Virus record (IMG/VR): IMGVR_UViG_3300034102_001739 | Location: 741 to 64,740 of that record | Reading direction: 5' to 3' (one strand) | Length of the DNA stretch: 64,000 bases | Source: a virus | Lineage: Duplodnaviria > Caudoviricetes | Shown: in pieces, positions 1 through 64,000 of the stretch | How positions within the stretch are numbered: position 1 is the first letter of the stretch | How the letters are laid out: every line of letters begins with the position of its first letter | The notes under the pieces: generated by a model | The model's database searches: none | Seen by the model: only the letters and a program-made list of their open reading frames with translations | What the model was told of the DNA's origin: nothing | Translations under genes and position numbers: made by a program

Positions 1-312
1 TGTATTTTTATTTACTGCCTCCGAAAAACTCCCCATAGAATCCTTTACGTCTTTAGCCGACCTATCTATGGAGGGTAAACTTCTTCTAAACAATTCCACT
101 GACTCCCGCAATTTTATTAGGAACCTAGTGTTATTTACAACCGCATTAAATACTCTCAAAACTCCTAGAGTTCCAATTAAAAACAGTACTATAAACGCTC
201 TTAGGTAAAAGAAAATCTCTCTTTCTCCTCCCTCAATCAGAGGTTTAAAAACCCAGTATAGTGGGAATAGCCCTACTAATACGATTATCGCTATAAAATA
301 CTTAGTACCCAT
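1..312 (-). CDS. membrane protein, runs off the window (partial)
   Basis: ATG at 312, frame open to the edge: MGTKYFIAIIVLVGLFPLYW...LRAFIVLFLIGTLGVL, two hydrophobic helices then a coiled-coil-like stretch; not in the ORF track. Confidence 0.65.
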   Translation of the reverse strand, partial: MGTKYFIAIIVLVGLFPLYWVFKPLIEGGEREIFFYLRAFIVLFLIGTLGVLRVFNAVVNNTRFLIKLRESVELFRRSLPSIDRSAKDVKDSMGSFSEAVNKNT

Positions 313-626
313 AATTCTATACCTCGATTTAGTTTTCTTGAAATTACTCTCTTAAAGTCCTCCACATAGTGGGACATCTCAAATCGTTTATCTTTTACAG
401 TGTCCTTAAAAATCTCCAATAATTTTTCCGGAGATTTTTTGGTGTCGTTAAAGAAAGCCTTTGCTCCAGTCTCGCACTCGTAGATACTTTTATCTCCGAC
501 TACAAACTTAACTCCTTGGTAAACGAAAGAACTCTTGTAAGGAATTTCCACTTCCCTAATTTCTTCATCGTATCCAATTAGTATGCTTTTTATAGTGCCT
601 TTTTCTTTTACTAATGTTATATCCAT
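291..626 (-). CDS. hypothetical protein
   Basis: 111 aa ORF packed in the minus-strand operon. Confidence 0.7.
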   Translation of the reverse strand: MDITLVKEKGTIKSILIGYDEEIREVEIPYKSSFVYQGVKFVVGDKSIYECETGAKAFFNDTKKSPEKLLEIFKDTVKDKRFEMSHYVEDFKRVISRKLNRGIELWVLSIL

Positions 627-1003
627 AAGAAAGTGTTTAAAGGTAATACTTCTCGGTTTCTTTTATTTAGATTGGTTTGTGTCTGTACTAATTTATTACC
701 AATGACTGTAGCCAAATGTAGTCTCTTAGCTTCTAACAATCCTACCGCTTTTATGTACGCCTCCTCCACGGTCTCGTAACAATAATCTAGGATACTATTA
801 CCTGTGGAACTCTCGCTTACCATAAAATAGTCCGGATATGTTATGTCTTGATGAATAATAAATCTTCTTTTGTAAGCGTCAAAATATCCTACTATGAATA
901 CATCCTCCGTTTTTAGGTTGGTTAACATGACTGTGCCCATTCCCTCTGCGTAAACTAGCTCTGAGAAGTCGCTAATAATCGGTTTTTCGTTCAGGTTCTT
1001 CAT
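617..1003 (-). CDS. hypothetical protein
   Basis: 128 aa ORF overlapping both neighbours. Confidence 0.7.
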   Translation of the reverse strand: MKNLNEKPIISDFSELVYAEGMGTVMLTNLKTEDVFIVGYFDAYKRRFIIHQDITYPDYFMVSESSTGNSILDYCYETVEEAYIKAVGLLEAKRLHLATVIGNKLVQTQTNLNKRNREVLPLNTFLWI

Positions 1004-3272
1004 GCTCTGTTGGTAATGTTATTGAATGACAAACATTTTCTAAATCATTTTGGAACATAAGGACAGTTCCAGCTTTTACACGTCTTCCCTTAGCTACTTC
1101 CATCCCAACTAAATCGTGGAATTTCATATCCGGGTCTTGGAACATTCTCATTGCTATGTCCGAATCTTGTACATAGGAATTTGAGTACGCAAAATCATCT
1201 TGACTATCTGCTGCCGTTTTAGAACCTCCTTTACCTGCCCCTCTTTTTAACTGGGTGGTATTTATGATAGGAACTTTAAACGCCTTTGCTACCCGTTTTA
1301 AATTTCTAGTCACGTACACAATCTTTTCCCATCCCTCTGCCATTTTTGGTTCCATCAAATAAGAACCGTCTATAAAAACTACTGACGGCTTGTACATACC
1401 TATGTGGGTAGTGAGGTCTTCTATTGTTTGACAGCTTTCAAGTATTCTAATTTTGGACCTGTTTTCCTTTAAGGAATCTAGCCCTTTATAATAGCGTAAC
1501 TTTTCTCGCTCGGTTAATTTTCCAGACAAAAATCTCTCGTATGGTAGTTTGAAAGTTAAACAGTCTATACGTTCTTTGATTTCCTCCTCTCCCATTTCGT
1601 TTGAAATAAAGAGTATCTCTCCGAAAGTATCTCCCATTAACTCCCTCTCCTTTAGTACTTTATCCAAAAGAAACGCCAAATAAACTAGGTACCACGTGTT
1701 ATGGGTAACTGTAAAATCCGCGAGACAGAATAAGTGGTCTCCGTCTATAGTGAACCCATAGTAAGTATCTACGACATCCTTTTCTACGGTAACACCTGTA
1801 TGGTTAGCGTTTTTTATTTGTTTTCTCTCTGAAGCTTTCTTTCTAGGTATCCTAGTAGGTATTTCGTCCGTGTTGCCATATATATTAGCCTTATAATACA
1901 GTACTCCATTTACCAGTTTAATACTAGTAGAAACGGCTAACCCTAGAGTACGACATAGTAACACTAAATTCTCGTGTAACTCTTTCAATTTGAAAGTAAC
2001 CTCGAAAGAGTTCTGCCCCAAGTATCCATCAGAGTCTATTAACCCTGCTAAAAGCTGAAGTCTATTCTCTCTGGAGGTTTTTATGTACTCCATAGGGATA
2101 TGTTTTCTACCTGTATGTTTTTTATACCTACCCTTTATAAGTTTTAGAGAATCCATAATTTCACGTAGTCTCCCACAACCTTTCATCCTATAGATTATAG
2201 GTGAACTAGGGCAATTTTCAAAACTACCTCCAAAGCTCTCCGCATATTTAGCGCAGTAATCCAATATCTCAGAATCTATGTTAGTGATACATAATTCTCT
2301 TGAGTGCCCATCGCCTAACCATATACCTAGGAAATAGGGGTCTATCTCTAAGGTACTATCCGGAAACTCCATCCCAAAAGATTTGTACCCCTTTGCTGCC
2401 TTTTTAAAACTTTTTGGCCTCGTTAGGTACTCTCTTACAGAGAGGTTTTCCGTACTCCAAGTAGTCTCACAACTTTGGTACACCCTCTTACCATTTATAG
2501 TAGCCCTATGCGCCTTTGTCTTAGGGACTCTTAATGATAGAATATGGCTTTCGTTGACTCTATAATCCTCCCCCCTTACTTGTCTCACCCAGTACATTTG
2601 TTCTGTACCCGTAGCCACGTTAAGGACGTTTCTTACGTTACCATCTGGACCCATTAGTCTATCCCCTACCACTACATCCTCTACGTTTTTAGTGGTTAAG
2701 TCGTACATGAGTACTTTAGTTCCTTTACCTAGACATTTGCCCTGCCCTGCACGACCTCCTATTGTTATTAGGTCTTGTTTACGATAGCCGTAGAAAGTAG
2801 AGTCCATTACTTCTGAACCCATACTTAGATATGTAACCCCACGGGATTTCATTCTATCCTCGTACTCCGATTTTCTTAGATCTATATCATCCGAATAAAG
2901 TACATCTTTACTCTCTACGGAATCTACCATTAACTCCGAAACTACTTCCTGCAGTTCTGATAGTTTACCTCTTGGGTCTTTTTCTATCCCACGTACTAAC
3001 TTTGGGATTTTATCCGACAATGTGGCGAATATAAATCGCTCTTTTACTTTGTTTAAGTAATACGTAGGTCTAGCATCGACACTCTCTGGTAATTTGAATT
3101 TTTCGCAAAAAGTTTTTACTCCTACAAGTTCACCATAGTCCTTATAGTAATCATGTACGAAATTATGCTGTAATAACTCTTCTCCATCGAGCCATTTTCT
3201 CTGTATCTTGGAGAAATTCTTTCCATCCTTTTTAGACAGACACGCTACGAATAATTGTTCTGCTACTGTCAT
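972..3272 (-). CDS. dnaB: DnaB-like replicative helicase containing an intein
   Basis: Walker A GGRAGQGK|T split by the intein; ISNEM, VFIDGSY, PIINTTQL, QDSD and KGR motifs of SF4 helicases. Confidence 0.92.
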   Translation of the reverse strand: MTVAEQLFVACLSKKDGKNFSKIQRKWLDGEELLQHNFVHDYYKDYGELVGVKTFCEKFKLPESVDARPTYYLNKVKERFIFATLSDKIPKLVRGIEKDPRGKLSELQEVVSELMVDSVESKDVLYSDDIDLRKSEYEDRMKSRGVTYLSMGSEVMDSTFYGYRKQDLITIGGRAGQGKCLGKGTKVLMYDLTTKNVEDVVVGDRLMGPDGNVRNVLNVATGTEQMYWVRQVRGEDYRVNESHILSLRVPKTKAHRATINGKRVYQSCETTWSTENLSVREYLTRPKSFKKAAKGYKSFGMEFPDSTLEIDPYFLGIWLGDGHSRELCITNIDSEILDYCAKYAESFGGSFENCPSSPIIYRMKGCGRLREIMDSLKLIKGRYKKHTGRKHIPMEYIKTSRENRLQLLAGLIDSDGYLGQNSFEVTFKLKELHENLVLLCRTLGLAVSTSIKLVNGVLYYKANIYGNTDEIPTRIPRKKASERKQIKNANHTGVTVEKDVVDTYYGFTIDGDHLFCLADFTVTHNTWYLVYLAFLLDKVLKERELMGDTFGEILFISNEMGEEEIKERIDCLTFKLPYERFLSGKLTEREKLRYYKGLDSLKENRSKIRILESCQTIEDLTTHIGMYKPSVVFIDGSYLMEPKMAEGWEKIVYVTRNLKRVAKAFKVPIINTTQLKRGAGKGGSKTAADSQDDFAYSNSYVQDSDIAMRMFQDPDMKFHDLVGMEVAKGRRVKAGTVLMFQNDLENVCHSITLPTEHEEPERKTDY
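1698..2735 (-). mobile_element. intein with LAGLIDADG homing endonuclease (346 aa)
   Basis: Starts CLGKGTKVLMYD, block B VNESHILSL, endonuclease motifs FLGIWLGDG and LLAGLIDSDG, ends VTHN followed by Thr (+1). Confidence 0.95.
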
Positions 3273-3889
3273 TAGGTAAATCTTAATTTATTTTCACTAA
3301 GGATTTTTCTCCTATAATCGTCTCCCTTTACAAGTACTGGAATTACCCCCTCTCTAAGTAGTGAAGCTACGTCTTCAGAGAATACATCTTTTACGAATTT
3401 TGGGTCCGTGTTTGAAGCGAACCAAATGGGTTTACACATCTGCACTCTATACCTAATTACGGATTCCATAACTCTCTTTACTAAGTCTGGTAGGTATTTT
3501 GGTTTCCCATTTTCGTCCACATTTTTACCGAACTCGTCTATGCCCAAAAAGTCTATAGTTCGGAGGATTCTATCTAGTTCTACTTTTTCCTCCTCTGAAT
3601 ACCATGAAGATGTAAACTTATCCACTATTTCGTCCATAGTGTACACTCTTACCCGGTATTTTTCTGAGATTAATTGGATGAAAGCCGTATTCATTAAGTG
3701 GGATTTTCCTGTACCGTTTGCTCCCCATAGATACAAACCTACTCCTCTATCTAAAGCCTCCTTAGATTTACCTAGATACTCGTTTACAGATTTTAATGCC
3801 TGTTTATCATTTCGATACTCTGCTAGAGTTTTCTTGTGCCACGATTTTTTTATGCCACAAGAAATGTAGTAATCCTCTGTTTTGCCCAT
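3272..3889 (-). CDS. DnaC/IstB-like AAA+ helicase loader
   Basis: GLYLWGANGTGKS Walker A, FLGIDEFG Walker B, FASN, C-terminal GDDYRR; directly upstream of DnaB. Confidence 0.85.
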   Translation of the reverse strand: MGKTEDYYISCGIKKSWHKKTLAEYRNDKQALKSVNEYLGKSKEALDRGVGLYLWGANGTGKSHLMNTAFIQLISEKYRVRVYTMDEIVDKFTSSWYSEEEKVELDRILRTIDFLGIDEFGKNVDENGKPKYLPDLVKRVMESVIRYRVQMCKPIWFASNTDPKFVKDVFSEDVASLLREGVIPVLVKGDDYRRKILSENKLRFT

Positions 3890-3891
3890 AA

Positions 3892-4659
3892 TTAAAAATC
3901 CTCCGACTCTGTTAGTTCTTCCCTCATGTACTCTTTACTTCCATCGGGTCTTGTTAGTTTAGCCAAAACTTCATCCTTTACGAATGCTACATTTACTAAC
4001 GTAGGAAGCCCATTTCTGTAATCATGGTAGTTTAAGACAGCCTCCACCATAATAGAAAATAACGTAGTTCTATCAAAAGCCTTTAACATATTGTTAGTTT
4101 GGTAATACTCTACTTTATTTCTAATGATATACTGCTCCCCTCCTGTGTATAACTCGTACAGTATTCCGTGTAACTCCGTAAATTTTTGTGGTTGCCAATT
4201 TTCTACTCCGTCATCCAATAAATCTTGAAACTCTTTGTGTAGATATTTAGCTCTTGATTTGGCCAATGTGGATTTGTGTTTACCATACTCCTTTATTTGA
4301 GTCATTACTTTTTCCACCGCTTTATCCACTAAAGGGCTTTCTAGCTCGAACGGAAAAAACTTTCTGCCTCTTAGTTCACCTACATAAACGGTATCCGAGT
4401 CCTCGAAACCGAAGAGGATTAACCCCTCCGATTCCAATTCTTCTAAAGCCTCGTCAAATAGATTATTTTTTGGACTACTACTAAAATCTCCCCACAAGTC
4501 TTTTAGGTGGGATACATCTTTACTATACTTTACATACCTAGAACCGTCTTCCATTTCCTCTGCCACGGTATCTGACAACAATGTACAATACAATAAATAC
4601 TTTAGCTGTACTAACCCCAATATGGGCATTTCCTTTCTTAACCTATTTAAGATATTCAT
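3892..4659 (-). CDS. hypothetical protein, possible replication initiator
   Basis: 255 aa; sits just upstream of loader and helicase; winged-helix-like LFDEALEELESEGLI. Function inferred from position only. Confidence 0.45.
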   Translation of the reverse strand: MNILNRLRKEMPILGLVQLKYLLYCTLLSDTVAEEMEDGSRYVKYSKDVSHLKDLWGDFSSSPKNNLFDEALEELESEGLILFGFEDSDTVYVGELRGRKFFPFELESPLVDKAVEKVMTQIKEYGKHKSTLAKSRAKYLHKEFQDLLDDGVENWQPQKFTELHGILYELYTGGEQYIIRNKVEYYQTNNMLKAFDRTTLFSIMVEAVLNYHDYRNGLPTLVNVAFVKDEVLAKLTRPDGSKEYMREELTESEDF

Positions 4660-4661
4660 AA

Positions 4662-4922
4662 TTACTCTGTGATTTCTTTAACTTGAATTTCCAACTCTCC
4701 GGTAACTAAATCATCGGCTATCTCTAAAGCCGTTTGTACAGCTCCTTTGTATAAATGTGGATTTTCCAATGGTAGAGAAACACCAACGGTTATTTTCGCA
4801 CTCTCGTAATTCCCCAAATTTTTAGTTAGGGATTTCTCGTAGTAAATATAACCTTTCTCTGCTAAATCCTTTGGAGCTAATTCCTCTGGACTATCCGACT
4901 TCTTCGTCTTTACTGGTGGCAT
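4662..4922 (-). CDS. hypothetical protein
   Basis: 86 aa; TKNLGNYESAKITVG motif; starts MPPVK. Confidence 0.7.
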   Translation of the reverse strand: MPPVKTKKSDSPEELAPKDLAEKGYIYYEKSLTKNLGNYESAKITVGVSLPLENPHLYKGAVQTALEIADDLVTGELEIQVKEITE

Positions 4923-5211
4923 GATCTACTTCTTTTTTAAATAGTTTATTAATCTCTACAATCAAGTTGTCTGAGGGTCTCCTTGCTCCATCGAATTTAT
5001 TTACTATGGGAACTAACCCCTTAGCCAACCTTATTGGGTAATATCTTACCCCATTGGATACTAGTGGTGCTGAGGGAAAGATACCTTTCTTTTCGTAACT
5101 TAATATAGAGTCCTTTGATTTACCTACTATTAAGGCAAGACCTGCTATTGTTACAGCCTCTATTAGTTTACCATTTACGGTAAGTCTAAAGATATGTTTT
5201 GCCCTCCTCAT
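4891..5211 (-). CDS. MerR-like HTH DNA-binding protein
   Basis: TIAGLALIVGKSKDSILSYEKKGIFP...GVRYY fits the MerR-type winged HTH pattern. Confidence 0.7.
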   Translation of the reverse strand: MRRAKHIFRLTVNGKLIEAVTIAGLALIVGKSKDSILSYEKKGIFPSAPLVSNGVRYYPIRLAKGLVPIVNKFDGARRPSDNLIVEINKLFKKEVDHATSKDEEVG

Positions 5212-5213
5212 AG

Positions 5214-5639
5214 TTAGTCAATTTTTACAGAAAACACTTTGGACACTTTCTCCTCGAAAAGTTCTTCAACAACTTCTATCGGAATTTTTCCGGCTTCGTA
5301 CATTGACTCGAAAACGTCCTCTCTGAATACGAGAACACTTTCCAGACATTCCTTCAACCCGTGTTTTTGAAGAATCTCCTCGTAGGTTGGAACCATTGTC
5401 TTTGACACTCGATTGCTGTGTAGAATGTTCACCTGTTTACCTGCGTGGGTAACAGAAACCATTTCCCCTTTTTCCCAAGGCTTACCATTGGTTTTTAGGT
5501 ACTCTTCCAAAGACTTCCTAGTGTTCTCCAAACCTTTCTTCAGTTCTTTCTCGGAGTCTTTTAATTTTAGGTAGCTGATACCCAATAACGCTATCTCTTC
5601 TTGAGATAACTCACCCTTATTTTTCTTTACTGGTGGCAT
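5214..5639 (-). CDS. hypothetical protein
   Basis: 141 aa, N-terminal coiled coil; starts MPPVK. Confidence 0.7.
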   Translation of the reverse strand: MPPVKKNKGELSQEEIALLGISYLKLKDSEKELKKGLENTRKSLEEYLKTNGKPWEKGEMVSVTHAGKQVNILHSNRVSKTMVPTYEEILQKHGLKECLESVLVFREDVFESMYEAGKIPIEVVEELFEEKVSKVFSVKID

Positions 5640-5651
5640 AAATTTTAGGTT

Positions 5652-5685
5652 AAAAATGGGAGTCCTTTATTTAAGAACCCCCATT
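5652..5685 (-). terminator. probable intrinsic terminator
   Basis: Imperfect hairpin aatgggagtcctt/aagaacccccatt followed by a T-run on the minus strand, downstream of 5711..6619. Confidence 0.55.
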
Positions 5686-5710
5686 CTAGTTATTTACTTA
5701 TTTCCTGTGA

Positions 5711-6619
5711 TTAGCCCAAGAACTTAATCTTAGTGTTGTTGTCATCCAACTCGTAGGAAGTTTCGTCTGTGTAAAGAACGGTAACTTCATCACCATCTAC
5801 GGACTCTACTACACCTGTGAACCACTCTTCTTCTTCCTCCCAATAAACAGATACTTTGTCTCCCTCTTCAAGGTCTTCTTTGGCTACGACTTTACCCGCT
5901 TTTTTAGTGGATTTTGCTGTCTCCTTTTTGGCTTCTCCCTTTGAGGGTTTGGCTGCCTTTTTGGTTTTTCCCTCCAAAAGATTTACGATATTTTCAGCTA
6001 CCGCTTTTACATCCGCACTGGCATCATCATCGAAACCATCCAAAATGTCTCCAAGTTTATCCGCATCGAAACCGTCTTCTCCCATCGCCGTAACTTTCGC
6101 TATGAATTTTTTACGTGCCAACTCACCTGCTTCGTACGCTTCCAATAGTTCTACCACGTCAGAAACTTTTGAACTTTCTTTTGGTGACTCTTGTTCGTCG
6201 TCATCGTCGTCATCGTCCTCTTCAGAACTTCCTGCTGATGTTGGTGCGTTCAAGATTAGTAGGCGGAGTTTTTTGTTGGTGTTTTTACCCTCAGTGTCAT
6301 CGGGGTCGATTCCCAAGCCTTTTAGGATTTTGGTTAACTCCTTAACGTCTTTTTCCATCAGCTCCTCTTCTGTGTAGGTAGCTACTTTTTTGGTAGGCTC
6401 TTCCTTAGCTGTCTTCTTAGACGTTTTTTCTTCTGAGGTTGAAACTGATTCCTCTTTTGCTACTGTCGATTTTTTGAGGGGCTCGTCGTTGGTTGTAAAA
6501 CTTCCTAGAGACATTACGGGCAAAAAGATTTTCCCATTGTGTTGAATAGCTTCAACTTCTACGTTTGCTGCAAACTGTGCTACGATACTAGCCACTGGCT
6601 TAATTTTTCCTTCAGTCAT
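5711..6619 (-). CDS. acidic/lysine-rich multidomain protein with a Rho-N/HeH-like motif and a C-terminal Tudor-like domain
   Basis: YTEEELMEKDVKELTKILKGLGI helix-extension-helix; poly-D/E tract; C-terminal LEEGDKVSVYWEEEEEWFTGVVESVDGDEVTVLYTD. Confidence 0.65.
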   Translation of the reverse strand: MTEGKIKPVASIVAQFAANVEVEAIQHNGKIFLPVMSLGSFTTNDEPLKKSTVAKEESVSTSEEKTSKKTAKEEPTKKVATYTEEELMEKDVKELTKILKGLGIDPDDTEGKNTNKKLRLLILNAPTSAGSSEEDDDDDDDEQESPKESSKVSDVVELLEAYEAGELARKKFIAKVTAMGEDGFDADKLGDILDGFDDDASADVKAVAENIVNLLEGKTKKAAKPSKGEAKKETAKSTKKAGKVVAKEDLEEGDKVSVYWEEEEEWFTGVVESVDGDEVTVLYTDETSYELDDNNTKIKFLG

Positions 6620-6669
6620 ACGATTTTAATTTAAAAGTGATTATTTGTTTGTGTTAATTTGAATGAGGT

Positions 6670-6725
6670 TTAAATATAATAAAAGTTTTTGAAACTTCCA
6701 AATAGTTCATTTAGAGCTACTTACA
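6670..6725 (-). promoter_or_regulatory. conserved 56-bp promoter cassette, copy 1
   Basis: Minus strand TTTG-N20-TATATTTA; nearly identical to 52381..52436. Confidence 0.75.
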
Positions 6726-6954
6726 AAGTCTCGTTAACTGTTACAATAGCATGGTCTGGCCCATACTCTGTGAATAGACTTGTACCCACAGTAATTGGGT
6801 ACGCCTCAAAGGTCTGTCCATCCGGAATTGTCTCCTCTATACGTCTCATTACTGTCTCGTAGTTAGCCGTAATTTTAAAAACATACCCTACTGGCTTAGT
6901 TAGTAGCTCTACGTATTGAGCCTCTGCCGTATTTTTATCGAAATATAGTCTCAT
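6721..6954 (-). CDS. hypothetical protein
   Basis: 77 aa ORF with ATGA overlap. Confidence 0.65.
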   Translation of the reverse strand: MRLYFDKNTAEAQYVELLTKPVGYVFKITANYETVMRRIEETIPDGQTFEAYPITVGTSLFTEYGPDHAIVTVNETL

Positions 6955-7520
6955 ACGTAATTTATAAAGTTAAACGCTTTTCTGTGTATAATGTAACCCG
7001 GATTCCTAGAACAGTTTACAGCCTCTTGCTCGAAACAAGTTTTCTCTCTGTACTTCTGTAAGGGTAGTACTCTGCGATTTTTAATTACGTCCTCAGTAAT
7101 AACTCTTGCCATATCCAATAAATACAAATAGCTAGGTATAAATGGAAGCATCACGAGGTACGAAAAACTCTGATAGTAAATACATCCCATTAATAAAGGA
7201 ATACCAAATAGTAGTATTGTCTCCAACTGTTGCTTAGCATGTATTCTCTCGTGGTTAAGTACATCGATAGCTTTACCGATATTTATATCCCTCCTTACGA
7301 AAAAGAAAGGATACATAGCCCATGCCTGATACCATAACACTGGAACTACTATTGGAAAACCATTCATCAACCCACCGATAATAAAGTTCCATAGAGACGA
7401 CAATTTGGCTGCCCATTTATGGTCGTATTCTATCCCCTTGTTATCTACATAGATTTCCCCCAAATTTTTGGTACCTCCTTTTCTGAGTAGGTATCTCCTT
7501 GTTCTCCTATTTTCGCTCAT
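6951..7520 (-). CDS. membrane-associated HExxH protein
   Basis: LNHERIHAKQQLE plus distal FEQEA; hydrophobic segments. Confidence 0.55.
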   Translation of the reverse strand: MSENRRTRRYLLRKGGTKNLGEIYVDNKGIEYDHKWAAKLSSLWNFIIGGLMNGFPIVVPVLWYQAWAMYPFFFVRRDINIGKAIDVLNHERIHAKQQLETILLFGIPLLMGCIYYQSFSYLVMLPFIPSYLYLLDMARVITEDVIKNRRVLPLQKYREKTCFEQEAVNCSRNPGYIIHRKAFNFINYV

Positions 7521-7719
7521 TCTCTTTTGGATCTACTAATTTATTTGTTCCGTCTATTATCTCTAAATCCTCATAATGCCCGAAAACTAAAAACGAGGCA
7601 AAGATGCTAATGAAAATTAGTAATAGATACCACGCTCCATGTAGGTGAGCCATTATAAATGGTGTAGCCCATACTACTGTAAAAAGAATTACTTTTGAGA
7701 TTTCTCTGATTGCTTTCAT
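7507..7719 (-). CDS. small two-TM membrane protein
   Basis: 70 aa with two hydrophobic helices. Confidence 0.65.
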   Translation of the reverse strand: MKAIREISKVILFTVVWATPFIMAHLHGAWYLLLIFISIFASFLVFGHYEDLEIIDGTNKLVDPKENERK

Positions 7720-9266
7720 GTGTTACTTGTTTTTAATAATTGTACTGCTTCTTTTATGGTTAACTCCTTTTTAAAGTCTCCGTTTATTTTTACAAAGGTT
7801 CTAGTCTTGGTATAAACGGAATACATTATCGGATTTGTATCTCTAAATATAAACGCCATTGGTTGTTTCTTACCCTCTTTAAGACGAGAAATTCTTCCCA
7901 ACGCTTGTTCTGTGTCTTTCATAGGTAAGTGGATGAACATAGTGTCCAACCTATCAATGTCTAACCCCTCCTTGGCTAACTGTACTACTCCTAAGACTAA
8001 TCTACACTCTTCTTGGATATACCTTTCTTCTTCCTCTGACCTCTTACCGTTTTCTGCTATTATTACCGCTGGCCTCCATTCCGCAAAATACTTACCCAAT
8101 TTTTTTAAAGTATCCTTACGCTTGGACAACACTATGACCGTTCTTCCCGATTCTAGTGCCTTAGTAATAGCTGACATTAAAATTTTTAATCGTTTGGGGT
8201 GGTTATTAAGGAACGAATCCATAGTAGTGTAGGGAGTGTTCATCAATCTCCTGTGGAGTGTTCTGAATCTTCTAAGAGTAGTAACATTTATTTGTTTCTC
8301 CTCATAGCTATCCTCTATGTCTTTTATGAACCCTTTATTAAAATTTAGATACCCACCGATTTTTTCGTGTGGGATTTCTCTAAGAGACAAAAACTCCAAA
8401 AAGTCTTTACCTGCTTCCTCTATCGGTAATAGATAAGTAAATTCTATACCTGTCTTAATGGTGTACACAAAGGGTTTAGGGAATTTGTTTTCCATTTCTA
8501 GTAATTTACCAAAATGGAATCCTAAGATTTTATCCGCTTTATCTGCTCTCCTAAATGTTGCAGACAATGCTGTTCTACGTTTGGCTGGTAATAGATCTAT
8601 AATCGGTAGGTAAGTTTCTGCTCCCACTCTATGTGCTTCATCAAGTACTGTATGACCTATATTTTTAAGTAAACCCTGTGGAAGTTCCCTCGCCAAAAAA
8701 AGTTCCATTACGATAATAGTGAAGTCCCTATCTAACGGAATTTGTTTATCAGTAGATTGGCAAATAAAAACGGTAGCATTTGTAGTGGCTTTGATAGCCT
8801 TAGCCCATTGGTTAGCCAAATAATATGTTGGGACTAAGACTAAGGTTTGCCTACCGATTCTATGAGATAGATAAATAGCCATGATAGTTTTACCATGACC
8901 ACAAGGGACGTTAAAGATTAGCCCTGTCTCCTCTTCTATAACGATTTTGTTTTTCTCGAAAAATTCGCTTTGGTATTCTCTAGGGATTATTGTAGTGGTA
9001 AAAGATATTTTCCTACCTAGAGTAGTTTTATCTGTGTAGTCTTTGGTATCGAAGTAGTACCTTGGTACTTTATAAACACCTTTTACTGGAGCTTCTAAGA
9101 AACAGATATTTTGTGGTTCTTTTGAGAAGAATCTTTTTTTGCCGAAAGTTTTAGCTGCATTAAATTTCGGATTAGGTATTGACAAGTCTTTTGTCAACTT
9201 ATCGACAGACGAACCCAATAGTATTATTTCTTCTTCCGTAACTTTTAAACAACTTGCTAACTCCAT
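7716..9266 (-). CDS. superfamily II (DExH) helicase
   Basis: PREYQ Q-motif, PCGHGKT, LDEAH, SAT, EGLDI, EQALGRISR. Confidence 0.9.
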   Translation of the reverse strand: MELASCLKVTEEEIILLGSSVDKLTKDLSIPNPKFNAAKTFGKKRFFSKEPQNICFLEAPVKGVYKVPRYYFDTKDYTDKTTLGRKISFTTTIIPREYQSEFFEKNKIVIEEETGLIFNVPCGHGKTIMAIYLSHRIGRQTLVLVPTYYLANQWAKAIKATTNATVFICQSTDKQIPLDRDFTIIVMELFLARELPQGLLKNIGHTVLDEAHRVGAETYLPIIDLLPAKRRTALSATFRRADKADKILGFHFGKLLEMENKFPKPFVYTIKTGIEFTYLLPIEEAGKDFLEFLSLREIPHEKIGGYLNFNKGFIKDIEDSYEEKQINVTTLRRFRTLHRRLMNTPYTTMDSFLNNHPKRLKILMSAITKALESGRTVIVLSKRKDTLKKLGKYFAEWRPAVIIAENGKRSEEEERYIQEECRLVLGVVQLAKEGLDIDRLDTMFIHLPMKDTEQALGRISRLKEGKKQPMAFIFRDTNPIMYSVYTKTRTFVKINGDFKKELTIKEAVQLLKTSNT

Positions 9267-9416
9267 ATCCTTGGCTGTGTCCGGACAATAAAACTTTTAT
9301 ATTTAAACTAATCTCTTATTATTAATATAATATATATAAGTATTATTGTCCGAGGGTTTCTTTTACCTAATCTATTTTCGCTAGTGAAATTCTAGTTTAC
9401 TATTACGAAATAGACA

Positions 9417-9452
9417 CATAGATACGAAAAAATTTTTACACTTCCAAATAGT
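9417..9452 (-). promoter_or_regulatory. promoter related to the 56-bp cassette
   Basis: Shares AACTATTTGGAAGT core; TTTG-N20-TATCTATG upstream of the helicase operon. Confidence 0.6.
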
Positions 9453-9477
9453 TTATAACTCTATGGTTTATAGGGTA

Positions 9478-10926
9478 TTAGAACAAACATTCATCTATAA
9501 AAATATCCACTGAATCACCCGGATTTGCACAGGTTACTTCAAATCTTTTATCCCCAGTGTTTACAATAGTTGGGAGTGGTGTTCCGCCAGCTCCATCGAG
9601 AGCCATAATCCTATGTGCCCTCCTATCTAGTGTGTAAGGGATAGTCTTAGCCACATCTAGGAATAAATATATATAGTACTTTTCTGCATCTGCCACTACT
9701 GTTGTAGCCTTAATTTTAGCGTAACCGTTAATGAGGATATTTGTCAAATTTCCTCTAGCTATACATTGGATACCACTATGCCAAAGTATTAAATTATCTA
9801 CGTATCCTTTATTAGTTAAGTCGTCATTGTCTGAGGGGGTTGTATTTCTCTTTATATCCGAGAAAGTCTTCTCCCCATTAATAGTCAGGTCTCCTGATGT
9901 CCTTACAAAGTTATTAGTATTCTCCGTAGTTACTTTTTTATTTGTATCGAGAACCATAATACCGCTACTACTCTTGGGTAAATATACGCCCTCTCCGGCT
10001 GGTGCTTCAGAGTCTCCAGCTATATAAACATCTAATACATCCGTTCCTACTGGTGGTCCTATACCTAAAAATCTTCCTGTAATTTTCGGGATTACGTACG
10101 CTGCGAATTGAGATTTTCTCCAAAAATCGTAGAAAGAAACTGCCAATTTCCATATAGCCGTACTAAAAGAATCCGAGGCTATTGGTAGGGGAAACTCCGT
10201 CATGTCATCAAGTGTACCCGTATAGGAATCCCCACCTATTGCAGTGTCCCTAACCGTACTTATCTGGTTTAACTGAGCCTGTGAATATACTGCCAATGTT
10301 CTATCCTCTGCAATAGAGTAATAAGGATACGACATCCTTTGGCATAATTGTAATCTATGTACTATAAATAGCCCCACGTAACCTGATGGTATGTTTTGAA
10401 AAGGTTCTCCTATCGTCATTATGACTTGTTCCTCTTCATACACTATATGGTCTGCTGCATCTTTGATAGTTCCATCCGAAAATTTTGCCCCCGAAATTAA
10501 GTAATCCGGTGCATCTGTTGCTCTAGTATGTAGCACCTCCTTAGCTATCACTATGAAATTAACCTCTACACCAACCGCTAAGTTTTGAGTGCCTGAGAAT
10601 ACCTTTTGTGGGATAACAAATTGCGCCCCATTGTAGCTAACCAAAATATCTGAGATTGTTATATTACCCAGTACTAAATACTCCGCCCCTGCCAGTGGTG
10701 AATATTCTCCAGAGGCTACTTGAGTAGCGTTCTCCACAGTATAGGAAACTATCCCTCCACCGCCTATAAGCTTTGAGGTTCTTTGTACATCTGAAGTAGC
10801 TGAAGCCATAATATCCAAAGACCTGTTATAGTCTGGAGCTGTTACGAGGTTAGGGGAACCTCTGAAAATAGCTTTCTTAATTTTCTGTAATGCGTCATAC
10901 GGTTTATTGTTAATTACTCCACTCAT
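9478..10926 (-). CDS. baseplate-attached tail fiber/structural protein
   Basis: Follows wedge genes; fiber-type segment GDLTINGEKTFS...DDLTNKGYVD. Confidence 0.65.
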   Translation of the reverse strand: MSGVINNKPYDALQKIKKAIFRGSPNLVTAPDYNRSLDIMASATSDVQRTSKLIGGGGIVSYTVENATQVASGEYSPLAGAEYLVLGNITISDILVSYNGAQFVIPQKVFSGTQNLAVGVEVNFIVIAKEVLHTRATDAPDYLISGAKFSDGTIKDAADHIVYEEEQVIMTIGEPFQNIPSGYVGLFIVHRLQLCQRMSYPYYSIAEDRTLAVYSQAQLNQISTVRDTAIGGDSYTGTLDDMTEFPLPIASDSFSTAIWKLAVSFYDFWRKSQFAAYVIPKITGRFLGIGPPVGTDVLDVYIAGDSEAPAGEGVYLPKSSSGIMVLDTNKKVTTENTNNFVRTSGDLTINGEKTFSDIKRNTTPSDNDDLTNKGYVDNLILWHSGIQCIARGNLTNILINGYAKIKATTVVADAEKYYIYLFLDVAKTIPYTLDRRAHRIMALDGAGGTPLPTIVNTGDKRFEVTCANPGDSVDIFIDECLF

Positions 10927-11576
10927 ACAAAATAAGGATTTAATAAGTTATGATAATAAAAATCTGTTCTAGGGGTGAAAGTGAAAATATTCTGTACGTC
11001 TAATAACGGACAGAATGGTAGCCACTCTTTTATATTATTAATTAGAAATGCCTTGATAGCCGTTTCCTCTAATGGGTAGTTTCCGTCGAAAAATTTACTC
11101 TGTATTGAAATGCTAAGAATAGGAATATCTCCAAAATCTTCTGTCTCTGTTACCATAAACAGTTCTAAGTCATCCGTAGAATCCACGATAACACCTTGAC
11201 GAATACTATCGAATAATAAATGGGAAGACCTACTATAAAAATCTGAATCATTTACGGCAACTAACCCTAGAGACATCACGCTACAAAAAAATTCTACCCC
11301 GATTTTACTTCCCTTTAGCCCCGTAAAAAATTCGGCGTTGAGAATAACCTGCTGCATTACCTGTACGGGAATATCATAGGGAAATTGGGGAAAACCTAGT
11401 TCAGCTAGGTACCTTAGTAATACTTTCTTATCCATACATAATAATGGATTCCACGTATTAAGAGCTGTACCTATAAGAGATTTCTCGTATTGGTACAACC
11501 CATCAAGTACATTTACCAAAGAAACCACATTGGGATTCTCGAATAATTTTTCTGGTATTCTCCTTTTAAACGACAT
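10923..11576 (-). CDS. baseplate wedge protein (P2 gpI-like)
   Basis: LRYLAELG...LKGSKIGVE pattern; follows the J-like gene. Confidence 0.65.
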   Translation of the reverse strand: MSFKRRIPEKLFENPNVVSLVNVLDGLYQYEKSLIGTALNTWNPLLCMDKKVLLRYLAELGFPQFPYDIPVQVMQQVILNAEFFTGLKGSKIGVEFFCSVMSLGLVAVNDSDFYSRSSHLLFDSIRQGVIVDSTDDLELFMVTETEDFGDIPILSISIQSKFFDGNYPLEETAIKAFLINNIKEWLPFCPLLDVQNIFTFTPRTDFYYHNLLNPYFV

Positions 11577-13071
11577 CTATATTAATTGTAACGTCTGACT
11601 CATTGATAATTGAAAATATCTCCCTCTCTTGGATACTTAAATCTGTCATCTGAACATCTACACCATTTTCTCTAACTAGAAAATTCACGCTTCGAGTACC
11701 CTGTACAAGTGCCCTCAACTGTGTTTCCATGTATGAGGGCGAGAACCCTGCTCCATACTGTGCATTTCTTAGTGGCCCAGTTACATCTTTTAGTACTTCT
11801 ATGATCTGACTTCTTACAGTATTTTGGTTATATCCGGAAAATATAATAACCTCTAAGGTCAAATGAGACCTACTAGGAAAACTACTACTCACCAATGGAA
11901 TGTAAACAGTGCCTAAAACCTGTGGGTAATAGCCCAATAAAATTTTTGGTGTAAGGTTACTCTCTATCTCCGCAATTTCTAAAGCTGAGAGTTGTAATTG
12001 CCCTGAACTACTAATAGCCACATAGGTTAAATCTCTTCCCTCTATGACTACCTTTGTTTTTTTGACAAAAGAATTTTCTAAGATGTTAGCCTCACAAGCT
12101 ACCTCATTGTAACAAGTACGTTTACTTCTAAAATATGTTGGGGCTTTTTGTTTTATACTGTTAAGAGATTCCGCAGTACTTCCTCCAGTTGCCGAAGATA
12201 GCATTACTACCCCCGTAGCCTTTCTACCGTCGTTACTTTCCGACACACTACAAGATTGAATATCTGTATTAGCCACGTCTCCAACACAAGTTCTATAAGT
12301 TATCTGAATAGGTGTTCCGATTGTAGGATATGCTCCGAACTCCCCATTACCGAAAAATACAGTGGCTCTACCATCTTCTTCAGGTATTACTATGTAATGA
12401 GTACTTTCTGCTGAAGATTCCCCAAAGTTACCCACCCTAGACCATACCACATCATTGACTACCACCGCCAAACTATCCACGGAAATATTCTTATTGAACA
12501 TCACCACTTGGTAGCCATTAAAAGTGTATTCTTCTGATTGGATTTCTCCCTCTTTTAGAGTTATTGTTTGGGCTGTCTCGCTACTTTGTACCACGGTAAA
12601 ATCTGAATCATTTACGAAGATATTACCTCCTACCGAAACTTTTAGTGTTCCCCGTCTATACAAGAAATTAGCCTGTCCAGCTTCGAATGTTACAGAAAAT
12701 TCGGCTGAAGAACCTGTATATATTTTTGGTGAGTATCCAAATGTCGAGGATTTAGTAAAAGCATTACTATACCTCTTGGTCTTTAATAAGTTACCCTCGT
12801 TACCGTGAGCGTTTATGTACCAAAAGTTTTTTTCCGCAAATAAAGCCATGAGTTCCACTAAGAACTCACCAAAGTCTGATTTACTTCTATCCTGCCACTC
12901 TGGAAATAAACTGTCGGCTAGTAGATGCGCCTTTTCCACCATCTGAATCATAGTAACATCGCTTACTAAGTCTTCATCGGGAATAATAATGTACTTTGAA
13001 TACTTGTACAATTTGTCCAAAGTACTCAAGGGTAGTAACGATAGCTCGTTTAGTAATTCTTGTTTTTCCAT
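11566..13071 (-). CDS. baseplate wedge protein (gpJ/T4 gp6-like)
   Basis: FPEWQDRSKSDFGEFLVEL, VFFGNGEFG, ATGGSTAESLNSIKQKAP. Confidence 0.85.
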   Translation of the reverse strand: MEKQELLNELSLLPLSTLDKLYKYSKYIIIPDEDLVSDVTMIQMVEKAHLLADSLFPEWQDRSKSDFGEFLVELMALFAEKNFWYINAHGNEGNLLKTKRYSNAFTKSSTFGYSPKIYTGSSAEFSVTFEAGQANFLYRRGTLKVSVGGNIFVNDSDFTVVQSSETAQTITLKEGEIQSEEYTFNGYQVVMFNKNISVDSLAVVVNDVVWSRVGNFGESSAESTHYIVIPEEDGRATVFFGNGEFGAYPTIGTPIQITYRTCVGDVANTDIQSCSVSESNDGRKATGVVMLSSATGGSTAESLNSIKQKAPTYFRSKRTCYNEVACEANILENSFVKKTKVVIEGRDLTYVAISSSGQLQLSALEIAEIESNLTPKILLGYYPQVLGTVYIPLVSSSFPSRSHLTLEVIIFSGYNQNTVRSQIIEVLKDVTGPLRNAQYGAGFSPSYMETQLRALVQGTRSVNFLVRENGVDVQMTDLSIQEREIFSIINESDVTINIDVV

Positions 13072-13433
13072 TACACAAAGATAACTGATTTCACTTTATT
13101 ATTTGTATCATCCACCGATACATATTCTAATTTAACTACCGTAGTAGTTCTGTCCGTAGGGAAAATACCTATGTCCACGCTTAATAATTCTACTGATGGT
13201 ACGTATTTCTCTACTCCCGTTTTTATGTTATTCTGAATGATACTCTTGCTGACTACTAAAAAACTTGTGGGCTTTTGAATCAGGTTATTAAAGTTACCTC
13301 CAAAATCCGGTAGATAGATTCTCTTTCTATCGAAGACAGAAAAAAACCATATAGAGTCAGTGGATTTCTCCACTCCTGTTGACAACTGGAATTTACCATT
13401 GTCCAAATTAAATCTTGTTGATAACCCTTTCAT
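13071..13433 (-). CDS. gp25/GPW-like baseplate protein
   Basis: RIYLPDFGG...VEKYVPSVEL motif; position before J. Confidence 0.75.
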   Translation of the reverse strand: MKGLSTRFNLDNGKFQLSTGVEKSTDSIWFFSVFDRKRIYLPDFGGNFNNLIQKPTSFLVVSKSIIQNNIKTGVEKYVPSVELLSVDIGIFPTDRTTTVVKLEYVSVDDTNNKVKSVIFV

Positions 13434-13434
13434 A

Positions 13435-13710
13435 TCATGTTAATTTTGCTGGTGCGCCTGTTACTATAAGTACTTGTCCGGGGGCTGTTGTTACAGACCC
13501 AGCCACATTAGTTGGACCTACTAGTACATCCGCTGTTTTCAAGTACTTATCTACCTCTGTACAGATTACTTCCGCCAATTTTTCGGTTACTTTATCTATT
13601 GTGAAAGTAGTTTCCGACCCCTCTTGTGAAGCCTCCTCACTTAACTGTTGGAAAGCTGTTGATAAGCTATTCTTCATAGCTTCTTTGAACGTACCTATTA
13701 CTAGTGGCAT
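13435..13710 (-). CDS. small baseplate/spike-associated protein
   Basis: 91 aa; LAEVI..EVDKYLKTADV followed by a beta-rich tail; between spike and gp25. Confidence 0.55.
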   Translation of the reverse strand: MPLVIGTFKEAMKNSLSTAFQQLSEEASQEGSETTFTIDKVTEKLAEVICTEVDKYLKTADVLVGPTNVAGSVTTAPGQVLIVTGAPAKLT

Positions 13711-13711
13711 A

Positions 13712-14134
13712 CTATATGGTTATTGAATTAATACTCTCCTTGATTTTATCCAAATTTGTTTTTAGGTCTCCTAATTTAGTCAGGGTATCCGGCATAAAAG
13801 GCTGTGGACCTATTGAAGTAGCCACCTTGGCTTCTTGTAGAGCCTGTGTCAGTTCTGTGCAAGCCTTTAAAAGTTGTTCAAAGATATTAAATTCCGTTGA
13901 AGATGCCCCTGCAACTGGATAAAATCCTATCAAAACTGGTGTAGGGGATATAGTCTCCTCTGTAAGTATAACCGCTAAGAATTTATCCTTGTTATCCGTA
14001 ATCCATTTTTCTGATGGAAGAGGTGCCGCTGGATTGCTTATTACAATAGGTAATACAAATTCAAATCCTGTACGAGATTTAACTCTTACAGTATTCTTTG
14101 GCTCACTCCCTATGATTTTAAAAAATTCCCACAT
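13712..14134 (-). CDS. short spike/baseplate assembly protein
   Basis: OB-fold-like N-terminus (VRVK...PVLIG) and TSIGP motif; directly after the hub gene. Confidence 0.5.
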   Translation of the reverse strand: MWEFFKIIGSEPKNTVRVKSRTGFEFVLPIVISNPAAPLPSEKWITDNKDKFLAVILTEETISPTPVLIGFYPVAGASSTEFNIFEQLLKACTELTQALQEAKVATSIGPQPFMPDTLTKLGDLKTNLDKIKESINSITI

Positions 14135-14135
14135 A

Positions 14136-15500
14136 CTACATGATTAAGTCTAGTTCCGTGGTAGCTCCATCTACCCCCCAAATATGTTTAAGCCCTCTTA
14201 GAAAATACTTTCCTATGGTGTCATTAGAGGAATACCTTAGAATACCTCTTACTGAATAATACCTCTGCGATTTTATATCCAAATCCTGATTGACTGTTGC
14301 CGTAAGAAAAATTCCGTAGAAAGCCTTATCGAATACAGCCACATTTTCATCCGTTAGTTTCGTAGTCTTGTAGTAGTACCTAGTACAAGTAGGGTCATCT
14401 TTCGTAATATCGTCATCGTAACTCCATCGCTCTAGTCCTCCCCCATTTCTTATTTGTCTAGCTAGTGTAGGGTTTGTCTTCTCCACTTGCTTAACTCTAT
14501 CTTCATCCAATGTTAGTAAATACCTATAAGACTTATTTGTCTTTGGGTCTTTCATAGTCATCATAAGTGTATCCACATACTCCCCCGTTTTTTTATCGAA
14601 GTACTGAGCTGACCTAGACACTGCGTAAGCCATTGAAATATCCTCTGTTAAGGAAACGTTCCTAATTATTCTAGGTCTTGACCACACAGCTTCCTTTTCT
14701 CTATGAATTTCACTCTCCTTTAGATTTCCTATTGAGATTTCTCCCTGTCTTGGGTATAAGAAACTAATCTTATTACTTACAAGTCCCGAAGATTCCTTTA
14801 CTGCTTCTACTTTATCTACGAAGTAAAGCTCCTCTCTTGTACCGTTAGTTTCCGTCCATAGGTAACAAGAGTAAGCATCTGCCAATTCGCTTAAAAATGC
14901 CCAATCAGATAAACCATTTTGTGACCTAACATTATCCTCTGTAAATGTTTGTAGTCTCTTCTCTACTTCAGGTATTTTTATATTGCCGATAAACATACCA
15001 TTTTCATCCGCGATTCCTTTTACTATATCTGTTAGTGTGATACTAGTTTTTCCTTTACAGAACTTTCTCTGACTGTTCTTATCAGGGTAATTAAAAAATC
15101 GGGTATTGTCTTTTCCCATTTTTACAAACCCATAAGACATAGCTTCTACACTAAACTGGACAACTCCATCATCTGGAAACATAGTTCTAATACGAGTAAT
15201 AGTGCCTGAGAATACTTTTCTAGTACCTCCACCGTTCTCGTCATAGTAGCCACCGTATAAGATAACGGATTGTCCCATGCCAAACTGTCTTAGTAAGACA
15301 TCTGCATCTTTCCCTATGGTAAAAGAAAGTGTGTTCAATAGACTAGCTTGTTCCTCGTAGATTACATCACCCACGATTACTTTCTCCACGTCCATGTACC
15401 TATTAGAATCCGAATCCGAACTATTGCTATCTGTACTTTTTGGGGTCATCCCCATCTTATATACCCGGATTTTAAAACTGGGCTGTAGTGGGCTTATCAT
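14136..15500 (-). CDS. baseplate hub (gpD/gp27-like)
   Basis: VFSGTITRI, SQNGLSDWAFLSELA, C-terminal GKYFLRGLKHIW. Confidence 0.8.
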   Translation of the reverse strand: MISPLQPSFKIRVYKMGMTPKSTDSNSSDSDSNRYMDVEKVIVGDVIYEEQASLLNTLSFTIGKDADVLLRQFGMGQSVILYGGYYDENGGGTRKVFSGTITRIRTMFPDDGVVQFSVEAMSYGFVKMGKDNTRFFNYPDKNSQRKFCKGKTSITLTDIVKGIADENGMFIGNIKIPEVEKRLQTFTEDNVRSQNGLSDWAFLSELADAYSCYLWTETNGTREELYFVDKVEAVKESSGLVSNKISFLYPRQGEISIGNLKESEIHREKEAVWSRPRIIRNVSLTEDISMAYAVSRSAQYFDKKTGEYVDTLMMTMKDPKTNKSYRYLLTLDEDRVKQVEKTNPTLARQIRNGGGLERWSYDDDITKDDPTCTRYYYKTTKLTDENVAVFDKAFYGIFLTATVNQDLDIKSQRYYSVRGILRYSSNDTIGKYFLRGLKHIWGVDGATTELDLIM

Positions 15501-15793
15501 AATGGCTGTACCTCCGTATCTCTAAGTAAAATTTTTGGTAATAGGATTACGTCACCTGCTTTCCATTCATCTAAATCTCTCAACATATTTATATCGGCTA
15601 TGTACGTCCAAAAATCGTCATAGTCCTTACCGAATAATTTTGCTGCTAAAGTGTAAACATCCTCCTGTGCTTTTAGAGTGTACTCCTCTACCTCTAAAGC
15701 TACACTAGATTCTTTTATCTGATAGTGCCCAATTTTTCCTCCAAGAAACTCTTTGACCACCCTCTCTTTTGCGTAGAATAATGGATTTATCAT
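15497..15793 (-). CDS. LysM/gpX-like baseplate protein
   Basis: YTLKAQEDVYTLAAKLFG...WTYIADIN...AGDVILLP. Confidence 0.8.
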   Translation of the reverse strand: MINPLFYAKERVVKEFLGGKIGHYQIKESSVALEVEEYTLKAQEDVYTLAAKLFGKDYDDFWTYIADINMLRDLDEWKAGDVILLPKILLRDTEVQPL

Positions 15794-16638
15794 TGTTTGA
15801 TTTTTCTTACAGTGTTAATAAATTGGTAAACAGCGAACTCTATGTCCACTGTGGCTCTTATAGGGGTCAAGTCCTTATCGAATAGTGTATAGTTAGCTGG
15901 GGCTCTTTTAATAACTCCCTCTAAATAAAAAGGTCCGTAAGCGAATACCACCGTAGCTGGAGGTCTGAACTGTTCTAACTCCATAAACCCTCCCTCCGCA
16001 AAATTAGGTCTCCCTTTTTTTGATGCTGGATACATAAAGGACTGTAAAAATTCTACCTCGTCCAATACTCCTCTCTCACTAATCCTAGTTAAAGAAAATG
16101 CGCCGGAATTAGAATACTGTACAGATGGAGGTGTCAATGACCTATCAGATAAAACTGGAATAGGATACCTAGGGTCTAAAGTAGGATTATTACTTCCATT
16201 CTGATGCTTCACCACCTTACCATCTAGTAACGGTAATTTTGATTCCTTATGGTTTCTCCTTTCCGGCCCAAAATGAGCTGTATGACTTTGGGGGGTGTTA
16301 TCCAAAAACAACTGAAAGGACATTACCCTTTCACCACCTCCTGTCCAGATATAGTCCTCGTATGATACACCCGTGTAATTTCTAGTAGTATAGTTTACCG
16401 TTTTGTCGTCCGACAAAGTTTGTGGGTTGAATTGAAACACATACCCCTTACTTAAATCATCCACATCGTCCTTGGCTATGATTACACCTCTTGACTTTGT
16501 GGTCTTAGTAATTTCTGCGTATTCCCCTCCCTCCGTAGCCTTTAATGGGGCTGAAGCACCCGGATTAAAAAAGGATTGGAATTTTTCCGCTCCGATTCTA
16601 GCCCCGGTGTTTATTGGATGCATTACGTCTAGTATCAT
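15790..16638 (-). CDS. CIS-type tube initiator protein
   Basis: FQFNPQTL...MSFQLFLD...PPATVVFAYG...FDKDLTPIRATVDIEF. Confidence 0.8.
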   Translation of the reverse strand: MILDVMHPINTGARIGAEKFQSFFNPGASAPLKATEGGEYAEITKTTKSRGVIIAKDDVDDLSKGYVFQFNPQTLSDDKTVNYTTRNYTGVSYEDYIWTGGGERVMSFQLFLDNTPQSHTAHFGPERRNHKESKLPLLDGKVVKHQNGSNNPTLDPRYPIPVLSDRSLTPPSVQYSNSGAFSLTRISERGVLDEVEFLQSFMYPASKKGRPNFAEGGFMELEQFRPPATVVFAYGPFYLEGVIKRAPANYTLFDKDLTPIRATVDIEFAVYQFINTVRKIKQ

Positions 16639-18794
16639 GTTCTACCCTTTCTTATATTTTCTGTTCTAGTAACCTCTTGAAGTACCTCTCTAATTTTCTT
16701 AGCCATTTTATTTTCGTCCCAACCGTCCGCTTTATTTACATTTATCACCACTGCTCCGGGTTGTACCGTTACATTACTAGTGTTATTTGTAGCTTGCTCC
16801 GATTTTCCAGTATTACCAAACGCTGCGGTTACCTCCTGTTGAGGTGTTGACTGTTTCTTAGCCTCCGTTGCCGATTTAATTGGTACCGTTCCATTAGGTG
16901 ATTGTGGCTTTGGAGTAGGTTGTTTTCCCATCCAGTAGTCAGTATTAGCGTTTACTTTGTCTGCTTCTGCGTTTATGTAATCGCTACCTTTGTTTACAAA
17001 ACTAGATGCTAAATCGTAGAATTTGGCGAAAAAATCGAAAACACTTGTAAAGCTAGAAAAGAATTTGGACATAGGGTCAAAGAAATTCTCTTTTAACCAT
17101 TTAACGGCTGAAGAATTTTTAATACTGTCCCATACTTTGGATATTCCCTCTGATAGTTTATCCCACCATCCGCCTTTTCCGCCTCCTAGTGAATTGTAAA
17201 GTGCCTCTCCTATAAGACTACCTAGTTGTTTAAATTCTCTCCATGCGTCGGAGATCCATGTTTTTAATCCTACCCACGCTTGTACGAATCCATTTTTAAT
17301 ATTAGCCCAAAGTAAATTAAAAACCGCCCCCAAAAATTTAACTAGTGACCAAATAAATCCGAATAAGGACTTTAACGCCTTACCGAAGTCCTTTATGTTT
17401 TGGTTTACTGTATTTCTAAACCACTCCCATTTATAGTACAATACTACAATAGCCGCTACTGCTAGTAGTATCCATCCAGCCACAGGAATAGCCGCTAACG
17501 CTGCGCTAATCGCCGGTAAACTAGCCGTGAACACTCCTACAAATAAATCCGCAAGGGCTGTCCCCATAGCTGTAAAAAATCCGGGTAAGGCTAATGTGAA
17601 GAAATCCATTACTCCGTTGAGTATTCCAAATAGTAAATGTCTTATATTACTAATCCCTAAAGCTCTTAGTAGTTGTCTGCTGGACGCACTAGATAACGCT
17701 CTCATAGATAATGCGTCCACAATCATAGTACCTAGTCCTCTTCTTGTTACAAGTCTTATTAGGTTCATAAATTCTCTACGGTACCTAATTACTGAACCTA
17801 TTGCGTCTTTACTAATTGACCAACCCAATTTTAATCCCATGTAAGATAGGATTAACGCTGCGATTGTTTTTATCGCCGTTTTATGTTCTCTAAGAAAATT
17901 CAGAATATGATTTTTCCAAAACTCCAATCTTACAATCATCGCATAGGTTCTCTCTTGAAAATCGGATTGGAGAATATCAAGGTGCCCAAATAATTTTTTA
18001 AATTGATGTCCTACCCATAGAGACACATTGCCTACTTGCCTGAATACCCATCCAAGTACTTTACCTATTACGAATCCCGCTCTTTTTATCATCTCCACAT
18101 TACGACTAAACGCCTCTGCTAATCTTTTTAGCGTTCCAGTTATTTGCCCGTAAAGTCCCGTAGGGTCTTTGGGGTCTCCCATAACCGCTTTAAGGAAACT
18201 TTCCCAAACTCCCTTTAGACGTACGAGCTGGTCTTCCATGGTCTCGAAGTCATTCTTAATCATGGACAAGATACCTTTATGATTTTTAAGAAACGACATT
18301 ACAGCCTGTTCCCTCATTACGGTATTTGCCTCATACTTATCGAACATTCTAGCCGCCCTTTGTGTCATAACCCCCATAGAGATTAATCCCTGCATGTTAC
18401 CTGATATGGCTGAAGCTACTGCTCCAGACATTGAGGTAAAATCTGTTCCCATAGCGTGGGCTGTTTTACTTAGGAACTCGAAATTTTTCTGAACATCTAC
18501 TCCCACAGACCTTAACTGGTTCATCCCATTTAGTTGGTCTTTCATGGAAAACGTAGTCATCCCTTGTAATAGTCTGTCTTGTGCCTCCTGCATACTTTGG
18601 ATAGTTTTTAAGTACCCTCCGAAATATACTGCCTCCATCTTGAGCGTTTTTACATACTCCTTAGAAAATGTATTAATTGCGTACATAGCTGAAGCTAGGG
18701 ATAAAGATACCCCTGCTAGTCTAGTAACACTTGCTATCGCTTGCTGTGAGATAGCTATACCGAAATCGTATGTAAATTGTGAAGCTTCACTCAT
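16635..18794 (-). CDS. tape measure protein
   Basis: 719 aa, helical, hydrophobic centre with W/F periodic repeats; downstream of the chaperones. Confidence 0.85.
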   Translation of the reverse strand: MSEASQFTYDFGIAISQQAIASVTRLAGVSLSLASAMYAINTFSKEYVKTLKMEAVYFGGYLKTIQSMQEAQDRLLQGMTTFSMKDQLNGMNQLRSVGVDVQKNFEFLSKTAHAMGTDFTSMSGAVASAISGNMQGLISMGVMTQRAARMFDKYEANTVMREQAVMSFLKNHKGILSMIKNDFETMEDQLVRLKGVWESFLKAVMGDPKDPTGLYGQITGTLKRLAEAFSRNVEMIKRAGFVIGKVLGWVFRQVGNVSLWVGHQFKKLFGHLDILQSDFQERTYAMIVRLEFWKNHILNFLREHKTAIKTIAALILSYMGLKLGWSISKDAIGSVIRYRREFMNLIRLVTRRGLGTMIVDALSMRALSSASSRQLLRALGISNIRHLLFGILNGVMDFFTLALPGFFTAMGTALADLFVGVFTASLPAISAALAAIPVAGWILLAVAAIVVLYYKWEWFRNTVNQNIKDFGKALKSLFGFIWSLVKFLGAVFNLLWANIKNGFVQAWVGLKTWISDAWREFKQLGSLIGEALYNSLGGGKGGWWDKLSEGISKVWDSIKNSSAVKWLKENFFDPMSKFFSSFTSVFDFFAKFYDLASSFVNKGSDYINAEADKVNANTDYWMGKQPTPKPQSPNGTVPIKSATEAKKQSTPQQEVTAAFGNTGKSEQATNNTSNVTVQPGAVVINVNKADGWDENKMAKKIREVLQEVTRTENIRKGRT

Positions 18795-19078
18795 AGTGTA
18801 TTATTTTTTGAGTTCTCCATATCTTTCTGTTCCTTTTTAATCATTTCCAGTTCTATATTGAAAAACTCGTCCAACTCTTCAGAATCCATAGACATCAATG
18901 TATGGTAATCCTGTCTGAGTCTTTTCATTAATAAATAAACTTTTGACGTTAAACTATTTCCTTGTTCTTCCTCTGAATACTCTTTCGGAATAAAAAGAAT
19001 ATCCTTCTGTAAAGCCCATTGGGTAAACATAGGATATTCTTTCCACCAAAAATTGTAGTCGCTGGGGTTTAACGTCAT
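18791..19078 (-). CDS. tail assembly chaperone, gpT-like
   Basis: Between chaperone and TMP, in the -1 frame relative to the upstream ORF. Confidence 0.65.
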   Translation of the reverse strand: MTLNPSDYNFWWKEYPMFTQWALQKDILFIPKEYSEEEQGNSLTSKVYLLMKRLRQDYHTLMSMDSEELDEFFNIELEMIKKEQKDMENSKNNTL

Positions 19079-19956
19079 TCCGAAAAAAAATTGCTGGCTT
19101 CCATAATCATTGGAATGTCCAACTGTCTATCACATCCACATGGCTCGTAATAAGCAAATGGGAGTGTAGGTAAATGCTCTTGAAGAGCCGTACGAATACT
19201 TCTTAGATCCACACCTGACAAGTACTCGTTGAATATCTTTAGTCCATAGTAGGTAAAAAATTCGGTAGGTAATGTTCCTACTACTTCACCATCTACTACT
19301 TCATCAATAGAGACTAAACAGTCCATAGCTACTCTACGCCAAAATCCAATACTGTCAGAAAAATACGCCTCGTTTTTGATAGCGTCCTCTAGTAGTGGTT
19401 GTCTGAAAACAAACTTAGTGAATACAGTATCCGTTAATCCTGCATACTCTGGTTTATCAGAAATTTTTGGGATATGTACTGGCTGAAAACCATCACCTAA
19501 TACGACCTCTATTTTTGAGTAATCCGTAATAGCCTCCATAGCCTCTTTTACTTCAGGTAAGAAGTCTATTTTGTCTAGGTCAATATCCACCATTAATTTT
19601 TTACCACAATACTTACACCCGATTTCTTGTTTAGGTATAAATGACACCCAACATCTTCGGTGTATCTCTACTAGGGCTGAATTTACGTCTGCTAGAGTTA
19701 GTTTTTTAATTACCATCGGGATTGTTACAACTCCATTTTGTTGGTAATCTTTACGACATTCTACCCCTACTTCGTACTCGCCAATACTTTTAATGGCTAC
19801 TGACAAAATGTTACCCTGCCATGTAAATGGTTTCTCCGACAATTTTTTTACAAATACTTTCTCTGCAACTCCATTGGTCTTTAATAACTCTACGTTTTTG
19901 CTTACTTCTCCGTTTAGGTGTAATCCTACGGCTAATTCAAAATTTAGTTCTTTCAT
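19075..19956 (-). CDS. tail assembly chaperone with two CxxC-type pairs
   Basis: CKYCG and CGC motifs; after the tube gene; ends NFFSE at a T8 slippery run. Confidence 0.7.
   Translation of the reverse strand: MKELNFELAVGLHLNGEVSKNVELLKTNGVAEKVFVKKLSEKPFTWQGNILSVAIKSIGEYEVGVECRKDYQQNGVVTIPMVIKKLTLADVNSALVEIHRRCWVSFIPKQEIGCKYCGKKLMVDIDLDKIDFLPEVKEAMEAITDYSKIEVVLGDGFQPVHIPKISDKPEYAGLTDTVFTKFVFRQPLLEDAIKNEAYFSDSIGFWRRVAMDCLVSIDEVVDGEVVGTLPTEFFTYYGLKIFNEYLSGVDLRSIRTALQEHLPTLPFAYYEPCGCDRQLDIPMIMEASNFFSE
19083..19090 (-). other. putative -1 programmed ribosomal frameshift site
   Basis: AAT TTT TTT TCG GAA TGA; a -1 slip reads TTC GGA ATG ACG into 18791..19078. Confidence 0.7.
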
Positions 19957-20079
19957 TTCTACTATGTTTGGGGTTGTTTAAAACTATGGAATAAGGACAT
20001 AAAACGCTGATTTTAAGCAGGTTTTTAGACACTTTTAACATAGTTGAGTACATTTATACTACTTTGATACTTTTAAAGG

Positions 20080-20109
20080 AAAAATGGGAGGGTATAACCC
20101 CTCCCTTTT
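20080..20109 (-). terminator. intrinsic terminator after the tail tube gene
   Basis: gggagggt/acccctccc hairpin flanked by A/T runs. Confidence 0.7.
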
Positions 20110-20111
20110 AA

Positions 20112-20573
20112 TTATAGTGCCACTGGTACGATAGCCCAATCATCACAACTAGCTGTGTAGGTAGCCGTAAATTTTTCTGAACTAGCGGTATCGAAGTTAG
20201 GCATAGTAACACTGTGGAAAGCGAAGCCCTCGAATACTACTGTGAATACTTCTCTACCTTGGTGCATCTTGATAGCCGTAACTGGAAGTTTCAATCCTGT
20301 AGCCACCATTGTTGATACTAGTAACTCCATCGCTCTGTCAGTAGCATTCGCCTGATAAGAACGTGTTAGGGTCATTTCACCGAAATCTATAAGTTGGTCT
20401 GTGAACTTATATTTCTTGTTTGTACCCGCATCTACTACCTCAACAGTACCCGATTGTTTTTGTACGCCTGTGAGTGTCTCAAATAGACCATCACTGCCAA
20501 TACCCGGAAATGGAATGTTCAAGTACCACCCATTTGCCACCATTATATCTTGTGGTTTTTTTGGTTTTGCCAT
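20112..20573 (-). CDS. tail tube protein (T4 gp19/CIS-like)
   Basis: FETLTG...FGEMTLTR pattern, 153 aa, directly after the sheath. Confidence 0.85.
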   Translation of the reverse strand: MAKPKKPQDIMVANGWYLNIPFPGIGSDGLFETLTGVQKQSGTVEVVDAGTNKKYKFTDQLIDFGEMTLTRSYQANATDRAMELLVSTMVATGLKLPVTAIKMHQGREVFTVVFEGFAFHSVTMPNFDTASSEKFTATYTASCDDWAIVPVAL

Positions 20574-20575
20574 GA

Positions 20576-22282
20576 TTATTTTTCTGTTACTGTTAATACT
20601 CCGTCATTTCTGTTTAGGTTAATTTTAACCCCCTCTACTACTTCAGTAGGTATCCATTGAGCCTCGATGTTAAGGTCTTTTCTATCTTGGGTAGCTGGAT
20701 TATTTGAACTATCACAGATACCTACAAAAGCCTCCTCGAAAGGAACTGATGTTTCCAATGCTCCATTGTCGTATTCCAATTTGAAGAATGATCTTAGGTT
20801 AACAAGAGCCTCTCTACGCAATTCCACGGTATTTGGTTTTTGCTCCAAATACTTAAACAAGTTGGTCAACTGTCTAATGTAGAAAGATGTTTGTTGTCTA
20901 ATATGAACACTTTGGTACAAACTATTTGTAGAGTAAGTCCTAGAAGTGCCTACATAGAATCCTACGTTTTCCACACTCTGAATAATGTTACAAGTGAACT
21001 CTCTAACCACCTTGTTAATGGTAGATTGTTGTAAATTTTTCGGGTAAACATCTACGACTCTACTGAACATAGAATCTATACCTGCAGGTGGTATGTGAAT
21101 ATAGTTACCGTTGATATATGGAGTTCTAAGATACCCTGCGCCCAATACAGCCCCGATAGCCGGAATGAATTGTGAGTTACCTTGCGAATCCAATACTTTA
21201 ACCCAACCCAAAATTCCGGTTAAGAAACTTTTGTCGGCTGTTTGTAATTCAATAGCGAATAACTCTGCTGTACCCTCGTCAGATACAAAAGGTAGGTTGA
21301 TTAATCCAATAGCTACTTTTTTAGTTTGTACGTAGTCATTCATTACTTTTGCCATTGACAAAGAATGAAATTCTGTACAAGCCAATAACTGTACATCCAC
21401 ACCGTTAAAGGTAGCTAAACCTTTAGGCTCTGCTCCCTCTACTGGATAGAAATCTGATTCTACTACTGCTTCATCTGTACCACCTACTAGAGTTCCCTCA
21501 TAGGTAACATCTAACCGTTTTTTCATTGTTGCTGCAGTTTCACCTACAAAGGCTTTACTTTTCAATACTGCATGAGTATCGTCTGTAATTGAATCCACAG
21601 TACCTACAATTTTATCGCCGAAATAAATTACGTTACCCGGTAGTAAACTAGTCAAGAAATCTGTCCCCACACCTACTAAGGTATTTGAGCTTGTAGAGCT
21701 GGTAATAGTACCATCCAAATCCGAAAAATTTAGTTTGGTAATTTCACCACTGAAATCCACAGATACATACTTACTAACTCTGTTTACAGAATCTTGGATA
21801 AGTGCCAATGTACTATCTGCGAAAGCCTCTACTTGTGATCCGTTTTTCAATACTTTAAAATAGAAAGCATCTTTTACCGCCGAACCAAAAGAGTAGAGAA
21901 TTACTTTGATAGAATTTCCCCATGTGCCGGGGTCTTCTACACCGTGGTACGCCGCTCTTACATCCACAGTCTCACCACCTGAAAGTGTGATTACTTTTGA
22001 TGCCACTGCCGAACCCTCTCCGACTACCCTAGACAAATAAAGGGTCACTGGTGCATTACCTGCTTCGTCAAAGATACTCTTAACTACGGCTGGTCCGTAA
22101 AAACTAGAGTTTGCCCCACCAAAAAGGACGTTGAACTCTTCCAATGAGGAAATTTTCACCGCCGTACCCGGAATACCTCTATTACTCTGTAAGAGTAGTC
22201 CGATATTTCTTTTTGAGGGTTCTTTAAATGGTGAAGCTCCGTTAGAAACTCCCTCCACTATTGATAATCCTACGTTGTTCAT
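20576..22282 (-). CDS. tail sheath protein
   Basis: ISSLEEFNVLFG, LYLSRV, PGTWGN, HIPPAG, CDSSNNP, PTEVVE. Confidence 0.92.
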   Translation of the reverse strand: MNNVGLSIVEGVSNGASPFKEPSKRNIGLLLQSNRGIPGTAVKISSLEEFNVLFGGANSSFYGPAVVKSIFDEAGNAPVTLYLSRVVGEGSAVASKVITLSGGETVDVRAAYHGVEDPGTWGNSIKVILYSFGSAVKDAFYFKVLKNGSQVEAFADSTLALIQDSVNRVSKYVSVDFSGEITKLNFSDLDGTITSSTSSNTLVGVGTDFLTSLLPGNVIYFGDKIVGTVDSITDDTHAVLKSKAFVGETAATMKKRLDVTYEGTLVGGTDEAVVESDFYPVEGAEPKGLATFNGVDVQLLACTEFHSLSMAKVMNDYVQTKKVAIGLINLPFVSDEGTAELFAIELQTADKSFLTGILGWVKVLDSQGNSQFIPAIGAVLGAGYLRTPYINGNYIHIPPAGIDSMFSRVVDVYPKNLQQSTINKVVREFTCNIIQSVENVGFYVGTSRTYSTNSLYQSVHIRQQTSFYIRQLTNLFKYLEQKPNTVELRREALVNLRSFFKLEYDNGALETSVPFEEAFVGICDSSNNPATQDRKDLNIEAQWIPTEVVEGVKINLNRNDGVLTVTEK

Positions 22283-22309
22283 TAATTAATAATTTTTTTG
22301 TTTAACCCC

Positions 22310-22729
22310 TTATTTTATTAGAACGGTAAGTAGGATACCTAGTAGGACACCTCCCGAACCGTATAGAATCTTATTTATGTTGTTTGACGCTTCTTTCTTT
22401 ACAATGGCATCCTTTAAATCGCCATTTATTTTTTCCACGCCTTTAAGTTTTTTGTTTAGCTCCTCGAAGCGTTCCTCCTGTTTTACTAGTCCTACCACTA
22501 AAACATTGTTTAGAGAATCTCCAGTAATTAAGAGCCTTTTGTTTACCCTATTTACGGAGTCCATTTCTTCCATTCTGTTAAAGACTCTGTTTACTCTTAC
22601 TACCGTTTTTTTATCTAGTACTACTACTGTATCCTTTCCGTCTAACTGAATCTTCGGATAACACTCTTGTGAAAAAATCGAGTTGATACTTCCAACTACC
22701 ATTAACAATAACAGAATCCCTTTTTTCAT
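22310..22729 (-). CDS. exported coiled-coil protein with C-terminal hydrophobic anchor (spanin-like candidate)
   Basis: Signal-like N-terminus, coiled coil, C-terminal ILYGSGGVLLGILLTVLIK; overlaps the upstream ORF by 119 nt. Confidence 0.5.
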   Translation of the reverse strand: MKKGILLLLMVVGSINSIFSQECYPKIQLDGKDTVVVLDKKTVVRVNRVFNRMEEMDSVNRVNKRLLITGDSLNNVLVVGLVKQEERFEELNKKLKGVEKINGDLKDAIVKKEASNNINKILYGSGGVLLGILLTVLIK

Positions 22730-22988
22730 ACGCTTTACTGATTACTTTGACTTCTACTTTAATTTTTTCTTTTTTTGCCTTTAGTGTGTCCGCTAACACA
22801 CTATTTCTCCTTATGTCGTTGGTCAACTCTACGATGTTATCGTTTGTGTCCTGAAGTTCCGAAATCCTTTGTCTTAACTCCCTAACCTCTTGACATTTCT
22901 TATTTATAAATACCCCCACAAATATACTTATAAATACCAAAATTCCTACTAATAAAATATACTTTTTCATTTTTTCTAGTCCTCCCAA
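22611..22988 (-). CDS. N-terminal TM coiled-coil protein (i-spanin-like candidate)
   Basis: KKYILLVGILVFISIFVGVFI then a coiled coil; probable start is MKKY. Confidence 0.5.
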   Translation of the reverse strand: MGGLEKMKKYILLVGILVFISIFVGVFINKKCQEVRELRQRISELQDTNDNIVELTNDIRRNSVLADTLKAKKEKIKVEVKVISKAYEKRDSVIVNGSWKYQLDFFTRVLSEDSVRRKGYSSSTR

Positions 22989-23434
22989 TACTTAGAATCT
23001 ATCCAATAATCCAAATCTTTCCATACTCCCCCCGAAAGAATCCACCGTATCCCCTCACCATTTGATGAAAGCATCTTGATTAAACCCTGTTTTACATAGG
23101 TAGTAAAATCTCCCTCCATACGAGTAGGTACTCTTAGGTATCCAGATGGTTCTAGTCTGTGAGAACTACCTCCTAAATCTAGTTCCACCATAAAGTTTAC
23201 GATAGACACTAAAAGAGTTTCTCCGTCATCTAATGTGATTGGTGCTACTGGAAAAGGTACAGCGTCCAAATCTTCTAAGGTTACTTTCTGAGTGAACACA
23301 TTTATGTTCCTACCTGCCGAAATTATGTTGTCGGCTATGTCGGAAGATTTCACAAAGGTTCTGGCCAGAATAAAATTTCTGACTTCCTCCTCGTACCCGG
23401 ATGGGTCTATTATCGTAAATCCACAGAGTACCAT
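22976..23434 (-). CDS. hypothetical virion-module protein
   Basis: 152 aa with a Trp-rich C-terminus (GGVWKDLDYWIDSKYWED). Confidence 0.65.
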   Translation of the reverse strand: MVLCGFTIIDPSGYEEEVRNFILARTFVKSSDIADNIISAGRNINVFTQKVTLEDLDAVPFPVAPITLDDGETLLVSIVNFMVELDLGGSSHRLEPSGYLRVPTRMEGDFTTYVKQGLIKMLSSNGEGIRWILSGGVWKDLDYWIDSKYWED

Positions 23435-23436
23435 TA

Positions 23437-23607
23437 CTATTTTACTATTAAGCCCAAACCTTTTGGAATTGTAGTGTCCTTTGGAACACTCATGCTTTCT
23501 CCCCTACTTAATGGAAACACTTTTCCATCTACTACTATCTCTACTTTTCCTGTCCCCGTATTTTTTACGGTGATATTTTCTACGACAATTTTTCTCTGTT
23601 TTTTCAT
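23437..23607 (-). CDS. small hypothetical protein (56 aa, not in ORF track)
   Basis: MKKQRKIVVENITVKNTGTGKVEIVVDGKVFPLSRGESMSVP...; ATGA overlap with upstream gene, fills the gap. Confidence 0.7.
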   Translation of the reverse strand: MKKQRKIVVENITVKNTGTGKVEIVVDGKVFPLSRGESMSVPKDTTIPKGLGLIVK

Positions 23608-24182
23608 ACCTCTGATGCCTTTAGTATTATGTTTGTGATAACGTCAACCTCTTTTGGTTCATGTAGGTCAACCCATACGCTTAACTTGAACTCATAGTTT
23701 ACTTCCTGTACACCATCCATTCTAGGAATGTCCGTTGGTGATACCTTAATAGGAATTACTTCTCCTACTTCGTTATCTCCAGTGAGTCTTTTGTCCAGTA
23801 GTAAATACGTTTCAAAAAGAAATTTGCGGGTGAATAATTCCTTTAGAGCCGTAATCTCAAAATAGCTCTTAGAAGCTATACTAACATCATAGGAAAATTC
23901 CATCCACACTGGTCTCCTGTAAACTCTAGCTTGTGTACCGTCTAAAGAAATTCCGTCAGAATACTCCTTATAGTCTATGAACCATTCAGGTTTTACAGTA
24001 GGTACATGGTCATACACTGTAATACATGGGTACTTCACAGTCTCAGATTCCACAAAGTCTTTACCTGACTTTCTAGCATAGACAAAAGGGACAGCTACCA
24101 CTACCCCTCCATCTACAGTTATCTCGATATTATTGAATACCTTGAAAAACTCCTCGTTTACTTTTGACAATGAATTGAACAT
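23604..24182 (-). CDS. tail terminator/neck protein
   Basis: YPCITVYD...PVWMEFSYDVSI...FKLSVWVD; position before the sheath. Confidence 0.65.
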   Translation of the reverse strand: MFNSLSKVNEEFFKVFNNIEITVDGGVVVAVPFVYARKSGKDFVESETVKYPCITVYDHVPTVKPEWFIDYKEYSDGISLDGTQARVYRRPVWMEFSYDVSIASKSYFEITALKELFTRKFLFETYLLLDKRLTGDNEVGEVIPIKVSPTDIPRMDGVQEVNYEFKLSVWVDLHEPKEVDVITNIILKASEV

Positions 24183-24183
24183 C

Positions 24184-24627
24184 CTATTTTTTTCTCTTTA
24201 GAGATTCTCGAACTTTACTAGTTGCCTCCTCCCGATAATCTTTCCAAGTACTTCTCCATACTGGTCTAGGAGGAACTCCTCTATCTTTTATCCCATACTC
24301 ATGGACAATGGCTAACTGTTTATTGGTTAACGGTGAATCTTCTCTTACTTCGTCATTTACCGAAACTTTTGTACCCTCTCGATAAATAGCGTCTAGTAAC
24401 TGCCCACTGTCCACTAATGGTATGTTAGACCCCTTTCTTTTTATTGTTTCCTGTTTTAGTGAGTACCCGTACTTGTTAGTCTCTATGTTACTTTTTACAG
24501 TATCCATAAATTCCTCTGCTACTTGTTCTCCAACTGATAAAAGTTCCTTGCGCATTTTTTTAGCGTCTGGAAGTTTCAACCCTTTTGGCTTCTTCAGAAA
24601 ACTTTGTGGTAGTCTAGGGAATATCAT
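24184..24627 (-). CDS. neck/tail-completion protein
   Basis: TIKRKGSNIPLVDSGQL...AIVHEYG...VPPRPVW. Confidence 0.75.
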   Translation of the reverse strand: MIFPRLPQSFLKKPKGLKLPDAKKMRKELLSVGEQVAEEFMDTVKSNIETNKYGYSLKQETIKRKGSNIPLVDSGQLLDAIYREGTKVSVNDEVREDSPLTNKQLAIVHEYGIKDRGVPPRPVWRSTWKDYREEATSKVRESLKRKK

Positions 24628-24941
24628 CTTTGATGTGATTTTAGAACTGACTTATTTCTGCCCAGTTGTTTCATAGCTATCGCATAAGCTAGATTTTTAT
24701 TTACACCCTTGTCCGATTTTTTCATTCCGGCCATAATGTCTGTGGCTCTTTTGTGAAACTCTACCGTGTGTTCTCCTTTACCTACTGGTCTGGATACTCC
24801 AGCTTCGTCATACATAGACATTATTTTAGCGTGTCTTTTGGCTTTGAACTCTGAACCTTTACTAGATCCACAATCCTTACCACGCATATAGGTTACACTC
24901 TTACCGCTTTTGGTTTTTCTCGTTACCTTGTGCCTTTTCAT
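24624..24941 (-). CDS. basic protein, RxTKSGK paralog family
   Basis: MKRHKVTRKTKSGKSVTYMRG...KGSEFKAK. Confidence 0.75.
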   Translation of the reverse strand: MKRHKVTRKTKSGKSVTYMRGKDCGSSKGSEFKAKRHAKIMSMYDEAGVSRPVGKGEHTVEFHKRATDIMAGMKKSDKGVNKNLAYAIAMKQLGRNKSVLKSHQR

Positions 24942-25102
24942 TTTTTACAAGACTTTTTAGCTTTCACAGCCTCCATTTCCTTGCCTTTGTTTTTACTGCT
25001 TCCGCAGCCTTTCTTAGAACCGCAACTTTTTGAGTGACTCTTTACAGTAGTTACCTTTCCACTTTTAGTGGTTCTTTTGTGAGATTTTACGGGTGCTTTC
25101 AT
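24938..25102 (-). CDS. 54-aa highly basic protein, RxTKSGK family (not in ORF track)
   Basis: MKAPVKSHKRTTKSGKVTTVKSHSKSCGSKKGCGSSKNKGKEMEAVKAKKSCKK; ATGA-coupled to the next gene. Confidence 0.8.
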   Translation of the reverse strand: MKAPVKSHKRTTKSGKVTTVKSHSKSCGSKKGCGSSKNKGKEMEAVKAKKSCKK

Positions 25103-25104
25103 AG

Positions 25105-25275
25105 CTAGTATTCGTTGTGTTGATAAAATTCGTACATATCTCTGTATATCGTTCCCGTAGAGACAGGCTTCTTGCCCATTTTTTCTACGTCCTCTACCTC
25201 GTTTTTATTCCGGAAATCCTTTGGGACTTCCGCCCTTACGATTTTCACGTTCTCCGCTCTTGGTATAACTCCCAT
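25105..25275 (-). CDS. 56-aa hypothetical protein (not in ORF track)
   Basis: MGVIPRAENVKIVRAEVPKDF...; fills the intergenic gap. Confidence 0.65.
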   Translation of the reverse strand: MGVIPRAENVKIVRAEVPKDFRNKNEVEDVEKMGKKPVSTGTIYRDMYEFYQHNEY

Positions 25276-25278
25276 AAC

Positions 25279-25710
25279 TTAACCTCCTTTTAAATCGTCC
25301 TTTACAAATAATTGAACACCTATACAGCTATTGTATAGAGGTTCTAGGTATTCTATTTTCTGTATGACCTGTATTTTCCCTGCGAAATGTACTTTGGTCT
25401 TGTCCCAATCTAATACCTCTACGCCTAGTTTTTGTTTTAGACTTATTGGGGATAGGTAAACTACACCGTTCACTTCCTTTGGAAGACCATACTTTTCTCT
25501 AACCCTTATAGGAATTTCTCTTTCGTATAGGGCTGGAAAATTGTACAACTTTGTTTCTCTTGGTCTTTCCCCGACAAATTCAGCCATAAAAGAACTTGGA
25601 ACAGTTCCGTCTATACTGACTATCTCTAAGGATACCTCAAAAGGAACGCTAAGGAGTTTTCGATAGAATACCTCTTGATAATGGCGAAAGCGTGAATGGG
25701 TAAGAATCAT
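25279..25710 (-). CDS. head closure/neck protein (putative)
   Basis: 143 aa, beta-rich; position after the adaptor. Confidence 0.5.
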   Translation of the reverse strand: MILTHSRFRHYQEVFYRKLLSVPFEVSLEIVSIDGTVPSSFMAEFVGERPRETKLYNFPALYEREIPIRVREKYGLPKEVNGVVYLSPISLKQKLGVEVLDWDKTKVHFAGKIQVIQKIEYLEPLYNSCIGVQLFVKDDLKGG

Positions 25711-26590
25711 AATAACTTCTAAAATCTAAATCTCTGACTAACTCTACACTGCCCATGAACACATTATTCTTCCTCAACGAATAATCACCGAAATTTTCCT
25801 CTAGTAAACCTCTTAAATACATAAGAAGTTTATACCAAAATGAATATCTGTCTCCCCATGTGTTGTCTGAACCTACTCGATTGAAATCTTCTTGGAAATA
25901 TCCCTCCGTTGGATTTTCTGAAATTGAAAAAACCGAACCTATTTGAACGGACGTAACTTCTGGACCCATTACAATACCTGAACCCATATAATCTGAACCG
26001 TCTGTGTAGGATTGACTAATTGCTCCTGCTGCATTCTCGTATAACCGTCTTTTATCTACTAACTGATAAGCAACCCAAATAGCCAAATGTTTTTCTGAGG
26101 GTCTTTTTAATTTCCCCACTATTGAATCTGTAACCTCTACGTCATTAAGTTGTAGTACCCTACAATAATACCAACTAATTGTTTCTAGTATCTCCTCGTC
26201 AGAGAAGAAAAATCTGCGATAAGCTGTAAATGGTGTATCAAGGGGTTTGTCTGCCTTTATTAATGCGCTGGTAGGTTCTGTACCTCTAAAGTATGGAGTG
26301 TATGCTACTACGATATTGTCTTCTATTAGTGCGTCCATTAGTTCTTCGAGCGTTTTCACGTCCTTGAACAAATACTTTTTTGTGAGCAATGGTTCTGTTG
26401 TACTCTTTACTTCTAGGTATCCATAATCATCATCTACTGGTGGATCAGGAATTTCTTTTTTTGGAGGTGTTACAGAAACAGTGAATCCCGCTTTCTCCTT
26501 TATTGAAAAAGCGGGAATTATAAAGCGGTCGAAAGTCAACTCTCTAACCGCTGTTATAATCTCTGATACTGTTACTGGACTTTGAGCCAT
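25649..26590 (-). CDS. head-tail adaptor (putative)
   Basis: AVRELTFD...FFSDEEI adaptor-like motif; position after the capsid genes. Confidence 0.55.
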   Translation of the reverse strand: MAQSPVTVSEIITAVRELTFDRFIIPAFSIKEKAGFTVSVTPPKKEIPDPPVDDDYGYLEVKSTTEPLLTKKYLFKDVKTLEELMDALIEDNIVVAYTPYFRGTEPTSALIKADKPLDTPFTAYRRFFFSDEEILETISWYYCRVLQLNDVEVTDSIVGKLKRPSEKHLAIWVAYQLVDKRRLYENAAGAISQSYTDGSDYMGSGIVMGPEVTSVQIGSVFSISENPTEGYFQEDFNRVGSDNTWGDRYSFWYKLLMYLRGLLEENFGDYSLRKNNVFMGSVELVRDLDFRSYYDSYPFTLSPLSRGILSKTP

Positions 26591-26592
26591 TA

Positions 26593-26892
26593 TTACAATT
26601 TTATAACTTTTCCACTATTTGCAAGTACACAAGCTACTGACTCAGGTATTGACACTTCGATGCCTTTCTTTAGGTCATAGTTAACGCCTCCAATGTTGCT
26701 GGAAACTTCTGTTACGACCTTAACTTTTACTTTTTTCACCTCAGTGGCTACTGATGCCTCCTTAACGATAGCTGCCTTTTTTGCTTTAGGACCTACTGGT
26801 GTTGCCTCCACTGGAGCTACCTCTACGGAATTTTCTTTAACTTCTGGAGCAGGATTTACTTCTGCATCTACGATTTTTTCTGCGTCTGACAT
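26593..26892 (-). CDS. small capsid-associated protein
   Basis: Low-complexity N-terminus plus YDLKKG...IPESVA..L...G; directly after the capsid gene. Confidence 0.55.
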   Translation of the reverse strand: MSDAEKIVDAEVNPAPEVKENSVEVAPVEATPVGPKAKKAAIVKEASVATEVKKVKVKVVTEVSSNIGGVNYDLKKGIEVSIPESVACVLANSGKVIKL

Positions 26893-26937
26893 ATCTTTAA
26901 ATTGTATTAAGTTATTATAAAAAGGCTAAAGCCTGAC

Positions 26938-27921
26938 TTACGCAGTCAAGGCTTTAACGATATTTTTTTCTTCTATGATACCTGTTCCCCAAATACCATA
27001 CCATCCTAACGTGTGTTTACGTCCCAACTCTACTACACCGTCATCACGCAATTCTACGTCTAGGGCTACACCCCATGCGTAAGCATTTTCGCCAAAGAAT
27101 ACTGCCTCATAACCGTTGGTCGCTGAATGGCCTGCACCGTATTGAGTAGTGATTTGACCTGCTGTTAATTTAGGCATTTGTGTAGATTCGATGAAAATAC
27201 ATCCCTCATACATACCTACTTCACCGATATACAATTGGCGACGACCCATGTAGGTGTTAGCGTTAATCCACGCTGAATCATCACGTAATTGGCGCAATTG
27301 GTGTGGGTGAGCGATACATACATAATAGTCACCGTTAACTCTAGGGGCATTGTTGGTAGCTAGTACTTCAATAGCATCCTTTACAGTTTTTGTATTGAAT
27401 ACGCTAGTATCATCGAACCCGGTGATTACAGTTTCTCCATTACCGAAAACTACATTAGTAGTACCCAATACTGTATCTCTAAATTGTTTGTCCAAAGTAG
27501 TAGCCATGTTATTAGCCAATAGTTTAGAAGCATCACCTAGAACATCCAATAGAGAGGTACGCAATAGGTACTCTGTTACTTGGATTGAGTTAGCTTGCTC
27601 TTTAACTGCTACGATTACTTCTGAAGTTGTCATACCCTCTGGGGTTAGAACATCGTCTTCATCCAATGATCCACCACCTGTTAAGTTACCGTACTTAACG
27701 AATACGATTGACTTACCACGTACCGCTTGTAAATCTCTTTTTACTTTAGCGAATTGTAAGAAACGTAGTCTAGGCTGTGCTTGGAAAAGAACTTCCCGTG
27801 AATAAAAATCACGTACTGCTTGTGGGATAGCTGTGTATCCGCCTGCGTTAGCTACTGCTGATGTAGTTTCTCCGAAAGAGAAAGCCATAAACAAAGCTGA
27901 TAAAATTGATAGAATCAACAT
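26938..27921 (-). CDS. major capsid protein (HK97 fold, N4-gp56-like)
   Basis: GKSIVFVKY, YVCIAHP..LRQLRDD, GEVGMYEGCIFIES, LGWYG. Confidence 0.9.
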   Translation of the reverse strand: MLILSILSALFMAFSFGETTSAVANAGGYTAIPQAVRDFYSREVLFQAQPRLRFLQFAKVKRDLQAVRGKSIVFVKYGNLTGGGSLDEDDVLTPEGMTTSEVIVAVKEQANSIQVTEYLLRTSLLDVLGDASKLLANNMATTLDKQFRDTVLGTTNVVFGNGETVITGFDDTSVFNTKTVKDAIEVLATNNAPRVNGDYYVCIAHPHQLRQLRDDSAWINANTYMGRRQLYIGEVGMYEGCIFIESTQMPKLTAGQITTQYGAGHSATNGYEAVFFGENAYAWGVALDVELRDDGVVELGRKHTLGWYGIWGTGIIEEKNIVKALTA

Positions 27922-27942
27922 AAATTTTTAGGTTTTTGATTG

Positions 27943-28641
27943 TTATTTAAACATACTATTTAAGTCTGCCAATAGAGCTTCTCTTCGATTAGAGAACTCT
28001 TCCATTGACATACCTTTTGTGTTTGGTGTTGTCACCTCTGAAGCTGGTATCTTTGGTACCGCAGGAATAACTGGAACATTCCTAGTGATTTCTTCTTGCT
28101 CCGCCAATTGTTTTTTAATTAGTGGGTCTTCTACCTTACCTGTTGGGTTGGTAGAGTTTGCTGATGGGTATTGAGCCCGCAAACGAATACTTTCGGCTAG
28201 AGTTTGGTCTAACTCTTCCTTAGAATTACCTTTTACCAAATCTGGAATACACGCTCCCAAATTGTTGTTTATAATTTTCTCCCTATACGCTGTCAATTCG
28301 TCTTGGATACTTTTACTAGTAGCCGCTGCTACTGGTGCAACCATATCTCTGAGTTCTTTAATAGCCGGAGATAACTCTTGGACAATTTCCGATTTTAATT
28401 TCGAGATTGCTTCCGTATCCAAAGGGGCTGAAGATGGAAGCTGAACTGAACTTAATTCTGAAATTTGACCTTTTAGTTTCTCGAATTGAGAATACAATTT
28501 GTTCTTCTCAACTTTGGAAACGGCTTGAATGAAAGATAATAGTTCTGGAGTATCCTTTACGGTAAATACTTGCCCGTTTAGAGTAATTGACTCAGGGATT
28601 CCTACTACGTTCTGTGCTACTGTGGTTTGTTCTACTAACAT
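27943..28641 (-). CDS. capsid scaffolding protein (putative)
   Basis: Coiled coil, EKNKLY, IPDLVKG, C-terminal MSMEEF..RR helix; between portal and capsid. Confidence 0.7.
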   Translation of the reverse strand: MLVEQTTVAQNVVGIPESITLNGQVFTVKDTPELLSFIQAVSKVEKNKLYSQFEKLKGQISELSSVQLPSSAPLDTEAISKLKSEIVQELSPAIKELRDMVAPVAAATSKSIQDELTAYREKIINNNLGACIPDLVKGNSKEELDQTLAESIRLRAQYPSANSTNPTGKVEDPLIKKQLAEQEEITRNVPVIPAVPKIPASEVTTPNTKGMSMEEFSNRREALLADLNSMFK

Positions 28642-28673
28642 TTTCTTCGATTTTTTAGTTATAAACTTTTTTC

Positions 28674-28856
28674 TTACTTAATAAGATTGCCTACAATAGT
28701 TGCGTTGTCCGCTCCTTTGATTGTGGCTTGTGTCATTTGCTCTCTCGATACTAGAGCTTTGTCAGGTGTTCCGGGATTAACGAAACCTGCGCCTACTTTG
28801 ATTGCCTTGTCTTGGGCCACATCATGTAGAGCTTCTGGATTTTGATTAGTGTCCAT
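28674..28856 (-). CDS. small hypothetical protein
   Basis: 60 aa, first gene after the 28910 promoter. Confidence 0.6.
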   Translation of the reverse strand: MDTNQNPEALHDVAQDKAIKVGAGFVNPGTPDKALVSREQMTQATIKGADNATIVGNLIK

Positions 28857-28909
28857 AAATCTGGTGTTAAAAATTAGTGATTAAAAAATTTATTGTTTTA
28901 TACAGAGTC

Positions 28910-28941
28910 CAAAAGTACTCTATACTATCTTATTTTCCAAA
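28910..28941 (-). promoter_or_regulatory. Bacteroidota sigma-A-type promoter for the head operon
   Basis: TTTG-N20-TACTTTTG, intergenic. Confidence 0.75.
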
Positions 28942-28960
28942 TTTTTGAGTTACTTTTTTA

Positions 28961-30466
28961 TTATGGTGCCGGATTCTCCCCTGCCATACTATTAGCTATG
29001 TCGTTTACTTGTACCTGTAATATTGCCTGATTGATAGTCTCTGCGTCAATTTCTTTCAGTAAATCTGGGATATTTTCTTTCCCTAACCTAGCCATAATTT
29101 CTCTCCTAGAGACAATTTTCAGATTATTCTCCATAGTGGCTCTATTTAGTTCCTCCGTTTTATCTTTAGGGAATCCAAAACTAAATGTAGGTACGATTCT
29201 CATTTCCGAAATAAACTCTTCGTTCAATTTCTTTAGTTTTACTAATCTAGTGTTTTTAGAATCTACTTTTTCTAGTATTTTTAGAATCATGGTATTGATT
29301 TTGGCTATCCCCTCACCATAAGTTACCGCCTTTAAATTTGCCTGTTGGATAAGTGGTTGGTAAGTAATCTGTAACGCCGCCGCTGATGTATTACTAATAG
29401 CCTGAATTTTCCCCAATGCGTTTTCCGGAACATCTGAAAGTTCGTGCATACTAGTTTTCAAATCCTTTAGAAAATTTACGGTGGAGGATAAATCTGCATC
29501 CAACCCTAGATTAAATACGTTAGCCTCAGCAGGGAGACCTGACCATATTTGACCCAAACCTCTTTTTAGAGATTTTGCGGAAGCTCCAGTAATTACGGTT
29601 GTAGGTGTGGCGTGATAGTCTATGATTGCCTTAACCTGTTGGGTAATCTCGTTATAGACTTTGTTTATCTTCAGAATATCATTTGCATCAGATTTTCCGT
29701 AAAAACTAGCCGAATTAGGTTTGTTCTTTATGTGAACCACTGGAATAAATCCGTACTCGTTTTTGTTCTTTACTTGCACATACTTTGAAGTTGAACCCTC
29801 GTCCAAATTTGCATCCTTTTGATACCATGTTTCTATGGATTCGTTTGTAAATTTGGTTACAAATAATTTGTACGGCTGTTTAGTAGTAGGGGTTATTGCC
29901 TGTCTAACTAAGAAAGATTCCATATCATTGTAGTCCCCATTTTTAAACTGTGGAAAACATTGCCTACTATCGTAAACATTTATCTTACAGAATTTCTCCT
30001 CTGCCCTATCTTTCCAGTCTATCCCTACCCATGCGTCTCCTGTAACACCTCCCATTTGTAATAACTCATAAGACACCTCCATCTTGTTAGATTTATTCCA
30101 ATGGTACATAATTAACTCCTCCGCCAATTTTTCCACTTCACTTTCCACTTGGGAACTGTAATAGCTGGTTACTTTAAACGTAAAAGCCTCGCTACCCAAT
30201 AAGAACATATTAACCTTATCTATAAAGGCTCTGATGTAATTAAAGGCTAACATGCCATCATTGAAATCCTTATAGTGGAGACCGTCATAGAATTTCCAAA
30301 ATAGATAGTACCTAGTTATCCTATCCAGTTCCCACTGGTTATCCTGTACTATATTTGTAAGAACAAATGACCTTAGTACATTTGTTGATTCTGAAAGTGG
30401 TCTGCTGTCTGGAGACCAATGTTCTGATCCGGGGTATCCCCCGTAACCTCCTAGTGTATTATCCAT
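28961..30466 (-). CDS. portal protein (SPP1 gp6-like)
   Basis: FYDG, GVTGDAW, GFIPVVHIKN, GKSD, SNTSAAAL; follows the terminase. Confidence 0.9.
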   Translation of the reverse strand: MDNTLGGYGGYPGSEHWSPDSRPLSESTNVLRSFVLTNIVQDNQWELDRITRYYLFWKFYDGLHYKDFNDGMLAFNYIRAFIDKVNMFLLGSEAFTFKVTSYYSSQVESEVEKLAEELIMYHWNKSNKMEVSYELLQMGGVTGDAWVGIDWKDRAEEKFCKINVYDSRQCFPQFKNGDYNDMESFLVRQAITPTTKQPYKLFVTKFTNESIETWYQKDANLDEGSTSKYVQVKNKNEYGFIPVVHIKNKPNSASFYGKSDANDILKINKVYNEITQQVKAIIDYHATPTTVITGASAKSLKRGLGQIWSGLPAEANVFNLGLDADLSSTVNFLKDLKTSMHELSDVPENALGKIQAISNTSAAALQITYQPLIQQANLKAVTYGEGIAKINTMILKILEKVDSKNTRLVKLKKLNEEFISEMRIVPTFSFGFPKDKTEELNRATMENNLKIVSRREIMARLGKENIPDLLKEIDAETINQAILQVQVNDIANSMAGENPAP

Positions 30467-30475
30467 GCTTTTTTA

Positions 30476-32125
30476 TTAATATGAGTTTCTTTTAGACATA
30501 CTTACCGCTGATTGTATTCCCTCGTATAACGGATTTTCCAATACTTCTATTTCGTACCCGGTTTCTTGTTCTTGATTAGCTGCTAAACAACAAAGGGCTA
30601 AACTATCCACGTAGTCATCAAAATGTCCCTCCATCTTATGACAAACTAAATAAGGTCCATTGAAATACTTTAAACAGTTTTTCATTTGTTCCTCGAACTT
30701 AGTAAATTCTGTTGTACCCCTAACTCTACTACTGGCCGGAATTTTTATCCGCTTACAAGTAATGTCTGATGTTAGATTATACCACATATCCGACTTACTT
30801 TGTGCTGTAAAAGTATAGGGTTCTATGTTTACGTATTCTCCACAAGCATAGATTAACCTATCTACAACCGCTTTTCCAACACCTGTATAATCCGCAAAAA
30901 TGGTGGAAACATTGTATTGGGCTATTGCGTCTAGTATCGCATGATGTTGAGTCTCGTAGTCCAACTCCCCCAAATCTATCCACGTTAGTATCTCCTTAAA
31001 AGGTTTATCGAATACGTCCTCTCCTTTGTAAACTCTCGCTATGGTTAAGATAGTACTCGCAGGACTTTTCGCAATATCCAATCCGGCAACGACATAATCC
31101 GAATCTTTCGCCATTTGAAATCCTTTTGAACGATTAAGCAGATTGTTGAACTCTGTATCTGTAATGAGCATACCACTCTCCAAGTCCCAAGTGAGGGCGT
31201 ACGCCAATTTAAACGCCTGTGAGTCTTCTCCCCATCTTTCTCTTTTCCTAAGGACATCCGATTCGTAGTTTAGGTGAAACCTATTGCCATCCCTGTTGTA
31301 GGCTTCCCTACGAGCTCTTATGATATGTTTGTACTCGTATTCAAAATGATTACGTATTCTTTCATCCGAATTTTTTCTATCTATTGACCTGTTACGTTGA
31401 ATTTCATCCCAAAAGTGATTTTTTACAGTACCCGTAGTACCTACTTTAAGCATAGTTCCAGCCGTAGCTGATAACATAGGTTCTATGGATTTGGTTACGA
31501 TAAAATCGTCCACATCCTGTGCCTCTTCCACTATTACTAAGTCGTATGTCTTAGATTCTATTTTAGACTGCTTACTCGCTACCTGTCCTGCCAAATATGA
31601 CCCATTGGTGAGCGATAATTTCGCTGAACTAGTTAGGTACGATTCTATGTCTGGGTCTGACATTATTATCTCCGCATTTGCCGAATTTAACCTAGTCATA
31701 GCCCTCGAATATGTGGTACTAACTTGGTCTGACTGGGGAGCGAATAACCCAATTCTGAAACCGCTCTCGAACTGTTTTAATTCCGGAATAACTTTTGATA
31801 ACGCCGGTAGTATTACAGTTAGAGTATCTATGATAAAAGCCATGGTCTCTGATTTACCTGACTGCCTAGATAATAGTACTGTTTTTATATCCCCTCTAAA
31901 AGTAATTACCGAATGAATAACCGCATAAGCTATATCCACTTGGTACTGATATAAAGATAATCCGGTTAACGCCTTACCGAACTCTACGATTTTTTCACAC
32001 ACAAAATGCTCGTCAAAAGTTACCGACTTACCTACTAGTTCATCGGTACTTATGTCTGACATACTTTCTCCAGTAGCCTTAAAGACTACCCCCTCTTCTA
32101 AGGGTTTACTTTTTTTCTTTGCCAT
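30476..32125 (-). CDS. terL: terminase large subunit
   Basis: YQYQ, SRQSGKS Walker A, IVEEAQ Walker B, AGLDIA, DYTGVG, DDYVDS nuclease motifs. Confidence 0.92.
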   Translation of the reverse strand: MAKKKSKPLEEGVVFKATGESMSDISTDELVGKSVTFDEHFVCEKIVEFGKALTGLSLYQYQVDIAYAVIHSVITFRGDIKTVLLSRQSGKSETMAFIIDTLTVILPALSKVIPELKQFESGFRIGLFAPQSDQVSTTYSRAMTRLNSANAEIIMSDPDIESYLTSSAKLSLTNGSYLAGQVASKQSKIESKTYDLVIVEEAQDVDDFIVTKSIEPMLSATAGTMLKVGTTGTVKNHFWDEIQRNRSIDRKNSDERIRNHFEYEYKHIIRARREAYNRDGNRFHLNYESDVLRKRERWGEDSQAFKLAYALTWDLESGMLITDTEFNNLLNRSKGFQMAKDSDYVVAGLDIAKSPASTILTIARVYKGEDVFDKPFKEILTWIDLGELDYETQHHAILDAIAQYNVSTIFADYTGVGKAVVDRLIYACGEYVNIEPYTFTAQSKSDMWYNLTSDITCKRIKIPASSRVRGTTEFTKFEEQMKNCLKYFNGPYLVCHKMEGHFDDYVDSLALCCLAANQEQETGYEIEVLENPLYEGIQSAVSMSKRNSY

Positions 32126-32651
32126 CTAGCCTACAATCGTAATTCATTTCACCTTTATACTTTCTCCATAGGTCAAGACTTCTAGCGAAATCTTCCGTAG
32201 CCTCATATCTGGCTTCCTTACAGTCTACCCAACAATTTGGGGTCTCGAATAACCTTATGTTTACTAATTTTATTCCGTCTAAGTCCTTACGGAAAAAACG
32301 GTTAAAGATATAGAATAACTCTGAAGCTATATTTTCAGCAGAGGGATTATAGTCTCCTTTATTGTCGAGACCCATAACCCAAAGTTTCCACTTATTTTCC
32401 TCTGTAAGATTAATTAAATCTTTGTCCAGAGGATTAAGCATTACTCCATGGTCTAGGAACTCGTCTATAAACTCAAAAGCTACCCTCTTTATTTCTTTAA
32501 AGTCTATAGCGTATCCGATTGCTGCTAATTCATCATACTCAAAAGTAGTTTCCACCTCGAATCTATGCCCGTGTAGATTGAAACACTTTACTTTCTCATT
32601 CATTACTCTGTGAGCTGTGTCGAAAGGATGTCTTCTTGTAATTGTACCCAT
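32106..32651 (-). CDS. queD: 6-carboxy-5,6,7,8-tetrahydropterin synthase
   Basis: FDTAHR, CFNLHGH, IDF, LDH, PSAENIA, LFETP. Confidence 0.92.
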   Translation of the reverse strand: MGTITRRHPFDTAHRVMNEKVKCFNLHGHRFEVETTFEYDELAAIGYAIDFKEIKRVAFEFIDEFLDHGVMLNPLDKDLINLTEENKWKLWVMGLDNKGDYNPSAENIASELFYIFNRFFRKDLDGIKLVNIRLFETPNCWVDCKEARYEATEDFARSLDLWRKYKGEMNYDCRLDGKEKK

Positions 32652-32656
32652 GTTCT

Positions 32657-32881
32657 TTAAGTTTTACGATTAATTGTTTTACGATATTGATACACATCTC
32701 TTATGAAATTGTAGAAAAACTCTCCCTTACTTTCCGCCTTTAATAATTTGGTCCAAGTTCTGTATTCTACATTGGAATATGAGTATAACCACGTTGGTCT
32801 ATTCACAAAGATTATCTGAAGAACTCTCGTTCTTTTGTTGTAATCAATTTTTAATAAATTGGATGAACCTACGTGTCTCAT
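32657..32881 (-). CDS. KTSC domain protein
   Basis: VGSSNLLKIDYN...LQIIF...YSYSNV...LLKAESKGEFF..FIR; start moved to MRHV because the upstream ORF extension lies in a hairpin. Confidence 0.85.
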   Translation of the reverse strand: MRHVGSSNLLKIDYNKRTRVLQIIFVNRPTWLYSYSNVEYRTWTKLLKAESKGEFFYNFIRDVYQYRKTINRKT

Positions 32882-32889
32882 ATAATCAC

Positions 32890-32921
32890 AAAAATAGGGG
32901 AACACCTATAAGATGTTCCCC
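32890..32921 (-). terminator. intrinsic terminator overlapping a promoter start
   Basis: GGGGAACA-TCTTATAGG-TGTTCCCC-TATTTTT on the minus strand. Confidence 0.75.
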
Positions 32922-32922
32922 G

Positions 32923-32954
32923 CAAATATAACGCTATTTACTTTAAAAACCAAA
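32923..32954 (-). promoter_or_regulatory. Bacteroidota sigma-A-type promoter for KTSC-queD-terL-portal
   Basis: TTTG-N20-TATATTTG. Confidence 0.75.
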
Positions 32955-32971
32955 AAGTATTATCTGTTTCT

Positions 32972-33715
32972 TTATAAGGCTAATAAGGCCGCAGCTATTG
33001 TAGCCCATTTAGAGTATTTCTTTAACAAATCTCTAGTCCGTAGTTTCCTCTTGTTAGCTAGGTCTGAAACTATCTTATTAGCCGACGCTCTTTGACTCTT
33101 AGTAACGAGAGATTTCTCTTTTGATGCCGGTTTCTTTTCCTCTGGAGTTACTACCGTCTGTTTTGGTTGTTCTGTACTCGCTGTCTTTCCAGTATTCCTT
33201 TTTTGCCATTGACCGTTTTTGAATAAGTATCTACCATCCTGTGAAACTGTGCCCTCTTGAAACGCCGATTTTTTATTTTCCGACTTAGGTTGACTTCCAG
33301 TAGTTCCTCCGGGCTTTGGATTTTTATTTACTTTTGGACCTGTACTACCTGTGGTACTTTTTGCGCTTTGAGAATGTTTGGCCAATAATCCCGATAAAGT
33401 TTTTGCGTCTTTAACTGGGGTAGCTTTTACTCCCGATTTTTTAAACGCTTCATGTTCCTTGCTTCCTTTTAAAAACGCTTTAGGTTTACCATTCTCCATT
33501 ACATAGATATGATACTTATCTAAGGCTTGCTGTAATTTAGGATCTACTGTCTGAGTTTTACTTTTAAATTCTGCTCCTGCTCCAGTTCTACTTTTAATCG
33601 CCTCCTTAGCCATGTCATTAGCCGACGTATAAGAAGCTGAATGCTCTTTTACATCGACTATTTTACCTGACTTTGTACGTCGTTTACTCGCCTTTATGTT
33701 TTTAATTTTCTGCAT
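32972..33715 (-). CDS. lysine-rich protein, RxTKSGK paralog family
   Basis: MQKIKNIKASKRRTKSGKIVDVKEHSASY...DMAKEAIKSRTGAGAEFKSK; ends in hydrophobic WATIAAALLAL. Confidence 0.75.
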   Translation of the reverse strand: MQKIKNIKASKRRTKSGKIVDVKEHSASYTSANDMAKEAIKSRTGAGAEFKSKTQTVDPKLQQALDKYHIYVMENGKPKAFLKGSKEHEAFKKSGVKATPVKDAKTLSGLLAKHSQSAKSTTGSTGPKVNKNPKPGGTTGSQPKSENKKSAFQEGTVSQDGRYLFKNGQWQKRNTGKTASTEQPKQTVVTPEEKKPASKEKSLVTKSQRASANKIVSDLANKRKLRTRDLLKKYSKWATIAAALLAL

Positions 33716-33891
33716 TATCTACCGTTTCTTAATAGCGCTGCTTCGTACTCGGAGATAGTTCCCTGCTCCGCTTCGTGGTCGTAATTACTAGTAGCCAATT
33801 TAGTTTTCGGACGATATTTTTTAACGCCCTTATTAACTAGTACTTTCTTACCCTTTACTGTACGATAATGTTCACATGCCTTTTTACGCAT
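33715..33891 (-). CDS. 58-aa basic protein (not in ORF track)
   Basis: MRKKACEHYRTVKGKKVLVNKGVKKYRPK...; TAATG coupling to the next gene. Confidence 0.7.
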   Translation of the reverse strand: MRKKACEHYRTVKGKKVLVNKGVKKYRPKTKLATSNYDHEAEQGTISEYEAALLRNGR

Positions 33892-33928
33892 AGTCTTTTA
33901 ATTATTTGTAAGTATTTTTTATAAGAGA

Positions 33929-34615
33929 TTACTCTAGGTATGACTTGTCTTTAGCTCCGTAGCTATTACCTTTAGGTGCTCTCTTAATTCTTCCTCTAGT
34001 ACCCGTTGGTTTTGTAGCCGTTTTGGGAGACTTCTCGAATCCGGGAACTTTTACTCCCTTTGAATGTTCCGCTGTTTTCTTTTTTGCTGATGCCTGTATA
34101 GGGTCTTCTGAAGAAGCTACCTGAGTTCTTGACTTAGTACTTGTTGGTTTTGTAGCCGTTTCTTTGGTCTTAGGAGAAGTCACTAGATCCTCACCTTTTG
34201 TGTACGGGTCTATATGAAGATGACCACTAGGGGTGCTGATATGTAGTAATCTCTTCCCCTTACCGCCTACTGTTCTCGTTGAAAAGCCTAATACCTTAGC
34301 CGACTCGACTTCCCCCTTAGAATTTTTATACCCTATATCTTGTCCTGCTTTTAACTTCCACACACCTGAGTCCTTTTGTTGAAAGCCACCCTCATGTTCT
34401 GATGGAAGTCTATCGTCCTCTAAGTCTTGATCAGGGTGGAACTTGTTTGGATGTCTGATTGAGGACAATTCGCTTCCTGCACCTTTACGTTTCTTGATAG
34501 CCTCTTTAGCCATATCTTCTGATGAATCGTACTTAGCCGAATATCCTTTTACAGCCACAGTTTTTCCTGTTTTTGTTTTTCTCTGTGTGGCTTTTACTGT
34601 CTTAGTTTTTTGCAT
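33929..34615 (-). CDS. lysine-rich protein, RxTKSGK paralog family
   Basis: MQKTKTVKATQRKTKTGKTVAVKGYSAKY...DMAKEAIKKRKGAGSEL; TATKPT repeated twice. Confidence 0.75.
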   Translation of the reverse strand: MQKTKTVKATQRKTKTGKTVAVKGYSAKYDSSEDMAKEAIKKRKGAGSELSSIRHPNKFHPDQDLEDDRLPSEHEGGFQQKDSGVWKLKAGQDIGYKNSKGEVESAKVLGFSTRTVGGKGKRLLHISTPSGHLHIDPYTKGEDLVTSPKTKETATKPTSTKSRTQVASSEDPIQASAKKKTAEHSKGVKVPGFEKSPKTATKPTGTRGRIKRAPKGNSYGAKDKSYLE

Positions 34616-34626
34616 GATAGTATTTT

Positions 34627-34953
34627 TTAATTATTCCCCTTGTCCGACAAAGATACATCCTTATCCGTATTATTCAAAATCTTTTTCGGACTTTTTCTAA
34701 CGGTTTTATCTGTTAGTGTGTAAGTTACTTCTCTTCTCACTACAACTGTCCTACCTAGATTACCTATCCCGAAATGTTTACACAGACTTTTCAGTATGGG
34801 TAAACTGATTGCTCCACTAGGATATAGATAATGTCTAACATTACTCCCCAATGATTTTCCAAAGGGAGTATTTAAGAAGTTATCCACTGTTTCGTGTTTC
34901 TTGATAATCTCCTCGCAAATTTTCTCCTTTACTTTTATTATGGTTACTTCCAT
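34627..34953 (-). CDS. putative HTH (XRE-like) regulator
   Basis: VRHYLYPSGAISLPILKSLCKHFGI resembles an XRE C-terminal half. Confidence 0.5.
   Translation of the reverse strand: MEVTIIKVKEKICEEIIKKHETVDNFLNTPFGKSLGSNVRHYLYPSGAISLPILKSLCKHFGIGNLGRTVVVRREVTYTLTDKTVRKSPKKILNNTDKDVSLSDKGNN
34648..34678 (-). promoter_or_regulatory. Bacteroidota sigma-A-type promoter for the basic-protein operon
   Basis: TTTG-N19-TATCTTTG inside the 3' end of the upstream gene. Confidence 0.65.
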
Positions 34954-34955
34954 TT

Positions 34956-35522
34956 TTATACTTTTCTAATTATTGTTTTATCCGTTAATTTTCCGTCAAA
35001 GGTAAGAATTTTAATTTTCTCTCCCAATAGAACAAGCATTCTAACCACCTGAAGATATGGTGTCCACTGTTCACCATCTAACCTAGTGTGTAACATATTC
35101 ATAGGTAAATCCGTTGGTAGTTGCCCTACCATATCCTTTATATGAGGTATCCATATCCTTAGGTAATTTTTGAACACGCCTATTTCTCCGGCTACCTCGC
35201 AAAGAACACACTCTCGGTAGGCTCTTCTAACCGTTGAACTTCTTAGCTCCGTAGTGGTTACTTTCAGCACTTCGTCCATTCTATAGCTTTCATCTACTAC
35301 CGCAAAATGCGCTAGAGTTTGCCCATAGTGTGAATTTTCCCTATTACTACAATGAGTAACCCCTATAAACTCTACCTTACTCTCCAAATCCCTTATCACC
35401 TTGTAGTGATTTGTTTTGGAGTCTCCTATCTTGTACACTACTATGTTCTCTTTGTCCGAATTTTGACTTACCGAGAGCTTTGTTGCCCCATTTGGGAGCC
35501 AAATTTTTATAAATTTCGTCAT
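34956..35522 (-). CDS. hypothetical protein
   Basis: 188 aa ORF; QLP...GEQWT...LVLLG segment. Confidence 0.7.
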   Translation of the reverse strand: MTKFIKIWLPNGATKLSVSQNSDKENIVVYKIGDSKTNHYKVIRDLESKVEFIGVTHCSNRENSHYGQTLAHFAVVDESYRMDEVLKVTTTELRSSTVRRAYRECVLCEVAGEIGVFKNYLRIWIPHIKDMVGQLPTDLPMNMLHTRLDGEQWTPYLQVVRMLVLLGEKIKILTFDGKLTDKTIIRKV

Positions 35523-35535
35523 ACGATTTTCTGTA

Positions 35536-35922
35536 TTATTTATTACTATTTTCTACTGGGTAGTCCGGATACACGTCTAGCGAACCGTCATAAGTATCCT
35601 TAACAATAATAGTTAGATTTCCCGTACATTTTTCACCTAGATGAAAAGTACTCTTAATCCTTACGGCGCAAATAAAGCATCCGTTGGGGGTGTTATTATC
35701 CGCGAAATAGTAGTCCCAATCCCCCTCCTTTACCTTATGAATCTTAGGAAACCTTTCGTTTCTTAGAAATTTAGATAGGGGTGGGAAACCTTTCCGGACT
35801 AATCTTTTATCTACTGCCTCATCTACTGAAGCTATTACCCTCCTTATATATTCCTCCTCGACAGTGTGGATTTCCATGCAGCTAGTTATTACTACTGGTA
35901 AGTCTGTGAATTTCTCTAACAT
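35536..35922 (-). CDS. hypothetical protein
   Basis: 128 aa ORF in operon. Confidence 0.7.
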   Translation of the reverse strand: MLEKFTDLPVVITSCMEIHTVEEEYIRRVIASVDEAVDKRLVRKGFPPLSKFLRNERFPKIHKVKEGDWDYYFADNNTPNGCFICAVRIKSTFHLGEKCTGNLTIIVKDTYDGSLDVYPDYPVENSNK

Positions 35923-36149
35923 AGTTTATTTAATTTTGCGTTTAAAAATGAGATTGCCTTATTATGGATATACGTCATGTGGAATAGTTGACCACACTCA
36001 CATTTAATCCTAGCGCAACCGTTTTGATTTCTGTTACACCTATCCAGATATTTTTCATCTGTATCTGAATATGTTTTTCCGCATTTAGGACAAAGGAATA
36101 CTATATTGCCCATACAAAGTATTCCTCCATTAATTTTAGTGCAAGTCAT
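35916..36149 (-). CDS. zinc-ribbon protein
   Basis: CPKCG...CECG. Confidence 0.65.
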   Translation of the reverse strand: MTCTKINGGILCMGNIVFLCPKCGKTYSDTDEKYLDRCNRNQNGCARIKCECGQLFHMTYIHNKAISFLNAKLNKLC

Positions 36150-36162
36150 ATTCCCGTTTTAT

Positions 36163-36435
36163 TTATATGTCCACTTCCCTTACAATGTTTCTTAGTACTT
36201 CCGAAATTTCGGGATACTTCTCTGCCAACCTTTCTAGCCTACTGATGTCCGATTTAGAGAGTACAAAGATTTGTAACTCCATTCTTGTAGAATGAGTATC
36301 CTCTTCTATCACTTCTGTAAATACATCGTGTTTGGCTATCTCTGCTGCCGTCGCATAAGTTAATTCCCTTTTTAATGCCTCTGGGTACTTATCGAACACC
36401 TCTCTAGCTACTCTTGCTCTTGTTATTACTTTCAT
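36163..36435 (-). CDS. hypothetical protein
   Basis: 90 aa ORF. Confidence 0.65.
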   Translation of the reverse strand: MKVITRARVAREVFDKYPEALKRELTYATAAEIAKHDVFTEVIEEDTHSTRMELQIFVLSKSDISRLERLAEKYPEISEVLRNIVREVDI

Positions 36436-36456
36436 TTTCGCCTATTTTTATTTGGT

Positions 36457-36621
36457 TTATACTATTTTCTCTACTTCTTCGGGATGCCGTTGAAAGTAAC
36501 TAACGACCTCACTCCAGTGTTTTCTATCTACGATTACATGCTCATTATCTAACCCTAGAGAATACTCTGTCTTAGGGTGTCTGTGTAGGTAGTTTATTCC
36601 TACGTTCTTTGGTTTTTCCAT
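36457..36621 (-). CDS. 54-aa hypothetical protein (not in ORF track)
   Basis: MEKPKNVGINYLHRHPKTEYSLG...; fills the gap. Confidence 0.55.
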   Translation of the reverse strand: MEKPKNVGINYLHRHPKTEYSLGLDNEHVIVDRKHWSEVVSYFQRHPEEVEKIV

Positions 36622-36663
36622 TATGTTTGACTCTTTAATTTTGTTAAGTTCTAATCTCCATCG

Positions 36664-36939
36664 TTAGGCACAATTATAAGTGCGTAACTCGTCAATTAAA
36701 CCTTTTTTATTAATATTGTCTTCGATATAGTGTAAATTTACACGATAACCTATATTTGAATAAGACATTGCTTTTCCCGTACACTTATCACTGTTCTTTT
36801 CGATAAATGTTAAAATCTCTGCTTTCAAATCCTCAGAGCAAACAATGTCTTTTAATCGTTGTTCTAAATTCCAAGATGAGTCTAATTGTGTCATAAATAT
36901 AAGTATTAAAGAATTAAAAATCCTTCCAAAAAAAATCAT
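36664..36939 (-). CDS. hypothetical protein
   Basis: ORF; true start probably MTQLDSS. Confidence 0.55.
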   Translation of the reverse strand: MIFFGRIFNSLILIFMTQLDSSWNLEQRLKDIVCSEDLKAEILTFIEKNSDKCTGKAMSYSNIGYRVNLHYIEDNINKKGLIDELRTYNCA

Positions 36940-36953
36940 TGATTGATGTTTTA

Positions 36954-37154
36954 TTAGTGAATTACTGGTTCATATAGCCAACTGCTCATATTTTCTCCTT
37001 TGGCTCTCCCTGTCCAGCTTCCACGTTCAAAATTTTTAGTTTTAGCGTCGTACCATTTATGTGACCAACATCCATTATCTCTCTGATAATCCTGTCCAAT
37101 CAATTTGCCGTTGTTATAGATATTTAATCTTTCAAGTTTTTGTTCTGTTGCCAT
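36954..37154 (-). CDS. hypothetical protein
   Basis: 66 aa, Trp-rich. Confidence 0.6.
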   Translation of the reverse strand: MATEQKLERLNIYNNGKLIGQDYQRDNGCWSHKWYDAKTKNFERGSWTGRAKGENMSSWLYEPVIH

Positions 37155-37180
37155 ATCAAATATTATTTTTGGTTGTTGGT

Positions 37181-37450
37181 TTATTGGTTGTTTTCTTCAA
37201 GAGCAATTAAAATAGCATCTGCCATGTCAACCGACCATTTTGCTATCATTTCGTATGGCATTTGATTTGTATATTCTCCTCCGCAAAACCCCTGCATAGC
37301 TTTTGCGACGAAATATTCTCGTTTTGTCAATCCGCCAAATTTTACCTCGTAGCCTGTTTTTTGACCATCATTTAGAGGTTTGAAATCGTCTTCACCATCT
37401 CCACATCTAGTGTACATTGTTGGTGTAATAGGTTGTTTCCCGTTATTCAT
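37181..37450 (-). CDS. small phage protein of the GLTKREYF-AMQG type
   Basis: GLTKREYFVAKAMQG...AKWSVDMADAILIAL, a widespread phage early-gene motif. Confidence 0.75.
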   Translation of the reverse strand: MNNGKQPITPTMYTRCGDGEDDFKPLNDGQKTGYEVKFGGLTKREYFVAKAMQGFCGGEYTNQMPYEMIAKWSVDMADAILIALEENNQ

Positions 37451-37460
37451 ATTTCTGTTT

Positions 37461-37796
37461 TTACTGTTTACTTAACTTATCTTTCTTTTGAGAATCCTGT
37501 AGCATCATTTGGTGTTCTATTGCCTTTGGTATTTCTTTCATCGGGATTTCGTACAATGCCAATTTTAGCATCAATATGTTTAACTGTGGATCATTTAATT
37601 CCGTGGCTCTTTGTGCCACCTCCGCTAAAATATTCTTAAATACGTTTAGGGGTATTTTTAATACTCCCATACTTCTTGGTAATCCACAATCCGCAATTTC
37701 CGTCAGTAACTCCATAGTATGTACCCTAAATCCTACGTTCAAAGAAGAGTATATCTTATCTCCTGTTTGTTCTGTGTTTGACTGTTTCTTTTTCAT
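37461..37796 (-). CDS. hypothetical protein
   Basis: 111 aa; LAEVAQRATELNDPQLN..M.KLALYE. Confidence 0.7.
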   Translation of the reverse strand: MKKKQSNTEQTGDKIYSSLNVGFRVHTMELLTEIADCGLPRSMGVLKIPLNVFKNILAEVAQRATELNDPQLNILMLKLALYEIPMKEIPKAIEHQMMLQDSQKKDKLSKQ

Positions 37797-37811
37797 ATTG
37801 TCAATTTTTAA

Positions 37812-37970
37812 TTACTTAACTAATTCCATTAAGCCACCAACAATGAGTAGCCCTATGACCATTATTATAAATGTAATCTTGATGTGTGCTACCTGCATAG
37901 GTTCGTCTGCGAACCATGTCCAAATTGTTTCTTTTACTAGCTGTTTAGCTTCTTTGAGTAGTCTTTTCAT
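37812..37970 (-). CDS. 52-aa membrane peptide (not in ORF track)
   Basis: MKRLLKEAKQLVKETIWTWF...ITFIIMVIGLLIVGGLMELVK. Confidence 0.55.
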   Translation of the reverse strand: MKRLLKEAKQLVKETIWTWFADEPMQVAHIKITFIIMVIGLLIVGGLMELVK

Positions 37971-37971
37971 A

Positions 37972-38298
37972 TTATTTTTGTATTAATGATAAATCTAAAG
38001 ATATTGTTTGCATTGCTTTCCCACTTCTATTCATTGAATAAGGATATTTCTTATCCTCTGGTAGTGATAATGGCATATTTTCATTTATGTGCTGACTCAG
38101 TGTTTGTATTGTTATTAGCATTATTGTTACACATAAATCATACTGAGATTTTGCGCTCATATTTATAAAAAATATGTGGGTATTGTTCAGATTTTCCCTT
38201 ATGTTTGTCATATTCAATATAATATCGTCGTAAGATTTATGTTGCCCATATTTTGAGAATATTAGGGCTTTAAACTTTTTAGTTTTTCTGTTTTCCAT
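37972..38298 (-). CDS. hypothetical protein
   Basis: 108 aa, AT-rich. Confidence 0.5.
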   Translation of the reverse strand: MENRKTKKFKALIFSKYGQHKSYDDIILNMTNIRENLNNTHIFFINMSAKSQYDLCVTIMLITIQTLSQHINENMPLSLPEDKKYPYSMNRSGKAMQTISLDLSLIQK

Positions 38299-38444
38299 GC
38301 CTTTAGTCTTGAAATTAAATTGCGCTTGTTTTGACTGTGTTTTATTAATAACTTATTTCCGAACTCGTCTTTAGCCTCTAAATATCTAAAGTGCCAGTGG
38401 ACTAGCTCGTAGTGCTTGCCGTTGTGTAGGATAGTTCGTTTCAT
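38262..38444 (-). CDS. hypothetical protein
   Basis: 60 aa ORF. Confidence 0.55.
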   Translation of the reverse strand: MKRTILHNGKHYELVHWHFRYLEAKDEFGNKLLIKHSQNKRNLISRLKAWKTEKLKSLKP

Positions 38445-38729
38445 TTATTCGGTTGCTTTTTTGATTGCTTTATGTATAATTGATAAAATACCATTTCCGA
38501 TTACTGGACATCCTTTATCCGCACATCTTTTTTCAAAAGCTAAAACCTCGTTAAGTGCTTCCAATAGTTCAGGTGCTGCAGCTATAAGTTTGGCGTTAGC
38601 CAACCCATCATGTCCTCCGTATACAGTTGCAATACCTAGTGGAAACTTGGGTGTAGATATCACTATACTATGGGCGGGATTCTCTTTATTTTCAAACGTC
38701 CATTCTCCTTTAGTGTGTTTTGTTTTCAT
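38445..38729 (-). CDS. small phage protein of the HTxGxW...ANAxLIAAAPELLEAL type
   Basis: KHTKGEW...ANAKLIAAAPELLEAL. Confidence 0.75.
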   Translation of the reverse strand: MKTKHTKGEWTFENKENPAHSIVISTPKFPLGIATVYGGHDGLANAKLIAAAPELLEALNEVLAFEKRCADKGCPVIGNGILSIIHKAIKKATE

Positions 38730-38760
38730 AATTCAATCGGTTAACCACCACCGAAAGTTT

Positions 38761-39228
38761 CTAGTCTATATACTTTGTAAGCATTCCATGTTCCTCGAAA
38801 GAAAAATAACTGTAGTCTGGACCTATGATAATATGGTCTACTACTTTTATACCGAACAACTCTAACGCCTTTGTAATTCTGTGGGTGATGTTCTCGTCTT
38901 CCTTACTTGGTCTAGTCTCTCCACTTGGGTGGTTATGTGCCAATATGACCCCTGCCGATAAACTTTCTACCGCATATTTTGCTACGATTTTTACGTCCAC
39001 TACTGTTCCAGCCGTTCCACCTTGTGAAATTTTTACGTAACCCGTAGTGATGTTTGCTCTGTTCAATAGGACTAAGAAAAAGCTCTCGTATATCTCCAAA
39101 TCGTCTCCGTAGAACTTTCTAACGAACTCTACTGCGTCAATGCTTTTAGTTATCTTGACTTTTGGAAAATCGCTTTTCTCTGCTTTCAGTGATAGGTTAC
39201 TGACTGTACTCTTATACTTTTTGACCAT
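38761..39228 (-). CDS. RadC-like JAB domain protein
   Basis: ESFFLVLLN, ISQGG, ILAHNHPSG, PSKED, VVDHIII. Confidence 0.9.
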   Translation of the reverse strand: MVKKYKSTVSNLSLKAEKSDFPKVKITKSIDAVEFVRKFYGDDLEIYESFFLVLLNRANITTGYVKISQGGTAGTVVDVKIVAKYAVESLSAGVILAHNHPSGETRPSKEDENITHRITKALELFGIKVVDHIIIGPDYSYFSFEEHGMLTKYID

Positions 39229-39229
39229 A

Positions 39230-39424
39230 CTATTCCGTTTTTTCTTTGTTGATAAAATGTTTACATAAGGTTCTACAACTAGTACCTAGATAGTTTTCTA
39301 CCTTAGTAGATTTTACACCGTTTCTTACATCTTCGTACCATTGTTGAAGTCTTGCGCAATAACATCCGGTAGGACAGTCTGTACATTCGCATCTTGTTTC
39401 CTCGGCTGATAGATACTTACTCAT
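39230..39424 (-). CDS. Cys-rich small protein
   Basis: CECTDCP..CYC...CRTLCKH; start probably MSKY. Confidence 0.6.
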   Translation of the reverse strand: MSKYLSAEETRCECTDCPTGCYCARLQQWYEDVRNGVKSTKVENYLGTSCRTLCKHFINKEKTE

Positions 39425-39632
39425 GCTCTTCCTCCTTAACTTCTCCATCGATAATTTCTATTTCCTCCATAGAGGACATCCAACAGATATTACTCAATAG
39501 GTGATCCGTATTATTTACAATCCAGCTTTCTGCATCAAAGGATTCTTTTACTTTCTGAAACTTTATCTCCTTGTACATTGTAACAGTATTACAACTGTAA
39601 TCCATTACCACGATATTCCATATCTCTTCCAT
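39417..39632 (-). CDS. hypothetical acidic protein
   Basis: 71 aa ORF. Confidence 0.6.
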   Translation of the reverse strand: MEEIWNIVVMDYSCNTVTMYKEIKFQKVKESFDAESWIVNNTDHLLSNICWMSSMEEIEIIDGEVKEEEHE

Positions 39633-39644
39633 GGCTTTTTACTT

Positions 39645-39965
39645 TTAAGGTTTAGTTATCTTGAACTGTGTCTCTGGTTTCCCCAAAGCCTCTACTAACT
39701 TTGAGAATCGAGATATGCTTCTGAGTTCCGTGGTAAAAGGAATTGTCGGCTTATAAGGGTTGACATCCTTTTCATATCTTGTTATGATATCCACCACACT
39801 TTCCTCTGAGGGAATTTCCGACTGAATAAAAGATATGTAATCTGTACTAGTTGTCCCACCCTTAACTCTTTTTCTTTGTACTCTGACAACATGAATATTC
39901 CCTACCGTTGCCTTATCTTTTAACGCATAAGTTACTTTTGCGCCTAACCATTTGTCTCTAGCCAT
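39645..39965 (-). CDS. hypothetical protein
   Basis: 106 aa ORF. Confidence 0.65.
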   Translation of the reverse strand: MARDKWLGAKVTYALKDKATVGNIHVVRVQRKRVKGGTTSTDYISFIQSEIPSEESVVDIITRYEKDVNPYKPTIPFTTELRSISRFSKLVEALGKPETQFKITKP

Positions 39966-40224
39966 AGATTAAATCGTTTAAAAAGTTTGATTCCTCTTCT
40001 GTTATCTCTTTCCACTTTGCTATTTCGCAGGTTAACTCCCCATCGAACCAACAATGTTTATCTTTTCTGCTTTCTCTGTACCCATATCCCCAATAACTAA
40101 ATTGGTAGTACAATACTGCAAATTCTAAACTCTCGCAATTGGTAGAAAATACAGTTCTGTGATTGTGTTCTCTCTCCCCATCATGTATGAGTAGGTCGAT
40201 GTAAATGTGTCTTGTTCTTGCCAT
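39958..40224 (-). CDS. hypothetical protein
   Basis: 88 aa ORF. Confidence 0.65.
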   Translation of the reverse strand: MARTRHIYIDLLIHDGEREHNHRTVFSTNCESLEFAVLYYQFSYWGYGYRESRKDKHCWFDGELTCEIAKWKEITEEESNFLNDLIYG

Positions 40225-40229
40225 GATTT

Positions 40230-40457
40230 CTAATTTTCTTTATGACTGGTTATTCTAAATTTTCCGTTATCTATTACAATGTTTTTTACTTCTGAATCCT
40301 TCCATTCTGCCATTTCTTTGATTTTAGTAAGGAGTTTGACCTCTCCAATATCCTTATGGATTTTGAACACTACTGTATTCTCGTAGTAGCCTACTAGGGA
40401 CAATTCCTTATCCCTTAGTAGTGCCACTTCTATTTCTGCTCTTACGCTCTTACCCAT
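40230..40457 (-). CDS. hypothetical protein
   Basis: 75 aa ORF. Confidence 0.6.
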   Translation of the reverse strand: MGKSVRAEIEVALLRDKELSLVGYYENTVVFKIHKDIGEVKLLTKIKEMAEWKDSEVKNIVIDNGKFRITSHKEN

Positions 40458-41611
40458 TTGTCTGTTTTTAAAAGTCCTATTCCACCTCTAACTGTTACAC
40501 CTCCCTCTACCTCAGTGATTTTTGTGTACTTCCATTCCACACCGTTAAACAGTAGTATTCTTTCTCCTACCTCAAATCCTCCGTAGATTAAATCCTGTGG
40601 CGCATTATAGTTTACACTGCCAAACAGTGCTGTTAATAATTCCGCATTCTCGATGTTGTTCTCCAACACTCTTTCCTCATACACTACTGACAAGTCCGAT
40701 ACAATTGGATTCCGTAATAGACTAACTTTGTCAATCTCCCCCTTAGCGAATTTCATTAACTGTGGCATCGCTTTTGGTACTAATGCTAACAGATAGTTAG
40801 TCAAAAATGGTACCGCTGGGGTAAGTTCTCCATCCACTTGAATTTTATCGCCCACTAGGTCTCCCACATACTCGAACTCTGGCATCTGTGTTCCAACAAA
40901 CTTGTAAGGGGCTTTCTTTACTGTTTCCTCGAATGTTTCCGTAACGGTAATCTCCTCTATCAAGTTTAGTAATTTGTTGTAACGGATTCTCTTTTCTTTC
41001 CAATCTTTTACTACCGCATTTACTTTGCGTTTCCATTTTTTGAACGGTATCATATCCGGAAAAGTAGTTGGGTCAAACTTACTATCAACCCCCTCCTTGA
41101 CTTGGCTAATCTTGTGGAGTACTTTCTTTTGAAGTTTTTTGTAGTCCACTTCCACTGTCTCCACCTCTTCAGCTTTTACTTTTTCGATAAACTTTGACGA
41201 CCTAGCTTCTGCTAATGCCTTGCCCAACTCTGTTGCTGCCACAAGCTCCTCACTAGTGTGTTGTTTGATAGGTTTCTTGAAAAACTCGACCAACTCCTTT
41301 GGTGTAGGAACACAATCAAACTCTGTTTCCACTACTTTGTATTTGTTGTTGGTATCCTCAATCATAAAACCTCCCTCGTGTGTGAATGAGATTCTGTAAC
41401 CTCTGAACATTAGCTTTCCCTTTTTAATTGGAGCATCTTCCTCGAACTTATCCTTTAAATGTCTTTGGTAGGTAGTTAGTGGAATACTCAAATCTCCTAG
41501 GTCGATATTAATATCTGAGAAGTCTCTCATAACCTTTTTGCACTTGTTTGTTTTTACGTCGATAGTGTAAAGGTCTCCGTTAGCTGATGTTTGTACGTTT
41601 AAAGTTTCCAT
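40442..41611 (-). CDS. hypothetical multidomain early protein
   Basis: 389 aa; C-terminal SH3-like GFEVGERILLFNGVEWKYTKITEV. Confidence 0.75.
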   Translation of the reverse strand: METLNVQTSANGDLYTIDVKTNKCKKVMRDFSDINIDLGDLSIPLTTYQRHLKDKFEEDAPIKKGKLMFRGYRISFTHEGGFMIEDTNNKYKVVETEFDCVPTPKELVEFFKKPIKQHTSEELVAATELGKALAEARSSKFIEKVKAEEVETVEVDYKKLQKKVLHKISQVKEGVDSKFDPTTFPDMIPFKKWKRKVNAVVKDWKEKRIRYNKLLNLIEEITVTETFEETVKKAPYKFVGTQMPEFEYVGDLVGDKIQVDGELTPAVPFLTNYLLALVPKAMPQLMKFAKGEIDKVSLLRNPIVSDLSVVYEERVLENNIENAELLTALFGSVNYNAPQDLIYGGFEVGERILLFNGVEWKYTKITEVEGGVTVRGGIGLLKTDKWVRA

Positions 41612-41651
41612 GGTGTTTACGGTTTTAATGTGGTTTATTGTTGTTTTTGTA

Positions 41652-41876
41652 TTACTTTCTGATTGGTTGTTTACGTTTAGTCACTGGGTACTTTCCTTTG
41701 ATATATTTACTGAAATATCTACCCATACTTACTGCTTTTTTCAATCTACTAACTTTCTGTCTGGTTATTCCCTCATAGTAGTAGAACATTCCGTTAATTG
41801 TGATCCGTAGTTTATTAGTTTCTGCCTCGAATTTTATATCAGTTATGAAACTGCTGTTTGTTGTTATTGTTTCCAT
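41652..41876 (-). CDS. KTSC domain protein
   Basis: NSSFITDIKFE...LRITING..YYYEGI...SMGRYFSKYIKGKY. Confidence 0.85.
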   Translation of the reverse strand: METITTNSSFITDIKFEAETNKLRITINGMFYYYEGITRQKVSRLKKAVSMGRYFSKYIKGKYPVTKRKQPIRK

Positions 41877-41880
41877 ATTC

Positions 41881-42627
41881 CTATCCGTTTAATCTTTCTG
41901 TGGTAAAATACTCCCAAATTCTTTCGTCGATATAGCTTTTCTTACAAACTCCGACTGTATTATTCAAATGATTTGATACTTCCTCCGCTATTTCTCTAAC
42001 CTCTGCATTCAACTCTCTTTTTGTACTGGGGACTTCCCGTTCCATGACCGACTGTAATTTGTCCCATGCGACCATATTCGCTTTCAGTGTCCTAAAATCC
42101 TTTGGTGTAAACTGTTTCCCGACTGTTTTCCCAACAAACTTACTTAGCTGATAATCTGTTATCCCAAATAAAGTATCCTCTCCTACTCTGTCCTTAGCCA
42201 CTTTACGTAACTGCCGACACAACTCCCCATATACTTTAAAACTATTCTCAACTTGTTTTTTACCCAAAAAATACAAACTTCCACTTCTGCTGGTAAACGA
42301 AACGTGTTCCACTTTCAAGGTAGTCAGTCCATAAGTTTGTACGAACATCGGTTCTGCTTTACTGTTTGGATGTGGTTTTGTGATATATCCCTCTGCGCTT
42401 CCCTCATTCCCAATCCGTATCCCTGTCCACATCATCAATTTCAATCCTAGTGCCAATCTAGCTTGTTCAGAACAATAATTCCCTCTTACTATGAATCCAT
42501 CCAACTTTTCATCCAAACTTTCGAACATTCTAGCCAATTTTACAACTCGGTTGAATTTCGAGGTATTGCTACCTCTACTCTTCCCGAAGAAACCATACTC
42601 GGTTCCATTGATAATTACAGTTTCCAT
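41881..42627 (-). CDS. type IB DNA topoisomerase, catalytic domain only
   Basis: TGIRIGNE, YGLTTL, FLGKK, FTPKDFRT, HLNNT...CKKSYI: full R-K-R-N-Y pentad. Confidence 0.88.
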   Translation of the reverse strand: METVIINGTEYGFFGKSRGSNTSKFNRVVKLARMFESLDEKLDGFIVRGNYCSEQARLALGLKLMMWTGIRIGNEGSAEGYITKPHPNSKAEPMFVQTYGLTTLKVEHVSFTSRSGSLYFLGKKQVENSFKVYGELCRQLRKVAKDRVGEDTLFGITDYQLSKFVGKTVGKQFTPKDFRTLKANMVAWDKLQSVMEREVPSTKRELNAEVREIAEEVSNHLNNTVGVCKKSYIDERIWEYFTTERLNG

Positions 42628-43079
42628 TATCTTATAGTTGCTCCACTGACAAATCTTTGCGCTCTCTCTGTAATTTCCTCTACATCCTCACTGTAATCAA
42701 TACATGAGTCCAAATCTCCGTAACAGTAAGTGTCATCTTCTCTGTCCACCCAAACTCTGCGTACTTCCAAACCTCTGAATGTTTCTGCTGACATATTAAA
42801 AAACGTTCCGTCCCATTCTGCAGCAACTTTCATTTTTCTAAGAGTACGTTGAAGTTTAGCCACCATCCGAATATACTTAGATTCTGCTTTCCCAACATAA
42901 TTAGAAATCTTATGACTACTTTCTCCGATGTATTCCGGGTCAAAAGGTTCTAGTACTTCTTTCTCTACTTCTTTCTCCTTTCTAATTCTGTAACTGATTT
43001 TTTGCCCTCTAGTAGTGTAATCACTGTTATCTGTAATGATAACGATTTTCTCTCCATTTACGATTCTAGTTGTTTTCAT
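42627..43079 (-). CDS. hypothetical early protein
   Basis: 150 aa ORF. Confidence 0.7.
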   Translation of the reverse strand: MKTTRIVNGEKIVIITDNSDYTTRGQKISYRIRKEKEVEKEVLEPFDPEYIGESSHKISNYVGKAESKYIRMVAKLQRTLRKMKVAAEWDGTFFNMSAETFRGLEVRRVWVDREDDTYCYGDLDSCIDYSEDVEEITERAQRFVSGATIR

Positions 43080-43105
43080 GTTTTTAGCGGTTTTAGTGTT
43101 GTATT

Positions 43106-43363
43106 TTATAGGTTAATTGCTACTGGATTTTGCTCCATGATGTAAAGAGCTACAAAAGCTATGTTTTCGGGCTTTGTTCTACCCACAGTACACCAATTTT
43201 GTTTTTGTTTACCATCTTTTGTTTGTACTACTACCAAAATAGTATTGCATACGTGTTTTCTAGTGAAGTCATTAAACATTCTAGTAATGTTATTATTAAT
43301 CTCTCTAACTCTCTTTGAGTCAAAAACTCCACTGAATAATTCTGTTGGTTTTGGGGTTTTCAT
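43106..43363 (-). CDS. hypothetical early protein
   Basis: 85 aa ORF with TAAAAACC leader. Confidence 0.65.
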   Translation of the reverse strand: MKTPKPTELFSGVFDSKRVREINNNITRMFNDFTRKHVCNTILVVVQTKDGKQKQNWCTVGRTKPENIAFVALYIMEQNPVAINL

Positions 43364-43390
43364 AATCTTACGGTTTTTAAATTATTTCTT

Positions 43391-43492
43391 TCACGCTGGC
43401 ATATCATCGAAATGAGTAGTTAAGTCTATTTTCTTTGCTGCTGTTGATTCGCAAGGAGCTGAATCTAACTCGTCATAACTTATTGTTTTCAT
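43391..43492 (-). CDS. 33-aa acidic peptide, first gene after the early promoter (not in ORF track)
   Basis: MKTISYDELDSAPCESTAAKKIDLTTHFDDMPA; same TAAAACC..AAGATTATG leader as the next gene. Confidence 0.55.
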   Translation of the reverse strand: MKTISYDELDSAPCESTAAKKIDLTTHFDDMPA

Positions 43493-43538
43493 AATCTTGT
43501 GGTTTTAGTTGTTTTTATTGTTGTTATTTAAACATACA

Positions 43539-43568
43539 CAAAGATAAGTATTGTAATTACAATAACAA
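43539..43568 (-). promoter_or_regulatory. early Bacteroidota sigma-A-type promoter
   Basis: TTG-N19-TATCTTTG at the edge of the non-coding region. Confidence 0.75.
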
Positions 43569-43569
43569 T

Positions 43570-45210
43570 ACATATTCAGTTAAAATTTCACTGTAAATAT
43601 GTTAAAAATACTGTTTTTACACACAGTTACGGACTGTTTTACATACGGGGAACACCTCATAGATACTTACTATAACCACCCACATACTGATAGACACCCG
43701 CTATACTACATAACTACAACTCCCACCCGTACTCCCCACCGATTTTTAGCCCCCACACACTACCCACACGTACACAACTACACACACAATCTCGTGTATT
43801 GTTATAACAACAATTATGTCCGGTCTTTTAAATTCCATTTTTACTTATACGTACTACCCCAAGCAACACCCAATAAAAATCGCATTTAAGGGGCGGGGGT
43901 CTCTACTCTCTATACTACTTACTAATAACATCACACTCCACTCCTGCGCAAAATTATTTTCCTAGCTAGTTATTTCTAGTTACTCCTCCCGCTTATTTTT
44001 ATTTTATTTTATTACTTTCTCCTAATTCTAATTTGTGCATTTTAATTTTCCCAATCTAATTTCTAATTTAATTTTTGCGCCGTTTAGATTTCTAATTAGT
44101 TATTTCTAATTTTCTAAAATCTAATTAGCAATTTTCTAATCTAAAAAATCGCTGAGTAATTTTCTAATTAGAATTTCTAGTTACAGTAAATAAGAATCTA
44201 ATCAGAATAATCTAATTTCTAATTTGCGGGGAAAATAAAATTAGCTTATCAGTTATATAGTATGTAGGTAATAGGGAATACTACACAACTCTACCGCTAA
44301 TTTAATTCTAACTAGCTAATTTAATTCTAGCTACGCTTATTTAATTCTAGTTACTGCTAATTACTAATTAAAATCAAATTATCATTTTGATAGTTCGATT
44401 TTCTACTTTTTTATATATCCTCGGGAAAAAACCGTGCCTTTTTCTAATTAGAACAAATTAGAATCTAATTTTCTGACACTTTGAAAGCAAAACGTTACGT
44501 GCGTGACAAAATGTCAAATCGTAAAGCCCAAATCCTTGAGATATTTTGCGCTAAACAAGGAAAATGCCCGTAAAATTAAAATCTAATCAATTATAATAGT
44601 AAATTCTTATCAGTAATAGTAGTAATATAACACGCAGTATAAGTAATTAATCTCTCTGCGTAGCGTAATTTAATTTCTAATTAGCCAATTCTAGTTAGCC
44701 AGTTGTTGTTATCACAATACTTGTAGCTTCATAACTAGCTGAATATCAATAAATTCTAATTTTACTTCTCTCTGCGTGTGCTAGCTGTAGCTAATTTTTC
44801 TAATTCTGTCAACTCTGTCTAGCTTAGCTGAGTTAATAGTTTCACACACTTATTACTCCATATACATACTACTCCTATTACATACATATACTTATACTAT
44901 TATACAATACTTATCCACAATTACTGCCCGTTTTCTTGTTTCCGTTTTCTAGTTACTGACTACTTACTCCTATAACCGCCTTTATACCTACCTACTACTT
45001 TGGTTTATCCTAGATACTACTACCTTATTCTACTTCTTACTATCCTTTATAATACTAGCTTTACATAGTATTTTTACCCCTCCGCCCGATTTTTTATTTT
45101 TGGGTACGAAAAAAGGGACTTCCTAGAACCGAAATTCTAGGTTGCCCCCACTTATCAGTACTTTTATTAGTACTTTATCATTTTCCTGACATCGGGAATA
45201 TGATACTTCC
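43570..45210. other. long non-coding region, candidate replication origin or genome terminus
   Basis: About 1.7 kb without a credible ORF in an otherwise gene-dense genome; strong strand skew; dense CTAATT/TTCTA repeats. Confidence 0.6.
44296..44362. repeat. tandem 19-21 bp iteron-like repeats
   Basis: gctaatttaattctaacta / gctaatttaattctagctac / gcttatttaattctagttact / gctaatt. Confidence 0.7.
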
Positions 45211-45212
45211 CT

Positions 45213-45362
45213 CTACTTTTTCGTTATAAAGAATACCCAGCTACTTACATTGGGGTGTTCCCACCGCCAAATTTTATACTTCAGATATCCTCCACCAAAT
45301 GTAATTAGTAATAATATCCCCACTGCTAACCACAGATTAAGTATTTCCTTGTCTTTTTTCAT
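45213..45362 (-). CDS. small membrane protein
   Basis: MKKDKEILNLWLAVGILLLITFGGGYLKYKIW...; start moved to the ATG at 45362. Confidence 0.55.
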   Translation of the reverse strand: MKKDKEILNLWLAVGILLLITFGGGYLKYKIWRWEHPNVSSWVFFITKK

Positions 45363-45649
45363 AGTTGTATATCGCTGAAATCTGGTTCTACCTCCGTAAC
45401 TGACAACTGCGCAGGGAATACTTTTTTCCACAAACTGATGAAGACTTCTCTCTTCATACTGTTTAGTTTATTATTCCCATCGTATAATCTACTCTCGTAC
45501 ACATTTATGCTATTTCCATCCTCAAAATATAAGGTGTATCTTTGCCACGCTGGTTCTCCGAATATCGCTGATACTCTTACTACTCTGAATAGATTGATTG
45601 TATCTTCTCCCAAATCTACTATGGGATTTCTTTCATTTACTTCTGTCAT
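45359..45649 (-). CDS. hypothetical protein
   Basis: 96 aa ORF. Confidence 0.65.
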   Translation of the reverse strand: MTEVNERNPIVDLGEDTINLFRVVRVSAIFGEPAWQRYTLYFEDGNSINVYESRLYDGNNKLNSMKREVFISLWKKVFPAQLSVTEVEPDFSDIQL

Positions 45650-45651
45650 AA

Positions 45652-45867
45652 TTACATCATTTTACAAGTATTACATACGCAACTTTTTAAAACTAGATCA
45701 TGTTCCTCCGGCATTTGTGCCAAAGCATTTCCCTCCGAAATTTTTGCTAGGAAGAACTGTAACATATTACTCTGAGATTCTGTTAACCCTATTTGTAGTA
45801 TTCTACCATTGGGTTGTTGTTGGATTAGCCCTATTACTCCGGGCTTTAAATTTTCGTGGTAACTCAT
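45652..45867 (-). CDS. hypothetical protein
   Basis: Probable start MSYHENLK; the upstream extension overlaps the tRNA-like element. Confidence 0.6.
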   Translation of the reverse strand: MSYHENLKPGVIGLIQQQPNGRILQIGLTESQSNMLQFFLAKISEGNALAQMPEEHDLVLKSCVCNTCKMM

Positions 45868-45888
45868 ACGCTTTTTTATTTTAGTGTG

Positions 45889-45994
45889 AAGTCGGTACAG
45901 GATTCGAACCTGTAAGTTTTCTGTAGAAGAAAACAGCTCGTAAGCCAAAAAGATTATTTGCGTCTTATTATTTTGCCAATTTCGCCAACCGACT
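45889..45994 (-). tRNA. tRNA-like element with non-canonical anticodon region (pseudo-tRNA or tRNA mimic)
   Basis: Acceptor AGTCGGT/ACCGACT, D-arm TGGCGAAATTGG...GACGC, perfect T-arm ACAGG-TTCGAAT-CCTGT, 7-bp variable stem; no 5-bp/7-nt anticodon arm and no encoded CCA. Confidence 0.65.
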
Positions 45995-46007
45995 AACTAG
46001 TTAGGAA

Positions 46008-46230
46008 AAACCAATCTCAGTCCTTGCAGTGGAATAATAGATATTTTTATCCTTACTTCCTCATGACGATAAGTTCAATGCTTACAACAAATCGACCTCC
46101 ATAATATTATTATAGCTATTACATCTAACAAAAATGACCTACTGCATTAGGTCGAGTAACTACGCTTACTGGAGGTTATCCTGTGGAAACCATTACATAG
46201 CTACCTATTGCTTCAATCTGAGATTGGTTT
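46008..46230 (-). ncRNA. candidate structured ncRNA (~220 nt)
   Basis: 13-bp closing stem AAACCAATCTCAG/CTGAGATTGGTTT, internal helices and two possible pseudoknots; no ORF in the track; strand inferred from context. Confidence 0.55.
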
Positions 46231-46241
46231 ATTTATGTCTA

Positions 46242-46649
46242 CTACTTTTGCGCTTTTTCTAAAATACTTAACGCTTCTGTTATTGCAGCTAAACGAGCCT
46301 GTGGGTATGTTTCGCTTACTCCTTTATTCCTAACCTCCCGCAAATTTTCAAGAGTTATTGCCCCGAAATTGTATAACCATCCCTCTAGTATTCCTCCCCC
46401 GAAAATGGGTAGAATTATGAAACGAAGACTATGTTTCTCTCTTAACCAATCTTCTACCTGTTGCCAAAGAGGGATAGCCACACTGTACTTACCACAAGCT
46501 GAATTAGCCATCGGTTTTTGTATAATTCCTGAGCTGTTTGGGCTATAAGGTTTTTCTTCCCTTATGAGGTTTACCATTAAACAAGGTTCATCAAACCCTA
46601 ATTTTTTAGCTCTTAAAGCTACCTCTAATGTTACAAATTCTTTTTCCAT
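46242..46649 (-). CDS. hypothetical protein
   Basis: EFVTLEVALRAKKLGFDEPC...PLWQQVEDWLREKH...TYPQARLAAI, a pattern typical of Bacteroidota phage proteins. Confidence 0.7.
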   Translation of the reverse strand: MEKEFVTLEVALRAKKLGFDEPCLMVNLIREEKPYSPNSSGIIQKPMANSACGKYSVAIPLWQQVEDWLREKHSLRFIILPIFGGGILEGWLYNFGAITLENLREVRNKGVSETYPQARLAAITEALSILEKAQK

Positions 46650-46656
46650 GCTCCTA

Positions 46657-47709
46657 TTACTTTTTAAAAGTGTGGTTTGAAAATACTGCCCTTAACTCGT
46701 TCGCAAAAATCTCTTTGGAACGACTTCTAAAAAGAGCTATTGCCTCCGTACACATACCCAATCCTTGATAGTTTACATCTTTATAATCTTCCGCTCGTAG
46801 AGTAATCCATCCCACCACTCTATCTCCATCATAGATGTTATATAGGTATCCCTCCACATCCTTAGAACTTGTTGCTCTCTTTCCTAAGTTGATTACCTGA
46901 GCTCTTAGATGTATTCCTGTTGGGTATCTCTCTTTATACCTACGTACTGCCTCCTCCGCAAATTGCTCGTGGGTAGGTGTGACACCATCGCCTAAAAAGT
47001 TACTTGGTACATCTTGATGCCCAACTGTATTGAACATCCCTTGTAGAATACGAAATTTATAGACTATAACATCTTCTTTCTCCTCCTTACAAGTGTCCTC
47101 CTTTAGTTCTTCTCGTTTATTTAACACACAATCCTCTACCCAACCCTGTGCGTCTATTAGGGTAGCTTTTACTTTTTCCCTATTGACTGTATTTGGAGTA
47201 ACCTTTATGTAATGATTTACTGCTGCTTCTTCTAATGATTTATCTGGGCAATAATTTTCGTCTAAGATTCTTACAGTTACGGTTACATTTCTTATGTACT
47301 TACCCTCCTCTGTGATACGGTAAGTGTAATACCTAACATCTTTAAGTTCCTCCTCCGTAGGGTCTCTATGAAGTATTTCATACTTTATCTTCTCCTCGGT
47401 AGCATCTTCGATAACTACTTTGTCCCAATATTTCTCGTTGTAATAGTGGGCGTAGAACATGGCATTACACAGTACGTGCCCGATGTGGTGAAGTCCAGAC
47501 TCTTTATCAAATTCCTCTCCGTTATTTAGAGCTACTACGTGACGCATCATGGAATCCAATAACTCGTTTTGTGGTAAACCTTTCTTCCAATTATGTGCGC
47601 CGTATTTTTCTGCTCCAAACATGAGTACTTTCACCAACCACTCTAGTGCCGAGAATGAAACTAAACTCCATCTCAGTTTTCCTTTGTTGAATCTCTTTGC
47701 CTGTTCCAT
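46657..47709 (-). CDS. dATP/dGTP diphosphohydrolase N-terminal domain (DUF5664) fused to a C-terminal repeat region
   Basis: RFNKGKLRWSLV...FGAEKYGAHNWKKG...MRH...DKESGLHHIGHVLCNAMF in the first ~90 aa. Confidence 0.8.
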   Translation of the reverse strand: MEQAKRFNKGKLRWSLVSFSALEWLVKVLMFGAEKYGAHNWKKGLPQNELLDSMMRHVVALNNGEEFDKESGLHHIGHVLCNAMFYAHYYNEKYWDKVVIEDATEEKIKYEILHRDPTEEELKDVRYYTYRITEEGKYIRNVTVTVRILDENYCPDKSLEEAAVNHYIKVTPNTVNREKVKATLIDAQGWVEDCVLNKREELKEDTCKEEKEDVIVYKFRILQGMFNTVGHQDVPSNFLGDGVTPTHEQFAEEAVRRYKERYPTGIHLRAQVINLGKRATSSKDVEGYLYNIYDGDRVVGWITLRAEDYKDVNYQGLGMCTEAIALFRSRSKEIFANELRAVFSNHTFKK

Positions 47710-47711
47710 AG

Positions 47712-48059
47712 TTATAACGACATTATCATTTTTGACGCCATTTCTTTTTGTGTTTCGGAGGATATTTCCCCATTGAAACTAACTACCGCTACCCAATTTT
47801 TGTCCGTAGGGGTTATAGCCTCTACTACAAATTGATTTGCTTCTTCACCATTACTACTTACAAATTTTGGTGTACTGAATGAACCCTCTACTGCTTCGGC
47901 GAATAAATCATCTACCAAATTAATGTACTCCTCAAATACTTTTTCGGGAAGTCTGTTCTCGATCATTGATTCGATAGTATTTACTCTAGCTATACGAGTG
48001 TCTGTGTTGTAATCTTTCAAGTTCCTCTCTAGGAAACTCCACAATTTACTTTTTTCCAT
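47712..48059 (-). CDS. hypothetical protein
   Basis: 115 aa ORF. Confidence 0.65.
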   Translation of the reverse strand: MEKSKLWSFLERNLKDYNTDTRIARVNTIESMIENRLPEKVFEEYINLVDDLFAEAVEGSFSTPKFVSSNGEEANQFVVEAITPTDKNWVAVVSFNGEISSETQKEMASKMIMSL

Positions 48060-49629
48060 TTCTACTTTTTTTGTTGTGTACTAATACATTTTTCCAGCCC
48101 CTTACTTCGGCCACTCTTTGATTAAACTTTAGCCACACGTCTTCATCTAAAAATTCTACGTGTAGAGTACCTTTCTTATGCCCCTTTACTCTGAAGAACC
48201 CCCACTCTACCCATTGTCCCCACGAATTATCTATTTCTAGTAACTCATAAAGTGTTTCCTCCGAATTTAGTTTCTGTACTTTATCCAGTATGTAATTTTT
48301 ACTATTGCCGTAGAAATCATACCCTGACAATATCTCATTTGTGTGGATATTTCTCACATGGTACTTGTATTCCACGAAAGAGGTCATCGAGGGGATACTC
48401 TCATACCTAGTTCCAGTTAACTGACACAATGCTTTCACAATGTCATCCATTACTCCATGTAGTCTTCCACCAACTTCAAATCTTATCGCATTATCTCTGT
48501 AATAAGATTCCCATCTGCAAACACTTGGAAGTATGAATTTTTTGTTTACCGTGAAATCTGTATTGGTCTTCCAACCCTCTCCCGCCGAACTATTTTCTTT
48601 AGATAAAGAACAGATTAAATCGAATGCCTCTACGATAACTTTATCCATTCTCCCACTGTGTGTTCCGGCTATGGTATAAATCATTTTGTAAACATTCCTA
48701 ACGGTAAAGGGGACTACTTCCTGTCTCTCGACGAATTTATTTATCTGCTCTCTAACTCCCCTAGTAAGGAATTTCTCCATATCCATTTTACTGAACAAAG
48801 TATTCCATGCTTCCTTACGGAGGGTTTTCTTGAACATTCCTCTTTCGATTCGTTGGAGGTCTCCCCTATCACCCTTGTACATTACTCCACAAGAAACTCT
48901 CGAATGTGGATTGATACCCATTACGATATTTCTCATGTTATCGCTGAGGGCTGCCACTTCATCGAATTTACTTACTGCTTCTACATACCTAGATACTATA
49001 TCTTGTACGAAATCGTATTTTACAATCCCCGATTTTTCAATAGTGTCTTGTTCGTAGTCGTGTAAATCGAAGTAACCTGTGAACTCATCTTCATCAGTAC
49101 CCTCTTTGGTTAGGTAAACGCAACCAACATCTACTAGTGTACCCACTTCTGCGTTTTTGAAACACTCACCGAAGTCTTCTGTACGTCCATGTAGGTTGAT
49201 TAACTCTTTTAGGTACTCTCTCTTCTTGCTCCACGAATTTTTGTACATTGTAGCGTTACACAGACAGATTATAGTACATCCGACTGGAGCTATATCCCAT
49301 GCGTGGCTCAAATGTTCTTCCTGTTTAGAAAACGGAGGATTCATTACGATTAAATCCACATGCGATACTCTATCCCTAGTTAGATCTAGGAAATCGCTTT
49401 CTATGACAAAGTATTTCCCATCTAATAACTGACGTAATCTATCTGAAATTTCGCATACGATTACCTCTGCGCCATTTTCTTTACAGAAATCGGCCATGTT
49501 ACCGAAACCTGCTGAGGGTTCTAATACAGTCTTCCCTTGAAGTTCCACGTCCAACAACATATCCTCTATTACGAACCTAGGTGTTGGGTATAGTTCAAAA
49601 TTAGAAAACTCCCAAATTTCTTTTCCCAT
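48046..49629 (-). CDS. SAM-dependent amino-DNA methyltransferase with DUF4942 domain
   Basis: YPTP, VLEPSAGFG motif I, IVMNPPF motif IV; C-terminal WGFFRVKGHKKGTLHVEF. Confidence 0.85.
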   Translation of the reverse strand: MGKEIWEFSNFELYPTPRFVIEDMLLDVELQGKTVLEPSAGFGNMADFCKENGAEVIVCEISDRLRQLLDGKYFVIESDFLDLTRDRVSHVDLIVMNPPFSKQEEHLSHAWDIAPVGCTIICLCNATMYKNSWSKKREYLKELINLHGRTEDFGECFKNAEVGTLVDVGCVYLTKEGTDEDEFTGYFDLHDYEQDTIEKSGIVKYDFVQDIVSRYVEAVSKFDEVAALSDNMRNIVMGINPHSRVSCGVMYKGDRGDLQRIERGMFKKTLRKEAWNTLFSKMDMEKFLTRGVREQINKFVERQEVVPFTVRNVYKMIYTIAGTHSGRMDKVIVEAFDLICSLSKENSSAGEGWKTNTDFTVNKKFILPSVCRWESYYRDNAIRFEVGGRLHGVMDDIVKALCQLTGTRYESIPSMTSFVEYKYHVRNIHTNEILSGYDFYGNSKNYILDKVQKLNSEETLYELLEIDNSWGQWVEWGFFRVKGHKKGTLHVEFLDEDVWLKFNQRVAEVRGWKNVLVHNKKSRNGKK

Positions 49630-49630
49630 A

Positions 49631-49801
49631 CTACAAGTATTTATTGGCGCAAAATATCGCCCAAATTAAGGTAAACCCCATGAAGTGAACTGTCTCGTCA
49701 CTCTCATTCCAAATAGACACAGTCTCGAATAATGGTAGGGCTAATGATAGTCCTAAAAGAAATAGGACTACTGTACTAAGTAAAGCTCTTTTTTTGTTCA
49801 T
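49631..49801 (-). CDS. 56-aa membrane peptide (not in ORF track)
   Basis: MNKKRALLSTVVLFLLGLSLALPLF...FMGFTLIWAIFCA; fills the gap. Confidence 0.6.
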   Translation of the reverse strand: MNKKRALLSTVVLFLLGLSLALPLFETVSIWNESDETVHFMGFTLIWAIFCANKYL

Positions 49802-49803
49802 GG

Positions 49804-50283
49804 TTAGTATAGGTTTTTATAGTCTTTTCTTAGGTCGACTTGGGTTAATTTTATAGTCCTTTCTAGGGTTCTTGTCATTACACTATCCTTGGTGTCACTT
49901 ATGGAGAAACTGGCTGTCATTGTTAGAGTGACACGCTTAAATTCTTCCCTATTGTATAAAACGACTAACACGGAATCTATTTGGTACTGTGTCATATTCT
50001 TATAGGAAATATCCTTAGCTAGGTATGCCCCTCTGAAGTTGGATGAAGGTGCTGCCAAAAGCACCCTTCGTGGCATACCATCTACATACACCATATAAAG
50101 GGTGTCCAACCTGTAACTCAATAGGTAATTACATTTGTAACTCCTTTGAGCTATTATGGAATCTTGACTAGTCATTACAACTCCAGCGTCTTTTAACGCC
50201 TTTTTTAGTTGTTCTTCGTTTTGGTTTTCGCAAGCCGATAATGTTACTACGGCTAAAATTAGAAATAAAATTGTCTTTTTCAT
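49804..50283 (-). CDS. lipoprotein
   Basis: MKKTILFLILAVVTLSA-C lipobox followed by ENQNEE. Confidence 0.8.
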   Translation of the reverse strand: MKKTILFLILAVVTLSACENQNEEQLKKALKDAGVVMTSQDSIIAQRSYKCNYLLSYRLDTLYMVYVDGMPRRVLLAAPSSNFRGAYLAKDISYKNMTQYQIDSVLVVLYNREEFKRVTLTMTASFSISDTKDSVMTRTLERTIKLTQVDLRKDYKNLY

Positions 50284-50286
50284 AAT

Positions 50287-50550
50287 TTAATTTTTATTGG
50301 TGAATAATACCCAGTCATAGAAAGGGGATAAATGACCTCCCTCTACAATTGAATTTGGTGATAAATCTTTTTTTGCGTTGTATTCTAACTCTGGTTTGTA
50401 TATCCTTATTGTTAGGTTTCCTTTTACGTAGTCCGTATAGTGCTCACTTTCTTTCCGAGACTTTTCGGCCCATAAAAGCCAAAATAAAACACCCACAACC
50501 CCTACCACCATGATGTTAGTAATTACTAGGGCTATTAATACTGTTCCCAT
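50287..50550 (-). CDS. membrane protein
   Basis: MGTVLIALVITNIMVVGVVGVLFWLLW TM segment; start moved to the internal ATG. Confidence 0.55.
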   Translation of the reverse strand: MGTVLIALVITNIMVVGVVGVLFWLLWAEKSRKESEHYTDYVKGNLTIRIYKPELEYNAKKDLSPNSIVEGGHLSPFYDWVLFTNKN

Positions 50551-50807
50551 AATTCCAATACTTTTTCTATGTTTAACGATTTTCCGGTACTCATTGCTGA
50601 ATCCATGAAATGAACTACACACTCTTCCAATTCTTTACGGAACGGTTTATCTGAATAGTAATTTGCTCCATAAGAAAAGGCTTCCCTTACAGAAGCCCTT
50701 AACGTTATTTTCCTACCCGTTTTTACTAAACTAAAACTAAACGCTGCGTCAAATACTTCTGCTCTTATCTCGTCTTTGAATAGTAAATCCCAATACGTTA
50801 TCCACAC
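50535..50807 (-). CDS. hypothetical protein
   Basis: 90 aa ORF. Confidence 0.6.
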   Translation of the reverse strand: MWITYWDLLFKDEIRAEVFDAAFSFSLVKTGRKITLRASVREAFSYGANYYSDKPFRKELEECVVHFMDSAMSTGKSLNIEKVLELWEQY

Positions 50808-50808
50808 G

Positions 50809-51468
50809 CTACATTCTTATTAATTGTAGGAACTCGTTTCTCAAACTTCCCTCGAAAAACTGTCCTCCTAGTTTTGAGGATACCGTGTCACTATTTACAT
50901 CCTCTACACCTCTTAACTGTACGCAAGCATGCTTTGCTCTGACTAGAACCGCTACGTTATCTGTACCCAATAAATGAGTCAATGCGTAGTAGATTTGTTC
51001 GACCATTCTCTCTTGTACTTGGGGTCTTCTAGCGAAAAATTCTACGACACGATTTAGTTTCGAGAGCCCAATTATTTTTTGGTCCGGAATGTACGCTACA
51101 AATGCCTCACCAAAGATTGGGACAAAATGGTGCTCACACATTGAAGCCACCTTAATGTTTCTCTCCAGTAACACATTGGAGTATCCCATCTTATTTTCTA
51201 TGGTAGTTATCTTTGGGAAATTGTTGTAATCTAAGCCCCAAAATACTTCTTGTGTAAACATTTTTGCCACTCTCCGTGGAGTTCCACTTAACGAATCATC
51301 AGTTAGTGGAAGACCTAACGCCATCATAATACCTCTGAAGTGGTTTTCAATCACTGGAGCATTAGCCTCTAGGTTTACGGAAGTCTCTGTAACTTCTACT
51401 CCCTTTCCTACTAAGACATCTCTAATCTCTCTTCCTAAACTTCCGTCTAGTTTACTTTTATCTAACAT
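50809..51468 (-). CDS. folE: GTP cyclohydrolase I
   Basis: TPRRVAKM, SMCEHHFVP, IGLSKLNR, RRPQVQER, HACVQLRGV. Confidence 0.95.
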   Translation of the reverse strand: MLDKSKLDGSLGREIRDVLVGKGVEVTETSVNLEANAPVIENHFRGIMMALGLPLTDDSLSGTPRRVAKMFTQEVFWGLDYNNFPKITTIENKMGYSNVLLERNIKVASMCEHHFVPIFGEAFVAYIPDQKIIGLSKLNRVVEFFARRPQVQERMVEQIYYALTHLLGTDNVAVLVRAKHACVQLRGVEDVNSDTVSSKLGGQFFEGSLRNEFLQLIRM

Positions 51469-51471
51469 AAA

Positions 51472-51987
51472 TTAATTTGTTTTGTCCAAAAATCCTTTTA
51501 CTTCTACGAGAAACCTCTCCATCATTTCATCTGAATTGTCTGCGAAAGTCTCTCTGTATGACATACTAGTAGAACCTCCCATAAATTCTACGTGTTTTTT
51601 TGCCTCTTTGCCCAATTTTATAATTTGGTCGTACATACTAACTCTGACATCGGGGGAGTACTTTTTGACTACCTCGTTTACGTTCATGCTTAGTAGCTCT
51701 ATCCAATCAGACAACATGGGAATAGCATTTACCCATAAGATACATTTATCTCTGTCTTCGGGTGACATCTTTGACAATGTTTCTCCGAGATTTGTTTTCT
51801 CCTCTACTAATGTAGATTCTAACCCCTGCCTAAGAACGTCCATCCTTTTTGATACTTCCGCTTTTGTTTGGGTAGCCTGTACAAACATCCCTTTGCTAGT
51901 TTCTCTCTTGTACTGACTTACCAAAGCTACTAGAATTGCATCTTTACTGAAAAGCTCGTTTAGTTGATCTTGTAAAAGTTGTTCCAT
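51472..51987 (-). CDS. hypothetical helical protein
   Basis: 171 aa ORF. Confidence 0.7.
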   Translation of the reverse strand: MEQLLQDQLNELFSKDAILVALVSQYKRETSKGMFVQATQTKAEVSKRMDVLRQGLESTLVEEKTNLGETLSKMSPEDRDKCILWVNAIPMLSDWIELLSMNVNEVVKKYSPDVRVSMYDQIIKLGKEAKKHVEFMGGSTSMSYRETFADNSDEMMERFLVEVKGFLDKTN

Positions 51988-51988
51988 A

Positions 51989-52357
51989 TTAAATCTTAAT
52001 TGTTACTATTGATATATCTATCTTACTTCTTTTTATGGTTGACTCTATTGTATAGGCTGCTTCGTCAGATAGGGAAATTAATTTCCGGAAACTATTTGGT
52101 CTGAGGGCTACTGTAAACGTATCGAAGTCTTGTACGTATAACTCCGGGTAGTCCCCAAAGTCCTGTTCGGAAAACATACTACAAAATTCTGTGATTGTCT
52201 CCTTTAAATTACCCTCCCTAATTAGTATCTCTCCATCTAAGTTGTCTAAGGGTATTTTAGAGTCCTTGCAAAAATTGTACTCTTTTTCACCGTACCCTCT
52301 AACTAACAACCGTATATTTTCACCCAGTATAAATGGGAGTAACTCTACTTGTAACAT
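51989..52357 (-). CDS. hypothetical protein
   Basis: 122 aa, first gene after promoter cassette copy 2. Confidence 0.65.
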   Translation of the reverse strand: MLQVELLPFILGENIRLLVRGYGEKEYNFCKDSKIPLDNLDGEILIREGNLKETITEFCSMFSEQDFGDYPELYVQDFDTFTVALRPNSFRKLISLSDEAAYTIESTIKRSKIDISIVTIKI

Positions 52358-52380
52358 ATTGTGTACTATTTTGAAGTTGT

Positions 52381-52436
52381 TTAAATATACGAAAAGTTTT
52401 TGAAACTTCCAAATAGTTTGTTTTGAGCTACTTACA
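52381..52436 (-). promoter_or_regulatory. conserved 56-bp promoter cassette, copy 2
   Basis: TTTG-N20-TATATTTA; near-identical to 6670..6725. Confidence 0.75.
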
Positions 52437-53085
52437 GTCTATTGAGCATCTGTATAAGGTCTGGGTCGGGGTATAAGTCGGATTTATCTGCTCTAAATGA
52501 GGTATGACTAAAGATACCTGCAGTTCCCTCTAAGGCATCCATACGTACTCCAAAGTTTCCATCCTTTATCCCGTAACTAGGAATCTTGTAGTATGACATT
52601 AATTCCTTTAGTAGTTCCTCTAAGGCTGCTATTTGTTTAGCTGAATACTTTTGAAAATACTCGTAACCTCTGTGTGGGATATTTACTACTTCCAAATCCT
52701 CCGCAATTAATTTCCCATAGGCATTTACGTAGTTTCCTTTTACGTCACAAGTTAAACCACCCCAAGCATCTAATTCTATTGCTATGGATTGTTTGTTCAG
52801 TATTTGGTTTTGTTGTCCGAAATTTTTTATGCCTTTACTGCGGAGAAATTCGGCTTTAACGCCTAAGTGGTTAGCCCAGCAATTTGAGGGGAATGTCTTG
52901 GTAATAGTTCCGTCATAACCTATGATGTACGGAGTGGCTATGTGGTTAGGGTTTGTCCTGTAAGAATTTACATCTCCACTAGGACTCTTGGGGTCTGATA
53001 CTGAATGGTGAAGTGCAATCTGTGTCTTCTCACAAATCTCGTTATAGAACTTGTCTGCAGGTAATGTCATGCTTACTATCTTCAT
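52432..53085 (-). CDS. endolysin, N-acetylmuramoyl-L-alanine amidase (Amidase_2)
   Basis: IALHHS, YIIGYDG, WANHLG, SIAIEL, SHTSFRADKSDLYP. Confidence 0.88.
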   Translation of the reverse strand: MKIVSMTLPADKFYNEICEKTQIALHHSVSDPKSPSGDVNSYRTNPNHIATPYIIGYDGTITKTFPSNCWANHLGVKAEFLRSKGIKNFGQQNQILNKQSIAIELDAWGGLTCDVKGNYVNAYGKLIAEDLEVVNIPHRGYEYFQKYSAKQIAALEELLKELMSYYKIPSYGIKDGNFGVRMDALEGTAGIFSHTSFRADKSDLYPDPDLIQMLNRL

Positions 53086-53345
53086 ACTTCCTCCTTACTG
53101 ATAGGTTTTTCCTCCACCGAAAATTTTGTAGTTCCGGCTATTCCTACACAGATGGCTATTCCATATCCGAGAATTTCCATTACATTAGTAGGCAACCCTA
53201 GAGATAAAGTTTTATCTGCCACGATTACTGCTGTTAGGGAGCCTCCTATTGAGAAAGCCAGTTTTCTTAACCCTTTCATAAACTCTGACTCCAAGGATTT
53301 ATACCTCTCCTTTAGAGTTAACTTTGGTGTTTTCTTCGTCTCCAT
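53082..53345 (-). CDS. holin/antiholin-like two-TM protein
   Basis: Two hydrophobic segments, charged termini, adjacent to the endolysin. Confidence 0.6.
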   Translation of the reverse strand: METKKTPKLTLKERYKSLESEFMKGLRKLAFSIGGSLTAVIVADKTLSLGLPTNVMEILGYGIAICVGIAGTTKFSVEEKPISKEEV

Positions 53346-53865
53346 CTTTTAGTTCTTCGTTTAAATTAATACCTAACTTTTTTTCTATCTCCGTGGATAA
53401 CTGCTTCTTTAGAAGTCTTACCACTGGAAAATTCGGTTTTATAATAAGGATATGCCCTAGTATAGACCATACCTCTGATACTACTAATAACGATGCTGTC
53501 AATCTTGTTACGTACCCTGTTGTTTTAAACAGTACTGATTCAGCCATTGCCATCATAGTAAATATGGTTAAGTAAATAGCTATTTTCATGGGTGTTTTTG
53601 CCAGTAGTACACTGACTGTAAATTTTCCGTTTTTGTAGGAAGTTATAGATCCGAATACCAAATCGAATAGTATCGCTATTAAAATGTAATGTGCGAGAAT
53701 CATTTCCTCACCTATAAACGTAGAAAGAAAGGTCATAAACGCTAACCATCTACCGCCTACGCCTTTTATTGCCGAGAATAACTTACTGCCTAATCCGGGC
53801 AACACACTACTTAGTTCTCTTACTACTTCCATATTCAAATTTTCCATTATATCTACTCTCTCCAA
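53299..53865 (-). CDS. holin (phage holin 4-like)
   Basis: ILFDLVFG..., K...Y, SEVWSILG pattern with 3-4 TM helices. Confidence 0.75.
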   Translation of the reverse strand: MERVDIMENLNMEVVRELSSVLPGLGSKLFSAIKGVGGRWLAFMTFLSTFIGEEMILAHYILIAILFDLVFGSITSYKNGKFTVSVLLAKTPMKIAIYLTIFTMMAMAESVLFKTTGYVTRLTASLLVVSEVWSILGHILIIKPNFPVVRLLKKQLSTEIEKKLGINLNEELKDGDEENTKVNSKGEV

Positions 53866-54160
53866 ACCAGCTTACTCCCATATAATATACTAACGCTAAT
53901 TGAAACCTATCTGTTTTTAATTGTTTATAAAATAATTTATCTGCTAATTTTCTGTCTATTGGTGTGTACTCATAGAAAAAATCGTGAATGAGACTTGCCG
54001 TATAAGTTCTCTTAGTGTTTACCGCATACGTACATCCGTCCCATTTATAACCCTCCTTTATGAATAACCATCCACTGTCTATGAAGCCAGATTCACAACT
54101 GAATTGTACTCCTTTTAGTTCCTCAAAATACCCAATGAAATTTTTCTGAAGAACGTACAT
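53807..54160 (-). CDS. DUF1353-like protein
   Basis: GYKWDGCT...ASLIHDFFY...RKLADKLF...YYMGVSWFG. Confidence 0.75.
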   Translation of the reverse strand: MYVLQKNFIGYFEELKGVQFSCESGFIDSGWLFIKEGYKWDGCTYAVNTKRTYTASLIHDFFYEYTPIDRKLADKLFYKQLKTDRFQLALVYYMGVSWFGESRYNGKFEYGSSKRTK

Positions 54161-54161
54161 A

Positions 54162-54578
54162 CTACCTCCTTACTATTAAAGCGTCTAAACTTCTAAGTAG
54201 GTTCTCTGTATCCGTTGGACTCATTAGTGGGTTTACGAAATCTTCGAACCACATGATTAGCCCACAATCTGTCTTGTGATTTGGTAAATGGTAACAGTAC
54301 TCCATTAAAGGTCTCAAACTTGCTGTCATAGCTATCTTAGTAACCGAAGCATCAGGTAAAAATACGAAAATACCCCTAGTCTCGTAGGGAAAAGTTACCG
54401 AGAAACAAGCCTCACGTCCAGTGCTAGATAACGGAGTCACATTGTAAGCCTCGATAGCTTCCTGTAAGTTTTCAAATTCGTCCCAAGTATCACTTACTGC
54501 CTCTGCTGACAGAACATTGAACAAATCTCCATTACTGTTTTTATATATTCCGGGTTCGCTAATTAATTTAAAGTACAT
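54162..54578 (-). CDS. hypothetical protein, possible fiber chaperone
   Basis: 138 aa directly after the fiber gene; WDEFENLQEAIEAY. Confidence 0.5.
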   Translation of the reverse strand: MYFKLISEPGIYKNSNGDLFNVLSAEAVSDTWDEFENLQEAIEAYNVTPLSSTGREACFSVTFPYETRGIFVFLPDASVTKIAMTASLRPLMEYCYHLPNHKTDCGLIMWFEDFVNPLMSPTDTENLLRSLDALIVRR

Positions 54579-54584
54579 AGTATT

Positions 54585-56282
54585 TTATTGTGTTACGGTG
54601 AAACCTTTATGAATAACGATAGACCTATCTAAATTTGAAGCCACTACTGTTACACTGCCATTTCCTTTACAATGAGCATCTAAAGTTATAGAAGTATTCG
54701 GAACAATAGAAATTATCTTCGGAACTGTCCTCATTGTAGCTGTGCCATTACTTACTAAATCTATGATAGCCCCGTCAGAAGTTAAAGATATTTGGAACGT
54801 GTTGTTAGTGCTGTTTCTAACATAGTATGGTGTATTAATAGTGATTCCTGTAGTTCCAGTTATAGCCGAAAATGATATTATCTTTCCATCTACCAAATCG
54901 TGATTGTTTTCAGTTACTATATCGTTAGTATCCGTCAAAGTTACAGTGTGTAATCCTACAACATTAGTCCCTGTACAAGTCATACCTACTGATAATCCTG
55001 TTGTGTTGGTAACTGCTACTACTGTGGAGTTCATAGAGATTGTCATGCTCCTTGAAATGTAGTCACTACCTGTGGAGTTTGTTACATTTATTACTTTTCC
55101 CGATGGCAACCCTGTAGGGATGTCTGAAAATACGGTCTCTAATGCCAGTTTTGGAAATAAAGCATAACTCAAATTAAGTTGTGGAGAACCCCCATCAAAC
55201 GTACTTAGTTGGTTCATTAGTCTTAGTCCCGTAATTCTACTTTTGGCTGATGGATAGGATTGACCATTACAGCCAAATGAAGCCAAACGTCCTATCAATG
55301 TAAGTGTCTGTCCTGCTAGCATCATCTCACAGTATTGGAATATGGATTGCGCATTCACTTGGTTGCTTGAATTTAACATTGCTGTAACCCTGTCCGCATC
55401 GGCTGTAGCTTGAGTACACAAATGCATAAACTCAATAGCTGATGAAATGTTGGACGATGCTTCAGTAGGTAAACCTACATACTCTAGCGAGGGATTATTC
55501 CTTAACATCCTATCTACGACATTAGCCCCTCCCCATGAAGTAGGAAGTATCAAACGGCGTAGTTTCTTTCCATCCGCAAACATATAGTGGGCTGTAAAAG
55601 AAGAAGCTGTACCGAAACTTTCTAATGTGAAATCCACCATACCCGTGTTCTGGAAAGCGTTGTCCCAATTTGTAACGGGGCCGATTTGTGACCCTATGTT
55701 TACAAACTGTAAATCAGGACAGTCCCTACAAAACCCCCAAGCAGATGTTATGTTTAACAAGGTAGCTCCTTGAGAGCACATATTCAGTTTCCTTAACCAA
55801 GGAAATATGGTGTATGGGAAGCTGTCGCCATAAGTTGTCCAGTTAATGTCTATCAGAGTATTTACACCGCTCTCTATCCATAAAATTGGACTGACTTGTG
55901 CTGCTCCAAAATCTCCACTTCTTCCTGCTCGATGTTTCTGTATGTTTTGAGTTGCTCCGTAAATCTTTACGATGAAAGTAGTATAACCTTCTACGCAAGG
56001 TCTTCCCGAACCTTTCACATATTGCTTACTGAAAGTTACGAATGAAGTTCCTGTAGCTGTGTACTGTACATGAGGTTCTCCTGTACCGTAATCTACCATA
56101 AATGTCCCTGCTCCTGCTAAGGACACTTTATATGAGAACTCGTTCGACATATCGCCTACAAGCATAACAATTTCGTTTATGCCTGCAGTATTTGATATGT
56201 TGGGCCAGTCAGACACAATGGCAGAACCATCACCTGTAGCTCCGCCTTTGTTTTTATAGTTTATGAATTTTCCTACTCCCAT
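54585..56282 (-). CDS. receptor-binding/tail fiber protein with BspA/DUF285-like LRR solenoid
   Basis: VDYGTG Ig-like start; repeats such as NAFQNT, YMFADGKKL, RMLRNNPSL, SIFQYC; C-terminal NHDLVDG...YYVRN..NNTFQIS module. Confidence 0.65.
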   Translation of the reverse strand: MGVGKFINYKNKGGATGDGSAIVSDWPNISNTAGINEIVMLVGDMSNEFSYKVSLAGAGTFMVDYGTGEPHVQYTATGTSFVTFSKQYVKGSGRPCVEGYTTFIVKIYGATQNIQKHRAGRSGDFGAAQVSPILWIESGVNTLIDINWTTYGDSFPYTIFPWLRKLNMCSQGATLLNITSAWGFCRDCPDLQFVNIGSQIGPVTNWDNAFQNTGMVDFTLESFGTASSFTAHYMFADGKKLRRLILPTSWGGANVVDRMLRNNPSLEYVGLPTEASSNISSAIEFMHLCTQATADADRVTAMLNSSNQVNAQSIFQYCEMMLAGQTLTLIGRLASFGCNGQSYPSAKSRITGLRLMNQLSTFDGGSPQLNLSYALFPKLALETVFSDIPTGLPSGKVINVTNSTGSDYISRSMTISMNSTVVAVTNTTGLSVGMTCTGTNVVGLHTVTLTDTNDIVTENNHDLVDGKIISFSAITGTTGITINTPYYVRNSTNNTFQISLTSDGAIIDLVSNGTATMRTVPKIISIVPNTSITLDAHCKGNGSVTVVASNLDRSIVIHKGFTVTQ

Positions 56283-56285
56283 ATC

Positions 56286-56333
56286 TTAATCAGCTTCAGG
56301 TGGAATTACCACCACTATTGGTTCTTTTTCCAT
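56286..56333 (-). CDS. putative 15-aa micro-ORF
   Basis: MEKEPIVVVIPPEAD*, fits between the two fiber genes with 1 and 3 nt gaps. Confidence 0.4.
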   Translation of the reverse strand: MEKEPIVVVIPPEAD

Positions 56334-56334
56334 A

Positions 56335-58542
56335 CTATTCTTTTAATAAAATTGTTACTAGAAAGTCCGCACTAGGTTTGTAGTTAGCTTGTAATACAAT
56401 GCTTCCATTGCTAACAATGCTGTACGGTTGAATATCTGCAGCTAGTACAACGCTTTCTTGATTCATTGGAATTATGTCAGCATTGTGATTTTCTTTGATT
56501 TTTACATTACTGATAGTATAAACCCACACAGAACCGTTCCAAGTCCACCCTGCAGATGCTATTGTTAACGATGCTAGAGTTATGGTCTTTGACGCTACTG
56601 TTTCAAAACTGATTGTTGGGGCGTTTTTTATACTGAAATAATCCAACATCTTGTTATCTCTAGGCTCTACTAAGTTTGGGTCGTTATAGATTCCATCCAC
56701 CACACCTCTTGACCTTTTCCAATACTTAGGGTCGAATGTAGGGTAGTTAGTAGCTATGTATGAGTTAAGGATTGACCAATCAGCCAGTGTAAATACTCTC
56801 CAACCTCCTGAATTAATCAAACCTGCGTTTGACACCACCCAAGATGAATAATGGTAACCATACATTCTTACAGCCGTGTATTCTGAAGTAATTGTCGATG
56901 GTTGGGGCAACGCTCTATCTATGGGATTAACTATTCTACCGAACAAATACCCAGTACCTGCAGGTGTTCCCCATGAAGCATAAGGAATTAGTGGGATATC
57001 AGTTCCATCTTCTAACCTAGTAGTCATAAGATTTTCCCTCATCCACATTTGTGTACCTATTTTTGTCCCTGAATACCAATTTCCGTCTACATCTTTCCAT
57101 ACTTTTTGGAAAATGGTGCCGTCTGGTAACATCATTTCTTCCGCAGTGGCCGCTCTTATACCTCTAGTACCGCTACCGTTTCTAGGTGCACTGTTTGTTG
57201 TAGTGAATTCCTGGTTATCGAATCCTCCAACAGCTTTTTTAAACTCTGCAGTCCACAGATAAAAACCATACCCTAAAGGAGGTTCATAATATGGAGTTTT
57301 CCCTGTCACAAAACCGTTAGCGCACAAATTAAAGTTCAAATTGTCTGCATTAGGTCTTACTGTGTTGAAGTGTAAATTGTATGCTGGTTCATCCCAAGTA
57401 TAGCACCAATGAGGGTGGGCTGTGGTATTCTTGGCTTTGAAGTCCTGCATTTTCAAGTCTGCAAGTTTTCTAAAGTAATTTCCGTCTTCTATTACTGGTT
57501 TAGGATTTATATTAGTAGCTATGAAATTACCCATAACAACATAAGGTATTCCATCGTTAGTGAATACGTCGTTTATTTTTATTTCCCCCTCTGTAAAGGC
57601 TTCGTACTCCCCCCGATTTCTAAGTCTCTCAGATAAGTCATCCACGTACCAACTAGTCCAACCATCCAATACTGTATATTTTCTTCTATAACTTACTCCA
57701 GCCGAATTTACTCCCTCTTGATAATATGTTCCCCCATTTCCAGCGTTTTCTGCTACGAATACTCTGACAATGGTTCTGTTAGGAGCCCCGAAATATGTTG
57801 TCATAGAGGGAACACTTTTAGCTACCACTATACCGTTGCTTACTTGAAAACTGTCTAACTCTTCGTCCGTGGTAACTATGGTACACACCTCAAAATCCGT
57901 TAGTGTCTCTTCTTCAGAGTTGTACATAGAGTATAACTTGACACCTTGTGGTGTTGTTACCTCGTAAATCATATCCTCCGAAGTCTCTAAAGAAGCTCTA
58001 TACGCTTTGACAACATAAACAAGTTCCTCTCCCAATGCTGTTACTAAACCCGGTTCACTACCTGTAACGATTAAGGCTGTTGCTGAGTTACTAGATATAA
58101 ATCGGGCGTTTAATATTTTCAAATGGAATCCTACTAAATCGTCGTAGCTACCTATGATTGGAATTGGGGAGTTTACCACGACTTTTGATAAGTCTGCTTC
58201 GTCCATCACAATAGTAGTACCATTCCACCAATAGTCAGGAACATCTGTTTCCTCTAACAGAAATTTATCTCCTACAAGGAGTGTCTCCACATTTTCGGGA
58301 ATAGCCAGCCAGTCTAACATGTCTTGTTCTGTTACAAATGGTCTGTTTGTAGTTTTTCCGGAAGCGATCCGTAGAACCTCGTTAATAGCGTCCACTATAT
58401 TCTTAGACAATGTTTCCAAATCTTGAGAACTGGAATACTGCATTAAGTCTAGTTCCGCTATAATAGCATTTATTGTATTGTTCAGGTTTTCCCTTACAAC
58501 ACTTCCCCTATCTAAATTTTGTATCTCTGTAAATGGTATCAT
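56335..58542 (-). CDS. tail fiber/RBP with circularly permuted FISUMP (Fib_succ_major) domain
   Basis: LETLSKNIVDAINE fiber motif; KDVDGNWY..TKIGTQMWMRENL, YGYHY, GWRVFTLADW; start moved to the ATG at 58542 because the TTG lies in the -7 box. Confidence 0.75.
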   Translation of the reverse strand: MIPFTEIQNLDRGSVVRENLNNTINAIIAELDLMQYSSSQDLETLSKNIVDAINEVLRIASGKTTNRPFVTEQDMLDWLAIPENVETLLVGDKFLLEETDVPDYWWNGTTIVMDEADLSKVVVNSPIPIIGSYDDLVGFHLKILNARFISSNSATALIVTGSEPGLVTALGEELVYVVKAYRASLETSEDMIYEVTTPQGVKLYSMYNSEEETLTDFEVCTIVTTDEELDSFQVSNGIVVAKSVPSMTTYFGAPNRTIVRVFVAENAGNGGTYYQEGVNSAGVSYRRKYTVLDGWTSWYVDDLSERLRNRGEYEAFTEGEIKINDVFTNDGIPYVVMGNFIATNINPKPVIEDGNYFRKLADLKMQDFKAKNTTAHPHWCYTWDEPAYNLHFNTVRPNADNLNFNLCANGFVTGKTPYYEPPLGYGFYLWTAEFKKAVGGFDNQEFTTTNSAPRNGSGTRGIRAATAEEMMLPDGTIFQKVWKDVDGNWYSGTKIGTQMWMRENLMTTRLEDGTDIPLIPYASWGTPAGTGYLFGRIVNPIDRALPQPSTITSEYTAVRMYGYHYSSWVVSNAGLINSGGWRVFTLADWSILNSYIATNYPTFDPKYWKRSRGVVDGIYNDPNLVEPRDNKMLDYFSIKNAPTISFETVASKTITLASLTIASAGWTWNGSVWVYTISNVKIKENHNADIIPMNQESVVLAADIQPYSIVSNGSIVLQANYKPSADFLVTILLKE

Positions 58543-58563
58543 ACGATTAGTATTTATTCGCTT

Positions 58564-58594
58564 CAAAGGTAATAAATTATTTACCTAATTACAA
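58564..58594 (-). promoter_or_regulatory. Bacteroidota sigma-A-type promoter for the fiber/lysis operon
   Basis: TTG-N20-TACCTTTG. Confidence 0.65.
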
Positions 58595-58613
58595 GTGTAA
58601 TAACCTTAAAATA

Positions 58614-58650
58614 GAAAAAGGACGAACCCAATTTTTGGGAACGCCCTTTC
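58614..58650 (-). terminator. probable intrinsic terminator after queE
   Basis: Imperfect hairpin aaaggacg..cccaa/ttggg..cgcccttt with a T-run on the minus strand. Confidence 0.55.
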
Positions 58651-58676
58651 TACCGAAAGTTGTAGAGTCTGTCAAC

Positions 58677-59384
58677 CTACAAATTTTTTGGAATTGTCAT
58701 TTCTTTGATGATGTCTTTAGCCTTATCCTGTAACATCATAAACTTATGAGTCTGCATATTTACATACCCGGTAAATTTTCTTTCTCTTAGAGTTTTTAGA
58801 AAATCTACTGTACTAATTTTAGAACCCCAATATAGTCCAAGGGCTATGTTTACTCTCTTATTAGGAATACTCTCTATAAGAGTAAAGGCTTCCTCTAAGT
58901 CTTCCTCCGAATTTACCACGAATTTTATGAAGTCTTTGTCGTTTAGGATTCCTACGTTTTTGTTTAGGAAACTTCCTCCCTCTCCAGTACTTGCCAATTT
59001 GTAATCTACTACAAAACTGACATTTTCTAAATCCCTATACGGAGAAACGTCCATACTTCCATTTGTTTCTACTACGACTTTAAATCCTAAATTGGATAAT
59101 CTTTGTAGTAACTCCGTAGGTCTAAACATAAGAGGTTCTCCTCCAGTTAGACAAATTACATCGTTACCATAGTCTTCCAATTTATCTATGATTTCGTTAA
59201 GGGTTAGACTGTCTCCTTGATGTTTTTCTAAAGACTCTGGAGTATCACATAAAGTACCCATTGTGTCTAGGTAACATCTTAAATTACACCCGGCTAGCCT
59301 TACGAAAGTACAAGCTACTCCTATTCCGTATGTGTTTACCTCTCCCATGAAAGATGGGTAAATCGTATTTACTTTAAAATCCAT
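58677..59384 (-). CDS. queE: 7-carboxy-7-deazaguanine synthase (radical SAM)
   Basis: SFMGE, FVRLAGCNLRC-x8-CDT, LTGGEPL, ETNGS, DYKL, IKFVV, QTHK. Confidence 0.9.
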   Translation of the reverse strand: MDFKVNTIYPSFMGEVNTYGIGVACTFVRLAGCNLRCYLDTMGTLCDTPESLEKHQGDSLTLNEIIDKLEDYGNDVICLTGGEPLMFRPTELLQRLSNLGFKVVVETNGSMDVSPYRDLENVSFVVDYKLASTGEGGSFLNKNVGILNDKDFIKFVVNSEEDLEEAFTLIESIPNKRVNIALGLYWGSKISTVDFLKTLRERKFTGYVNMQTHKFMMLQDKAKDIIKEMTIPKNL

Positions 59385-59832
59385 TTCTTACTTCTTCTTT
59401 AGTTATGTATTTATTGACTATTACTCTCTCCCTAAACTCCGGATAACTCTTAACGAAAAGGGCTAGGCTTTTTATTAATACCTCCCTCTCTAATGGGTCT
59501 TTTGGTTTAAATGCTTTTGTAGGTAGTAACATTCCCTCTAGTGCCGATAGACGTTCTATCTTACCCATTGCTAGGTATCTTTGGGACAGTAATTTTATTC
59601 TACCATAACCGTCTAAACTACATCTTACTACTGAATAATACGTCTGCTTCTTGTAGTAAGAGGTTAGCTCCGCCATCAATACTGCTGCTAACTCTGGATG
59701 TACTTTTCTACACATACTTTTAGTACCCTCGATGTACTCCCTTGTCGCTTTTAAATCCAGTTCCGATACTACTCCTTTGACTTTGTGTTCTACGTTAGAC
59801 CCTACTAGGAATCTGTAACTACTTTCTGCCAT
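59374..59832 (-). CDS. hypothetical protein in the deazaguanine operon
   Basis: 152 aa ORF overlapping queE. Confidence 0.7.
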   Translation of the reverse strand: MAESSYRFLVGSNVEHKVKGVVSELDLKATREYIEGTKSMCRKVHPELAAVLMAELTSYYKKQTYYSVVRCSLDGYGRIKLLSQRYLAMGKIERLSALEGMLLPTKAFKPKDPLEREVLIKSLALFVKSYPEFRERVIVNKYITKEEVRNGF

Positions 59833-59835
59833 TTT

Positions 59836-60531
59836 TTATTCTTTTTTAGGTTTCTTTCTAGGAGACGCTGAAGCTATAACAACTGCTTCCTCTATTTGTT
59901 TTTGGGGCTCTTCTTTAGGGGGTGTTGGGGCAAATAATTTTGCTAGAATACCTCCTCCACTTCCTCCTGCTGGTGAAGAAGCATCTATTTTTAAAGAGAA
60001 ATGTTCTCTCCCCGCATTTACTTTGGACATTACCAAATTACTAAGTCTATCTAGTTCCCCCGATAGATTAGCATCCGGTACTCCTCCGTCTATTTTCTCG
60101 TACACAGACGCTCTTTTTACCCTCTCGTATTGTACCTCTACTAAGAACGTATAAAAATCGTCAGGTGTTTCAGGTGTCTGCCCTCCCCATTCTATACCAC
60201 AAACGAACCCTGATTTAAACGAGGGGCATTTGTCGTACATATAACACGAGTCACAATTTACGCCTATTCCGACTACTTCCCTCATAGGAATTTTTGGACG
60301 TTCTTTGACTATGAGTTGTTCAAAAGTCTCGTCCCAAATATCCATTGGATTTCCTACTATCCTAGATAGGTAATACTCCTTACATTCCTCTAGGTCACTG
60401 TCTGATTGTTTACAAGTAATACACTCAGGATATTCTCCTGTTATAAAAAACGGACAAAGGTGTTTCTTTAGAGTAGTACTCTCCTCCGCCATTTTTATAA
60501 TCTGTATTCTCGACTTAACGCTTTCTTTCAT
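59836..60531 (-). CDS. Cys-rich metal-binding protein
   Basis: LCPF..ECITC..EC and CDSC.....CP......C clusters; overlaps the dpdA-like gene. Confidence 0.7.
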   Translation of the reverse strand: MKESVKSRIQIIKMAEESTTLKKHLCPFFITGEYPECITCKQSDSDLEECKEYYLSRIVGNPMDIWDETFEQLIVKERPKIPMREVVGIGVNCDSCYMYDKCPSFKSGFVCGIEWGGQTPETPDDFYTFLVEVQYERVKRASVYEKIDGGVPDANLSGELDRLSNLVMSKVNAGREHFSLKIDASSPAGGSGGGILAKLFAPTPPKEEPQKQIEEAVVIASASPRKKPKKE

Positions 60532-61450
60532 ATTTACCTGCCTCTTTATTTGTTAGTAACAAATTAGCTATTTTTATGTACTCTTTTCTGAACCCTAACC
60601 ATGCCAATAAGTTCATTCTATTAACATCGTCTCTGTGATCCTTTTTCGTTACTTTTGAGAAATCTACTCCAGCCTCCTCGTATTTTATTCTCTGCCCCTT
60701 ACGCCGAAATTTTTGTTTGGTATCCCAACTCTTGAAATTTTTACCGTCGTAATTAAAAGTAGTTCCGTATCGTACTCCACTTAACCAAGACGTAGAATCC
60801 ACGCTAAAAAATGGATACCTCCGTAATATTCTTATCTCTGTCCATGCGAATCCATGTACTCTTACCTTGTATTTTTTGGCCAGTAGAAAGAATCTGTGGG
60901 CGAATTTCTTTTGACTTTGATTTATACCTACGTATTTATACTTTTTACAGTACTCTTCAAAATGTTCGATACCGTGTGGGTCTATGCTCTCGTCCTCGTG
61001 TGCTACATAAACTACGTCAACTATTTTTTCTAGGGGCTCAAAGTATTTTTTATTCCACTTTCTTACTATCTCCCTACCCACGATTTTATCTAAGTCTAGG
61101 TTAGCGACTACGTAGATATACTCACTATGCGCTCTAACCCATGCGACATACTCCTCCAAGTAGGGAATCCAATACTCTTCTTTGCGCATTTCCTCCACGA
61201 ATCCTGTCGCCATAAAGGAGAACGCTCCAGAGTCCGTCATAAACAAACCACCCTCCGATTTTAAAAACGGTAGTACTTCATCATAGTAGGTTAGACCTTT
61301 TCTAATGTAGAAGTAAGAAACTAATATCTCCCTAATACCAAACGCTACTAATTGTTTAGTATCTCCTACTGACGACGCTGAAAAGAACATTACTCCTTTG
61401 TTTTTATTCTTATCGTAGTAACCCTCTTGCTCTTTTAACTTCTTCAACAT
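60515..61450 (-). CDS. dpdA: DpdA/TGT-like 7-deazaguanine transglycosylase
   Basis: ILVSYFY, FMTDSGAFS, ANLD, VHGFA, FSVDSTSW...RYG; flanked by queC and queE. Confidence 0.8.
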   Translation of the reverse strand: MLKKLKEQEGYYDKNKNKGVMFFSASSVGDTKQLVAFGIREILVSYFYIRKGLTYYDEVLPFLKSEGGLFMTDSGAFSFMATGFVEEMRKEEYWIPYLEEYVAWVRAHSEYIYVVANLDLDKIVGREIVRKWNKKYFEPLEKIVDVVYVAHEDESIDPHGIEHFEEYCKKYKYVGINQSQKKFAHRFFLLAKKYKVRVHGFAWTEIRILRRYPFFSVDSTSWLSGVRYGTTFNYDGKNFKSWDTKQKFRRKGQRIKYEEAGVDFSKVTKKDHRDDVNRMNLLAWLGFRKEYIKIANLLLTNKEAGKYERKR

Positions 61451-62135
61451 ACTTTACTGGTAATTTTCCACCGTATTTAATTCTCTCTAAAACCTCTTTT
61501 TGTAACGACTGGATACTTTTACTTGTTATCCGTTCCTCGAATAATTCGGGGTCAAATATGTTATTATTAACTAGTGCTACGGCTTTATTTAAACAAGGAC
61601 GACATTTTCCGCATCCTTTGTGACTTTTTGAATCGTAGCAAGAACGTATCTGTTGTACCTTAGGGATAGGCATTCCTCTCTCAATTACTTCTTTTACCAT
61701 TTCCGATTTTGTCAAGTCTCTGAAAGGTACTAGAAAGCTAAAGTTTTTACTCTCCCAACCCATGTCTGCCTCACAGTTACTATTTAGATGCCTAAACAAC
61801 GTCATTGTCCGTTTAATAAACGTATCGTCCTTATCAGGAGCATCATCAGAGGCGTTTAGTCCTAAATATACGTGTTGCCCATACTGCATAGCTATAGTTA
61901 ACAGTAGTAAATTTCTATAAGGTAGATATTTACTTTCTCTCTCATACTCACCTATTGGTAACTCTTTTATGAGTAACCTGTCTTGGTAGTGTTTAGGTAA
62001 AGTCTTTAGGAAAGCTATCTCTACTTCTGAGTAAGATGTCTTCATATCTACGTATAGTAAAACGTCAGGACTTATTAGAAATTCTTGTAGTGTGGAGTCA
62101 AATCCTCCAGAAAATAATAATACTTTTTTCTCCAT
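61410..62135 (-). CDS. queC: 7-cyano-7-deazaguanine synthase
   Basis: LLFSGGFDS PP-loop, PYRNL, TKSEMV, SCY...GCGKCRPC zinc site. Confidence 0.88.
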   Translation of the reverse strand: MEKKVLLFSGGFDSTLQEFLISPDVLLYVDMKTSYSEVEIAFLKTLPKHYQDRLLIKELPIGEYERESKYLPYRNLLLLTIAMQYGQHVYLGLNASDDAPDKDDTFIKRTMTLFRHLNSNCEADMGWESKNFSFLVPFRDLTKSEMVKEVIERGMPIPKVQQIRSCYDSKSHKGCGKCRPCLNKAVALVNNNIFDPELFEERITSKSIQSLQKEVLERIKYGGKLPVKYVEEVKRARGLLR

Positions 62136-62152
62136 AGTTAACTTAATATAAT

Positions 62153-62178
62153 AAAAGCTCCCTAATTAGGGAGCTTTT
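62153..62178. terminator. perfect-palindrome intrinsic terminator
   Basis: aaaagctccc-taatta-gggagctttt. Confidence 0.8.
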
Positions 62179-62202
62179 CAAAATCTGACTTCTTTCTGAA
62201 TC

Positions 62203-62313
62203 TTACGATTTAGAGCCTGTCTTTGGTGTTGCGGCTGCTGGAGCAGTAGCTTTTCCACCTTTTCCACCTTTTCCAGTAGCTACGGCTGCTGTTTCTTTTT
62301 TACCTTTTGGCAT
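62203..62313 (-). CDS. 36-aa K/G/A/T-rich histone-tail-like peptide (not in ORF track)
   Basis: MPKGKKETAAVATGKGGKGGKATAPAAATPKTGSKS; own promoter upstream and terminator downstream. Confidence 0.7.
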   Translation of the reverse strand: MPKGKKETAAVATGKGGKGGKATAPAAATPKTGSKS

Positions 62314-62385
62314 GGTCTTAAAGTATTAAAAATTTTTAGGCAGTATTATTTTATAATCGATTAGCCTTTATAACCGAAAGCGAAA

Positions 62386-62417
62386 CAAAGATAACGTGTC
62401 CGTATCTTATTTGCAAA
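62386..62417 (-). promoter_or_regulatory. Bacteroidota sigma-A-type promoter
   Basis: TTTG-N20-TATCTTTG, perfect consensus. Confidence 0.8.
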
Positions 62418-62433
62418 TTTTTCAGCTTCTTTT

Positions 62434-62715
62434 TTACGTAGAAAGTAAAAGAATTTTTAATTCTATTGCCGTCATTTCCCCATCTGCCTCTTGGAATGAG
62501 GGGTTTAGTAGTACATGAGTACCCTTTCGAGAGAAAAATTTGTTACTAATAATTGACGCTTTTACGGCTTGGTTAAGTGCCCCTGCGCCAATTACTCTAA
62601 GAATAACCACTTTATTTGGGTTATCTTGAAAGGCTGAGTTGATACTTCCTGCTAATTTGTTAGCGTCTGTCGATGACTTACATCTTAATACGATTGGATT
62701 GTTTCCGGTTTCCAT
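62434..62715 (-). CDS. spoVS: SpoVS-family (Alba-like fold) protein
   Basis: LAGSI...VIGAGALNQAVKA...PSF...MTAI, the SpoVS signature. Confidence 0.85.
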   Translation of the reverse strand: METGNNPIVLRCKSSTDANKLAGSINSAFQDNPNKVVILRVIGAGALNQAVKASIISNKFFSRKGTHVLLNPSFQEADGEMTAIELKILLLST

Positions 62716-62768
62716 TGTAGATACTTTTTAATTTTTGCCCCTTATTCCGCAAATATAACTACAAATCT

Positions 62769-63176
62769 TTATAACTCCTCGTATTCTCTTTTTATTTTTA
62801 CTAATTTCTCCAAATCTTCGGGTCTTACTACAATTAAATACCCTTTTTCGCCTTTTTGTTTTATAGCTACTACGGGAATTTTTTTCTCCTGCCTAGCCTT
62901 ATCCTCCGTGTCCTTGAATAAAGACCACAGAGAAAATTTATTTCTAACCTTACACTCGATGTAAATTTTTGGGTGTAGTGAGTCACTATTAGTAGAGTGC
63001 CCACTATTACTACCTGATAAGGGTACTCGTCTAGTCCCAAAAAATTTGGCTACTACTCTCTCGAAACCTTTCCAACAATTTTTAGAGGTAGGATTTTTCA
63101 CTACCACGTTATTCTTACGAATTTGTTCTCTGGTTACTTTTACCCTTTTTAGTACTTTCCCTGTTCTAATTGGCAT
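62769..63176 (-). CDS. Holliday junction resolvase (Hjc-like PD-(D/E)xK)
   Basis: KGFERVVAKFF...SGS...SD...IECK...EKKIPVV. Confidence 0.8.
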   Translation of the reverse strand: MPIRTGKVLKRVKVTREQIRKNNVVVKNPTSKNCWKGFERVVAKFFGTRRVPLSGSNSGHSTNSDSLHPKIYIECKVRNKFSLWSLFKDTEDKARQEKKIPVVAIKQKGEKGYLIVVRPEDLEKLVKIKREYEEL

Positions 63177-63414
63177 CTTCTAATAAGTGAGGGGGAATAT
63201 TTTCTTTGAACATTGGACAGCTAGGTGTTATTCCTTGGAAGTATCCCATGGCTTCCTCGAATAGAGACTCTAGGATATTGTCCCTGTCCCTTACTAGTTG
63301 TGTGGGAACGGTCTTCAATTCATCTATGTGGCTGGATAGTTCCTCTACTATTGAAACTCTCGTATCCTCTTGTGAACACGGAATGTTAGTCTTGATAAAC
63401 TCTAGTATTTTCAT
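63166..63414 (-). CDS. hypothetical protein
   Basis: 82 aa ORF. Confidence 0.6.
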   Translation of the reverse strand: MKILEFIKTNIPCSQEDTRVSIVEELSSHIDELKTVPTQLVRDRDNILESLFEEAMGYFQGITPSCPMFKENIPPHLLEDAN

Positions 63415-63502
63415 AGTCTTTTGTTTTAAAAGTGGTAAGGGGGAGGTGTCAAAAACCCAACGCCTATGTTTCTTTTTAGTTTATGGATTACTCCCCCTAA
63501 AC

Positions 63503-63808
63503 CTACTTTATTTTTAGATCCATTATTAATAATCTCTTTGGGATTCCACTCCCCTCAAATTCTTGATAATTTTGCGCTCCCGATAAATAATTTAGAGTTA
63601 CTCTCCTTACATTACCTATCGTGTCTAGTAAGTGTTGGAACATTTCATCTGATACCTCGTGGTTTAGCCTTAACAAATAAGTAACTCTACCCTCTACTAA
63701 GATTTGACTAGCCTTAGTGCCTAGTAGGATTATCACTCTTCTACTATCTACGTCAACTATCTCTATCTTCCGTAGGTGTATTAATTTTGCTCCGGCTATT
63801 GTGTACAT
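63503..63808 (-). CDS. hypothetical protein
   Basis: 101 aa ORF. Confidence 0.6.
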   Translation of the reverse strand: MYTIAGAKLIHLRKIEIVDVDSRRVIILLGTKASQILVEGRVTYLLRLNHEVSDEMFQHLLDTIGNVRRVTLNYLSGAQNYQEFEGSGIPKRLLIMDLKIK

Positions 63809-63809
63809 A

Positions 63810-63998
63810 CTATCTCCTCAGCAAAAATTTATATTTTACACACGGTGCTCTATACTCTACGACTATGAACTCCTCCCCACTGTTACTTCTCTCTAGTAGG
63901 ATATTTACTTCCTGTGAGTACCTTACACTTCTAGCCGTATAATACGTTTGAACTTTGCCCACGCCTCTAAAGCGATTTTTACTTATGACTTTATAAGT
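63810..63998 (-). CDS. 3' end of a hypothetical protein (partial)
   Basis: Frame open from the window edge (TYKVISKNRF...) to a TAG at 63810. Confidence 0.5.
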   Translation of the reverse strand, partial: TYKVISKNRFRGVGKVQTYYTARSVRYSQEVNILLERSNSGEEFIVVEYRAPCVKYKFLLRR

Positions 63999-64000
63999 AT

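Follow-up and report, generated by a model that had tools for sequence, protein, structure and literature searches.

What is encoded between a SpoVS-family gene and a divergent queC in a Bacteroides phage genome, and what controls its production? The locus lies in a window of 64,000 nucleotides, which is the whole stretch of viral DNA analyzed here. A sequence-only reading had singled out a short open reading frame (ORF) at this position, and the 36 residues that it quoted are the translation of the ORF at 62203..62313 on the minus strand. The genes that frame the question are the following:

62434..62715, minus strand: SpoVS-family (Alba-fold) protein, 93 aa (Pfam PF04232, 1.3e-13; PDB 2eh1, 4e-7)
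62203..62313, minus strand: small ORF for a polycationic, disordered peptide, 36 aa plus stop, net charge +7 (from its translation)
61410..62135, minus strand: divergent QueC-like PP-loop protein, 241 aa (PF06508, 1.2e-17)
60515..61450, minus strand: N-terminal part of a TGT/DpdA-like transglycosylase, 311 aa (phrog_887, 2.5e-39, profile positions 5-280 of 509)
59836..60531, minus strand: Cys-rich C-terminal part of the TGT/DpdA-like protein, 231 aa, in a separate, overlapping ORF (phrog_887, 1.4e-13, profile positions 364-475 of 509)
58677..59384, minus strand: QueE-like radical SAM enzyme, 235 aa (PF04055 and PF13353; phrog_2076, 1.6e-28)

The small gene and its neighbors

The peptide ORF is a real, conserved phage gene. 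The conservation and synteny in relatives that the sequence-only reading had proposed to look for were recovered: a polycationic ORF of 31 to 58 aa occupies the same slot in all 33 untruncated distinct relatives with a SpoVS identity of at least 44%, and 18 of 19 close loci have the small ORF, the remaining one being cut. The frame stays open over some 30 to 58 codons, with its ATG at a fixed distance from the RNA pseudoknot described below, in every untruncated relative and in at least five clades, and it has been kept open despite heavy sequence turnover and a changing number of repeats. Among differing codons, 219 changes were synonymous and 172 non-synonymous (56% synonymous; 76 pairs of at least 70% identity, the pairs not being independent). 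An indel test, in which 147 of 178 gaps were multiples of three, was set aside because the ORFs had been chosen as open frames and repeats blur the alignments. The ORF had been described as unannotated; however, its counterpart in a relative, the cultured phage BS162P1, is annotated as a hypothetical protein (WAX08864.1).

The 29 distinct peptides of the viral loci measure 31 to 58 aa and carry net charges of +7 to +16, the window peptide having the lowest charge in the family. Their composition is dominated by Gly (26.5%), Ala (22%), Arg (20%), Thr (12%) and Lys (8%), and acidic residues (Asp plus Glu) number two in the entire set. Mean column identity in the alignment is 29%, with Met1 as the sole invariant column. 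Residue 2 is Ala in 13 peptides, Gly in 12, Pro in two, Ser in one and Leu in one, the Pro2 of the window thus representing a minority state. Lys is absent and replaced by Arg in 13 of the 29; some of the other peptides are Lys-rich. This maintenance of positive charge across the Lys and Arg codon families, together with the scarcity of acidic and hydrophobic residues, consequently points to constraint at the protein level. Searches of Pfam, PHROGs, NCBIfam and PADLOC returned no match to the peptide, and the ESM Atlas no usable match. A G-quadruplex in the GG-rich coding region was considered and ruled out, given that Lys-rich relatives lack G-tracts.

These data bear directly on the earlier description of the product. 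The description of the peptide as unstructured and cationic was borne out. The proposed homology to histone tails was not, as there is no Pfam or PHROG match and the GKGGKG string, which had been likened to the histone H4 tail, represents one form of a loose G-[KR]-G-G-[KR] pattern; the complete replacement of Lys by Arg in 13 of 29 peptides reduces the likeness to one of composition. The same Lys-free peptides speak against a suggested role as decoy for proteins that read or modify lysine.

SpoVS lies upstream of the peptide unit in all 23 peptide loci and in none of the 54 other motif loci of the set L020-L096. It belongs to the Alba superfamily, whose domains often co-occur with RGG motifs according to the available text of two sources (PMC2732212, PMC11621453). 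Alba-domain proteins with RGG tails resemble the present arrangement in that an Alba-fold protein, here SpoVS, goes together with a cationic low-complexity segment that is RGG-like or Lys-rich, but in the phages the two are separate genes with a promoter and a putative regulatory RNA between them. No SpoVS protein with a fused cationic tail occurred among the best 120 of 5242 homologues, and the four longest homologues inspected carried N-terminal extensions only. Downstream, the order of peptide, QueC-like and TGT-like genes is invariant. The TGT/DpdA-like protein occupies two overlapping ORFs in the window; in one relative (L075) a single ORF of 732 aa begins at the position corresponding to its start.

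Transcription unit and 5' RNA element

The control elements around the small ORF, all on the minus strand, are listed here:

62414..62417, minus strand: -33 promoter element TTTG (sequence)
62386..62393, minus strand: -7 promoter element TATCTTTG (TAnnTTTG), separated from the -33 box by a 20-nt spacer (sequence)
62338..62377, minus strand: conserved H-type pseudoknot of ~40 nt, a candidate 7-deazapurine riboswitch (covariation)
62371-62377 (TCGGTTA) with 62357-62363 (TAATCGA), minus strand: P1 of the pseudoknot
62364-62367 (AGGC) with 62338-62341 (GCCT), minus strand: P2 of the pseudoknot
62342-62356, minus strand: A-rich L3 of the pseudoknot
62314..62337, minus strand: A/U-rich spacer of 24 nt from the P2 3' strand to the ATG
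62153..62178, minus strand: intrinsic terminator hairpin with a T-rich tail, the QueC-like ATG following 17 nt on (sequence and folding)

The unit therefore reads, in order, promoter, 5'-terminal H-type pseudoknot, A/U-rich spacer, small ORF and hairpin terminator, followed by the QueC-like, DpdA-like and QueE genes. The promoter consensus of Bacteroidota consists of TTTG at -33 and TAnnTTTG at -7. We scored a promoter as TTTG, about 19-21 nt, and TAnnTTTG, and a terminator as a G+C hairpin followed by a T-run; the window contains both. The promoter proposed earlier at 62386-62417 is indeed present, and a complete -33/-7 pair recurs in 12 of the 17 distinct upstream regions of the peptide type. 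The -7 box is found 5-9 nt upstream of a conserved CGGTT in 15 of these 17 regions, a spacing that would place the 5' end of the RNA next to P1. Among the 33 distinct upstream regions of the queC type, none had the full promoter and one had the -7 box alone.

The palindromic terminator proposed at 62153-62178 is likewise in place. Its 11-bp stem with five G-C pairs, 4-nt loop and T-rich tail fold at -17.5 kcal/mol (z = -3.2; two of 200 shuffles were equally stable). A strong hairpin recurs in all 18 distinct intergenic versions of relatives, and a T-run follows it in 16 of them, the T-run of the other two (L039 and L096) being weak, a count made by eye because the automatic criterion, with A/T tracts absorbed into stems, caught just 8 of the 18. 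In every one of the 18 versions the QueC-like ATG lies 2-26 nt past the hairpin, which leaves no space for a promoter, and the QueC-like gene must consequently be fed by terminator read-through. Judging from this layout, the predicted terminator is strong yet necessarily leaky. The notion of a dedicated monocistronic unit thus survives in part: the peptide gene has its own promoter and a strong terminator, but the dependence of the QueC-like gene on read-through makes the notion doubtful, and a strictly monocistronic unit is improbable.

The sequence-only reading had overlooked the conserved pseudoknot that lies between the promoter and the ATG. According to the covariation script, all 40 unique sequences pair at the outer P1 position, with five pair types, and at positions 3 and 4 of P2; the inner five P1 pairs are invariant and hence uninformative on covariation. 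In alignment A6, 86.1% of cells were paired versus 77.9% in shuffles, and the covariation score was 0.244 versus 0.090, with none of 500 shuffles reaching either observed value. L3 holds an invariant AAAA.AATAC, and an invariant C (62364) stands immediately 5' of the P1 3' strand, as GC, where it can also join P2 via an invariant tail G (62341). The covariance model R1 scored 54.4 bits in the window, with one copy per record. Thermodynamically the pseudoknot is weak by itself, its P1 hairpin appearing in the MFE structure with z = 0.33. A scan of Rfam (15) with 121 nt of the window and 101 nt of one queC-type locus gave no family match for the pseudoknot, PreQ1 included, at E ≤ 10; other matches, either noise or terminator-like matches to leader and sRNA models, were dismissed.

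The preQ1-I riboswitch (RF00522) offers a structural parallel. It shares with the phage RNA a small H-type pseudoknot with a P1, an A-rich L3 along P1, a P2 built from loop nucleotides and the 3' tail, a U-U after the P1 5' strand, a position in front of queC, and an action near the start codon that is predicted for the phage element. The phage RNA differs in that it matches none of RF00522, RF01054 and RF02680 at E ≤ 10 (gathering cut-off 39 bits), has a P1 of 6-7 bp against about 5, an L3 of about 15 nt and no separate L2, and was recovered solely from phage and metagenome DNA. An invariant C stands just 5' of the P1 3' strand in both RNAs, but in the phage pseudoknot it forms a GC dinucleotide and can also pair within P2, in contrast to the UC or AC that the available text of PMC11625349 gives for preQ1-I.

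The distribution of the element is narrow. Of 77 viral loci that matched the strict pattern, 52 had QueC 3' of the pseudoknot, 23 had the peptide and 2 had neither one; of 76 metagenome loci, 42 had QueC and 30 the peptide ORF, and in the other 4 the contig ended. Loci without a direct queC had the peptide and then a QueC-like gene, a contig or locus end, or, in L081, an HNH-like gene inserted between pseudoknot and queC. In L029 the pseudoknot is located between queE and queC, within a full deazaguanine cluster. The spacer from pseudoknot to ATG has the same geometry in both groups: peptide-type loci have 20-28 nt (median 21, n = 22), queC-type loci 16-27 nt (median 20, n = 47). The strict pattern gave two matches in the species genome collection, both chance-like; model R1 was found in none of a sample of 141 genomes of one cellular class, and RF00522 in none of a sample of 121 genomes of one cellular class. 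Relaxing the pattern on viral contigs added, among the matches listed, only the RGG clade and chance matches without P1/P2. Judged by where it occurs, the pseudoknot ties the peptide to the 7-deazaguanine DNA-modification genes of the phage. The functional tie to queC suggested earlier is upheld in this respect, the same 5' RNA element preceding canonical queC in other phages.

Competing accounts of the peptide and its leader

We lean, without calling it probable, toward a reading in which the pseudoknot would be a 7-deazapurine riboswitch controlling a disordered polycation that binds nucleic acid together with SpoVS. The pseudoknot would sense a 7-deazapurine of the queC pathway (preQ0- or preQ1-like) and, once folded, would hinder initiation on a Shine-Dalgarno-less, A/U-rich leader about 20 nt downstream. 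The terminator would make the short peptide message abundant, and a fraction of transcripts would read into the enzyme genes. The peptide may then act in stoichiometric amounts and without covalent linkage, serving as a counter-ion or binding nucleic acid in the manner of protamines, H1 tails or RGG segments, and would probably work alongside Alba-fold SpoVS on phage DNA undergoing deazaguanine modification.

The comparison with protamine-like, DNA-condensing proteins of eukaryotic dsDNA viruses (e.g., baculovirus P6.9), H1 and H4 tails, and SPKK and RGG segments rests on composition. Like these, the phage peptides are tiny, disordered and repeat-prone, rich in Arg and Lys along with Gly, Ala, Ser, Thr and Pro, and would be expected to function through charge; they are small, contain at least 25% Arg plus Lys (28%), and are nearly devoid of acidic and hydrophobic residues. 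They differ in having neither sequence homology to protamine-like or histone proteins nor a histone fold, and in a predicted expression that is tied to a deazaguanine gene cluster. Among the papers listed in the literature search, none described a protamine-like protein in a phage.

Counting against the preferred riboswitch reading are the end of P2, 24 nt upstream of the ATG, the missing Rfam match, the weak fold and the invariance of the inner P1 pairs; the low charge of the window peptide within its family and the lack of a fused cationic tail among the best 120 SpoVS homologues count against it as well. Furthermore, riboswitches normally control genes that make, import or use their ligand. 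A plain DNA counter-ion would be an odd member of such a regulon, which favors an account in which the peptide is itself a covalent substrate.

In that account, which we regard as unlikely, the QueC-like enzyme would ligate 7-carboxy-7-deazaguanine to the free N-terminus of the peptide, as Cap9 and QatC do with their partner proteins, and the DpdA/TGT-like protein would next either bind the resulting conjugate or insert it into DNA by exchange. The invariant gene order fits this proposal, and deazapurine-linked RNA control would suit a gene that uses the ligand. The QueC-like protein retains the SGGFDS P-loop and the Cx8CxxCxxC zinc motif, has its YxQxHxxE region deleted and YPDC replaced by APDK, and scores 41 bits against TIGR00364, below the cut-off of 150. 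Both of the altered motifs are reported to be essential for preQ0 synthesis, and QatC likewise lacks the two (preprint 10.64898/2026.04.08.717055). Residue 2 of the peptides is small (A, G, P, S, T; Leu in one of 29) and compatible with Met removal, and 12 of the 29 begin with M-G and then a Gly-rich stretch, a start resembling the modified G2 of the Gly-rich tail in type IV CBASS as given in the available text of 10.1101/2025.04.06.647259.

Several observations weaken the covalent proposal. In L141, where the pseudoknot is a divergent variant, the gene after the peptide encodes a canonical QueC (234 bits), and the PP-loop proteins 3' of the peptide fall into four different subtypes, so that no single dedicated ligase appears to have co-evolved with it. 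The PADLOC scores of the QueC-like protein (29.5 bits for QueC, 23.1 bits for QatC) are no better than those expected of any QueC relative. Phage QueC/DpdA clusters, moreover, are known to modify DNA with free bases. The CD-NTase of type IV CBASS (Cap9/Cap10) and QatB/QatC do resemble the phage locus in having a flexible N-terminal tail rich in small residues, with a QueC-family PP-loop enzyme and a protein of the TGT family encoded next to it. However, the CBASS and Qat targets are folded proteins of bacterial defense with Gly2, and Cap10 is without nucleic-acid binding, whereas the phage candidate is a free 36-aa peptide within a DNA-modification cluster. As a deazaguanylation substrate the window peptide would carry Pro2 rather than Gly2, and Ala2 is the commonest state among relatives, although its QueC neighbor is non-canonical (L141 being the exception in this regard). 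An extended version appears very improbable: the DpdA/TGT-like protein would swap guanine for a peptidyl-deazaguanine with an amide link made by the QueC-like enzyme, DNA would be covalently decorated with polycationic peptides, and a riboswitch of a new 7-deazapurine class would set how much peptide is supplied.

We also consider it improbable that the pseudoknot is a 5' stabilizer, a translation element or a protein-binding site and that the polycation serves host takeover or anti-defense, acting on host nucleic acid or an acidic defense protein. Hairpins at the 5' terminus stabilize mRNAs, and the element is positioned at the extreme 5' end of the transcript in Bacteroides phages, where hairpins have this effect; it matches no known riboswitch model, and further genes for DNA handling lie nearby, among them one for a RusA-like resolvase. 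Yet a generic stabilizer would be expected before many genes, and we observe one copy per phage record, with the strict pattern preceding only queC or the peptide. In queC-type phages the pseudoknot is operon-internal and promoter-free (0/33), and no trans-acting protein common to both groups is evident, SpoVS and the peptide both being absent from queC-type loci. The invariant single-stranded and junction nucleotides, for their part, look like a ligand pocket.

An attenuator, too, would show this succession of promoter, leader RNA, short ORF, terminator and biosynthetic genes; no separate promoter drives the QueC-like gene, and the peptide is poorly conserved in sequence. It could accordingly be argued that translation of the ORF tunes terminator read-through into the QueC-like operon and that the peptide itself is functionless, a view that we find quite improbable. 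The stop codon is 17-30 nt upstream of the hairpin, a distance at which a ribosome at the stop could not cover the stem, and attenuation by ribosome occlusion was ruled out on this ground; folds showed no alternative antiterminator pairing. The universal selection for positive charge, with few acidic or hydrophobic residues, is again a protein-level constraint. Queuosine-modified tRNAs read Asn, Asp, His and Tyr codons, and these codons are nearly missing from the peptide ORFs rather than enriched. Finally, it is hardly credible that the ORF arose by chance within a non-coding leader or an sRNA, for although the ORF is very short, of low complexity and without a Pfam or PHROG family, and other sense frames are open too in 22 of 62 cases, the fixed distance from pseudoknot to ATG, the open frame across clades and the excess of synonymous changes all oppose it.

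Consequences for phages with deazaguanine genes

The pseudoknot is absent from Rfam 15, and no description of it was found in the literature searched. If it binds a 7-deazapurine, it would constitute a phage-borne riboswitch class or a deep preQ1-I variant. Phages would then feedback-control their own DNA-hypermodification pathways, and the peptide would be the first member of the regulon that is neither an enzyme nor a transporter. The peptides form a widespread phage micropeptide family that neither Pfam nor PHROGs contains, with 29 distinct members in viral loci and 26 listed from the metagenome scan, some of them common to both. Bacteroides phage BS162P1 on B. salyersiae provides a cultured test system. 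Whether the peptide is a protamine-like counter-ion that acts together with Alba-fold SpoVS or is joined covalently through the QueC-like enzyme, either role would add a new element to the organization or protection of modified DNA in abundant gut phages.

A small cationic ORF between spoVS and a queC-like gene

The phage record is a 64.7-kb tailed-phage fragment with sheath, baseplate, tape-measure, portal and terminase genes. The terminase large subunit is encoded at 30476-32125, apart from a 766-aa ORF (972-3272, minus strand) that matches terminase-large-subunit PHROGs at residues ~156-527 and DnaB-like helicase PHROGs at ~553-749. The small ORF and its surroundings are arranged as follows.

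Features of the small-ORF locus, in the direction of transcription
62417-62414, minus: -33 element TTTG, with a 20-nt spacer to the -7 element
62393-62386, minus: -7 element TATCTTTG, fitting the Bacteroidota -33/-7 form
62377-62371 (TCGGTTA) with 62363-62357 (TAATCGA), minus: pseudoknot helix P1
62367-62364 (AGGC) with 62341-62338 (GCCT), minus: pseudoknot helix P2
62356-62342, minus: L3, the A-rich stretch of the pseudoknot
62203-62313, minus: small ORF, ATG start, 36 codons
62178-62153, minus: terminator hairpin, 11-bp stem, 4-nt loop, T-rich tail
61410-62135, minus: QueC-like gene, 41 bits against a TIGR00364 cut-off of 150
60515-61450 and 59836-60531, minus: TGT/DpdA-like gene in two overlapping ORFs, matching the N- and C-terminal parts of phrog_887, respectively

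The translated ORF is identical to the peptide proposed by the sequence-only reading, and Pfam and PHROG matches bear out the neighbours named there, SpoVS (PF04232, 1.3e-13), the QueC-like protein (PF06508, 1.2e-17) and the TGT/DpdA-like protein; a QueE-like radical-SAM enzyme is a further neighbour. The peptide is covered by no Pfam or PHROG family. With SpoVS as anchor, 19 IMG/VR loci (60-67% identity) were fetched, and an ATG ORF of 31-53 aa lies between SpoVS and the QueC-like gene in 18 of them, the 19th being cut off. A profile search gave 79 loci, 35 of them distinct with SpoVS at least 44% identical; the slot holds a small cationic ORF in all 33 that are untruncated, establishing conservation and synteny among relatives, and in 0 of 37 loci with SpoVS at or below 40% identity. 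A 36-aa version, annotated as a hypothetical protein, is present in a cultured Bacteroides phage, BS162P1 (OP172706.1), whose host is B. salyersiae; a metagenome scan added versions with KP, TPR and GRRP repeats. Across 76 peptide pairs of at least 70% identity, which are not independent, codon differences were 219 synonymous versus 172 non-synonymous. Among near-identical gut phages of the RGG-type clade (loci L110-L126 and L182-L201), the copy number of ~10-aa GGRRTATRGG-like units varies and takes the peptide from 33 to 58 aa, a rapid in-frame expansion and contraction. A terminator-like hairpin within the ORF on the opposite strand (62274-62291, plus) is probably a chance occurrence, since the terminator scan returned 3 sites where 4.0 would arise at random.

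Several features of the neighbouring deazaguanine genes should also be recorded. A single 732-aa ORF in a related locus (L075, 4593-6791) begins at the position corresponding to the split TGT/DpdA-like gene. Between the QueE-like and DpdA-like genes, where QueD might be expected, lies a 152-aa ORF (59374-59832, minus) with no Pfam, PHROG, NCBIfam or PADLOC match, conserved in two other loci (L039 and L096; 144 aa). The linkage of SpoVS to deazaguanine genes recurs, since in two unrelated phages (L172 and L174, about 2500-3850) QueD-like and QueE-like genes come directly after a distant SpoVS (42% identity); neither peptide nor pseudoknot occurs at these loci.

A pseudoknot leader shared with queC

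A ~40-nt element common to all relatives lies between promoter and ATG, a conserved pseudoknot that the sequence-only reading overlooked. The outer P1 pair is intact in all 40 unique sequences (U-A 18, G-C 9, C-G 7, A-U 4, U-G 2), whereas shuffled partners gave a mean of 18.5 paired and a maximum of 26. Positions 3 and 4 of P2 are likewise paired in every one of the 40, showing three and four pair types, and mean P2 length is 5.2 versus 3.9 with shuffled partners (maximum 4.4). A second count, on 45 distinct rows aligned by a model, is conservative because the tail is offset in 16 of them: paired cells amounted to 86.1% versus 77.9% in shuffles, and the covariation score was 0.244 versus 0.090, neither value being reached in 500 shuffles; slid partners scored 0.02-0.12. 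No variation occurs in the five inner P1 pairs, which are therefore uninformative. Folding alone gives a weak signal (z = 0.33), with P1 in the MFE structure and P2 in the centroid. One locus (L141, 2860-2900) has a divergent version, with P1 one pair shorter, a 6-bp P2 and an L3 of ~8 nt without the AAAA run, followed by a cationic, Lys/Ala/Pro-rich ORF of 45-49 aa and then by canonical QueC.

A strict pattern scan of IMG/VR recovered 77 loci, with canonical QueC just downstream in 52, a small cationic ORF in 23 and neither in 2, one of these at a locus end and the other (L081) with an HNH-like gene inserted before queC. Of the 76 strict matches in metagenome contigs, QueC follows 42 and the peptide 30, while the remaining 4 lie at contig ends, so that no other gene class followed the element among strict matches in either collection. 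A relaxed pattern added, among the matches listed, the RGG clade, chance matches and nothing else. In cellular genomes of the species collection the strict pattern gave two chance-like matches and no others, and a covariance model matched 0 of 141 cellular genomes of one class. Measured from the end of P2, the ATG is 16-27 nt away where queC follows (median 20, n = 47) and 20-28 nt away where the peptide does (median 21, n = 22). In an environmental phage (L029) the element lies between queE and queC, in a cluster that also holds queD, two GTP cyclohydrolases and a formyltransferase-like gene. Both the L081 and the L029 deazaguanine clusters carry insertions of homing or HNH-type endonuclease genes, in L081 between pseudoknot and queC (7178-8908, on the reverse strand relative to the locus) and in L029 at 3725-4387. 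The supposed tie between peptide and queC is real, and what mediates it is an RNA element, undescribed so far, that precedes either.

Judged from sequence and distribution, the element is most likely a candidate riboswitch whose ligand would be an intermediate or product of the queC pathway. It is a structured leader with invariant junction nucleotides, and the window's record has a single copy of it; it occurs solely ahead of queC or of a gene in queC's place; and no obvious trans-acting protein is common to the carrier phages, SpoVS being present at all 23 peptide loci and at none of the 54 other motif loci. It has the architecture of preQ1-I riboswitches in its H-type pseudoknot and A-rich L3; a C also lies directly 5' of the P1 3' strand, and this C can pair with the invariant tail G as part of P2. 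The element is not a recognized member of that class, because no Rfam model matches it at E <= 10, its helix and loop lengths differ, and GC precedes the P1 3' strand where PMC11625349 gives UC or AC. No description of the element was found in the literature searched.

Organization of the transcription unit

Bacteroidota promoters have a -33/-7 consensus, and the promoter claimed upstream of the small ORF was found with all its parts, as was the terminator downstream (-17.5 kcal/mol, z = -3.2). Of 17 distinct versions from the Bacteroides-phage group, 15 have a -7 box whose end lies 5-9 nt ahead of CGGTT, which places the RNA 5' start at the pseudoknot; a -33/-7 promoter upstream of the element was found in 0 of 33 loci where it precedes canonical queC. 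A strong hairpin follows the small ORF in all 18 distinct versions and ends only 2-26 nt before the QueC-like ATG, so that the downstream enzymes would lack a promoter of their own and depend on read-through. The proposed monocistronic unit keeps its promoter and terminator but is probably not sealed, and is better described as a putative first cistron next to the promoter, which would be highly expressed, with a partial terminator inside the unit.

Possible roles of the peptide

The 29 distinct peptides (31-58 aa, net charge +7 to +16) average G 26.5, A 22, R 20, T 12, K 8, S 5 and P 3.5%, with 2 acidic residues in total. Lys is absent from 13 and others are Lys-rich without Arg; positive charge is therefore kept across unrelated codon families, a constraint at the protein level. 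Across the family only the following stays constant: the peptides are small, disorder-prone in composition and strongly positive in charge, the residue after Met is small, and the gene is flanked by SpoVS and QueC-like genes. SpoVS, which in the window matches PDB 2eh1, was first predicted to be a nucleic-acid binder of the Alba fold and then classified as one, and RGG motifs often accompany Alba domains, according to PMC2732212 and PMC11621453. For these reasons we tentatively favour, at a little under an even chance for the whole chain, a peptide that would act as a non-covalent polycation, bind nucleic acid jointly with SpoVS and be produced in amounts that are large compared with those of the enzymes; its role is inferred throughout. 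No SpoVS with a fused cationic tail occurred among the best 120 of 5242 homologues.

The main rival reading, an unlikely one, makes the peptide a covalent substrate to which the QueC-like enzyme would join deazaguanine. This protein, far below the QueC cut-off, retains the SGGFDS P-loop and the Cx8CxxCxxC zinc motif, has lost the YxQxHxxE region and reads APDK where QueC has YPDC, and it may not be a preQ0 maker. YxQxHxxE and YPDC are reported to be essential for preQ0 synthesis and missing in QatC, which ligates a deazaguanine carboxylate to a protein N-terminus (2026 preprint, 10.64898/2026.04.08.717055). In type IV CBASS the modification sits on Gly2 within a Gly-rich tail, and a TGT-like protein binds it (10.1101/2025.04.06.647259). 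Of the 29 peptides, 12 begin M-G before a Gly-rich stretch. However, residue 2 is Pro in the window and Ala in most relatives, four PP-loop subtypes follow the peptide, and L141 pairs it with canonical QueC. The boldest covalent form, peptidyl-deazaguanine in DNA, is highly improbable. A lysine-reader function is excluded as a general one by the 13 Lys-free peptides, and the likeness to histone tails is one of composition and no more. A protamine/RGG-like polycation and a preQ1-I-like pseudoknot are each of a known kind; their combination in these phages is unprecedented.
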